From: Candidatus Micrarchaeia archaeon
GTDB lineage: Archaea > Micrarchaeota > Micrarchaeia > Micrarchaeales > CABMGC01
NCBI GenBank assembly: GCA_049976845.1
Contig: JBMFHL010000003.1
Location: forward strand, 1 to 39,347
Direction of reading: 5' to 3'
DNA: 39,347 nt
This document shows, in pieces, positions 1-39,347 of the stretch (position 1 is the first letter of the stretch; the number at the start of each line of letters is the position of its first letter). The position numbers were made by a program, and so were the translations under genes. The notes below the pieces were generated by a model that saw nothing but the letters and a program-made list of their open reading frames with translations, did no database searches and had not been told where the DNA came from.

Positions 1-321
1 TTCAACGGCACTGAAATAGAACTTGTAGAAAAGCTTATTCTTGCAACTTCATTCCCGCAGCATCCCAAGGACAAGCTCGAATACATAATCTGCGATGCAG
101 ATTTAGACATACTAGGCACAGAGAGATTTTTTAAGCGCTCAATGGATCTGAAAAAAGAGATAGAAGAGAACACGGGCAAAAAATACACAGATATAGAATG
201 GTACAAGAACCAGCTCGAGCTGCTCCAGAATCACCAGCATTTCACAGTCTCGGGGAGGATACTGCGGAGCGAGGGAGAGAAGATAAACATAGAGATGCTG
301 AAAAAGCTTATAAGGAAATAG
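1..321 (+). CDS. HD-domain phosphohydrolase-like protein, 3' part (5' truncated by window edge)
   Basis: Frame 1 is open from base 1 to TAG at 319-321: ...LILATSFPQHPKDKLEYIICDADLDILGTERFF...EWYKNQLELLQNHQHFT...; ICDADL is the distal Asp motif of HD domains. Not in the ORF track because it has no start. Confidence 0.7.
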   Translation, partial: FNGTEIELVEKLILATSFPQHPKDKLEYIICDADLDILGTERFFKRSMDLKKEIEENTGKKYTDIEWYKNQLELLQNHQHFTVSGRILRSEGEKINIEMLKKLIRK

Positions 322-382
322 GCGCTGTTGCAAGCGCAACAAAAGGTATAAAAATAAGAGAAGCAAATAAATAGTGATTGAA

Positions 383-538
383 ATGGCAACATTAGGTCAG
401 CCACAGACCCAAGCCGGTATATTAAGCTTTTACGACGCTCCGGAGAAGGGGCCAAAGGTAAATGCAAAGTTCGTGCTCCTATTAGTGGCCCTGTTTGCAA
501 TAATAATACTTATCTTCGACCACTTTATAGCAGTCTAA
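383..538 (+). CDS. secG: Preprotein translocase subunit Sec61beta (archaeal SecG), 51 aa
   Basis: Hand translation MATLGQPQTQAGILSFYDAPEKGPKVNAKFVLLLVALFAIIILIFDHFIAV*; AGILSFYD...GPKV followed by one TM helix is the Sec61beta signature. Too short for the ORF track. Confidence 0.9.
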   Translation: MATLGQPQTQAGILSFYDAPEKGPKVNAKFVLLLVALFAIIILIFDHFIAV

Positions 539-568
539 TCCATTGCAAAAATCAATGGATTAAACAAA

Positions 569-1465
569 TCATGTGAGCGTGAACAGGTCTTTTCTTTTCT
601 CGCTTACGTCTCCGCTCTCAGCAAGCAGATACAATATGCCTCTAACACCCTCTTCATCTATGCCTATTTTACGCGCGAGATCTGTTGCCCTTAAATCGCT
701 GCTCCTAAGCTCCTTTATTATGCTGCCGCTGTATTTGTCAAAAAATGACCTAAGCACTATGTAGAATTTTTTGTTGAAGGCTCTTGTGCCAAGCACGAGG
801 CCCTGCTTTATACTATCTTCCAATGCAAGAGAAAGGCTTGCAGCCTCTGCCTCCGTCTGCAAGACTACAAAACCTTTGCTCTCAAGCGTTTTGACATCTT
901 CATGCTCTATGCCATACTTGTTCTCGAGCTCTTTGCCTACATTAATTTTGTCGATGTTAAAATGCTGTGTCATGTCTGCAGTCTGCGTCTTTGCAGTTTC
1001 AGCTCCAGCATAAGTTTTCTTCCTCATAAGAAATTTGTCGTAAAACTCTTTAGATATGCTGTAAAGCGGGGGTTTGCTTGGATCCTTTGCATAAAGTATC
1101 ACTATCTTCTTTCTTACAAGGCCATTCAATACTATCCTCTCATTTTCGCTAAGTATCCTCTCGACATTCTGCTTGCTCCTCATATTGTATCTGAGCGTAT
1201 CAAGCTTCTTCAAAACCTCTATTTCAATAGCCGATAATCCATTTTCCTGTTCTGGCTTCTGCTCCTGCGCCGCAGGAGCGTTCCTACTCAACAGGTTTGC
1301 TATATCGGATTTCTTTGCCATTATGAAGGCGTTGCTTCCGAATTTGAAGAAATCGAGTTCGTCTTCTTCTTTGAGGTTCAGTGCAGTGATCACTTCAAAA
1401 GGCAGATATATTATATATTTGCCGTTCTTCTGCTTGTAAATCTTCGGTATAGTATCACCAGACAA
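569..1465 (-). CDS. Hypothetical DNA-binding protein (AbrB/MazE-like N-terminus, winged-helix-like C-terminus)
   Basis: N-terminal NGKYIIYLPFEVITALNLKEEDELDF resembles the AbrB fold; C-terminal ATDLARKIGIDEEGVRGILYLLAESGDV resembles a wHTH; TTG start. Confidence 0.55.
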   Translation of the reverse strand: MSGDTIPKIYKQKNGKYIIYLPFEVITALNLKEEDELDFFKFGSNAFIMAKKSDIANLLSRNAPAAQEQKPEQENGLSAIEIEVLKKLDTLRYNMRSKQNVERILSENERIVLNGLVRKKIVILYAKDPSKPPLYSISKEFYDKFLMRKKTYAGAETAKTQTADMTQHFNIDKINVGKELENKYGIEHEDVKTLESKGFVVLQTEAEAASLSLALEDSIKQGLVLGTRAFNKKFYIVLRSFFDKYSGSIIKELRSSDLRATDLARKIGIDEEGVRGILYLLAESGDVSEKRKDLFTLT

Positions 1466-1497
1466 AGGATTTTATTATTTATACAACAAGTATAATC

Positions 1498-3060
1498 ATG
1501 CAAAATCTAAAAGAGTTTGCAAAATCTTTGATTCCCAATGAATTGAGTGCAGAAGAAATGAAAGCTGTCGAGCTAAATTGTGTCGCAATGGGCATAAGTT
1601 CCGTGCAGCTCATGGAAAATGCAGGTTCAGCAGTAGCAAGCGTAATAAAAAGCAAATTCAAAGGAAGCAGAAGCATACTATTCTTCTGCGGCACTGGAGG
1701 CAACGGCGGCGATGGTTTCGCAGCGGCAAGAATGCTCTCCAGTGAATATGATGTAAATATTATAGTGCTAGGCGCCAAGGGCTCTATAAAAAGCGGTGCA
1801 GCGCTCTCTAATTTCAATGCGGTTAGCAATAGCCCTTTCGTAAAGCTATATTATTACATTGAGATGGATGGAAATGAAGTAGACTCGCTTTTGTCAAAGA
1901 GCGATGTTGTTGTGGATGCGATCTTTGGCACAGGCTTCGAGGGCGAGCTCAAGGGCATATACAAAGAGGCAGTGCTTAAGATCAATAATTCAGGCAAGCA
2001 TGTAATCTCCATAGACATACCTTCTGGTTTTTCACAACAGGGGTTCAAGCTCACAATCAATGCAGAATATACTGTGATATTGCACAAAATGAAGCTGAAC
2101 ATGGAATTATGCAAAGGTGTAGGAAAAGCAATTGTTGCTGATATAGGCATACCATTGGATGCAGAGGCGTTTACAGGTCCAGGAGATCTGTTTATTGGCT
2201 CAAAGCCAAGAAGCGATTTTGCGAGCAAAAAGGATCTTGGAAGATTGGTAATAATAGGGGGAAGTTCCACATATCACAGTGCTCCGAAGCACGCAATGCT
2301 TGCAGCATATAATACACTGTCAAGCCTGAGGGTAGGCGCAGGCTATGCAGTTACATTTGTTCCAAAGCACGTATTGAATGCTGTGCGTGCGCAATCGCCA
2401 AACTTGATTGTAAGGCCTTTGGGTTCGAGCAGCATAGCATTTACTAACGAGCTTAAAAGTGAGATAGACAAATCAACAGCAGTAGCAATAGGCATGGGCA
2501 TTGGCACAAATCCTGATGCGCAGGTTGCAGCGCTGAAGACAATAAAATATGCCCTCTCTAAAGGCAAAAAAGTGGTGGTTGATGCAGACGGAATAAAAGC
2601 CCTAGCAAATGCGGGCATTGACAGATCAGCATGCAAAAACATTGTTGTGACTCCTCACGACAAGGAGTTCTTCGCGCTTACAGGCATATCCCTAGAGCAC
2701 GAATCAAAAGATTCAATGCTAGATAGGGCGGTTGCAGCTTTTAATGCGGCAAAGAAACTTGGCATGACTATTTTGCTGAAGGGTCACAATACCATAATAA
2801 CAAACGGGCAAAGCCTAAAAATAAACCTCTCTCATGCGTCTGACCTTGCGACAATGGGTTCTGGAGACGTGCTAACAGGAATTATAGGGGGCTATGCAGC
2901 ACGTGGCGCGAGCCCTTTTGAGGCAGCGTGCGCCGGTGCATACCTACATTCGCAAGTTGGCGAATTGCTCGCTATTGAGAAAGGAAATCACATAATAGCT
3001 TCGGACATAGCATCTGCAATCCCTAAGATACTGATAAATTTCGACAGGAGGGCTAAGTGA
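1498..3060 (+). CDS. nnr: Bifunctional NAD(P)H-hydrate epimerase/dehydratase (YjeF N+C)
   Basis: LMENAG, CGTGGNGGDG, DAIFGTG, SIDIPSG (epimerase); VVDADG, TPHDKEF, LLKG, ATMGSGDVLTG (dehydratase). Confidence 0.95.
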   Translation: MQNLKEFAKSLIPNELSAEEMKAVELNCVAMGISSVQLMENAGSAVASVIKSKFKGSRSILFFCGTGGNGGDGFAAARMLSSEYDVNIIVLGAKGSIKSGAALSNFNAVSNSPFVKLYYYIEMDGNEVDSLLSKSDVVVDAIFGTGFEGELKGIYKEAVLKINNSGKHVISIDIPSGFSQQGFKLTINAEYTVILHKMKLNMELCKGVGKAIVADIGIPLDAEAFTGPGDLFIGSKPRSDFASKKDLGRLVIIGGSSTYHSAPKHAMLAAYNTLSSLRVGAGYAVTFVPKHVLNAVRAQSPNLIVRPLGSSSIAFTNELKSEIDKSTAVAIGMGIGTNPDAQVAALKTIKYALSKGKKVVVDADGIKALANAGIDRSACKNIVVTPHDKEFFALTGISLEHESKDSMLDRAVAAFNAAKKLGMTILLKGHNTIITNGQSLKINLSHASDLATMGSGDVLTGIIGGYAARGASPFEAACAGAYLHSQVGELLAIEKGNHIIASDIASAIPKILINFDRRAK

Positions 3061-3061
3061 A

Positions 3062-4978
3062 ATGCACGGCAACACAAACCAAATGCTTGAAGATGAATTC
3101 TTCAAAATAGTCAGCGAAGCTGCAAAAAATGCTTATAACATAGCAATAAAAAAAGAGGATTTTCATGTTTCTATTTCTACCCCAAAAGCAGAATTCGGAG
3201 ATATTAGTTCATCGATATCATTCAGGATCGCAAAGGAGCTGAAGCAGCAGCCTCATGCGGTAGCAATTAAAATCCTGGAGAAATCTTCGCTAAGCAATGC
3301 GATGATTAAAGAGCTGAAGGAATCTGCGGGCTACATAAATGCTTTCATAGACGAGAAAAAATATGCGGAAGCTGTGCTGGGCAATGCGTTGGAGTTGGGA
3401 AGCGCATACGGGTCTTCTGAAATTGGCAAGGGTAAAAAGGTCATAGTAGAATATCCAAGCGTGAATCCAAACAAGCCATGGCACATAGGGCATCTGAAAA
3501 ATGCGCTGCTTGGCGATGCGGTTGCAAATATCATGAGCTTCTGCTCTTACGATGTTGAAAGAGAGGATTACATAGATGATCTGGGCCTGCAGGTTGCAGA
3601 GAGCCTTTGGGGCTACATCAATATAAAAGACAAGCCAGACAAGAAGTTTGACCAGTGGCTTGGAGAAAAGTACGTGGAGGTAAACAAGGCAATGGAGAAG
3701 CAGGACATAAAGGAAGAAATAAATGGGCTGCTTAAGAAGATGGAGGATCCAAACACGTTAGAGTCAAAAACAAGCAGGGAATTCGCCGAGAAATGCGTGG
3801 CAGCGCAATATGAGACGGCATTTAACTACAGGATTTACCATGACATACTTATATGGGAGAGCAACATAGTCGCGGCAAGGCTGCTTAATGATGCACTCCA
3901 CTTGATAAAGGAAAAAAATATTATAGAGCAGCCCAACGAAGGGAAATACAGCGGCTGCTTGGTAATAAATTTAGACAAAGCAAAAGGCATTTTAAAAGGT
4001 TTTGAAAATCTCGAAGAGAATACAAAAGTATTGGTAAGGAGCAACGGCACCGCAACATACGTTGCCAAGGACTTGGCGTTCCACATGTGGAAGTTCGGCA
4101 TAATAGAAGGCAAATTCAAGTACAGCAAGTTCATGGTTCAGCCGAATGGCAAAGACCTCTACACAACTTCATACTCTGGAGAAGAAAACGGCTTTGGCAA
4201 TGCAGATATTGTAGTAAATGTAATAGGCTCCGCACAGCAATATCCTCAGCTGGTGCTTAAATCGCTGATAATGCTTTCAGGATACGCTGAAAAGGCAGAG
4301 AATCTGGTTCATTTGTCATACGGCGAGGTCGAGCTCGAAGAAGGTTCTCTTCACGGGCGCAGCGGTGGCTGGATCGGAAGCGGGAAGAATTACACTGCAG
4401 ATGATCTGCTCAAAGAAACAGAGCAATCAGCGCTTCAGCTAATTAAAGATACAGATAAAGCAGTTGACAAGCCTGCAGTAGCGCATGACGTGGCTCTCGG
4501 CGCCATAAAATTCGAGTTCTTGAGGTCAGCGCCAGAGAAGAAGACCATATTCTCATGGGATAAGGCGTTGAATTTCGAAGGCAATTCTGGTCCATATTGC
4601 ATGTACATGTTCGCGAGGGCATCGAAGATAATAGAAAAGGCTTCCGGAAAAGATGCAACAGCACAAGTGCCTTTAGCAAACGAAGCGTTTTCAAGGGATA
4701 TTGACTATTCAAAATTGACAAGGGGCATAGATTTTGAGCTTCTCAAGCTGGTTGGCAAGGCACAGGAAAGTGTCGAGAAAGCATGCAGGGAATTCAGGCC
4801 CAACGTAATCTCTGACTATCTGCTTGAGCTTTCTGTGGTATTCAGTAGGTTCTACGAAACAATGCCGGTGCTCAAAGGCGATGCAATAAGCCTAAGGCTC
4901 GCAATAACAAAAGCTGCGATGCAGACGATAGGCAACATGCTGCTGCTTCTCGGCATAAAACCTATTGAAAGAATATAG
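3062..4978 (+). CDS. argS: Arginine--tRNA ligase
   Basis: VEYPSVNPNKPWHIGHLKN (HIGH motif), RSNGTATYVAKDLA, FEGNSGPY, LLLLGIKPIERI C-terminus. Confidence 0.96.
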   Translation: MHGNTNQMLEDEFFKIVSEAAKNAYNIAIKKEDFHVSISTPKAEFGDISSSISFRIAKELKQQPHAVAIKILEKSSLSNAMIKELKESAGYINAFIDEKKYAEAVLGNALELGSAYGSSEIGKGKKVIVEYPSVNPNKPWHIGHLKNALLGDAVANIMSFCSYDVEREDYIDDLGLQVAESLWGYINIKDKPDKKFDQWLGEKYVEVNKAMEKQDIKEEINGLLKKMEDPNTLESKTSREFAEKCVAAQYETAFNYRIYHDILIWESNIVAARLLNDALHLIKEKNIIEQPNEGKYSGCLVINLDKAKGILKGFENLEENTKVLVRSNGTATYVAKDLAFHMWKFGIIEGKFKYSKFMVQPNGKDLYTTSYSGEENGFGNADIVVNVIGSAQQYPQLVLKSLIMLSGYAEKAENLVHLSYGEVELEEGSLHGRSGGWIGSGKNYTADDLLKETEQSALQLIKDTDKAVDKPAVAHDVALGAIKFEFLRSAPEKKTIFSWDKALNFEGNSGPYCMYMFARASKIIEKASGKDATAQVPLANEAFSRDIDYSKLTRGIDFELLKLVGKAQESVEKACREFRPNVISDYLLELSVVFSRFYETMPVLKGDAISLRLAITKAAMQTIGNMLLLLGIKPIERI

Positions 4979-5027
4979 CTGCAGCGAAACAAAAACAAAT
5001 ATTAAGCTTAATACTCAATCTATACTG

Positions 5028-5122
5028 GGGCCTGTAGCTCAGCTTGGACAGAGCAGCACCGTCCTAAGGTGATGGTCGCGGGTTCAAATTAAGCAATGCT
5101 TATGGAAATCCCGTCAGGCCCG
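5028..5122 (+). tRNA. tRNA-Arg(CCT) with a 20-nt intron in the T-loop (5089-5108, position 59/60)
   Basis: Acceptor GGGCCTG/CAGGCCC, D-stem GCTC/GAGC, anticodon CCT at 5063-5065; bulge-helix-bulge (TTCA/TGGA helix, two AAT bulges, TAAGC/GCTTA outer helix); removal restores GGTTCAAATCCC. Confidence 0.93.
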
Positions 5123-5137
5123 AATATCTGTTATGTG

Positions 5138-6202
5138 ATGAAAATGAAAGGAAAAGAGAAGAAAGAGCCGCAGATAGTAGTAAAGCCAATAGGTAAGTAT
5201 GGCGGATTAGACACGATACATCTCTCGCTAATTGCGCTAGTTGTAATACTTATAGCCTTGCTGGCAGTGATATCATACTCGAAGCCTCAGGTTATTCCAA
5301 ATTCTAATGCAACCTCAACAACTACAATATCCAACTATTCTAATGCGACAGTCGCAAAGCCCGTGCACACGAGCGCAGAGGTTGCGAACATTACCGAGAG
5401 CATACTCGCAAGCTACAACTACATAGGCATAAACAGCTCCCTCTCTGTTTATCTCCCATATTTCTCAGAAGTCAACAACATGAGCATAGCATATATGCCA
5501 AGCACAAAGGAGTGGAACATAATTGTTCCGATAAGGAATCCTCTTACAGGCAAGCTTTTCGATGCAGAATTCCAATTGTATGACTCAAACCTTACCCTCG
5601 CAAATTCTTATATACAGATGGTTATGCCAAGCAAAATTCTTGGCGATAAAGTTGTATACCCGGGCGTAATAAGCATGAGCGGAAAGTTCGCATGCGGCGC
5701 AAGCAATACTGTGCAAGTTTTCTGGTTTATTGATCCTTATGCGCCTGGCTCCGTGCTGAGCCTTGAAAATCTATCTTCGCTGCAGAATTCATTCGGAAGC
5801 AATGTGAATGCAACCGTAAAAATACTTTATGGCGCATATTCGCAGATTATAGGTTCAAAATACGGCGCTACTAACGCGCAGGCGCTAGGCAAATACATCT
5901 TCTGCGCATCGCAGCAGCAGAATTTCAGCAAGTTCGTAACGAGCTTAAATGCAATTTATTCAAACAACTACATGTCCATGCAAACGCTGCAAGCAATCGC
6001 AAGATATTCTTCTCTAAACATGAGCAGCATGTCGAGCTGCATCGCCAATTCAACAACCATAATAAACAGGCAGGCCCTGCTGGCAGAATACTACAATATA
6101 ACCGAGACTCCTGAAGTGATTGTAGATTGCAGGTATCTGGCATTGCCGCAAACTGCAGGAAATGCGGTGTGCTATTCAAACAGCGCAGTGTGCAAAGGTT
6201 GA
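5138..6202 (+). CDS. Membrane-anchored extracellular protein with a C-terminal thioredoxin/DsbA-like fold
   Basis: Track start 5096 lies inside the tRNA, so ATG 5138 or 5144 is preferred. N-terminal TM, many N-x-S/T sequons, VFWFIDPYAPGS...YNITETPEVIVDC (cis-Pro-like TP motif). Confidence 0.6.
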   Translation: MKMKGKEKKEPQIVVKPIGKYGGLDTIHLSLIALVVILIALLAVISYSKPQVIPNSNATSTTTISNYSNATVAKPVHTSAEVANITESILASYNYIGINSSLSVYLPYFSEVNNMSIAYMPSTKEWNIIVPIRNPLTGKLFDAEFQLYDSNLTLANSYIQMVMPSKILGDKVVYPGVISMSGKFACGASNTVQVFWFIDPYAPGSVLSLENLSSLQNSFGSNVNATVKILYGAYSQIIGSKYGATNAQALGKYIFCASQQQNFSKFVTSLNAIYSNNYMSMQTLQAIARYSSLNMSSMSSCIANSTTIINRQALLAEYYNITETPEVIVDCRYLALPQTAGNAVCYSNSAVCKG

Positions 6203-6692
6203 TAGAATAAAATATCTGATAATAGGCATAGATCCAGGCAAAACTGCAGCAATAGCATGTATAGACCTGAAAGGCGGTATAGTGTGCCTTGCATCGGAGA
6301 GGCTTGCAGGCTACAAGTGGTTTGTGGAAACTATAAAAAAGCATGGGGTGCCAGTGCTTGTGGCATTTGACAAGAAAAGCCCCGACAGTTTGGTAAGGAA
6401 GATATCGGCAACATTTGGCGCTGCAATATACGTGCCCAAGGGAGACATGGCTGTTGCTAAGAAGAAAAAGGTCTCAGCAGATTCAAGCATATCAAACCTG
6501 CATGAGCGAGACGCCCTCGCCTCAGCGCTTTCAGCATACTATGCATATGCGAACAAATTCAACCAAGCCGAAAGGCTTGCTAGAGAAAAAGGCTATAGCG
6601 AAATAGAGTACATAAAGGCGATGGTTGTAAAGAAATATTCAATAGACGAAGCATTGCGCGGCAAGAAGGCAAACAGGTCAAAAATACGCTAG
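6162..6692 (+). CDS. DUF460-like RNase H-fold protein (short form; start uncertain, probably near 6200)
   Basis: IIGIDPGKTAAIACIDLKG, PVLVAFDK, NLHERDALASA match DUF460 motifs. Confidence 0.75.
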   Translation: MRCAIQTAQCAKVDRIKYLIIGIDPGKTAAIACIDLKGGIVCLASERLAGYKWFVETIKKHGVPVLVAFDKKSPDSLVRKISATFGAAIYVPKGDMAVAKKKKVSADSSISNLHERDALASALSAYYAYANKFNQAERLAREKGYSEIEYIKAMVVKKYSIDEALRGKKANRSKIR

Positions 6693-6740
6693 TGCACGCA
6701 TTTTTATACTTTTACTAAGAATATTTTAAAAGGTGTGTGG

Positions 6741-7358
6741 ATGGGTTTGCTGAGTAGTTCTGCCATTGCAATTCTAATAATAGTTGTAATCTTCGTGCTT
6801 TTGTACTTGGGCGTAAAATATTTTGGCATTGGCACGCACGTCACTGAGGCCCAGGCGCTGAGCTTAGTTGAAGGCGACGTGCAGAACGCTAATCCGGGTG
6901 TCCTTATAAACGTTACAAATGTCACTCCGTCGCAGTTTCCTGGCAGTTGGCACATACTAATGTCTGTCATTCTAAATGCAACAAGCCCGTGCCCGAGCTA
7001 TTACATATACTCTTTCGATTATCCTAAGTACGGCTTTGTGTATAATATAGAGAACACATATACAAGCAACTGCATTGTATATGGATTGATGCAGAACAAG
7101 AGCTACATAATAGCGTCATATCCTGTGGCAGTGGTGCGGGCATACAGCTTCAATGCTTCTAAAGATTTCATAAATAAATTTGGCTACCAAAATGTCACTG
7201 CAGCCGCAAGCTTCTTAAGCAAAGCTAGAGTGCTGGGTAAGAATTACACTAATGTCTGGGAAGTCACATACAACGCGCCGAATGCAAATTATACAGAGTA
7301 CATTTTCCTTACCCAGAGCGGAGGCAATCTGATAGCTAACTACTCAGTTTCAAAGTGA
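6741..7358 (+). CDS. Hypothetical membrane-anchored protein
   Basis: ATG at 6741 after AGGTG; N-terminal hydrophobic helix and Asn/Tyr-rich extracellular part. Confidence 0.7.
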   Translation: MGLLSSSAIAILIIVVIFVLLYLGVKYFGIGTHVTEAQALSLVEGDVQNANPGVLINVTNVTPSQFPGSWHILMSVILNATSPCPSYYIYSFDYPKYGFVYNIENTYTSNCIVYGLMQNKSYIIASYPVAVVRAYSFNASKDFINKFGYQNVTAAASFLSKARVLGKNYTNVWEVTYNAPNANYTEYIFLTQSGGNLIANYSVSK

Positions 7359-7832
7359 CATCTCAAGAAGAATAATCCCATTATCTATTGCCTTTTCAAT
7401 ATCCTTGTTTTCGAATCCGCGTACAGTGAAGCCGTTCTTAAGGAAAAAATTTATGGCGCTGTTGTTCCTCGCAACCTCTGCAAATAAATTTTTTATCCCT
7501 ATAATCTTCGCTCTGTCAATTGCTTTGCCCAGCAGCTTCTTTCCAATGCCATTGCTCCTGAATGCAGCGCTCACAATTATGCCCAACCAGCCATTAGAGT
7601 ACTGGTCCTTTATCACCTCGCACTCCCCTATCACTCTATTGTCTTCTGTTGCAACGTAGTCAACAGCTTCTTTTTCAGTAATCTTGATAAGCTTGTATCC
7701 TAATAGTGATTCAATCATTTCAACTGTGGGCCTGCTGCTGAACCACGTAGCCATTGGGTTTTCGTCATAAATGTCTGTGATTAGCGAGAATATGCCAGCA
7801 AGGTCGCTCGCTTCGAGCTCCTTTATCTCCAT
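7350..7832 (-). CDS. GNAT family N-acetyltransferase
   Basis: MEIKELE start at 7832 (the longer track ORF overlaps the histone gene); VSAAFRSNGIGKKLL acetyl-CoA motif A; NNSAINFFLKNGF motif B. Confidence 0.88.
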   Translation of the reverse strand: MEIKELEASDLAGIFSLITDIYDENPMATWFSSRPTVEMIESLLGYKLIKITEKEAVDYVATEDNRVIGECEVIKDQYSNGWLGIIVSAAFRSNGIGKKLLGKAIDRAKIIGIKNLFAEVARNNSAINFFLKNGFTVRGFENKDIEKAIDNGIILLEMSL

Positions 7833-7878
7833 GATTAGCATTTTAAGCTTTCCTTTATTAATACTTATTGTGCATTCC

Positions 7879-8073
7879 ATGGCAATAACAAAATCAACAG
7901 CAAAAAAGATACTGCAAGAAGAAGGTGCGCAGAGGGTAAGCGACTCTGCCGCAATGGAGTTCTCAAGGATAATAAACAAATATGCATATTCGATTGCCAA
8001 GAAAGCGGTGAAACTTGCAGCCCACGCAAGGCGCAAGACAGTAGAGAAGTCGGACATAGAGCTGGCAAAATAA
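7879..8073 (+). CDS. Archaeal histone (HMf-like), 64 aa
   Basis: MAITKSTAKKILQEEGAQRVSDSA...AAHARRKTVEKSDIELAK; RVS and HAxRKTxxxxDIELA histone-fold signatures. Confidence 0.93.
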   Translation: MAITKSTAKKILQEEGAQRVSDSAAMEFSRIINKYAYSIAKKAVKLAAHARRKTVEKSDIELAK

Positions 8074-8366
8074 TAACTAATGCAGCTTTTCCTAACAGCA
8101 AAAAACTAGTCAGTGTAAAGTGCGAATTTAATATCTGAGAGAATTCCCCCAATATCGTTGGGGGTCTGATTTCGCAACAAGTATACTTTTTCTTATCGTA
8201 ATCCCTCTGACGACGAGTGATCGCGGCTTTACGCGACCGGATTTTCATCGCCGAAGGGCCTTGCTAAATAATTATCATTTTTACATGAATATTTTAGCAC
8301 ACTCTACTATTTATTAGCAGAATGAGATTTATTAGCAAAGCCTCGCCGAAGTGAAGATATAAATAG

Positions 8367-8830
8367 TATAACTCGGGCAAAAATAAGAGTGTATCTGACT
8401 TCCAATACACTTTCGAGCATGTTGTGCTTGTATCGAAGTACCTATTCAAAGTCTTCAAGAATCCAACGACGCAGAAAGTAGTCACAGATGCATTCAAAAA
8501 TGCCGATGCAATACGGAATACAAATACGAGAACTATCTTTTGGCGATGATTTTGCTCATATACACATGGAAGTCAGTATTCCAAACAATTTGTCTGTCGC
8601 GCAGGTGATACAGATCCTGAAGTCGCATTCCGCATCAAAGATCTTTGCCGAGATGTCAAACTATGCAAAGAGATACTGACATGCATTTCTTGAGCGGACA
8701 ATACAGCAATTCCAGTGTAGGATTTGCAAATGGGGAAACGATAAAGACCTACATTCGCAGGCAGGACGTTTCCTATGAACCGTTTCTGCAGCGCGAAGAG
8801 GACGTGCATCAAACAAGGCTCTTTGCCTAA
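8367..8830 (+). pseudogene. tnpA: IS200-type Y1 HUH transposase TnpA, frameshifted
   Basis: Three out-of-frame pieces: EHVVLVSKYLFKVF; DDFAHIHMEVSIP...QILKSHSASKIF (HUH motif); SSVG...IKTYIRRQ (catalytic Tyr). Internal stop at 8677-8679. Confidence 0.85.
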
Positions 8831-8879
8831 CGAGTGGGTCCTCTCCGCCGACAAGGTCGGCGGTATCCCCACTCGTGAA

Positions 8880-8910
8880 AGGTTTATAAGGGCGAAGCCC
8901 TTATGTCATG
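8880..8910 (+). repeat. 31-nt IS-end-like hairpin repeat, copy 1 (copy 2 at 39031-39061)
   Basis: AGGTTTATAAGGGCGAAGCCCTTATGTCATG versus AGGTTTATAAGGGCAAAGCCCGCATGTCATG, 28/31 identical. Confidence 0.85.
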
Positions 8911-9307
8911 TTGCATTTACAGTGTTTGCTACTATGCTTATAGTATTGCTTGCATTTGCAACATGCGACAAGCCCGTTATATACTTGAAGAAAAGTGCTA
9001 TGCTGTTTACAAAACCGGATATGCCGCTTAGGCTCAGCGCCCCAGTAGTAAGAAAGCTGTAGCCTACCGAGGCGAGCAGGAGAAGCAGTATTAACACAAA
9101 TATAACCTTTATTATGTCTCTGATGAATACAAACCCAAGCCAAACCGCAAGCACTATTATTATTACTGCAACAATGAACGAATATGGCTCAGGCACCCTG
9201 TAGCTTTGGCTCGTGATGCTGCTGTTAAGCATTGTATTCTGGAGAAGGAAGAATGAAATTGCAGCAAAAGCAATATAGCTTAGCATTCGCATGATACTAG
9301 TTCGCAT
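8906..9307 (-). CDS. Hypothetical membrane protein (about 3-4 TM)
   Basis: 133-aa hydrophobic ORF filling the gap between the IS remnant and RNase P RNA. Confidence 0.65.
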   Translation of the reverse strand: MRTSIMRMLSYIAFAAISFFLLQNTMLNSSITSQSYRVPEPYSFIVAVIIIVLAVWLGFVFIRDIIKVIFVLILLLLLASVGYSFLTTGALSLSGISGFVNSIALFFKYITGLSHVANASNTISIVANTVNAT

Positions 9308-9339
9308 TAAAGCTTTAAATTCTTAATGCATATAAACTC

Positions 9340-9577
9340 TGTGGCGTGCGGGTGGCTAACCCTCATTTGCAGGGAGGAAGCTCTTCCCACGCAGAGCACG
9401 TGTGGCTCAAGGCCTTATTCGGAGCAGAAACGGGATTGCCGCACTGCATAAAGCGATGACAAGACGAGCGCAGTGGCGCAAGTGAAACGTTCCGATGCGC
9501 GTGCGATGAGCGTGCAAGGCGCAAAGCCGCTTAGTCGAATGCCACCTAAAACAGAAGGAAGGCTACGGCACGCCACA
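9340..9577 (+). ncRNA. rnpB: RNase P RNA, reduced archaeal form (about 238 nt)
   Basis: P1 TGTGGCGTGC/GCACGCCACA, P2 GGTGGC/GCCACC, CR-I GAGGAAGCTCTTCC, GCAGAAAC, GTGAAACG, GTGCAAG, CTTAGTCGAATGCC, CR-V AACAGAAGGAAGGCTA. Confidence 0.93.
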
Positions 9578-9640
9578 ATCATCAATAAATGGATTAAAAG
9601 CGAAAAATAAAAAAGAGATTCAAAATAATTTCTAAATATA

Positions 9641-10729
9641 TCATACTTTTAGTTTTCCACGATGTATACTTTGCGCAAGATCTATTGGTGCAACTGATGT
9701 ATCTATCTTGTTTTTAGTGCTATCTGCCATCTCCTCTCTAAGCTCCGCAAATGCTTCAGAGACTGATAATTTCATTGAAACTCCATCCCTCTCAAGCTCT
9801 ACTAGAAGCATGTTGCTGTCTAAGGGCAATATCCCTGTGCCTATAGTAACGCCGATTTTTTCTGCTGCTTTGCTCACCTCGTAGAATCCATCCTTCATAT
9901 CGGTAGGCGCATATGCAGTGAGCACCACTGGGACATGTTCGGCAATGTTTTTCAATGTGTCCCTCAAGCTTTCCGGAACTCCAAGGGAGCCATAACCAAC
10001 AAGCAGAATCCCTTCTGCTCCCTGAGCCTGCATTTTCAGTGATTCAGGTGTAATCCACGGTGTAAGCCCTATTGTAGCAATATTTGGCTCTTTCTCTGCC
10101 GGTTGATACCTTATCACAACCTCGCTTGTATCCTCTCTTACCTTATTGTTGGCGAGCGGTACAATCTCATTCCATCCAAATCCAGCGAAAGGGCCTGTAG
10201 GGCTTTCAAATGCACTCATTTTGCCAGGATGCACTTCATATGCAAATTTGCCCTCAATTATCTTCTTGTTGAATGCAACAAAAACCCCTCCTAAATCTTG
10301 TGCAGAGTTTATTGCGAATAGCAGTGCAGTTTCCATGTTAATGACAGCATCTGTTGAATGATCAGAAGGTATCTTTGATGAGCCTGTTATTACTATAGGT
10401 ATTTTTGGATTGAGGCGCAATGCCAGTAGTGAAGAGGTGAATGCCAATGTGTCTGTGCCATGCGTTATTATAATCGCATTATAGCCTTCTCTAATGCCTT
10501 TCACAACAGCATCAAAAATCTCTTTCTCGTGCTCTGGATCCATGTTGGTGCTGTCAAGAGCAAAAAGCTCTGTTACTGTTATCCCAACATTGCTTGCATT
10601 TATGTTCTTTCTAGCTTCTGCTATGACTCCTTCTATTACCTCTTTTTGCGGTTTTACCCCCTCCTCTGATTTAGCGCTACCAATCGTTCCACCAGTTGTC
10701 AGAACCAAGATTCTTAGTTCTCCATCCAT
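9641..10729 (-). CDS. Type I L-asparaginase/glutaminase-like protein (divergent, C-terminally extended)
   Basis: LTTGGTIGS, LDSTNM, ITHGTDTLAF, PIVITGS, AFES; no GatD N-terminal domain. Confidence 0.82.
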   Translation of the reverse strand: MDGELRILVLTTGGTIGSAKSEEGVKPQKEVIEGVIAEARKNINASNVGITVTELFALDSTNMDPEHEKEIFDAVVKGIREGYNAIIITHGTDTLAFTSSLLALRLNPKIPIVITGSSKIPSDHSTDAVINMETALLFAINSAQDLGGVFVAFNKKIIEGKFAYEVHPGKMSAFESPTGPFAGFGWNEIVPLANNKVREDTSEVVIRYQPAEKEPNIATIGLTPWITPESLKMQAQGAEGILLVGYGSLGVPESLRDTLKNIAEHVPVVLTAYAPTDMKDGFYEVSKAAEKIGVTIGTGILPLDSNMLLVELERDGVSMKLSVSEAFAELREEMADSTKNKIDTSVAPIDLAQSIHRGKLKV

Positions 10730-10732
10730 ATT

Positions 10733-10752
10733 AACACTGTATTAACAGTGTT
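10733..10752. promoter_or_regulatory. Perfect 8-bp inverted repeat just upstream of the asparaginase-like start (possible operator)
   Basis: AACACTGT-ATTA-ACAGTGTT, between an AT-rich TATA-like tract (10761-10772) and the start codon. Confidence 0.4.
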
Positions 10753-10825
10753 TTTTATCCTTTATATATTTATTCCTGGGGTTCGACTGCTACGCATCAG
10801 GAAAAGATAAAGCAATTCATCAATG

Positions 10826-12601
10826 TCAGCTCTCGAAGTTTATCTTGAAATCCTCCCTCAGCCTTTTTGGATTTATGATAGTTGGAGATCCATCAAGAAG
10901 CGATTCGTATTTCTTGTTTTTTGGGAAAAGGATAAACTCCCTTATATCAGTTTCACCATACAGCAGCGCAATCAGTCTGTCGAAGCCAAGCGCTATGCCC
11001 CCTTCAATCGGGGCTCCATATTCAAGGGCCTCTATGAGGAAGCCAAAGCTGTCGTTTATTGACTTGTCGCTCATGCCTATTGCATGCAGCGCCCTCTTCT
11101 GCAATTCTGCTTCGTTTATTCGAATAGAGCCTCCACCAATTTCTACTCCGTTCAATACAATATCATACTGTCTGCTCAGTACCTTTTCAGGCTCAGTTTC
11201 AATAAGGTGTGCTGTTTCAGGTGTGGGCGCAGTGAATGGGTTGTGTGACGGCTTCAATTTTCCGGTAATCTCATCTTTCTCAAACAACGGGAATTCGTCA
11301 ACCCAAAGGAACTCGTATTCCGAAGAATACTTCGCGACCTTGTCCCCTATTATCTTCCTAAGCTTCCCCATTACCTCTAGCAAAAGCTTTTCAGAGGCGT
11401 CTGAGCACATTACAATAATGTCGCCATCCTCGGCCTTTATCGCATCCTTCATCTTTTCGCAAGGCACTTTGCCTATTGAATCTGCTATACTCTCTGGCTC
11501 AGATTTTATTGTTGAATCCTTTACATAGAGCCACGTGAGCCCCCCTAAGCCAAGCGATTTTGCGGTATCTATAACCTTTAGCATATAGTTCTTGTCCAAT
11601 ATACCCTTCTTGCCGTCAAAATCAGCCTCGAACTTCATAGCCTTTACCCTGCCACCGCCTCCAATAACCCTCTTTATTATATTATAATCTGACAGTTTCA
11701 TTATCTCAGTAATGTCTACAATTCTGCTGTCGAACCTGAGATCCGGTTTGTCAGAACCGTAGTTCTCTATTGCATAACTGTATGCCATATGCCTGAAAGG
11801 GATTTTTAGCTTCTTCCCAAGACTCTCGAATACCTTCATCATGAGCTCTTCAATCAATCCTTGTATATATTTTTCATTCTTGAAAGAAACCTCAATATCA
11901 ACCTGCGTGAATTCCGGTTGCCTGTCTTCCCTTGGGTCTTCGTCTCTGTAGCACTTCGCCATCTGGAAATATTTGTCCAAGCCGGCAACCATGCAGAGCT
12001 GCTTGTAGATCTGAGGTGATTGTGGCAAAGAGTAAAACTTGCCTGGATTGAATCTCGAAGGGACAAGGAATGTCCTCGATCCCGTCTCATAAGTATCCTT
12101 TACAAGCGTAGGAGTCTCGAGCTCCAAAAACCCGTTATCCCAAAGGTATTTCCTGGTAACTTTCGCTATCTTGTCCCTGAATTCTACCCTTTTTATCATC
12201 TCCTTCCTTCTCAGATCCAAATACCTATACTTCATCCTAAGCTCCTCGCTAGGAAGAAAACTCTGCTTCTCGTCAATGAGCTCAAATGGAGGCAACTTTG
12301 AATTATTTATAATATCAAATTTCTCAACATATACCTCTACACTACCTGTAGGGTTTGTTCTGTCTACTGTGTCCTCTTCCCTTTTCTTGACAACTCCAAT
12401 GGCATGTATGACATATTCCTTGCCAAGTTTGTCCGCTTGCTCTTTAACAGTGCCTTCAAATACAAGCTGCGTCATGCCATACCTGTCTGCGAGGTCTATA
12501 AAGAGCTTTCCGCCATGGTCCCTTATATACCTGCACCAGCCGTTTAGCTCGACCTCTTTTTCAATATATTTTTCGCTAAGTTCTCCGCAAGTGATCTCCA
12601 T
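10826..12601 (-). CDS. aspS: Aspartate--tRNA(Asp/Asn) ligase, bacterial-type with GAD insertion, probably non-discriminating
   Basis: RDHGG, RYLDLRR, LPQSPQIYKQL, CYRDEDPREDRQPEFTQ, YGSDKPDLRF, HNPFTAP, GGGSIRI, GGIALGFDRL; about 590 aa; ATG at 12601 just after the gatB stop. Confidence 0.95.
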   Translation of the reverse strand: MEITCGELSEKYIEKEVELNGWCRYIRDHGGKLFIDLADRYGMTQLVFEGTVKEQADKLGKEYVIHAIGVVKKREEDTVDRTNPTGSVEVYVEKFDIINNSKLPPFELIDEKQSFLPSEELRMKYRYLDLRRKEMIKRVEFRDKIAKVTRKYLWDNGFLELETPTLVKDTYETGSRTFLVPSRFNPGKFYSLPQSPQIYKQLCMVAGLDKYFQMAKCYRDEDPREDRQPEFTQVDIEVSFKNEKYIQGLIEELMMKVFESLGKKLKIPFRHMAYSYAIENYGSDKPDLRFDSRIVDITEIMKLSDYNIIKRVIGGGGRVKAMKFEADFDGKKGILDKNYMLKVIDTAKSLGLGGLTWLYVKDSTIKSEPESIADSIGKVPCEKMKDAIKAEDGDIIVMCSDASEKLLLEVMGKLRKIIGDKVAKYSSEYEFLWVDEFPLFEKDEITGKLKPSHNPFTAPTPETAHLIETEPEKVLSRQYDIVLNGVEIGGGSIRINEAELQKRALHAIGMSDKSINDSFGFLIEALEYGAPIEGGIALGFDRLIALLYGETDIREFILFPKNKKYESLLDGSPTIINPKRLREDFKINFES

Positions 12602-12602
12602 G

Positions 12603-13874
12603 TTAACCCTCAATCTCACGCTTTACAATTTCAGCAACCTCCTTTGGGCTTATCCTATACTTCGCAGTTATCTTGCCTATTATAAAATTAATAGCTTTTG
12701 GGTTCTTTTTGTAATCTACCTTTATGCTTTCAGTGAGGAGCCCTCTCACCTCTTTGGCAATTTCCTCCCTATCAATTGTTCCCCTCTCTACGCTCTCGCC
12801 CTTCTCTATTCTTGAGAGCAGGTCTTCATCTATGTATTGACTGTTTTTCAGAGCTTCCAATAATCTACTGAAGGAATCTGGGGTCATGCCCTTCTTGTAT
12901 TTTTTTATTAACTCTATGCCATTCAATATAAGCTTCATATCGTGCTTGCCTTTTGCCGAATCAATAAGTCCGAGTGCCTGCCTGTCATACATTATAAGTT
13001 CCATCATCAATTTTTTATCTACACCATACTCTTTTGCGTACTGCTCTGCTATCTTGCTCGCATACACTGGTGCCCGCCTTTGAATGCTTGTTGTATCATA
13101 AGAAGTTAAATCCGGCTCAGATATAAAGCCGTATTCCTCATCTGTCTCCTTCTCCCTTGTTGCCACTGTCTCCTTCTTCGCCTCGACATACGACCTTGTT
13201 TCGACTGGTATTGCAATTCCCTTCTTAAGCATTTCGCCCTGCCTTTGTATCTCGTATCTTGCTGCATCTATCATGTTTCTTATGCCTGTTATATTCTTTA
13301 CCTCTACCCTTGATTCGGCAAGCGATATGTTGAGATCTGTTTTTATCTCGCCTTCTATGTCTATGCCAAGATAATAAAGTATGCTTGTCAATTCTGTTAC
13401 AAATGCGCGCAACTCTTCCTCACTCTTTATATCTGGCTCGGTAACAATCTCTACCAAGGGTATGCCAGAGCGGTTGAAATCAAGCAATGTGTAATCATCT
13501 CCTCTTATCACTTTGGCAGGATCCTCCTCCAGCTGTATGCGCCTTATGCGCACAGCATTCCCATCATAGCAATCGACAACGCCTTCGCTTCCTACAGGCT
13601 CGTAAATCTGCGTTATCTGATATGATTTCGGCAAATCAGGGTAAAAATAAACCTTCCTTACAAAAGAAATCCTATCGCTTATCTTGCAGCGCAATGCGTT
13701 TGCTATGCTTACTGCTATATTCAAAGCCTCCTTATTCAGCATTGGCTTAGAGCCTGGGAAGCCCATGCAGACAGGGCATACGGAACTGTTGGGCTCAGCC
13801 TCTGCAGTGCTGCAGCTGCAGAAAAGTTTTGTTTTTGTAGGCAAGCTCACATGCACCTCAAGCCCTATCTTCAT
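12603..13874 (-). CDS. gatB: Asp-tRNA(Asn)/Glu-tRNA(Gln) amidotransferase subunit B
   Basis: IGLEVH, KLFCSC, CPVCMGFPG, RKVYFYPDLPKSYQITQ, LEED, DFNRSGIPLVEIVTEPD, RVEVKN. Confidence 0.96.
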   Translation of the reverse strand: MKIGLEVHVSLPTKTKLFCSCSTAEAEPNSSVCPVCMGFPGSKPMLNKEALNIAVSIANALRCKISDRISFVRKVYFYPDLPKSYQITQIYEPVGSEGVVDCYDGNAVRIRRIQLEEDPAKVIRGDDYTLLDFNRSGIPLVEIVTEPDIKSEEELRAFVTELTSILYYLGIDIEGEIKTDLNISLAESRVEVKNITGIRNMIDAARYEIQRQGEMLKKGIAIPVETRSYVEAKKETVATREKETDEEYGFISEPDLTSYDTTSIQRRAPVYASKIAEQYAKEYGVDKKLMMELIMYDRQALGLIDSAKGKHDMKLILNGIELIKKYKKGMTPDSFSRLLEALKNSQYIDEDLLSRIEKGESVERGTIDREEIAKEVRGLLTESIKVDYKKNPKAINFIIGKITAKYRISPKEVAEIVKREIEG

Positions 13875-15220
13875 CAAATCTCACCAATGTTATATTTGAA
13901 TCTGTATTTGAAATTCTGCTCCCACTCATTGACAAAGTCTATTATTGCATAATCATTGAACTTGCTTGTTATCACCTGTGCGCCCAAAGGCAAGCCATTG
14001 TCATAAGCGTATGGGAACGAAATATGAGGGAAGCCGCAAAGATTTGGCGGTATTGTAAGCGCATCCATTTTATATACTTGCAAGGGCGTCATCTTCTTCG
14101 CATCTTCTATCTTTGGAGTAGGCACTGGCATCACAGGCAATATTATAAATCCCTCTTTAAGTATATCCTGCAATTTTCCAAAAAGCAGCTCTTTTACTGC
14201 AAGGGCCTTGTAGTAATACTTATCCTTGACGCTTGCGCTCCGCACGAAGGTGCCAAGCAGTATCCTCCTCTTCGCTTCCTCCCCAAATACAGACCTTGCT
14301 TCGGTAAAGAATTCGTTGTAGCCTTTTACAAAGTCCTCATTTTTGAAACCGTATTTGAAGCCAGTGTACCTCGCTAGGTTTGTAGACGCTTCAGCCATTG
14401 CAATTATATAATAGCTTGCTATACTCGAATCTATCCCGCTTATGCTCCTTTGCTCTATGCTATAATTCATGGAGCTCAATTTGTCTAGCAATTTCTCGAA
14501 ATTGTCCCTTATACCTGCATCAACCAGTTCTATGAGCTCCTTTATCACAATCAGCTTTTTGCTGTTTGCGGAAGTGAACCTTGCATTTGAAGTGGTAGCA
14601 TCTTTGTTATCAGGCCCTTTTATAGTGTCAAACACAGGCTTAATATCTTCCGCAGTCCTTGACATTATTCCTATCTTGTCAAGCGAGTTTGAGTAATCTA
14701 TAAGGCCGTATCTGGAAATAGCCCCGTAAGTCGGCGTGAAGCCAACAACACCGCAGAAAGCGGCAGGCGTTGCTATAGAGCCTCCTGTAGATTCAGCTAT
14801 CGCTACGTGGTATCTCAATATTGAAGTTGCAATTGCAGCCCCGCTGCTTGAGCCTCCTGCAGTATACCTCTCGTCAAATGGGTTTTTTGCAGGCTTCTGC
14901 GAATTTAGCCCGAAGCTTCCGAAGCCAAACTCGTCCATGTTGGTCTTGCCTATAAAGGAAAATTTTTTATCCAGCATACGTTCTACAACAGTTGCATTAT
15001 ACGGGGGCATGTATCCTTCAAGCACCCTAGATGAGGCTGTAGTCTCAACATCCTTGACGCACAGGTTATCCTTTGCGCTGAAAGGGAAGCCGCCGCTTAT
15101 ATTATGGTTAATGTTGTTGAATGCGTTGAGCTTTTTATTTATTTCATCGAGTGCCTCCACTAACTTTTGATAATAATCCTCGCCTTTTTCCAGGCCTGAA
15201 AATTCCTCAATGCTGTTCAT
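13874..15220 (-). CDS. gatA: Amidotransferase subunit A (amidase signature)
   Basis: KDN, GKTNMDEFGFGS, GGSSSG, ESTGGSI, YGAISRYGL, EASTNLARY, KRRILLGTF. Confidence 0.95.
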   Translation of the reverse strand: MNSIEEFSGLEKGEDYYQKLVEALDEINKKLNAFNNINHNISGGFPFSAKDNLCVKDVETTASSRVLEGYMPPYNATVVERMLDKKFSFIGKTNMDEFGFGSFGLNSQKPAKNPFDERYTAGGSSSGAAIATSILRYHVAIAESTGGSIATPAAFCGVVGFTPTYGAISRYGLIDYSNSLDKIGIMSRTAEDIKPVFDTIKGPDNKDATTSNARFTSANSKKLIVIKELIELVDAGIRDNFEKLLDKLSSMNYSIEQRSISGIDSSIASYYIIAMAEASTNLARYTGFKYGFKNEDFVKGYNEFFTEARSVFGEEAKRRILLGTFVRSASVKDKYYYKALAVKELLFGKLQDILKEGFIILPVMPVPTPKIEDAKKMTPLQVYKMDALTIPPNLCGFPHISFPYAYDNGLPLGAQVITSKFNDYAIIDFVNEWEQNFKYRFKYNIGEI

Positions 15221-15486
15221 ATTTTAGGACCAACAACATAGAATCTGTATGTTTTTGTGTTTTTGAGCAGGCCTTCTACGTTACCGAAAGCCTCTACATT
15301 ATCTTCTCTCAATACCTCTACATCGCTTTTAGAGTGATATACTTTTATGTCGTCGATTTTCAGCGAATCCAAAGTATCAAAGTACTTTATTATGTCAAGT
15401 ACATCCTTTTCTATCTCCTCCTTCTCGCTGGGCTCTAGCCTCAGCCTGCAGACTTTAAGCAATCTGTCAAAATCTATATACTCCAT
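15217..15486 (-). CDS. gatC: Amidotransferase subunit C
   Basis: 89 aa, CRLRLEPSEKEEIEKD, LRED, YVVGPKI; ATGA overlap with gatA. Confidence 0.9.
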   Translation of the reverse strand: MEYIDFDRLLKVCRLRLEPSEKEEIEKDVLDIIKYFDTLDSLKIDDIKVYHSKSDVEVLREDNVEAFGNVEGLLKNTKTYRFYVVGPKI

Positions 15487-15705
15487 GCAATTCCCACAGC
15501 CTTAATAGAATAACTTCGACGACAAAACAACAGCATAGCCTCTTTACATTCCTTAGGTCTTACACATTTATATAGATTTTGTGCGAGCTCTTACGGAATG
15601 TATAGCAAAACCTATGCATGTCCCTAGTATTATAAGAAAAATATAAGAAAAATAAATAAAGTTGTACGAAAAGCTTAAATAATTAACATCTCAAAGGAAA
15701 GACTT

Positions 15706-17130
15706 ATGGTTAGTGGCCGGGAAGACCTACTGGAAAAGATAAAGACTGATGGTGTAGAATTCATTGACCTTCAAGTCATAGATTTAAGGGGAAAGCTCAA
15801 CCACATAACTGTTCCTTCTTACAGCTTAACAGATGAGTCCTTTTCAGAAGGGCTTCCGAAGCTCGATGGCTCTTCGTTGCGTGGCTTCAAGGAAATTTAC
15901 GAATCTGACATGGTGCTGATGCCAGATCCCTCAACCTACGCAGTATTGCCCTGGGCCAAGGACCCTGCATACAAGACTGCAAGGCTAATGGCATTTGTGC
16001 TTGAAGACAACGGCAGAAGGAGCTTCTCAAGGGATCCTAGATATATAGCAGCTAATGCTGAATCATATTTGAAAGAACATGGCTACAGTACATCTTACTG
16101 GGGCCCTGAGCTGGAGTTCTTCATATTCGACAAGGCAAGATGGAATACAAACTTGAGGTATCGCGAGACAAGTTCTTATTACAAGATCTATTCATCCGAG
16201 ATAGAAAACCCTGTGAACTACTCCTTCAGGCCGAAGGAAGGCTATTATCCCACTGAGCCGCACGACAGCCTGTCAATGCTAAGGGGCGAGATGTCAATCA
16301 TTGCGAAGAAGAGCTTTGGCATAGAAGTAGAGGCGCACCACCACGAGGTGGCAAGCGGCGGCCAGTCAGAAATAGACATAAAATATAATACCTTGCTCAA
16401 GCAGGCGGACAATCTGGCAACGCTTAAATATGTTGTCAAGAACGTCGCGGCAAACAACGGCAAGGTTGTCACATTCATGCCCAAGCCCCTCTTTGGAGAC
16501 AATGGCTCTGGCTTGCATGTGCATACAAGCTTTTGGAATGGCAGCAAGAACGAGTTCTACGATGAAAACGACAGCTATGCAGAGCTGAGCCAAACCGGCA
16601 GATATTTTGTCGGCGGCTTGAAGGAGCACAGCAGAAGCCTTACGGCAATAGTCGCGCCTACAACAAACTCTTACAAGAGGCTCGTGCCAGGATTCGAGGC
16701 GCCTATATTCATAGCCTGGAGCAAAGGGAACAGGAGCGCCAACATAAGAATACCAGTATACTTCAAGTCAAAACCCACTGCGAAGAGGGTTGAGTTTAGA
16801 ACCCCTGACCCAAGCTGCAATCACTATTTTGCTTTTGCAGCAATGCTGCTTGCAGGATTAGACGGCATAAAGAAAAAGATAGATCCAGGGGATCCTGTAG
16901 ACGAGAACATATATAAACTCTCCCTTGAGAGGAGGAAGGAGCTAGGCGTTGAGGAATTGCCTCGCAACCTGTTCGAAGCGACAGAATCGCTGCGCTCCGA
17001 TAACGAATACCTCAAGCCTCTTTTCGAGAGCGAATTAATAGAGTGGTTCATAAAAAGTGAGTCAAGCGACCACATAGCTGTCGAAGGCAGGCCAACGCCG
17101 CACGAGTTCTACTTGTATTTCGACCTCTGA
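15706..17130 (+). CDS. glnA: Glutamine synthetase type I (beta-like insertion)
   Basis: DGSS, ESDMVLMPD, GPELEFF, HHHEVASGGQSEI, TFMPKPLFGDNGSGLHVH, NSYKRLVPGFEAP, NRSANIRIP, RVEFRTPDPSCN. Confidence 0.97.
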   Translation: MVSGREDLLEKIKTDGVEFIDLQVIDLRGKLNHITVPSYSLTDESFSEGLPKLDGSSLRGFKEIYESDMVLMPDPSTYAVLPWAKDPAYKTARLMAFVLEDNGRRSFSRDPRYIAANAESYLKEHGYSTSYWGPELEFFIFDKARWNTNLRYRETSSYYKIYSSEIENPVNYSFRPKEGYYPTEPHDSLSMLRGEMSIIAKKSFGIEVEAHHHEVASGGQSEIDIKYNTLLKQADNLATLKYVVKNVAANNGKVVTFMPKPLFGDNGSGLHVHTSFWNGSKNEFYDENDSYAELSQTGRYFVGGLKEHSRSLTAIVAPTTNSYKRLVPGFEAPIFIAWSKGNRSANIRIPVYFKSKPTAKRVEFRTPDPSCNHYFAFAAMLLAGLDGIKKKIDPGDPVDENIYKLSLERRKELGVEELPRNLFEATESLRSDNEYLKPLFESELIEWFIKSESSDHIAVEGRPTPHEFYLYFDL

Positions 17131-17198
17131 AAGCGATAAATGATCATCTCTCTTGCCATTGGCAAATATACCTATTCTATTCAGATTCCAAAAAGGTT

Positions 17199-17319
17199 TG
17201 GCGGGGGCGAGAGTCGAACACGCGACCTCTAGATTTCTTAGCAATCATCGCATAAATGCTCATCACTCATAAAGCTAAGCATATGAGTCTAGCGCTCTAA
17301 CCAGCTGAGCTACCCCGCC
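17199..17319 (-). tRNA. tRNA-Met(CAT), probably elongator, with a 47-nt canonical 37/38 intron (17235-17281)
   Basis: Reverse strand: GGCGGGG TA GCTC..GAGC G CTAGA CT CAT A [intron] A TCTAG AGGTC GCGTG TTCGACT CTCGC CCCCGCC A. G1-C72 and no GGG/CCC anticodon stem argue against initiator; Ile2 is not strictly excluded. Confidence 0.9.
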
Positions 17320-17429
17320 ATGCAATTGCATGCAGCAATAAACAACTAATAAACAACCAATAAACAATGTATAAATTTTCAAGCTAAAGCTATAAATATA
17401 TTCTATCGCTGTATCTGTTTGGTGGTTGC

Positions 17430-18233
17430 ATGCAGGTAGTGGAGCCGAAAGTGTATCTTATTGCAGAAACAAAAATAATAGAAAGCGAGCTCAAGAGCGC
17501 CCTCAGGGACATAGGCGGAGATATCGCGCTAAAGTGGTATAACAATACCTCTTCTACTAGAAAGTCTGACGGCGAATACATAACAGAGGTCGCAGGCAGG
17601 ATCTGCTACAAGAGCTTCGGATTGGGCTTGAACCCTAACGTGACTAGAATAAGGGAAGATTCGCAGGAATACATCTCAAATACACTGTCTAAGGGCGACG
17701 GCTCCATATTTGAGCATGCAACATGCACATTCGCTTTCATAGATGTGAGCAGGGTTTTTACCCATGAGCTTGTCAGGCACAGGGCAGGTGTAGCAATAAG
17801 CCAGGAATCGCTAAGGTATGTAAGGCCAAGCGAACAGGGAATTGGATTCTGGCTGCCAGAAGGCATTGAAAGTGAAAGAAAGACAAAAATAATAAGCATA
17901 GTGGAAAATATAGAAAAAGGCTACAAAGAAATCGTAGACGAAGCAGGTTTTGAAGGCAAGGACTTCAAAGAAAAGAAGGAGCTGACCTCGCTGCTTAGGC
18001 GCATTCTTCCGCAGGGCATGGCGACTAACATAATATGGACTGCGAACCACAGGACTATAAGGCATGTCATAACAATGAGGACAAGCGAGCAGGCAGAGAT
18101 TGAGATACGAATGGTCTTCGACAAGGTTGCGGAGATAATGAGAAGCAGATACCCCCTCATCTATGCAGATTTCGAGCCAACAGAATTAGAGGACGGGACA
18201 AAAGCCTGGAAGCCCAAATATGTAAAAGCGTGA
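17430..18233 (+). CDS. thyX: Flavin-dependent thymidylate synthase
   Basis: AGRICYKS, SIFEH, SRVFTHELVRHR-x7-S (RHRAGVAISQESLRY), AEIEIR. Confidence 0.95.
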   Translation: MQVVEPKVYLIAETKIIESELKSALRDIGGDIALKWYNNTSSTRKSDGEYITEVAGRICYKSFGLGLNPNVTRIREDSQEYISNTLSKGDGSIFEHATCTFAFIDVSRVFTHELVRHRAGVAISQESLRYVRPSEQGIGFWLPEGIESERKTKIISIVENIEKGYKEIVDEAGFEGKDFKEKKELTSLLRRILPQGMATNIIWTANHRTIRHVITMRTSEQAEIEIRMVFDKVAEIMRSRYPLIYADFEPTELEDGTKAWKPKYVKA

Positions 18234-18306
18234 TGCGACCGCCGGGATTTGAACCCGGGTCATTGGCTTGGAAGGCCAAAGTCCTACCAGGCTAGACTAC
18301 AGTCGC
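18234..18306 (-). tRNA. tRNA-Gly(TCC)
   Basis: Reverse strand: GCGACTG...TTGGC CT TCC AA GCCAA...CCGGG TTCAAAT CCCGG CGGTCGC A; 73 nt, no intron. Confidence 0.95.
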
Positions 18307-18370
18307 ATCTGAAATAATTTGAGAGCTATACTATTTATTACTTGCTGCTTTAGATTTAAGCAAGATTACC

Positions 18371-19903
18371 ATGCATTCAATTGGCAGTGCAAGAAAAGAC
18401 ATTAAAGGAATAGCAATAGTACTATCAATCATAGCGCTGGCGCTTATACTTTCTTACATTTTCTATTCAGGCCCATTTGTGTATTACGACGACAACTGTT
18501 ACATATACTTTGCCCATCAAATGATCCAAGGCACATTCGTTCCAAACGATATGCCATTCAGCGTAGAAACGCTCACAATAGCAAGCCTTGCATTATCATT
18601 CATCATATTTGGCTACGGGGCATTGCAAGCAGCATTGCCCTCCCTTTTCGAATACATTGCAACTATAATAGTAATCTTCCTCCTAGGCAGGAAGATGTTC
18701 AACGATTATTTTGCTGGCATTGCATCATTTCTATTTGCTACAGCACCGTTCGTGCTTGGGTATACCACACGTGCCCTTCCTGACATGTTTACTGCGCTTG
18801 CTGTTACGATAGCAGCATATTTTCTTTATGACGCAATAAAGCTCAATTCTAAGAGGGCCTTCTTTATTGCTGGATTTTTTGCAACTTTTACAATGCTAAT
18901 CAAAACTGCAGGCTTGATAGTAATAATATCTTTTGTTGCATCATTGTTCTACTTGTTTTTTAGTAAAAAATTCAGGATGAGTATAGGATATTCAGTTTTG
19001 GGAATGGCAATACCTCTACTAGCAATGTTCTTGTGCTTCTTTGCGTTGGTTCACAATCCATTTTACAATCTGTATATTTATTCTAGTTCATTTAAAAATA
19101 TGGCACCAACAACGTTTTATGAAAATCTGAAAATATTTAATATATCCATAAATCCATTGTTGCTCTTAAATGTAAAAAATGCGCAAGGCTCCCCTCATGC
19201 CTATCCTCTTGGTGCCATAGCCCTACTCGCAATTGTCGGCTCCATCTTAGGCATAATAAAAAAAGATAAGTTTATTATTTCATCATTTATTATTTCTGCA
19301 ATACCAATGCTTTACATATTTTTCGGCTCGAAATCTATTTTTCAGTACATCCCAATATCCATCGTCTCAAGATATTTTGAAATTGTGGCAGCACCAATGG
19401 CAATCCTTGCCACTTATGCATTATTCAAGCTCTACAAATCGGTTTCTAGAGCAAGCAAACCAGCCGCATGGCTTACAATTTTCCTAATACTTGGATTCGC
19501 TATGCTTACAAATGCCCTAATATATCATTCTTTCTACAACTACAACCTCGGTATAAGGAGCTATAATGTCGCTTACCAGTTTATACTAGGGCAAATGCCC
19601 CCCGGATCAAATAACGTCCTTTTTGCCAGCATGCTCCCTGGATCGGACACGCAGTATCTTGAATTTTTGTCCAGTTTCAAGAAAAATTTCTCTATCTTGC
19701 CAAGCAAATGCAATGCCTCATATAATAATGTACTTTTGATAAACAGCTTCACTAATTTCAACATTAACCAACAAAGTTCTTTGATTGCGAAATGGCTTGG
19801 CAACAATTGCACCACCAAAATAATTTCCTCCTATAACATGTCTACAGGTCAATCGCTATACACTAAAGTTGATCTTTACAAGATAATCTCATACAAAACC
19901 TGA
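18371..19903 (+). CDS. GT39/PMT-ArnT-like integral membrane glycosyltransferase
   Basis: TM1 followed by YYDDNCY acidic loop, RALPDMF, many TM helices, SRYF motif; AT-rich by eye. Confidence 0.75.
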   Translation: MHSIGSARKDIKGIAIVLSIIALALILSYIFYSGPFVYYDDNCYIYFAHQMIQGTFVPNDMPFSVETLTIASLALSFIIFGYGALQAALPSLFEYIATIIVIFLLGRKMFNDYFAGIASFLFATAPFVLGYTTRALPDMFTALAVTIAAYFLYDAIKLNSKRAFFIAGFFATFTMLIKTAGLIVIISFVASLFYLFFSKKFRMSIGYSVLGMAIPLLAMFLCFFALVHNPFYNLYIYSSSFKNMAPTTFYENLKIFNISINPLLLLNVKNAQGSPHAYPLGAIALLAIVGSILGIIKKDKFIISSFIISAIPMLYIFFGSKSIFQYIPISIVSRYFEIVAAPMAILATYALFKLYKSVSRASKPAAWLTIFLILGFAMLTNALIYHSFYNYNLGIRSYNVAYQFILGQMPPGSNNVLFASMLPGSDTQYLEFLSSFKKNFSILPSKCNASYNNVLLINSFTNFNINQQSSLIAKWLGNNCTTKIISSYNMSTGQSLYTKVDLYKIISYKT

Positions 19904-20034
19904 GAGTAAATATGTAAAAGCGAAGCGAAAATGCGAAGGAAATACACAAAGCAAAAGCATAGTGTTTGATTCTTGTCTAAGTGCATTGCGGCATATAAAA
20001 ACCTTATTCTCCAATTCTCTCCAAGGTGCTAAAA

Positions 20035-21927
20035 ATGTACGCAGAAGAATTTAACGAATTGGTTAGGGATAATTCAAAAAACCACAGGAGCAAAGGAATT
20101 GGAATCGTTGGAATTTCAAGGTATGTAAGCTTGTTCCTCCCAGCAAGTGAGAAAGCTAAGGTAATAGAAGGAGTTAATGACATAAAAAATGAAACTGACA
20201 AGATAATATTGGGGTTGGGGTTCACCGGCTACAGTATAGCCAATGTTGGTGAAACTGCAATTACCGCCGCCGCTATTGCCATTGTGAAGCTTGCAATACA
20301 ATATAATATAGATCTGTCAAGGATAAAGAACCTCTGGTATTCCACAGAAACGCCAAGCAGCCTTGCGGCAAACGATGCAGTAGCTGTAAGGGACGCCGTA
20401 AATAAAATAGGAAAGATATTAAGGGAGAAAGGTATTGCAGACATCGGCTTCTTAGAGCCTGAAGATCTGAGGCACAATCAAAGCGCTTGTGTATCAGGTG
20501 TAGAATCTGTATTTTCTACTTCTGCAGTAGGCAACATTAGTGGGGACACTATTGTTGCGACATCAGATGTTGCATACTACAAATGGGGCACAAAAGAAGA
20601 TGAGACTGGAGGATATGGCAGCACCGCAACATTGATAAGCAGCATAAACTACAATACGCCTGCACTTAGGATTACAGAATACAGGGGATCGTCTCAAGGC
20701 GATCATCCAGATTTCGATAAAAGGATACTTAAAAATTCTGACGAGAGGTCAGGCATAGCAAAGGTGGCAAAATACCCTATAGTCTTTGGGGAATACTCTA
20801 ACATAAAGTACGAGTTCAACGCCTTTGTTGCAATAGAAAAGGCTCTAAATTCAAAAGGCATAGATATAAATGACAAAAGCTTCTTCGACAAGATAGTGTT
20901 TGCCTCACATACTCCATACCCCATAATGCCTAAGAAGGCGCTTGCAAATTTCATGATACATTTTATGAGGACAGATACAGAATTCAGAGAGAGAATGTTT
21001 GCAGACATAGGAAAAGTGCTTGCAAGGGATCCTAAGCTAAACAGCAAGTATAATGGTAGGGTAGAAATACCTTATATAAACGGATTCGATACGCAGAGGG
21101 AAACATTCGAGTTCATATTGGATGTAGAGGGGCTTGTGCTGAAGCTCAAGGAAGAGGCCGAAGCAAAAAAGCTCTCAGGCAATAACGAAAGCAAATACGA
21201 GCTGGACAAAGCAGTGTCAAAGGCAAAATCGCTGCTAGATTACCTAAGCGATTACAGGGAGAAATTCAACATAGAGCAGGGCAGCGAGCTTGACAAATTG
21301 TTCGAAACGGCTGAGGCGAAGCTCAGGGAAATGACAGTTAAAGGAGGCACTTTACACGAATTAATTGGCGCATTCTCTGAAATAGACACTTACATAAACG
21401 CATATATGGAGCGCGATTCTGCCCTGAACAGCATAATAAGGAAAACAGACATATACAACGATATAGCAAAGAAAATGAATGTAGATGAAAGCATCAAGCT
21501 TTCAAAAAATACAGGTAACCTGTATACAGGATCCGCATTTCAAAGCCTCATGAGCTTAATCTCCTATTCTGATCCTGAAAAGCTTGAGGGCAGGTATATA
21601 CTCTTCATAGGCTTTGGAAGCCAGGAAGGCGCTTATGCGATATTACTCGAGCCCCAGAACATAAAAGAGCTGGCGGCTACTATGAAAGCGCAGGTAGAGT
21701 ATGAAGAAGGGCAGAGGAACAGCATAACAGCAGGCGAATACCGCAAGATAAGAATAGAGGGGGAATTTGAAAGGATAAAGCCTATAATAAGCGATACAGG
21801 AGAAATACTGCAAAACAATTTATTTAGCGTCGACAAAAACAAGGTTGCAGAGTACTTCAAAGGATTCAATTCAGTTGTGAAGGAAAGCGAAGTTTCTAGA
21901 GCAAGCAATCGCGCAAAGGTTTTTTAG
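20035..21927 (+). CDS. Divergent hydroxymethylglutaryl-CoA synthase-like protein (bacterial/eukaryote-type motifs, large insertion)
   Basis: STET (Glu), QSACVSG (Cys), SDVAYY...TGGYGS, HTPY (His), TGNLYTGS, GFGS; about 630 aa, much longer than typical MvaS. ATG 20035 after AGGTG. Confidence 0.75.
   Translation: MYAEEFNELVRDNSKNHRSKGIGIVGISRYVSLFLPASEKAKVIEGVNDIKNETDKIILGLGFTGYSIANVGETAITAAAIAIVKLAIQYNIDLSRIKNLWYSTETPSSLAANDAVAVRDAVNKIGKILREKGIADIGFLEPEDLRHNQSACVSGVESVFSTSAVGNISGDTIVATSDVAYYKWGTKEDETGGYGSTATLISSINYNTPALRITEYRGSSQGDHPDFDKRILKNSDERSGIAKVAKYPIVFGEYSNIKYEFNAFVAIEKALNSKGIDINDKSFFDKIVFASHTPYPIMPKKALANFMIHFMRTDTEFRERMFADIGKVLARDPKLNSKYNGRVEIPYINGFDTQRETFEFILDVEGLVLKLKEEAEAKKLSGNNESKYELDKAVSKAKSLLDYLSDYREKFNIEQGSELDKLFETAEAKLREMTVKGGTLHELIGAFSEIDTYINAYMERDSALNSIIRKTDIYNDIAKKMNVDESIKLSKNTGNLYTGSAFQSLMSLISYSDPEKLEGRYILFIGFGSQEGAYAILLEPQNIKELAATMKAQVEYEEGQRNSITAGEYRKIRIEGEFERIKPIISDTGEILQNNLFSVDKNKVAEYFKGFNSVVKESEVSRASNRAKVF
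21309..21333 (+). repeat. Exact 25-nt direct repeat, copy 1 (copy 2 at 22809-22833)
   Basis: GGCTGAGGCGAAGCTCAGGGAAATG occurs in both genes, encoding AEAKLREM in frame. Confidence 0.9.
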
Positions 21928-21965
21928 CAACATAACTTACCGCATGTTTGGAGAATGCCACAATG

Positions 21966-22038
21966 TGCGACCGCCGGGATTTGAACCCGGGCTATAGCCT
22001 TGGCAAGGCTACGTCCTACCAGGCTAGACTACGATCGC
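21966..22038 (-). tRNA. tRNA-Gly(GCC)
   Basis: Reverse strand: GCGATCG...TAGCC TT GCC AA GGCTA...CCGGG TTCAAAT CCCGG CGGTCGC A; 73 nt. Confidence 0.95.
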
Positions 22039-22218
22039 ATGCTCTAAATATTAACCTCAAATAATATAAAAACTTGCCTGTGTTGGCATTGCAAAAGGCA
22101 ATTCAACAAGCAATCAAATATACATTCAGAAAAGAATTTAATATCTTGCTACCTATTAAATCTCGAAATTGTTTTTATTCATTATTATTTGTTGCGTGTC
22201 ATTCGTTGCGGGGGTTTC

Positions 22219-23232
22219 ATGTTGGAACAAGTAACTCTGGATAAATATGAGAAGCTCGATAAGCCCATAGAAGCACTGGCAAATTTGGTAAGGGTAAAAT
22301 ACGTTCCAACATTCATAAGGCTCAAGAGCGAGGAAGAAAGGCTCTTTGGATATGCTGACAAGCTGCACCTTCTTGATAGTGAGAAAAAAACAATAGCAAT
22401 ACCGCTGCAATATTCTAAGGTATACATAGAGCAGTACCAATATCCTAACACGAGGCTCAGCAGTGTGGCTAAGGTATCTGCAAAAACGCAGAAAGCAGTA
22501 GAGTCTTTCAGGAGCACTGTTAGAAAGATAACAGACGAAGCATTGCGTGCCATCTCCGAGCTTGGCATAAGCAAGGACGAATCCACAAAGCTCTATTTTG
22601 GCATAATAACGAAGATGGCATCCATTGGAAATGAAAATGCCCTAAAGGCATTGTGCGAACTTGAGGAAAAAGGTCTTATCACATACAATGAATCAAAATC
22701 AATAGACACGAGAAGTTTGAATATCGAGAGCAAGGTTGAAGTGCTTAAAGGTGTGGCAAGGAAGCACGCAGAATTTGAAAATCTCGACATATACGCAGAA
22801 AATGCTGTGGCTGAGGCGAAGCTCAGGGAAATGGTGATAAAGGATTACCTGCCCATATATTACGAGCTCAAGAAATACGAGGAAGAGATATTTGAGATAG
22901 TGAAAAATTATAACCTAGCCGAATCGGGCAGCGTGAAGGTGCGCACAGATTACGGCAACGTGTACATAGGCATTTACAAAGAAATGGGGTACAGCAAATA
23001 CAATGCCGAGGAAATAAAAAGCGTATTAATAAATTATGGCTTCTCTGATAGCGATTTCACTGCTATAGATATATCATCGATAAACAGGAAGGCGTCTGCA
23101 GATAAGGTATATTCTCGTGCTATAGAAATACTTAAAAATATGGGATATGCAGAATACAGCAGGATGCGTCGCATAGAAATAAAAGCGCAAGACCACAAAA
23201 CAGGCGAAGAAAAGAAACTCCTGAGAAATTAG
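22219..23232 (+). CDS. Hypothetical soluble, charged, helical protein
   Basis: Long ORF with codon usage like its neighbours; ATG 22219 after GGGGG; no family recognised. Confidence 0.7.
   Translation: MLEQVTLDKYEKLDKPIEALANLVRVKYVPTFIRLKSEEERLFGYADKLHLLDSEKKTIAIPLQYSKVYIEQYQYPNTRLSSVAKVSAKTQKAVESFRSTVRKITDEALRAISELGISKDESTKLYFGIITKMASIGNENALKALCELEEKGLITYNESKSIDTRSLNIESKVEVLKGVARKHAEFENLDIYAENAVAEAKLREMVIKDYLPIYYELKKYEEEIFEIVKNYNLAESGSVKVRTDYGNVYIGIYKEMGYSKYNAEEIKSVLINYGFSDSDFTAIDISSINRKASADKVYSRAIEILKNMGYAEYSRMRRIEIKAQDHKTGEEKKLLRN
22809..22833 (+). repeat. Exact 25-nt direct repeat, copy 2
   Basis: Identical to 21309-21333, 1500 nt downstream. Confidence 0.9.
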
Positions 23233-23242
23233 GTGTCAAGCA

Positions 23243-25756
23243 ATGAAATCTGGGAAAAGCAGAAAAAGAAAATTGGAGAAACAGAACCCAAAGCAAGCCC
23301 GAGAAAAAGCCCCAGATTCGAAGCGGCGCACAATGATAGAGCTTGCGCTTCTTGGCATAATTGTGGCGTATGCATTAATATACAGCATAGCGTATGTCGG
23401 CGGGCCGTCTTTTTACGGGGACGATACAGCATACCTGGGCTTAGCTGGTTTTGTGATACAAGGCATCTTCCACGAAAGCCCATACATATTCAGCATAAGG
23501 CTGCTGCAGTTCATGCCCATAGCATTCTTCTACGAGGTTTTTGGGGTAAGCATGCTCTCAAGCTCCGCCTGGGACATAATTAGCTTCATAGGCTCCATAA
23601 TCCTTGCATTCTACATAGGCAAAATACTTTATGATGGTAAAGCAGGCCTCATAGCGGCCCTCTCGCTTGCATTCATACCCAACGTTGCAATGCTTGCCTC
23701 AACAATAAGTGACGACATAACATCAATGTTTTTTGTGGGGCTTGTGATAGCACTCGTATTGTATGGCAGCAAGAAGAATTCAAAGCTGTACTTCTTCCTT
23801 GCAGGCGCATTCCTTGTCGCAAGTGTTCTAGTTACACCCGAGGCATTTCTCATAAACCTTGCAGTAATTCTTTTCGTCATTGTTGAGATATTGAGGAAGC
23901 GCATAAAGGTCAACACGGCTTTTCTGTTCGCAATATTAGGCATAATCGTGGCAGGCATAATATTGATGGCTTACAACTACATCAACAGCGGCAACGCGCT
24001 CATAACGCTGAGTGTAAGCGGACACTTCTACAGCAAAGTAGGCAACAGCGACACAATACCTTCTACAAACATAGATCCAAGGTTTTACCTAAATACAATG
24101 TTTCCATATTCAATATTCAATGCAATAAAATCCGGCAACTTTAGTTTCAATTACATAGTCAATTCCTATTCGGGCTTCTTCTTCTATGCAATTTTCATGC
24201 TTCTATTCCTGCTTCCGATAATTGAGATAAAGAGCAGAAAGATGAAACTCATATATATAGTAGTGGTGCTTGCGGTAGCGATATACTACCTTAATTACCT
24301 GGTCCCTATACAAAACTCTTTTGCATGCACATCAAGCTCAATAAGCCCGAGCTGCCCTATGAGCCTCTTCTACCTTACATCTATACCTATAATAATACTT
24401 TTGGTAGAGCTTGCTGTGCTTAGGAAGAATCCAATATACACGCCGCTCTTCATCTTTATTTTTGGTCTCGTGCTCCTTACATATGGCCCAATGCATGTTT
24501 CACTGCAGCCATTCAACTATCTTATAGTCTATAGGCTCGAGAGGTTCCTCGCTGTAATGGGAATCCCAATAGTGCTTATAATAGGCATAGGCCTTGCTGA
24601 GCTAATAGACTTAACAAACAGCAAGAAGGCGAAGATACCAATAATTGCCGTTATTGCGATTGTAATGCTGTTCCTTATATACACCTCGCTCAGGATAAAC
24701 ATGTTCGCATACAACACGCTTGCATACGAAAGATACGATCAATTTGCAATAGCCAATTACCTCATGCAATACCCAAGCAATACTAAAATATACTTTGCAT
24801 CTGGATTTTCAAACGTGCCAATATACATGAAGTTTGAAAACCTGAGCAGGTTCATGGCATATGACAGTATAGAGAACTGCACAAGCATACCTAACGGCAC
24901 TTTCATAATAATACCAAAATACATGCAGATGTTTAATCTAGATTACACGCCGCATCCAAGGCAGTATTGCCCTTACTGGCAGCTTGTTCTCAATCCAAAA
25001 TATCCATACTATTACAACAGCTCTATTGCAGGGGAAGCAATGCCTTTTGGAGCAAAGCTCTACTATGTGCCTGGAGGCTCGCTTAAGCTGATAAATACCA
25101 CAACCTCTACCACAACAAACTCCACAAGCCCTACGACAACTGTTCCAACAACGACAACAACCACTATAGCGTATAATACGAAATTCAACTACTTCAATCT
25201 AACAGGAGTTGGCTATATCGCGCAGAATGGCGTTTTGGAGAACTTCACTGTAGTAAACGACGTGCAGAACGTATCAGTAATAATGAATAAAAGCTCGGCT
25301 TATCCAGGCGAATATGTCAATCTGAGCGTAGTCTTCTCCGGCAATTTCAAGTGGTATGCAAATCCTGCCACGAGCTACTACCTTAATCAGAGCATACACA
25401 TGCCATTAATAAACTTCCATTACTATGGCGTCGAGCTGTCAAACGAGAGCAACATGCTGCTTGTCCAGAACAACGGCCCGTGGTACGATTACGTCACTCA
25501 GGTGGGCGAGCCGCACCAGCTGCTTTACATAAACGGCACCAGATACCTGCTGGTGCGCTGGATAATAACGCCGACGCCTAGCATGTCAGGCAAATCGCTC
25601 AAGCTTTGTGGTGGCTATTTTGCCACATACGAGAACACGACGTTAAAAGGGGGTTTCGGAAACCTATACAACATATTGGCATACGATCAGACTAATGTGG
25701 TAAACTCCTCGGTTATAAACTTGCAATCAAAGTGCGCAATCTTGAACGTAACCTGA
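23243..25756 (+). CDS. GT39/PMT-like membrane glycosyltransferase with Thr-rich linker and extra extracellular C-terminal domain
   Basis: GPSFYGDDTAY loop after TM1, ISDD, multi-TM core, LERFL; TTTSTTTNSTSPTTTVPTTTTTT linker then about 190 aa Asn/Tyr-rich domain. Confidence 0.75.
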   Translation: MKSGKSRKRKLEKQNPKQAREKAPDSKRRTMIELALLGIIVAYALIYSIAYVGGPSFYGDDTAYLGLAGFVIQGIFHESPYIFSIRLLQFMPIAFFYEVFGVSMLSSSAWDIISFIGSIILAFYIGKILYDGKAGLIAALSLAFIPNVAMLASTISDDITSMFFVGLVIALVLYGSKKNSKLYFFLAGAFLVASVLVTPEAFLINLAVILFVIVEILRKRIKVNTAFLFAILGIIVAGIILMAYNYINSGNALITLSVSGHFYSKVGNSDTIPSTNIDPRFYLNTMFPYSIFNAIKSGNFSFNYIVNSYSGFFFYAIFMLLFLLPIIEIKSRKMKLIYIVVVLAVAIYYLNYLVPIQNSFACTSSSISPSCPMSLFYLTSIPIIILLVELAVLRKNPIYTPLFIFIFGLVLLTYGPMHVSLQPFNYLIVYRLERFLAVMGIPIVLIIGIGLAELIDLTNSKKAKIPIIAVIAIVMLFLIYTSLRINMFAYNTLAYERYDQFAIANYLMQYPSNTKIYFASGFSNVPIYMKFENLSRFMAYDSIENCTSIPNGTFIIIPKYMQMFNLDYTPHPRQYCPYWQLVLNPKYPYYYNSSIAGEAMPFGAKLYYVPGGSLKLINTTTSTTTNSTSPTTTVPTTTTTTIAYNTKFNYFNLTGVGYIAQNGVLENFTVVNDVQNVSVIMNKSSAYPGEYVNLSVVFSGNFKWYANPATSYYLNQSIHMPLINFHYYGVELSNESNMLLVQNNGPWYDYVTQVGEPHQLLYINGTRYLLVRWIITPTPSMSGKSLKLCGGYFATYENTTLKGGFGNLYNILAYDQTNVVNSSVINLQSKCAILNVT

Positions 25757-25787
25757 TTGCCTTAATGCAATTTAGCCTACACAAGTG

Positions 25788-26561
25788 CTATTTGCTAGTA
25801 ACAAGGCTTGCGTTGCAAGCCCTACCATATTCTAAGCATTGCGTAGTATTCGTTGTGCCACTCAACGGAATGTATAAAGAGACTCCATTCATTGGCTTAC
25901 CATTAATACCATCCCTGTAAAGCTGCAGTATGGTGCTGCCTTGCAGCGAGGTATTGTAAAATTCGACATTCCCAATATATCCTTTGAAATACGCAAATGT
26001 CGGCGTATTTCCATTTATATAGAATGTAGAGGTCCTCTTTCCTATTTCTATAATCCTCTGCCCGTAAACGCTGTAAGGGGTATTTGTCGTATTTTCAAGC
26101 GTGCCATTTACATATATGCTTATGCTCGTCTTGTTGTAGACGCATGCGATCATGTGCCATGAATCTATTCCTATGAAAGGCACAGTAGCGAAGCGCCAGC
26201 CTGCAGTGTAATTGCCAGGAACTTTTTCGTCGCTGAACACACCGCACATAGTCCTATTCATTATCTCCCCGCCTGTACCAACATACCATGTGGAGTGCGT
26301 GCCCTCGCTTATGCCTTGCGAAGCTATAACCCCTGTGCCATTGAAACTTGTGTATTTGACCCACGCTATGAATGTGAAATTGCCTTGCATGGAGGTATTA
26401 ACAAGCAGGTATGTGTGGCCGTTGAAATATGTTGCATTGAAGTTGGTTGAAGAAGTAGAATAGTAGTAAATTGCCGCAATCGCTGCGGCAATTGCAAATA
26501 GAACAAAGGCAATTATTAACTGCCATTTTACCGCTTTTCTTCCTTTTGCAAGATGCTTCAC
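25788..26561 (-). CDS. Membrane-anchored LamG/concanavalin-like jellyroll protein
   Basis: FTFIAWVK, WHMIACVYN, IYVNG, IEIG, YFKGYIGNVEFYNTSL...ILQLY; basic N-terminus plus one TM. Confidence 0.85.
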   Translation of the reverse strand: MKHLAKGRKAVKWQLIIAFVLFAIAAAIAAIYYYSTSSTNFNATYFNGHTYLLVNTSMQGNFTFIAWVKYTSFNGTGVIASQGISEGTHSTWYVGTGGEIMNRTMCGVFSDEKVPGNYTAGWRFATVPFIGIDSWHMIACVYNKTSISIYVNGTLENTTNTPYSVYGQRIIEIGKRTSTFYINGNTPTFAYFKGYIGNVEFYNTSLQGSTILQLYRDGINGKPMNGVSLYIPLSGTTNTTQCLEYGRACNASLVTSK

Positions 26562-26570
26562 AAAAGCCCC

Positions 26571-27665
26571 TCAATATTTGGCTAGGAACGCCACCTCAAC
26601 AATTATCTCAAGCACTATAAGAACAATGACTATGAATTCTAGTATGTCGCTTCTCTTGGCCTCTATAATCTCGTGCACAGAAATCCTCCTGTTTGATATT
26701 GTCGCCGAATCTCCTATAACAGCATTCCTCAAGTCATATAGCCTGAAAGCGCCTGCAAACATGTTGTATATCCTTGAAAGATACCATTCGCCCATGCTGA
26801 ATACAGTATTGTCTATTCTATTCAGGGTTTCCATCAAATCATCTGAGAATTCGGCAAGCGTGTGGTTAAGCCTCTCAGCCTTGCTGCTCATCATCCTTTC
26901 AAAGAAGCCCATCCTGTCAAGCTGGGCAACGGCTTCGCTAGTGTTCCTAAGCAATACTGATGCTTTTTCTTTGTATATCCTTAGCTCAAGCAATTGTATA
27001 TTTGCTATTTCAGCAACAAGCAGCTCGTAGTCGAAGCTTTTGAGCTTGTCTATGAGCACAGCACCCTCCCAGCCTACGAAGAACGCATCGTCGCTGTTGT
27101 ATGAGATGCCTTTTGAAAGGACATAATTAAGATATTCTGCATCAAGCTCATGCGCCGCAGGCTCGTCTATAAGCAGTCCTGCGACAAGGCTCTTGCTGCT
27201 CTTCATCACCTGGGCCTTTGTTGAGTTTATGAAGTAGAAGCTGTACATCTCGTTCATATTGGAGCTCTTTATGCTAATCTGCTTAGCCAATGCTACCTCT
27301 ATTTTCTTATGAGCTTTCTCAGCTATCTGCTCTAACGCCATTGCAGTCTCTTTGCCAAATGCAAGCTTTGATAGAACAGATTCGTCAACATTCTCCAGAG
27401 GAATCCTTGCCCTTATTGAAAATGCACCTATCGCATATATTGCCGCCTGAACCCTTACTTTAAAGCTCTTTCCCTCTATGCTTATCTCGCTGCCGCTCAG
27501 GTTGAAGACCTGCGGCAAAGTGAATGTAGGCAATTCCTCAGGCATTGGCGTATTGTACTCGTATTTTGAGAAATCCTCAGGATTCTTCATAAGGTCCTTT
27601 ACCTGGTCATAGCTGAGCTTGGATCCGATATCATATATGTACAAGTTTATGAATTCGCCGTCCAT
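26571..27665 (-). CDS. Hypothetical protein, RMD1/DUF155-like, with C-terminal TM
   Basis: EIANIQLLELRIY, EWYLSRIY, RSDILEFIVIVLIVLEI; ATG 27665 preferred over the track start. Confidence 0.55.
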   Translation of the reverse strand: MDGEFINLYIYDIGSKLSYDQVKDLMKNPEDFSKYEYNTPMPEELPTFTLPQVFNLSGSEISIEGKSFKVRVQAAIYAIGAFSIRARIPLENVDESVLSKLAFGKETAMALEQIAEKAHKKIEVALAKQISIKSSNMNEMYSFYFINSTKAQVMKSSKSLVAGLLIDEPAAHELDAEYLNYVLSKGISYNSDDAFFVGWEGAVLIDKLKSFDYELLVAEIANIQLLELRIYKEKASVLLRNTSEAVAQLDRMGFFERMMSSKAERLNHTLAEFSDDLMETLNRIDNTVFSMGEWYLSRIYNMFAGAFRLYDLRNAVIGDSATISNRRISVHEIIEAKRSDILEFIVIVLIVLEIIVEVAFLAKY

Positions 27666-27848
27666 GCAAAAACCCTCAAAGAGCAGAAGCAATACTGATT
27701 GGAAGGCAAAATATAATAGGCTTGCCTATGCCGCTTATGCAAGCAATTTGTGCTTCTATGCCCTGCGCAGAAAAGGCGCAAAATACCCAAAAATCAAATT
27801 ATAAAGATATTAATAAAAACATTCCAATGTATATGTTAAGCGGTAAAA

Positions 27849-29861
27849 ATGACAAGGCCCTTTATAATACTTTCCATTCTAATGCTCGCCTTCGCAAGCT
27901 CTGCATTTGCATCGCAGGCAGTAGTTACCGCAGGCCTAAGCGTAATATGCCCTGGCGCCGTTCTGCTCAATGCAAATGCCAGCTACATGAAATATGTGAA
28001 CATGAGCCTTAGCTACACATTATATTCGACGACAAACTGCAAGGTGCCAAGCATAAACGGCACCCTGAGCATAATATACAAAAACAACGGCACCATCGCC
28101 TTCTCAAAAAACATAACAGCATATAACATGAGCCAGATTTCACAGTCAAATACGATAAGCATGAAAACATCAAATATGCCCAATACAACGTACTACGCGA
28201 AAATATCTTTTGAGGAGCCAAATTATGCAATAAGCAACAGGTCAAGCGTCTTTGACATATTGAATCCGGCCAACATAACAATAACCAATCTTAAAGCGTC
28301 TCCAAGCGCAGCGCTGAGAGGCTCCCCTATAGTGCTAAGCATGAACCTGTCTAATGTTGGGCAATTGACATCTGGCAAGATAAAAACAGCAATAAAGATA
28401 TTAGGGCCACAGTCAAGCGAAATAATATATAACGCAAGCCCGTTATCCCATGGCCAGAGCGAATCGATAACATTGCCGCTTTTAAATTATACCAAAATCG
28501 GTACCTACAATGTATATGCAGTTGCATCTTATAATACCACATCCTCTAAAGCGGTTCTGCAAAGCATTTCAAACAACGCTACAACTAGCTTCTCAATATA
28601 TTCCACAACGCCTTCGCCATCGCCAGCTCCAACTCCGACGCCGCTGCCAAAGCAGGTAACCAAGCCAATATCAACCACGCCTAGCCTCGGCATAACAACT
28701 GCTCCTCTTGTAACTTCTGGCATGCAGGGTTCAATGCAGCTATCGCAGCTCGGCCTCGATAACACGGCAAATTCAACCGAAATTGTGAACATATCAGTGC
28801 CTAAGCAGTATGCCAGCATGCTGAGCTTCTCCGCAAACAGCGTATCAATAAAGCCCAATACAAGCATAAGCGTGCAGCTGGCATTTTACCCTAATTCCAC
28901 GGCTCAGCCAGGCACATATACTATACCAGTTTCACTAGCAGCAAGCATAGGAAACAAAACAACTACCGTGACAGAATACACGCTGTTTACAGTATACAGC
29001 AAGTCTAGCAGCGAGATAACGGACCAGGTCCTTCTTGCCAATAACACAAACACTGCCAATGGGGTTGTAAAGATATCAAACCCTGGCAATTCAACAATGC
29101 TGAACGTGCATGTCGAGACGATGGTGCCGCTGCTTGTGGCCAAAAACATTTCAGACATAATCGCCTACGGATTGGAAAACAACATAACAATCTCCAAAGG
29201 CTACTACATCATAAACTGGTACATACCGTATATAAAGGCAGGGCAAAGCACATATGCCTATTACACAGTTGCCAAGCCGCAGAACCAGGTCCTGCTTGCG
29301 AACATACAGAACATAATGGAGGTGCCTGCTCCGGTGAAGCCTTCCAGCATCCTCAAGATAATAGACATAAACTTGCCGACATTCTACTCCAACAGCACCA
29401 ATGCAATATCCGTCGAGGAGCTTTATACAGGCACAGCAATGCAGCAGGTGACTGTGCAGCTATTAACCCCTCCGGGCATAACGGTGAATCCTGAATTCGT
29501 AGTGGTCAATGCGACGCCTAATCAGGCGCTTGTACAGAAATTCTTCATAACAATGCAGCAAGGATTTACTGGGACAGAAATGTTCAATCTGTACATAAAC
29601 ACGAAGGGTTTTAACGCAACATATTCTTTGCCTGTGGTAGTGCTGCAACAGCCTGCAACAACCTCGACAACCACAATTCAGCAGCAGCCGAAGCCAAGCC
29701 CTGCAGTGCCTTATGCCACTGTAGCAATAACGTTTTTAATAATTTTCATACTATTATCAATATTATTGCTGTTTAAAATTGGCAGAAAGCCAAGGTACAG
29801 CGCAGAGAGAATGTTAGAGCTTAAGCAAATGCGCGAAGCCATAAAAAGATCTGAAGACTGA
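27849..29861 (+). CDS. Secreted, C-terminally anchored multi-Ig/CARDB-like surface protein
   Basis: Signal peptide, NLSNVGQ...LSHGQSESI...GTYNV (CARDB-like), Pro/Thr linkers, C-terminal TM plus basic tail. Confidence 0.75.
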   Translation: MTRPFIILSILMLAFASSAFASQAVVTAGLSVICPGAVLLNANASYMKYVNMSLSYTLYSTTNCKVPSINGTLSIIYKNNGTIAFSKNITAYNMSQISQSNTISMKTSNMPNTTYYAKISFEEPNYAISNRSSVFDILNPANITITNLKASPSAALRGSPIVLSMNLSNVGQLTSGKIKTAIKILGPQSSEIIYNASPLSHGQSESITLPLLNYTKIGTYNVYAVASYNTTSSKAVLQSISNNATTSFSIYSTTPSPSPAPTPTPLPKQVTKPISTTPSLGITTAPLVTSGMQGSMQLSQLGLDNTANSTEIVNISVPKQYASMLSFSANSVSIKPNTSISVQLAFYPNSTAQPGTYTIPVSLAASIGNKTTTVTEYTLFTVYSKSSSEITDQVLLANNTNTANGVVKISNPGNSTMLNVHVETMVPLLVAKNISDIIAYGLENNITISKGYYIINWYIPYIKAGQSTYAYYTVAKPQNQVLLANIQNIMEVPAPVKPSSILKIIDINLPTFYSNSTNAISVEELYTGTAMQQVTVQLLTPPGITVNPEFVVVNATPNQALVQKFFITMQQGFTGTEMFNLYINTKGFNATYSLPVVVLQQPATTSTTTIQQQPKPSPAVPYATVAITFLIIFILLSILLLFKIGRKPRYSAERMLELKQMREAIKRSED

Positions 29862-29865
29862 TTGC

Positions 29866-30639
29866 ATGCCCCTATACAAAATACGCATATCCTCGCAAAA
29901 AGGCGGCGTGGGCAAGACTACTGTTGCCGTTAACCTTGCTGTTGCATTGCAGCTCAAGGGGTACAGGACGCTGCTGCTCGATGCCGACACTACTAATCCC
30001 AGCGTTGGCTTCCACTTGGGCATGGAGGGCGCGAATGTAGGATTGAAGGAGCTTATGAAGAAAGAGCGCCTGCTCAAGGACGTTATATCTATACACGGCC
30101 CTACAGGATTGCATACAATCTGCGGCACAATAAATTCGAAGCCTTTCGCAATGAATGAAAGCAATTCAAAGGTAATTTATGAAAAGATAAAGAATACTAA
30201 CTACAGCTTTTTAATAGTAGATACGGAGCCAGGCTACACAACAGATTACGTGGCGCAGATATACGACGAAGCGTTGCTGATAACAACACCAGAAACCCCT
30301 GCAGTTGCAAGCATAGTCAGACTGAGCCACAGCTTCGACCAGATACATCTGAAACACCATATGCTGATAAACAAGATGGGCAGGCACAGATACGAGCTGC
30401 ACCCAAGGGAGATAGAAGAGACCTATGGAGGCAAGGCAGTGGGCATTTTGCCGGAGGACGAAATAGTGCCTATAAGCATAAGCGAGCACATACCCGCATA
30501 CGTACTCTCCAAGAGGGCGAAGTTCAGCCAGTCTATTTCTGATCTTGCAGACTACTATTCAGCAATGTCTGAATTGGAGCCAGATGCAAGAGCATCAAGA
30601 GGATTTTGGCAGAGATTCCTAAGCTTTTTCAGGAGATAA
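29866..30639 (+). CDS. minD: MinD/ParA family ATPase with C-terminal amphipathic helix
   Basis: Deviant Walker A QKGGVGKTT, LLDAD, VDTEPG, LITTPE, INK, LPED; ends GFWQRFLSFFRR. Confidence 0.85.
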   Translation: MPLYKIRISSQKGGVGKTTVAVNLAVALQLKGYRTLLLDADTTNPSVGFHLGMEGANVGLKELMKKERLLKDVISIHGPTGLHTICGTINSKPFAMNESNSKVIYEKIKNTNYSFLIVDTEPGYTTDYVAQIYDEALLITTPETPAVASIVRLSHSFDQIHLKHHMLINKMGRHRYELHPREIEETYGGKAVGILPEDEIVPISISEHIPAYVLSKRAKFSQSISDLADYYSAMSELEPDARASRGFWQRFLSFFRR

Positions 30640-30742
30640 AAACAGCAAGCACTCAGAATGCACAGATAAAAAGCTTTATAGCTATAAATTTATAACTGTA
30701 AACGATATACGTATATTTATCCGGTCTGCCAGGGCTGATCCA

Positions 30743-33700
30743 GTGAAAGAAATGCAAACGCATATGTTGATATTCGCATTTATATTGATACCACTGCTAG
30801 CAACAGGCTTCATCGCATACCCACAAGCATTGGCAACGCTAAAAGCCATGGTGGGCAATGCGGTGCTGTCCTTGTATGCAGTAAGCATGCCCATATTCTC
30901 TATTCCTGCAAATACGCTTGCCTTTGCAAACTCTACCTCTTCAGGCACAGCCTCTGCAAATGCGCTCAGCTCAAACCCCATATATACTCTTTTGTTTGAT
31001 ACAACACCTAGCAATATAATTTTCAATGGCAATACATATGCGAACAACACCCAAGCAAGCATCGCACCGGGAAACTATCCTATCAATGCAATAATCCCAG
31101 AAAATCTTGTCTTTGCAAGCTGGTCTGTAACACCGAACGTTAGCGTGGCAAATTCAACATCGCCAAACACAATCGTTTCTGTGAGCGGCAATGCAATAAT
31201 AACCGCAAGCTTCAATGCTATAACAACATTTTCAGAAAACGGTCTGCCTGGAAATGTGGCATGGAGCGTTATATATAACGGAATTGAACAAAATGCGACT
31301 GCACCCAACAAAATATTGTTTTACACCACACCAGGAACATATGGCTTCTCAGTAAACTCTATTATATTAAGCAACAACACATATGTTTCAAACCCTGGGC
31401 GTGGCAACCTTTTAGCAGGCAATTCTGCAATTATAAGCTTTGTAAAGCAACAAGCAATTAATTCTTCATTATCAATACCTCAAAACCTTACATCTAATTC
31501 AACATACTTTAATTCATCTTTTGTAAATAATGTTACTTTATTAATAAACAGGAGCACAGATGTACAGAGCAACCTTATACAGAATCTTATAAGCGAATTC
31601 GAAAGCACAAAAAGCGCCATGCATAATTCCAAGAGAATGATAAATCCAACAATCGAAATAGGAAAAATAATGAATATATTTGGAAATTCAAGCAGATATT
31701 TTGGGGCTAACATAATAATAGTTTCGGGCAGATATAATTCAAATAGAATATATCTGCTAAACATCAGCATAAGATCAAACTTTTCAAATAACAAAGTATT
31801 ATCAAAAGTTAACCTGATAAGGGCAAACATAACATCTCCTATCCTATACAATCCGCGCTCACAGCTAAAGGGGATATCAATTACACCCCTAGCAAGTTTT
31901 AACAACGTCTCTACTTCTGTCGGAATATTAAATAGTATACCAAGTAATTATCCAAAATTCAACTTGCCATTTTACTCCTTATTCGAGATAAATAGCAGCG
32001 TAAATGATTCATTTGTTAAAAATGCAATATACAATTTCTCAGTAAATAGCTCCTGGATAATGAGCCATGGGATAAGCCCTAACCAGGTAACTTTGTACAA
32101 GTATATATCATCAACCTCATCATGGGTTCCTTTGCCTACAACACTTGTCGGAAGCAATGCAAGCTCGTATTTCTACAACGCTTATTCAAATTCATTATCT
32201 AGTTACCTTGTCTCTTTCTCTACTAATGGTATATCTGGTAATGCAAATCCAGAATCAGTCACGCTTCCAACAGGGTATAAGTTGTATATTTGTGCTGGAG
32301 GCGCAAATTATACATTCGCAACTTCCTCTCCCACTGTTTCTTGGACAATAGACATCAATGCACCACCAGGCGCATCGATATTGGGCTCTGCCAATGCTTC
32401 TATAGGGCATCAAACAAGCAACATATGCACAGCATACACTACAGGTGCTACTTATCCTGGGCTTGCTATTGCTGGAATGGGCTTAAACCAAACCAGATAC
32501 AAATTGTACACAAACGCTGTCGGATCTTCAACAAGCGCTTCTCTCTCATATACTGTTGCAACATCAAATTCCTTCGTGGTATTGGCAGGTGCGGCAGGCT
32601 ACTTCAATTTTACGACCATAACACTGCCTTCTGGCTGTCAAATGCAGGTTAGGAAAAATAATATAGATACTTTTGAAACTGCTTTTATTGCTACCTGTCA
32701 AAATGCAGCTGCTAGCACTACGTCATATACGCTATCTGCAAACTTAAGCTCTTCTGGTAGCGCAGCATTAGCAGCATATGTATTTTCTCCTTATAATGTT
32801 GTGTTCCAAAATATACCGAATACAGGGAAAATATTAGTAAATAATACAGTAGTAACAACAAGGTCAACAATACCCATAATAGGGAGCGGCAACATAATAG
32901 CTATTCCATCTAATGGTTTTGTCTTTAACTACTGGCAAGCTAGCAACGGCAACCTAACTATAGGCAACATATATTCAAACAATACAACTCTTACTGTTAA
33001 TGGAGATGGTTCAATAACAGCATACTACACAAAAGTCTTGGCACCGCAAAATGGCAAATATACTTTCAGTATGAATCAAAACTCCTCTATATACTCATTT
33101 ATACTAAAAAATAACATACCTATACAGAAGGTATCTGTGAATCTTAAAAAAAGCCTTCCATTTCAGGTAAATGCAATATTGCAAAATTCAAATGCCCCAC
33201 CTAGTGGTATAGGTTCTCCGGTTACAAAAGTCTTTAATTATACTATAATAAATGAGAGTTGGGTTGGTCTTGATGCAAATATCTCTAATGTTACATATTA
33301 TGTAGCAGTGCCTGTGTCGTGGGTTTCAAATAGTGGGCAAAGCGATGGCAATATAAAATTATATAAATATGTGGGAAGTTCATGGATAACGTTGCCTACC
33401 ACATACACCGGCACAAACGGAACAGATTACTTCTACACTGCCGTTTCAAACTCCCTTTCAACATATGCTGTCGGCTTTTCAGTAAATGGTACTACTTCAA
33501 CAGCCTCTTCGGCATCTCTTACTTTGCCCGCAGGTTATGCAAACTACTTTTATGCTCTCGGCATCGTACCGTATATTAAAAATGCTTACCCCCCAGTACC
33601 TTCAACAAACTATATTAATGATTCTACTGCAACTTACTCTTCTAGATCTGCACCAAGTGATTATACAAACTTGGCGTCAATCGGGCATTCCACATCAAAT

Positions 33701-35530
33701 ACTGGATCATATAGCACAACAGGCACTGTTTCCGGAGCCTCTCTTGTTGGCGTAGGTGCAAATGTTTTGGTGCAAAACGGTGCTGTTTTCAGTGCTAATA
33801 CCGGCACCTCTTCTGCAACATCCCTTTCACTTTCATACAGCGTCGCAACGAGCAATAGTTTTGCAATAATAATGTTTTCTTCTGCATGGTATAATTTTAC
33901 AAATGCGCCGACAGCATCTGGTTGCGTTTTGCAGAAACATCTATCTTATACTAATTTTGTAAGTGCAGCTGAATTGACATGTAATTCTGTTGCTGCAGGC
34001 AGTTATACTGCAAATGTTTTAACTTCCGGGAGCGCTGCCATATCTGCTGCAGCATACGTATTCCCGCCTTATAATGTTATTCTTTATGACAATCCCACAA
34101 CAGCAACAATAACAACTAATGGCGCTACTTATTCAAATGGTCAGGTTATGCAGGTAATAGGCACAAATGCCATTACAGCAAATCCACCAACAACAGGCAA
34201 CTGGGTCTTCAATTCATGGAGCGTAAGCAACTCCATCAATCTTAGTATAAGCAGCTCTACTGCAAATCCAGCCACGCTCACTGTAATGGGCAATGGCATT
34301 GTTACTTCAACCTGGAATGGTATTACAAAGTTCTTCGAAACCGGCCTGCCAACCGGGGCAAAATGGAATGTAACATATGATGGCATACTAAACAGCAGCA
34401 CGACAAACATGGTTTTATTTTCAACCCTTCCCGGCACCTATTCATTTTCGGTGCCTGTCCAGAAAATAAACGGCAAGGCATACGAGCCTTCGCCATCTTC
34501 AGGGAGCATATACTCAGGCAATGCGATAACAATTAATTTTGTGCCATTCAGCGCAAGCATATCGCCTCCAAGCAATGCGGTTGCTGATGCAGGCCAATAC
34601 GAAACATTCACAGTTACAGTCTACAATGGCACTTCATCATATACATATAACGTACTTGTTGCAAATGCTGTAACCCCAGGTACTATAATGCATAATGATC
34701 TTGTTAGTGGCTCAACTGCTAAAACACTAACATATACCTTCCAGACAACTAGCAGCGATGCCAGCAATTCGCCAGAGAAGGCAAATGCGATATTGACAGA
34801 CTCGTTTCCTGCAACTGTAAACACAACTTACTCATCAAATTTCATAATAAATCAAGCTATGACAACGCCAAGCATCTCTCCTACAAGCCCAGCAACCTAC
34901 TCCTCAGGCCAGACAGTTGATTTCTCAACCTCATTTACTGGAGGTTCGCCGCCATATACATACAACTGGCTTGTCGTAAACTCTATTACAGGCGCGCTTA
35001 TTGCAAACGCATTGTATACAGGCGTTAGCGCAACAAGCAATACCTTTGCATGGACAATACCAAGCTCAGCTACTGGCAATACTGTCGTTGCTAATGTCAT
35101 TGTTACAGACAACGCGAGCACGCCTGTAACTGTAAATTCTGTAGAAAGCGGTGTTATAACAATCTCGTCTGTAACATGCACTATATCCCTCAGCACAACT
35201 TCCATAAATTTCGGTTCGATAAGCCCCTCCACGAGCATAGCAACGAATAACGCAATAGCAGATTCCAATACGGGCAATGCAAACGCCTACATTTTTGTAT
35301 ATGGGGGCACCTGGATTGGTCCAACGCAGTTCGGGGTAAGCAATACAACATGGTCAAAAGCATCTGGCACCTTGTTCTCATCGGCAAATAAGCTCTCTTC
35401 TACAGCAGCTAACACAACAATCCTTGTCCCAGCAAGCTCAAGCAACAGCATTTACTTTGGCCTCGGCGTGCCTGGAGGAGCCCCACCTGGGTCCTACTCG
35501 CAGAACATAATAATAGAGAACAGCTGCTGA
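30743..35530 (+). CDS. 1595-aa modular cell-surface protein (two PGF-pre-PGF-like domains, InlB-B-like and ExGLP beta repeats, Cys-bracketed C-terminal domain)
   Basis: N-terminal hydrophobic signal; duplicated FSVNSSWI..VTLYKY..WVPLPTT..NSLSSY / VAVPVSWV..IKLYKY..WITLPTT..NSLSTY; FSENGLPGNVAWSV and FFETGLPTGAKWNV; ends YSQNIIIENSC. Confidence 0.85.
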   Translation: MKEMQTHMLIFAFILIPLLATGFIAYPQALATLKAMVGNAVLSLYAVSMPIFSIPANTLAFANSTSSGTASANALSSNPIYTLLFDTTPSNIIFNGNTYANNTQASIAPGNYPINAIIPENLVFASWSVTPNVSVANSTSPNTIVSVSGNAIITASFNAITTFSENGLPGNVAWSVIYNGIEQNATAPNKILFYTTPGTYGFSVNSIILSNNTYVSNPGRGNLLAGNSAIISFVKQQAINSSLSIPQNLTSNSTYFNSSFVNNVTLLINRSTDVQSNLIQNLISEFESTKSAMHNSKRMINPTIEIGKIMNIFGNSSRYFGANIIIVSGRYNSNRIYLLNISIRSNFSNNKVLSKVNLIRANITSPILYNPRSQLKGISITPLASFNNVSTSVGILNSIPSNYPKFNLPFYSLFEINSSVNDSFVKNAIYNFSVNSSWIMSHGISPNQVTLYKYISSTSSWVPLPTTLVGSNASSYFYNAYSNSLSSYLVSFSTNGISGNANPESVTLPTGYKLYICAGGANYTFATSSPTVSWTIDINAPPGASILGSANASIGHQTSNICTAYTTGATYPGLAIAGMGLNQTRYKLYTNAVGSSTSASLSYTVATSNSFVVLAGAAGYFNFTTITLPSGCQMQVRKNNIDTFETAFIATCQNAAASTTSYTLSANLSSSGSAALAAYVFSPYNVVFQNIPNTGKILVNNTVVTTRSTIPIIGSGNIIAIPSNGFVFNYWQASNGNLTIGNIYSNNTTLTVNGDGSITAYYTKVLAPQNGKYTFSMNQNSSIYSFILKNNIPIQKVSVNLKKSLPFQVNAILQNSNAPPSGIGSPVTKVFNYTIINESWVGLDANISNVTYYVAVPVSWVSNSGQSDGNIKLYKYVGSSWITLPTTYTGTNGTDYFYTAVSNSLSTYAVGFSVNGTTSTASSASLTLPAGYANYFYALGIVPYIKNAYPPVPSTNYINDSTATYSSRSAPSDYTNLASIGHSTSNTGSYSTTGTVSGASLVGVGANVLVQNGAVFSANTGTSSATSLSLSYSVATSNSFAIIMFSSAWYNFTNAPTASGCVLQKHLSYTNFVSAAELTCNSVAAGSYTANVLTSGSAAISAAAYVFPPYNVILYDNPTTATITTNGATYSNGQVMQVIGTNAITANPPTTGNWVFNSWSVSNSINLSISSSTANPATLTVMGNGIVTSTWNGITKFFETGLPTGAKWNVTYDGILNSSTTNMVLFSTLPGTYSFSVPVQKINGKAYEPSPSSGSIYSGNAITINFVPFSASISPPSNAVADAGQYETFTVTVYNGTSSYTYNVLVANAVTPGTIMHNDLVSGSTAKTLTYTFQTTSSDASNSPEKANAILTDSFPATVNTTYSSNFIINQAMTTPSISPTSPATYSSGQTVDFSTSFTGGSPPYTYNWLVVNSITGALIANALYTGVSATSNTFAWTIPSSATGNTVVANVIVTDNASTPVTVNSVESGVITISSVTCTISLSTTSINFGSISPSTSIATNNAIADSNTGNANAYIFVYGGTWIGPTQFGVSNTTWSKASGTLFSSANKLSSTAANTTILVPASSSNSIYFGLGVPGGAPPGSYSQNIIIENSC

Positions 35531-35549
35531 TTCAGCGCTCTTTTTGCTG

Positions 35550-36326
35550 CTAAATCAGTCCAGCATTTTTGAAGTATTCTATGACTGCACTTTTGGCTTT
35601 TGCATAGCTTACAAATGCATCTTTTTGAAGCAGGCGAAGCAGCTCTTTGTCCCATATGCTTCCTATTTCTTCAACTCTCTTTGAAAACCGCTCTTCTGTG
35701 AAAACGTGGCCCCATTCTTTCATTTTAACGTCTACAAGACCCAGCCTAAGCTCTGTGCCTTTGCTTGCCATAAAGTATATGTCATAAAGGTCTCTTGCCT
35801 TGATATTGCGCCTATAAAGCAGCGCCACCACCTTTTCCGCCAGAATTTCGCTTTCGCTCATGACCAAAGCGAGGTATGGATGCAAGTCCTTATAAACCGG
35901 ATTTCTCCTGGCAACGTTTACCGGCTCCACCACGGACTCTTTTTTGCCTATCTCTATCTTTAGGTGTTGATATTTGCTGGTCGTGATAAACAAAGGTCCT
36001 CTTATGCTCAGCTCGTATTTTAGCATCTTGTTTGTATCTATTTTCCTTAGAAGTTTTGCAGGAACCTCGTTATGCAATTCATCAAGCATCTTGTCTATTT
36101 TGCTCTCCATTGCTTCCATTTCATTCCGCGCCTTCGACGCAAAGTCAAGGTCGTCAGAAAACCTTGGAGAATCGTAAAACTTGGAAAGAGCAGTGCCGCC
36201 TTTGAACACCAGGCTGTTACAGCACCCAAACAGCCTTTCCAAGAAAAGCTCTTCTATGTAATCCTTTTCCTGCTGATACGGCTGTTTATATGCTCCTGTC
36301 TTCAAAAGTTCGTCAGCGTCTAGCAC
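35550..36326 (-). CDS. AbiEii/AbiGii-family nucleotidyltransferase toxin (type IV TA)
   Basis: EKDY, VFKGGTAL, RFSDDLDF, EKVVALLYR..KARDLYD. Confidence 0.92.
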   Translation of the reverse strand: MLDADELLKTGAYKQPYQQEKDYIEELFLERLFGCCNSLVFKGGTALSKFYDSPRFSDDLDFASKARNEMEAMESKIDKMLDELHNEVPAKLLRKIDTNKMLKYELSIRGPLFITTSKYQHLKIEIGKKESVVEPVNVARRNPVYKDLHPYLALVMSESEILAEKVVALLYRRNIKARDLYDIYFMASKGTELRLGLVDVKMKEWGHVFTEERFSKRVEEIGSIWDKELLRLLQKDAFVSYAKAKSAVIEYFKNAGLI

Positions 36327-36969
36327 TTTTACACCCTATCGCTTGTTGCAGAGCCAGCAACTTGTCTGCATATGTATAGTATCTGTGTTCCTTAAGCAGC
36401 TTTGCGACTCCCAGCAATACGCGCTTATTTTTGCTTGTCTCGGCGTATCTTGCCAGCTTTGCTATGTCTAGCCTTGGCGGTCTCTCGAGTGCGTCTTCGT
36501 CAAGGTCGTTGGCATCGGCAAAATAGTATATGTCAACTACTGCTTTTTCGGGGTCTGCCATGAACACGTTGCCGTTTGCCTCTTTATGGTAGCCAAACAT
36601 CATGGCCTGCTTTACGTGCTTGAAGATTATGTCATAGCCTTCGATCCCTTTGATAGGCTTGTGCCTCTTTGTAGAAACGACATAGATGAAACGTGGTATC
36701 TGGGTAGTTAGACCGTAGTACGCGAGCGCAGATACCATGCTAACATATGAAGGTTTTAGTACGCTTGAGGCAATTTCATACTCGTTCGCCTTTGACTTTA
36801 TGTAGTAAAGGCCTCGCTCCGCTCTTCCGATTACATTTTTCTCAATTGCCCTTTGCAGGAAAAGGCTTGTGTACTTCTTTCCAGAGCCAATGATTTTTGT
36901 TGCATCGTTTAACGTAAATACCGTAATGTTCCTGCTAGCCAGAAACTTGATAAATTCTTTGGTCTGCAT
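36313..36969 (-). CDS. AbiEi-family antitoxin/transcriptional regulator (type IV TA)
   Basis: MQTKEF start at 36969; RAERGLY, PSYVSMVSALAYYGLTTQIP, ADPEKAVVD; overlaps the toxin start. Confidence 0.9.
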   Translation of the reverse strand: MQTKEFIKFLASRNITVFTLNDATKIIGSGKKYTSLFLQRAIEKNVIGRAERGLYYIKSKANEYEIASSVLKPSYVSMVSALAYYGLTTQIPRFIYVVSTKRHKPIKGIEGYDIIFKHVKQAMMFGYHKEANGNVFMADPEKAVVDIYYFADANDLDEDALERPPRLDIAKLARYAETSKNKRVLLGVAKLLKEHRYYTYADKLLALQQAIGCKSARR

Positions 36970-37130
36970 ATCCTCTTTTAATACGAAGCAAACATATATA
37001 TGTGTTTCGCTATATATCAAAGGATAGATATCATTACATCTATATCCACAATATTCTTTTGGTCTCAAACTATTTAACACGTTGCTTTGCTGTTTATACA
37101 TTGAACTTCAATGCTGTTTGCATCCTATAT

Positions 37131-37196
37131 GTGGCTCCGTACGGCACGCAATCTGGTGCGTACTCTCAGGCAATAACGATAGAAAGCAGCTGCTTA
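37131..37196 (+). pseudogene. Remnant 3' end of a paralog of the large surface protein
   Basis: VAPYGTQSGAYSQAITIESSC aligns with GVPGGAPPGSYSQNIIIENSC* (11/21 identical); TTA where the stop would be. Confidence 0.7.
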
Positions 37197-37311
37197 TGCT
37201 GCTTTATCTGCAAGATTATCCATGCGCCGCAAATTGCACGTTAATTGCGTTAGTGATTGAAGCGAACAGCGAAACAATTGCAATCAGGGATTTATCTGGT
37301 AATACTACATA

Positions 37312-37548
37312 TCAGTAAAAGCGCAATTGGTAATCGTCTTTACCATTATCCGAATACTTTCTTATTGCCTCTTTGATTATGCTGCTGTCTATCTTGCAGT
37401 CCATCCTTCTAAGTTCCTTATTTACCACATTGGCGAGCTCTTTTTCGCCCCAATACGGATCCTGTACAGCTATGAAAAAGTCCATGTACTCTTCGCATTC
37501 CTTAGGCATTATCTCTTTTTTGTTTACTATAGGAACTTTGTTTTCCAT
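37312..37548 (-). CDS. Small hypothetical protein (78 aa)
   Basis: ATG-started charged ORF occupying the gap upstream of mvaD; no family recognised. Confidence 0.5.
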   Translation of the reverse strand: MENKVPIVNKKEIMPKECEEYMDFFIAVQDPYWGEKELANVVNKELRRMDCKIDSSIIKEAIRKYSDNGKDDYQLRFY

Positions 37549-37664
37549 AAAGGTCAAATACTTATTTCATCGCTCCTTTTAAAATGTCTATACATAGTTA
37601 GACAGAAAGCGATATCCGCTGCTTTAATTATAAACTTGCTATGCAACGCTAAACCGAAGCAGGT

Positions 37665-38729
37665 GTGATCCAATTGGGCTCAAACAATATCAATGGGAAT
37701 GTTGCAACCGCAGTGGCTTCGCCGAACATAGCGTTGGTAAAATACTGGGGCAACGAAGACGAAAAGCTTATAATACCAAAGAACAGCTCGGTAAGCATGA
37801 CACTAGACGAGAAGCTGAGCACCAAGACGAGCGTGGTGTTCTCGGGCGTGCTCAAGGAAGACCTCTTTTACATAAATGGCGAACTGCAAGACTTATCTAA
37901 CAGCGAGGTAAGGGAAAGATTCAATGTAATAAATATTATGAGAAGCGCTGCAAATATAGACTACAAAGTAGCAATAGTGTCCGAGAACTCCTTTCCTTCA
38001 TCCGCTGGTTTAGCTTCAAGCGCAAGCGGCATAAGCGCCATGGTGTTTGCTGCTAACGAAGCCCTTGAGTTGCACATGAATGCATTTGAGCTTGGGCGCA
38101 TTGCAAGGCGCGGAAGCGGGAGCTCTTGCAGGAGTCTTATGGGCGGATTTGTGAAATGGGAAAAAGGCGTAAAAAGTGACGGCTCCGATTCGTCAATAAG
38201 GCAGATAGCGCCATCATCGCACTGGCCTGAGATTGTCGACTTAATAGCAATAGTGTCAAAATCAAAGAAGAAGGTTTCATCAAGGGCGGGGATGAGAAAG
38301 ACTGTTGAAACAAGCCGGCTATACAAATTAAGGCCGGCATTCGCAGACGAGGCGTGCAATTCAATAGAAAAAGCCATCATTTCAAAGGATTTCGATTCGC
38401 TTGCTGAAATAACGATGAGGGATAGCAACAATATGCATGCCCTGATGCTTGACACTTGGCCTCCTTTGAAATACCTGAACGATACCTCTTTCAAGATAAT
38501 CGAAGCAATACAAGGACTTAACAGCTCCTATGGCAAGAATGTCGCAGCATATACTTTTGATGCAGGTCCAAATGCACATATAATAACGCTCAAAAGCCAC
38601 ATAGGCAAGGTGAATGATGCACTGGATTGCATAAGCGGAATAGAGAAAATAATAGAAGCAGGGATTGGGAACGGCCCAAGGCTCCTTCATGAATCAGAGT
38701 CAATAATCTCTAAATATGTGAAGATTTAG
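37665..38729 (+). CDS. mvaD: Diphosphomevalonate (or phosphomevalonate) decarboxylase
   Basis: NIALVKYWG, NSSVSMTL, SENSFPSSAGLASSASG, ARRGSGSSCRS, KKVSSRAGM, DSNNMHA, YTFDAGPNAH. Confidence 0.93.
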   Translation: MIQLGSNNINGNVATAVASPNIALVKYWGNEDEKLIIPKNSSVSMTLDEKLSTKTSVVFSGVLKEDLFYINGELQDLSNSEVRERFNVINIMRSAANIDYKVAIVSENSFPSSAGLASSASGISAMVFAANEALELHMNAFELGRIARRGSGSSCRSLMGGFVKWEKGVKSDGSDSSIRQIAPSSHWPEIVDLIAIVSKSKKKVSSRAGMRKTVETSRLYKLRPAFADEACNSIEKAIISKDFDSLAEITMRDSNNMHALMLDTWPPLKYLNDTSFKIIEAIQGLNSSYGKNVAAYTFDAGPNAHIITLKSHIGKVNDALDCISGIEKIIEAGIGNGPRLLHESESIISKYVKI

Positions 38730-38782
38730 TTTTGTAATCTAGCAAGGGCATTTATGCAATATATAACTTTGCAGATACCTTT

Positions 38783-38925
38783 TCACTGCTTGCTTAGTGC
38801 TTTCCCAATCGCCTCAAGGTCAAAAAGAAGCACATGCTCCTTCTCTGCAATTTCTTTCATCTCCTCAGTGAAGCCGCTTTTGCTGAAGAGTGCGAAGCCA
38901 AACAGGATTGCAAGTTGACCAAAAC
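38783..38925 (-). pseudogene. C-terminal fragment of an archaeal ATPase/DUF234-type gene
   Basis: Reverse strand reads LFGFALFSKSGFTEEMKEIAEKEHVLLFDLEAIGKALSKQ*; FSKSGF is typical of that C-terminus; an in-frame stop lies just upstream. Confidence 0.65.
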
Positions 38926-38951
38926 TCTCTTATCTAGAAGTATTATGGTTT

Positions 38952-39061
38952 GTGGGGATGCAACCACCAGAAGAAAGGTTTATCTGGTGCATATACCAGC
39001 CTTTTCGGCAAGAGGACCTGCGCTCTATGTAGGTTTATAAGGGCAAAGCCCGCATGTCATG
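38952..39061 (+). mobile_element. Non-autonomous IS200/IS605-end-like structured element related to 8831-8910
   Basis: 31-nt end repeat (39031-39061) plus GTGGGGAT...TCGGCAAGAGGACC, similar to the reverse complement of 8835-8872. Confidence 0.6.
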
Positions 39062-39227
39062 CTTTTGCGATATCTAGTTTTTAAGAGCAGGTTTATATTA
39101 TATCAATTGCATCAATTCCGTCAGGTTGCCTCTCTAGCGCTTTTTTATCTGGTACTATAAGCAGCTTGTGCAATCTGCCAAATTTGCTAAGATTTTTCTA
39201 TGTTATTATTTAGCTTGCACTGAGCTG

Positions 39228-39260
39228 GAAATCCCACACTCTTTAGAGGTGGGATGTCAC
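39228..39260 (+). repeat. IS200/IS605 end-like hairpin ending in TCAC
   Basis: GAA ATCCCAC ACTCT TT AGAG GTGGGAT G TCAC; resembles the GAA-stem-loop-TCAC ends of IS605/IS1341 elements. Confidence 0.6.
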
Positions 39261-39346
39261 TCTCTGCACCATTTTTCTATAGCTGCCTTGACTTCTTCAA
39301 ACCTAGGCAAAGGCTCAAAAACAAGATTTTTTAATTCATTTTCGAA
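39257..39346 (-). CDS. 3' end of a gene truncated by the window edge, possibly a second AbiEii-like toxin
   Basis: Reverse strand FENELKNLVFEPLPRFEEVKAAIEKWCRE*, similar in pattern to the toxin C-terminus WDKELLRLLQKDAFVSYAKAKSAVIEYF. Confidence 0.45.
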   Translation of the reverse strand, partial: FENELKNLVFEPLPRFEEVKAAIEKWCRE

Positions 39347-39347
39347 A

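Follow-up and report, generated by a model that had tools for sequence, protein, structure and literature searches.

The intron of a Micrarchaeota elongator tRNA-Met gene as a candidate single-K-turn box C/D-type guide for methylation of its own C34

We analyzed a window of 39,347 nucleotides from the genome of a Candidatus Micrarchaeia archaeon (contig JBMFHL010000003.1) and found that the intron of its elongator tRNA-Met gene is probably a built-in guide of the box C/D type, with a single K-turn, for methylation of the tRNA's own C34. This reading is supported by the anatomy of the intron, by its conservation and covariation, by the N+5 geometry of the guide, by the protein genes of the genome, and by a K-turn form that the intron shares with other RNAs. 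A preliminary description of the window had suggested such a minimal guide, and the comparative evidence and protein genes reported here argue for it at the level of sequence.

RESULTS

The tRNA-Met intron contains a putative antisense guide followed by C/D-like boxes

The elongator tRNA-Met(CAU) gene lies on the minus strand at 17199..17319, as identified by Rfam RF00005 (55.9 bits) and by reading the sequence, between plus-strand open reading frames at 15706..17130 and 17430..18233. Its 5' exon is 17319..17282 and its 3' exon is 17234..17199. CCA is not encoded, and a T-run lies beyond the 3' end at about 17193-17189. ARAGORN did not detect the gene in default mode and wrongly called it tRNA-Ser(cga) when the intron option was used; the presence of the intron element accounts for its being overlooked or mislabelled by tRNA finders. 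In a permissive Rfam search of 17150-17370 the sole C/D match was at chance level (sR12, 9.7 bits, E = 9.4), and no curated Rfam family covers the intron. A screen of sequencing runs for positions 16700-17800 listed five DNA runs, the best with a 0.40 share of the words, and no RNA run.

The intron is 47 nt long (17235..17281, minus strand) and, from the sequence and homologous introns, was placed at position 37/38, with 36/37 equally possible by sequence. The key bases of the tRNA are C32 (17287), C34 (17285), A37 (17282), and A38 (17234). A 12-nt guide, GCUUUAUGAGUG (17264..17275), pairs with the gene's own anticodon loop and exon-intron junction. The target strand consists of A31 C32 U33 C34 A35 U36 A37 and the intron bases U, G, and C (17279..17288), and its pairing with the guide is present both in the RNAalifold consensus and in the single-sequence minimum free energy (MFE) structure. 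In the window this duplex has seven contiguous pairs (A31-A37), then a U.U mismatch and one bulged U, and two G-C pairs. As the preliminary description had pointed out, UUAUGAGU (17272..17265) is the exact complement of A31-A38 in the spliced anticodon arm. By an arithmetic estimate, an intron of 47 nt would contain such a perfect 8-nt complement by chance with a probability of about 6e-4.

G17264 is the single unpaired base that separates the guide from a D'-like box, AUGA (17260..17263), which would form the non-bulged strand of the K-turn. The GA of this box, G17261 and A17260, supplies the bases of the tandem sheared pairs and is invariant in 51/51 aligned sequences. The base that pairs with C34, G17268, is the fifth upstream of the box, as had been noted, and this register is kept in 51/51 sequences. 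The C stem of the K-turn and its loop, GCA-UUUA-UGC (17250..17259), have invariant G-C and C-G pairs and a third pair that covaries. The C'-like box, GAUGAUU (17243..17249), has a UGA that is invariant in 51/51 sequences; it is laid out as a 3-nt bulge G-A-U (17249-17247) and a tandem GA (17246-17245), after which U17244 faces U17262 and U17243 faces A17263. The word GCGAUGA that had first drawn attention to this box is at 17251..17245.

Every coordinate in the preliminary description, for the intron, the antisense, the boxes, and the stems, agreed with the sequence. Its closing stem stands only in part: CUUAGC (17279..17274) and GCUAAG (17242..17237) are complementary in the window, but the pairing is not conserved. 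The close relatives L002, L003, and L007 have GCUAAGC on the 5' side, in the same orientation as GCUAAG on the 3' side, and we regard the stem as peculiar to the window and not as a conserved feature.

The guide fold is conserved and covaries

The single-sequence fold of the window was unexceptional (z = -1.61), with 14/200 shuffles folding equally well. Because the fold of one sequence is no better than that of shuffles, it is conservation, with covarying base pairs, and not fold energy that argues against chance. The same intron-containing tRNA-Met gene was found in 55/61 related genomes, at 75-96% identity, and an intron-bearing tRNA-Met gene was present in 40/41 of the relatives that are at least 90% complete. 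The homologous introns came from 54 loci in 53 related genomes, plus the source genome (G000); the shortest, L054, is 34 nt. They share one architecture: a 12-nt antisense, one unpaired base, a D-like nnGA, and then a hairpin, GC closed and covarying, that leads into nRU-GA. A cultured Candidatus Micrarchaeum strain (locus L100) has the element as well.

An alignment across related genomes had been proposed as a check. In our alignment of 51 distinct order-level sequences, which were collected by similarity rather than by motif, the antisense and the boxes are conserved. Among the columns that do not vary are C32-U36, UGAGU, both GA dinucleotides, the GC/GC stem, and UGA. AUGAGU is the antisense in 49/51 sequences, the exceptions being one GUGAGU and one UUGAGU. 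The alignment is gap free from the antisense to the first GA, and the N+5 register and 3-nt spacing are kept in 51/51. Pairing was found in 97.3% of guide-fold cells, compared with 92.3 +/- 0.5% in shuffles and 19-38% with slid partners, and double-sided changes occurred at 7 guide-fold pairs (38 cells). RNAalifold recovered the guide fold independently from the alignment. The third pair of the C stem covaries (AU 25, CG 9, UA 6, and UG 2 of 51), as does the helix that extends from exon into intron, where compensatory changes preserve the pairing of the guide with N37 and with intron bases 1-3 (AU 38/GC 4; UA 37/AU 5/GC 4). Pairing with the pre-tRNA reaches 10-11 bp in 44/51 sequences if one bulged guide base is allowed; most sequences need that bulge, 3-4 bp beyond the target site. 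Pairing of the guide with A31 costs the A31-U39 pair, or else the duplex shortens by one.

A strict form of the motif was found in 197/401 genomes of the phylum (titled Micrarchaeota, DPANN), while a reversed control pattern gave 0 matches. The strict motif is thus absent from about half of the searched genomes (e.g., family f9, 8/76; family f11, 0/21), and when five genomes from distant families of the class (f4, f6, f7, f9, and f11) were searched by BLAST with the tRNA-Met gene, only fragments were returned. Among 123 distinct sequences from across the phylum, 96.4% of guide-fold cells were paired, 86 with double changes, and the third C-stem pair was CG in 33, AU in 31, UA in 7, and GC in 4. 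The K-turn signature consists of nnGA, the C stem, a 3-nt nRU bulge, and GA, with a pyrimidine-pyrimidine apposition next to the GA pairs. By hand tally, a pyrimidine precedes the D-like GA in 113/123 sequences, at a position left free in the search pattern; the bulge is nRU in 123/123 parsed sequences, although for 72 of these it was partly fixed by the pattern.

Archaeal C/D boxes have the consensus RUGAUGA for the C type and CUGA for the D type, with tandem G.A pairs. Measured against this, the C/D K-turn signature is present at sequence level in 51/51 sequences, though with degenerate boxes (in the window, AUGA compared with CUGA, and AUGAUUG compared with RUGAUGA). A guide of the usual length, about 10 to 12 nt, lies directly upstream of the D/D' box with its target base at N+5; it is carried by the intron of the very tRNA it would target, and its duplex crosses the exon-intron junction. 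The usual arrangement of two motifs, a terminal C/D and an internal C'/D' about 12 nt apart on each side, is not present: we found one motif only, in the window and in all 51 order-level introns. Nor is this a dual guide for C34 and position 39, as no second guide or box follows the C'-like box in the order. The tail beyond that box is 7-11 nt in most order sequences and forms a strand of the bulge-helix-bulge (BHB) splicing motif. In vitro, C/D activity has often required both motifs.

Guide and splicing folds are mutually exclusive

An archaeal BHB has two 3-nt bulges on either side of a 4-bp helix at the splice sites. The imperfect BHB of CUCA and UAAG that had been noted is present in the window, as a central helix with a C34.A mismatch. 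Its 3' strand (17234..17242, minus strand), defined by pair counts in the alignment, comprises GC (h'), the UAAG of the central helix, which faces C32-A35, and the bulge A A/A38, and the bulges U36-A37-U and A-A-A38 are able to form. Across the family this 3' strand is the intron's 3' UUGCUAAG, a separate and weaker stretch at the 3' end that is distinct from the internal antisense. The central helix is 75.8% paired across the alignment, and the motif is relaxed: C32-G pairs in 50/50 sequences, U33-A/G in 50/50, C34 in 22/49, and A35 in 28/49. Judged by the consensus of the family, a single mismatch seems to be present in this helix in each sequence. The guide and BHB folds are mutually exclusive, with energies in the window of -12.6 and -6.7, about 6 kcal/mol apart, and in a sister family the C'-like box competes with the BHB as well. 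A switch between splicing and modification, as had been proposed, is therefore plausible, but the competitor would be the guide-target helix (joined in the sister family by the C'-like box) rather than the closing stem.

The same K-turn form occurs in a C/D sRNA and in the tRNA-Trp intron

The source genome contains a canonical C/D sRNA (G000 C7:3318-3376) whose C'/D' motif is hairpin closed: CUGA, a GC-closed hairpin, and GAUGA. This is the same hairpin form as the K-turn of the tRNA-Met intron. Two further canonical C/D sRNAs were found. The canonical sRNAs have two motifs each, and their guide length of 12 nt equals that of the intron guide. We did not find a stand-alone tRNA-Met guide in the genome: of 14 genome matches to AUGAGU-NNN-GA only the tRNA-Met intron adjoins C/D-type boxes, and none of 4 matches to TGAGT-N-CTGA is a tRNA-Met guide beside boxes. 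Separately, an sRNA at G000 C1 (about 72650-72700) has a D guide complementary to CACUCAAGAUCC, which resembles the anticodon arm of tRNA-Leu(CAA); a gene for this tRNA was not found in the assembly, which is about 90% complete.

The tRNA-Trp intron carries the same K-turn, in the order D (UUGA/AUGA/GUGA), hairpin, C, in this genome and in 30/30 fetched relatives. Its C box is RUGAUGA in 23/30 relatives and is followed by a 12-nt guide, and the G that pairs with C34 is the fifth base before nnGA in 20/30 and before nnAA in 8/30. Of the genome's tRNA genes, only those for Met and Trp have the sense-strand hairpin. The hairpin pattern alone is loose, with 40 matches in the genome compared with about 17 in shuffles. 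By eye, the introns of tRNA-Phe and tRNA-Thr also contain short complements to their anticodon loops.

The genome encodes fibrillarin, L7Ae, and a shortened Nop5

The preliminary description had named fibrillarin, Nop5, and L7Ae as the proteins to look for, and all three genes were found, with profile scores of 257.6, 185.6, and 88.6 bits (the last for the L7Ae family). Nop5 is 268 aa long and is without the N-terminal fibrillarin-binding domain, about 125 residues, of the solved archaeal Nop5 proteins; aligned with 3id5_A, its residues 19-261 correspond to 128-373 of that protein. This domain appears to be missing throughout the class. A search of the genome with Pfam NOP5NT gave no match, but this model fails on archaeal controls too. 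The open reading frames upstream of fibrillarin and Nop5 were considered as the missing domain and rejected: they have no Pfam, PDB, or homologue matches and look like antisense frames. Two Nop5 reading frames of 391 and 408 aa in f3 genomes are probably over-extended.

A predicted complex of Nop5 and fibrillarin scored 0.80, compared with 0.00 for the best control, a mark attained by 51/78 solved complexes and 2/108 mismatched pairs. The runs agreed in at least 97% of contacts, with a partner pLDDT of at least 90. This predicted pass may reflect likeness to solved complexes rather than binding.

DISCUSSION

From these data we infer a series of events that would act in cis. Before splicing, the 12-nt stretch that precedes the D'-like nnGA would pair with the anticodon loop and with the start of the intron, giving a hairpin of about 10 bp. 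The D'-like box and the C'-like nRUGA box, joined by the short GC-closed stem-loop, would form a K-turn; L7Ae would bind it, and Nop5 and fibrillarin would assemble next, into an RNP with one K-turn. C34, opposite the fifth guide nucleotide from the box, would then be 2'-O-methylated by fibrillarin. The guide helix would bury the 5' splice site and occupy bases needed for the BHB central helix, and refolding to the relaxed BHB would be required before cleavage by the splicing endonuclease. Because the guide helix blocks the splicing fold, we propose that methylation precedes splicing. We put forward more tentatively, as a possibility rather than an expectation, that the intron is a natural half-mer C/D RNP of 34-47 nt with a hairpin-closed K-turn, which would use a domain-less Nop5, modify C34 in cis, and serve as a splicing checkpoint, such that the endonuclease would cut only once the modification RNP has left.

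The intron might instead act without methylation, with an L7Ae-binding K-turn and an anticodon-intron helix that serve folding, protection, or splicing control, for example by holding the pre-tRNA in a splice-incompetent state or by using L7Ae as a chaperone. L7Ae has further RNA partners in archaea, and a lone K-turn with degenerate boxes and no partner motif, a Nop5 without the classical fibrillarin-binding domain, and two folds that exclude each other (-12.6 compared with -6.7 in the window) would all suit such a role. However, it would not account for C34 standing at exactly N+5 in 51/51 sequences, nor for the recurrence of N+5 in the tRNA-Trp intron, where a guide function is reported as established in other archaea. 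The 12-nt guide matches those of the canonical sRNAs in the genome, C34 of tRNA-Met is reported as a C/D target (PMC4033218, PMC6601510), and the genome has kept a fibrillarin whose binding to the short Nop5 is predicted. We therefore consider a role without methylation quite unlikely. It is also unlikely, though a little less so, that the guide works only in trans, with an excised and probably circular intron RNP, perhaps a dimer, methylating spliced or other pre-tRNA-Met molecules; this is a variant of the guide reading, overlapping with it in probability, and not an exclusive alternative. The consensus guide, AUUAUGAGU, pairs bulge free with A31-U39 of the spliced tRNA, with 9 contiguous pairs in 19/51 sequences and 8 in 8/51. 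Moreover, archaeal tRNA introns are reported to become circular (PMC12558985), and the tRNA-Trp intron RNP is reported to be active in trans (PMC7994747, PMC4090602). In 24/51 sequences, however, pairing with the spliced tRNA does not go beyond 5-7 bp, since the position just 5' of AUGAGU is free to vary, whereas pairing across the unspliced junction reaches 10-11 bp in 44/51, with covariation at N37 and at the intron's first base.

It is very improbable that we are looking at nothing more than the ordinary anticodon-intron pairing of a BHB with chance box words in an A+U-rich intron. The complements read by eye in the tRNA-Phe and tRNA-Thr introns and the looseness of the hairpin pattern (40 matches compared with about 17 in shuffles) point in that direction. 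But the stretch that serves the BHB is another one, weaker and located at the 3' end of the intron; conservation with covariation extends across the phylum for the internal antisense, its spacing, and the K-turn; and the sense-strand hairpin is confined to Met and Trp within the genome's set of tRNA genes.

A guide within a tRNA intron has precedent. The euryarchaeal tRNA-Trp intron is reported to encode a box C/D guide (Clouet d'Orval 2001, Bortolin 2003, and Singh 2004, as cited in PMC7994747, PMC4090602, and PMC4033218). The two elements have in common a guide inside its own target pre-tRNA, selection of C34 by the N+5 rule, a duplex across the exon-intron junction, and guide and splicing folds that must alternate. 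The Micrarchaeota element differs in that its tRNA is Met and not Trp; it has one K-turn and one guide, compared with C/D and C'/D' motifs and guides for C34 and U39; its intron is 47 nt (34 nt in the shortest relative), compared with about 65 nt; and its K-turn is hairpin closed on the D-to-C side.

The preliminary description knew of no such case for tRNA-Met, but an intron of Nanoarchaeum equitans tRNA-Met with C/D box elements had been reported earlier, proposed as a methylation guide, and detected as an RNA that is both abundant and stable (Randau 2012, Genome Biol 13:R63, PMC3491384). Both are elongator tRNA-Met introns of DPANN archaea with C/D elements. The N. equitans intron is 66 nt long; its box D is reported to match the consensus, its box C to deviate by one change, and its GC hairpin to have 6 bp. 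The passages on it neither name a target nor present conservation (PMC3491384). Within our literature coverage, with most subscription journals outside it, a C/D-type tRNA-Met intron is described only for N. equitans, and PMC3239211, on the ARMAN-2 endonuclease, makes no mention of tRNA-Met, tRNA-Trp, box C, or methylation. Intron-encoded C34 guides are thus already known from other archaeal tRNA introns, and it is the compact, single-K-turn tRNA-Met variant that appears to be new.

Cm34 of archaeal elongator tRNA-Met is reported to be made by a C/D RNP (PMC4033218, PMC6601510). In Haloferax volcanii and other haloarchaea this is the sR-tMet RNP, which is reported to act on the intron-containing precursor (Joardar 2011; PMC4033218, PMC6601510). 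The human SNORD97/SCARNA97 C/D RNP likewise methylates C34 of elongator tRNA-Met; it is described as a eukaryotic trans-acting snoRNA/scaRNA from mRNA introns, unlike the intron-borne Micrarchaeota guide (Vitali and Kiss 2019, PMC6601510). sR-tMet too is a separate trans-acting sRNA, with two motifs, whereas the Micrarchaeota guide is part of its substrate. The sR-tMet of H. volcanii is reportedly about 75 nt long. The half-mer box C/D RNAs of structural work, with one K-turn and one guide, are laboratory constructs; the Micrarchaeota element would be a natural counterpart, covalently joined to its substrate.

If our reading is correct, this guide would be the smallest among natural C/D-type guides and the first to have a single K-turn, and it would bear on the long-standing issue of whether C/D RNPs of archaea require two symmetric motifs. 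It would provide a simple model for fold-ordered pre-tRNA modification and splicing, made up of a single RNA (about 120 nt) and three small proteins. Considered alongside the tRNA-Trp intron and that of N. equitans, it suggests that intron-borne wobble-methylation guides in DPANN archaea are more common than annotated. The intron would substitute for a separate sRNA gene, which would give a functional reason for the retention of the tRNA-Met intron across a genome-reduced archaeal phylum.

A conserved intron in the elongator tRNA-Met gene

Rfam (RF00005, 55.9 bits) places a tRNA on the minus strand at 17199-17319. ARAGORN made no call for this gene in its default mode and wrongly named it tRNA-Ser(cga) when introns were allowed. 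By sequence reading it is an elongator-type tRNA-Met with the anticodon stem CUAGA/UCUAG and the anticodon loop C32 U33 C34 A35 U36 A37 ... A38 (minus strand), interrupted after A37 by a 47-nt intron (17281..17235); a junction at 36/37 gives the same spliced product as one at 37/38. We found all of the features listed in the preliminary description: on the minus strand, the antisense element UUAUGAGU (17272..17265), the D-like box AUGA (17263..17260), the C-like box GCGAUGA (17251..17245), G17268, which pairs with C34 and is the fifth base upstream of AUGA, the stem CUUAGC (17279..17274) with GCUAAG (17242..17237), and CUCA/UAAG as an imperfect central helix of the BHB.

The gene is the only one on its strand there and is flanked by two plus-strand ORFs. 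Directly upstream (17331-17365, minus strand), UUGUUUAUU(G/A)G occurs three times in tandem, with two more TTTATA-like words at about 17370-17395; these may be repeated TATA-like promoter elements. The window also holds an archaeal RNase P RNA match by Rfam at 9340-9577 (plus strand), which at 87.8 bits barely exceeds the gathering score of 84 and at 238 nt is shorter than the 288 positions of the model.

The assembly containing the window is 0.73 Mb in 52 contigs and about 90% complete. A whole-gene similarity search found the intron-bearing gene in 55 of 61 relatives (three families, one order) at 75-96% identity and no intron-less tRNA-Met copy among the 61. It was present in 40 of the 41 relatives at least 90% complete; the six without a match were 79-93% complete. 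A strict pattern (GACUCAU, 9-19 nt, UGAGU, NNN, GAGC) run on 401 genomes of the phylum matched 197, and the reversed control pattern matched 0. By family-level group, the matches were 61/82 (f1), 81/94 (f3), and 1/1 (f2) in the window's order, and 7/9 (f7), 10/30 (f4), 8/76 (f9), and 0/21 (f11) beyond it; these tallies take in two unpublished genomes, G050 and G215, and no result depends on either. A separate scan for the intron motif, in one genome per prokaryotic species, gave at least 119 matching stretches. Among the matches listed, nearly all printed titles were Candidatus Micrarchaeota, Micrarchaeia, Micrarchaeales, Anstonellales, or Fermentimicrarchaeum, and a few MAGs were labeled Aenigmatarchaeota, Marsarchaeota, or Nanoarchaeota. 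Several titled records (L064 and L038, for example) have introns identical in sequence to those of relatives of the window, and we take the lineage to be Micrarchaeota (DPANN) on this basis. Of the 119 matches listed, 103 parse as a tRNA-Met anticodon arm plus intron, 7 resemble tRNA-Met with a 3' stem that the parser missed, and 9 have no tRNA context and bacterial titles where printed; we read these 9 as chance.

Seven genomes (G033, G209, G294, G328, G352, G353, and G395) have two copies of the intron-bearing motif on different contigs, identical or near-identical in several cases. In one relative (G031), a second tRNA-Met copy (L055, C29:23368-23524) lies about 1.2 kb from the intact gene (L037). 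It begins within the intron hairpin loop and continues across the K-turn and 3' exon, and resembles the repeat that an integrated element would leave behind if its attachment site extended into the intron. A locus from a distant family (L214; G102 C2, around 274357-274387) has the guide and K-turn, a 15-nt spacer, a consensus CUGA, and the 3' exon, but the sequence upstream of its anticodon loop does not resemble the 5' half of an ordinary tRNA. This locus may represent an extended form with two boxes, or else a gene that is split or permuted.

The intron has the sequence signature of a K-turn and of a guide in register with C34

Similarity search gave 51 distinct order-level sequences of the anticodon arm and intron, aligned in 69 columns, with the consensus CUAGA-CUCAU-N37 / UGC-nnn-GCA-N'-(n)-AUGAGU-n-nnGA-GC(n)-loop-(n)GC-nRU-GA-tail-nRAG-AA / A-UCUAG (slashes mark splice junctions). 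The preliminary description had called for the antisense element and boxes to be compared across tRNA-Met introns, and they are conserved: UGAGU, both GA dinucleotides, and UGA are invariant in 51/51, as are C32-U36 and the small-stem GC and GC, and the stretch from AUGAGU to the first GA is free of gaps. The CUUAGC/GCUAAG closing stem is not conserved in this alignment.

The non-bulged strand reads nnGA and then a stem, and the bulged strand reads the stem, a 3-nt bulge (nRU), and then GA. The sheared pairs in the window would be G17246.A17260 and A17245.G17261; next to them, U17244 faces U17262 and U17243 is paired with A17263. We take this arrangement to be that of the box C/D motif. Among 123 distinct phylum-wide sequences, the bases before the first GA (113/123) and after the second GA (101/123) are mostly pyrimidines, and the search pattern constrained neither position. 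At the level of sequence, the intron carries the signature of a K-turn with its C stem closed by a loop.

The guide, GCUUUAUGAGUG (12 nt, 17275..17264, minus strand), lies between the hairpin loop and the D'-like box and has the spacer length of the canonical C/D sRNAs in the same assembly. Its position 1 is unpaired, positions 2-8 pair with A31-A37, and position 5 is opposite C34. With one bulged guide base allowed, it forms 10-11 bp with the unspliced RNA in 44/51 sequences. Contiguous pairing with the spliced tRNA extends to 9 bp in 19 sequences and to 8 bp in 8, but is limited to 5-7 bp in the other 24, because the base 5' of AUGAGU varies freely. This difference points to the unspliced precursor as the conserved target. 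The window is atypical, with a U.U mismatch and one extra U that leave 7 + 2 guide pairs. Pattern scans of the assembly found no stand-alone guide for tRNA-Met.

In the order-level alignment, 97.3% of cells in the guide fold are standard pairs, a level that 0/500 shuffles reached (92.3 ± 0.5%); sliding the partners by 1-3 columns left 19-38% paired. RNAalifold, unaided, gives the same fold. Both sides change in 7 of the 17 pairs (38 cells). Information on covariation comes from the pair of N37 (AU 38, GC 4), that of the first intron base (UA 37, AU 5, GC 4), and the third K-turn stem pair (AU 25, CG 9, UA 6, UG 2); the five pairs of C32-U36 are unable to covary because the anticodon loop is fixed. 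In the 123 phylum-wide sequences, 96.4% of cells pair, with double changes in 86 cells. These sequences were found by a pattern that fixes UGAGU, GAGC, GC, and UGA, so the independent evidence in this set is confined to the extension helix and the inner stem pair. The window's own fold is no better than shuffles (z = -1.61), so the evidence comes from sequence comparison and not from thermodynamics.

The guide fold and the splicing fold would compete

In a canonical BHB, C32-A35 would be paired with the four bases that precede the final AA/A, with the junction after AA. C32 and U33 can always pair in this central helix, C34 in 22/49 and A35 in 28/49. The consensus is UAAG in the window's family and CGAG or AGAG in the sister family, and by this consensus each sequence appears to have one BHB mismatch. 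For an outer helix, the conserved GC (17242-17241) in the window's family can pair with intron bases 2-3; in the sister family, by our reading of the alignment, the C'-like box itself would be needed. The BHB and the guide fold use overlapping bases and are thus mutually exclusive. In the window, the guide fold has -12.6 kcal/mol and the fold with BHB pairs enforced has -6.7 kcal/mol; for a sister-family locus (L034), the values are -11.0 and -10.9 kcal/mol. It is reasonable to infer that modification would precede splicing. Endonucleases of the ARMAN type have been described as broad in specificity (PMC3239211), in a paper that does not mention tRNA-Met.

Candidate protein partners and other C/D elements

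The three proteins whose genes the preliminary description had left to be confirmed are all encoded in the assembly: fibrillarin (223 aa, 258 bits), a Nop-domain protein, Nop5 (268 aa, 186 bits; C15:11681-12484, minus strand, also L057:1471-2277, downstream of an A+T-rich spacer), and an L7Ae-family protein (169-aa ORF, 88.6 bits), with a second family member. The N-terminal domain of archaeal Nop5 holds fibrillarin. Residues 19-261 of this Nop5 align with 128-373 of Sulfolobus Nop5 (3id5_A), so it is without the approximately 125-residue N-terminal domain of solved archaeal Nop5. A homologue is found in 61/61 genomes of the class, with the best match starting at residue 1-11 of this Nop5 except in three genomes (G063, G065, and G281), where it is divided into two pieces. 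Most are open frames of 257-320 aa, and the longer frames among those checked look over-extended. All 61 genomes thus appear to encode the short form. The predicted fold of short Nop5 with fibrillarin, which is of normal length, scored 0.80 against 0.00 for the best control, passing a mark reached by 51/78 solved complexes and 2/108 mismatched pairs. At least 97% of contacts are shared between runs, with partner pLDDT of at least 90, and the predicted contact uses Nop5 residues 5-24. Because such complexes are already solved, this pass may reflect likeness, not binding.

Among the tRNA genes of the assembly, only Met and Trp have the sense-strand hairpin. The tRNA-Trp(CCA) gene (C11:118-265, minus strand; L179/L182; further loci, L183-L211) has a 75-nt intron, which we compared with 30 relatives, one from unpublished G050. 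The order in the assembly and in 30/30 relatives is a D box (UUGA 21, AUGA 8, GUGA 1), a GC-closed hairpin, a C box (RUGAUGA in 23/30), a 12-nt guide, a second, D'-like box, a short loop, and the C'-like AUGAAG. The G opposite C34 is the fifth base before nnGA in 20/30 and before nnAA in 8/30, and the 5' 12-14 nt would be a D guide. From this order, we read the intron as a circularly permuted form of the classical tRNA-Trp intron guide; if the excised intron were circularized, the order would be that of a normal C/D sRNA.

Four canonical C/D sRNA candidates came from pattern scans. One (C7:3318-3376, plus strand) reads GUGAUGA, 12 nt, CUGA, a GC-closed hairpin, GAUGA, 15 nt, CUGA, and its C'/D' motif shares the hairpin-closed form of the tRNA-Met intron motif. 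A second (C23:8559-8606, plus strand) begins 5 nt after tRNA-Gln(UUG) and may form a dicistronic tRNA-sRNA unit with it. The D guide of a third (C1, about 72650-72700, minus strand) complements a Leu(CAA)-like anticodon arm, for which no tRNA gene was found in the assembly. The fourth is at C14:12821-12875 (minus strand).

Relation to known intron guides

In Pyrococcus and Haloferax, Cm34 and Um39 of tRNA-Trp are made by an intron-borne C/D guide, and Cm34 of haloarchaeal elongator tRNA-Met comes from a separate sRNA, sR-tMet (PMC4033218, PMC6601510, PMC7994747, PMC4090602). The preliminary description knew of no tRNA-Met intron guide. Our literature searches turned up no report for Micrarchaeota and none of a form with a single K-turn. 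A tRNA-Met intron with C/D elements is not new, however: Randau 2012 reported that the 66-nt elongator tRNA-Met intron of N. equitans is stable as an RNA and contains both box C and box D elements, "potentially guiding RNA methylation" (PMC3491384).

The observation itself is real. Its best explanation, and in our judgment a likely one, is that the tRNA-Met intron would act, in cis or in trans, as a self-targeting, single-K-turn C/D-type guide for methylation of C34; the K-turn signature, guide length, N+5 register, and protein set are all those of a C/D guide. Archaeal C/D sRNAs have two motifs and the classical tRNA-Trp intron is a dual guide, whereas the tRNA-Met intron has neither a second motif nor a dual guide. 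We file it as a variant of a known guide type and not as an ordinary member.
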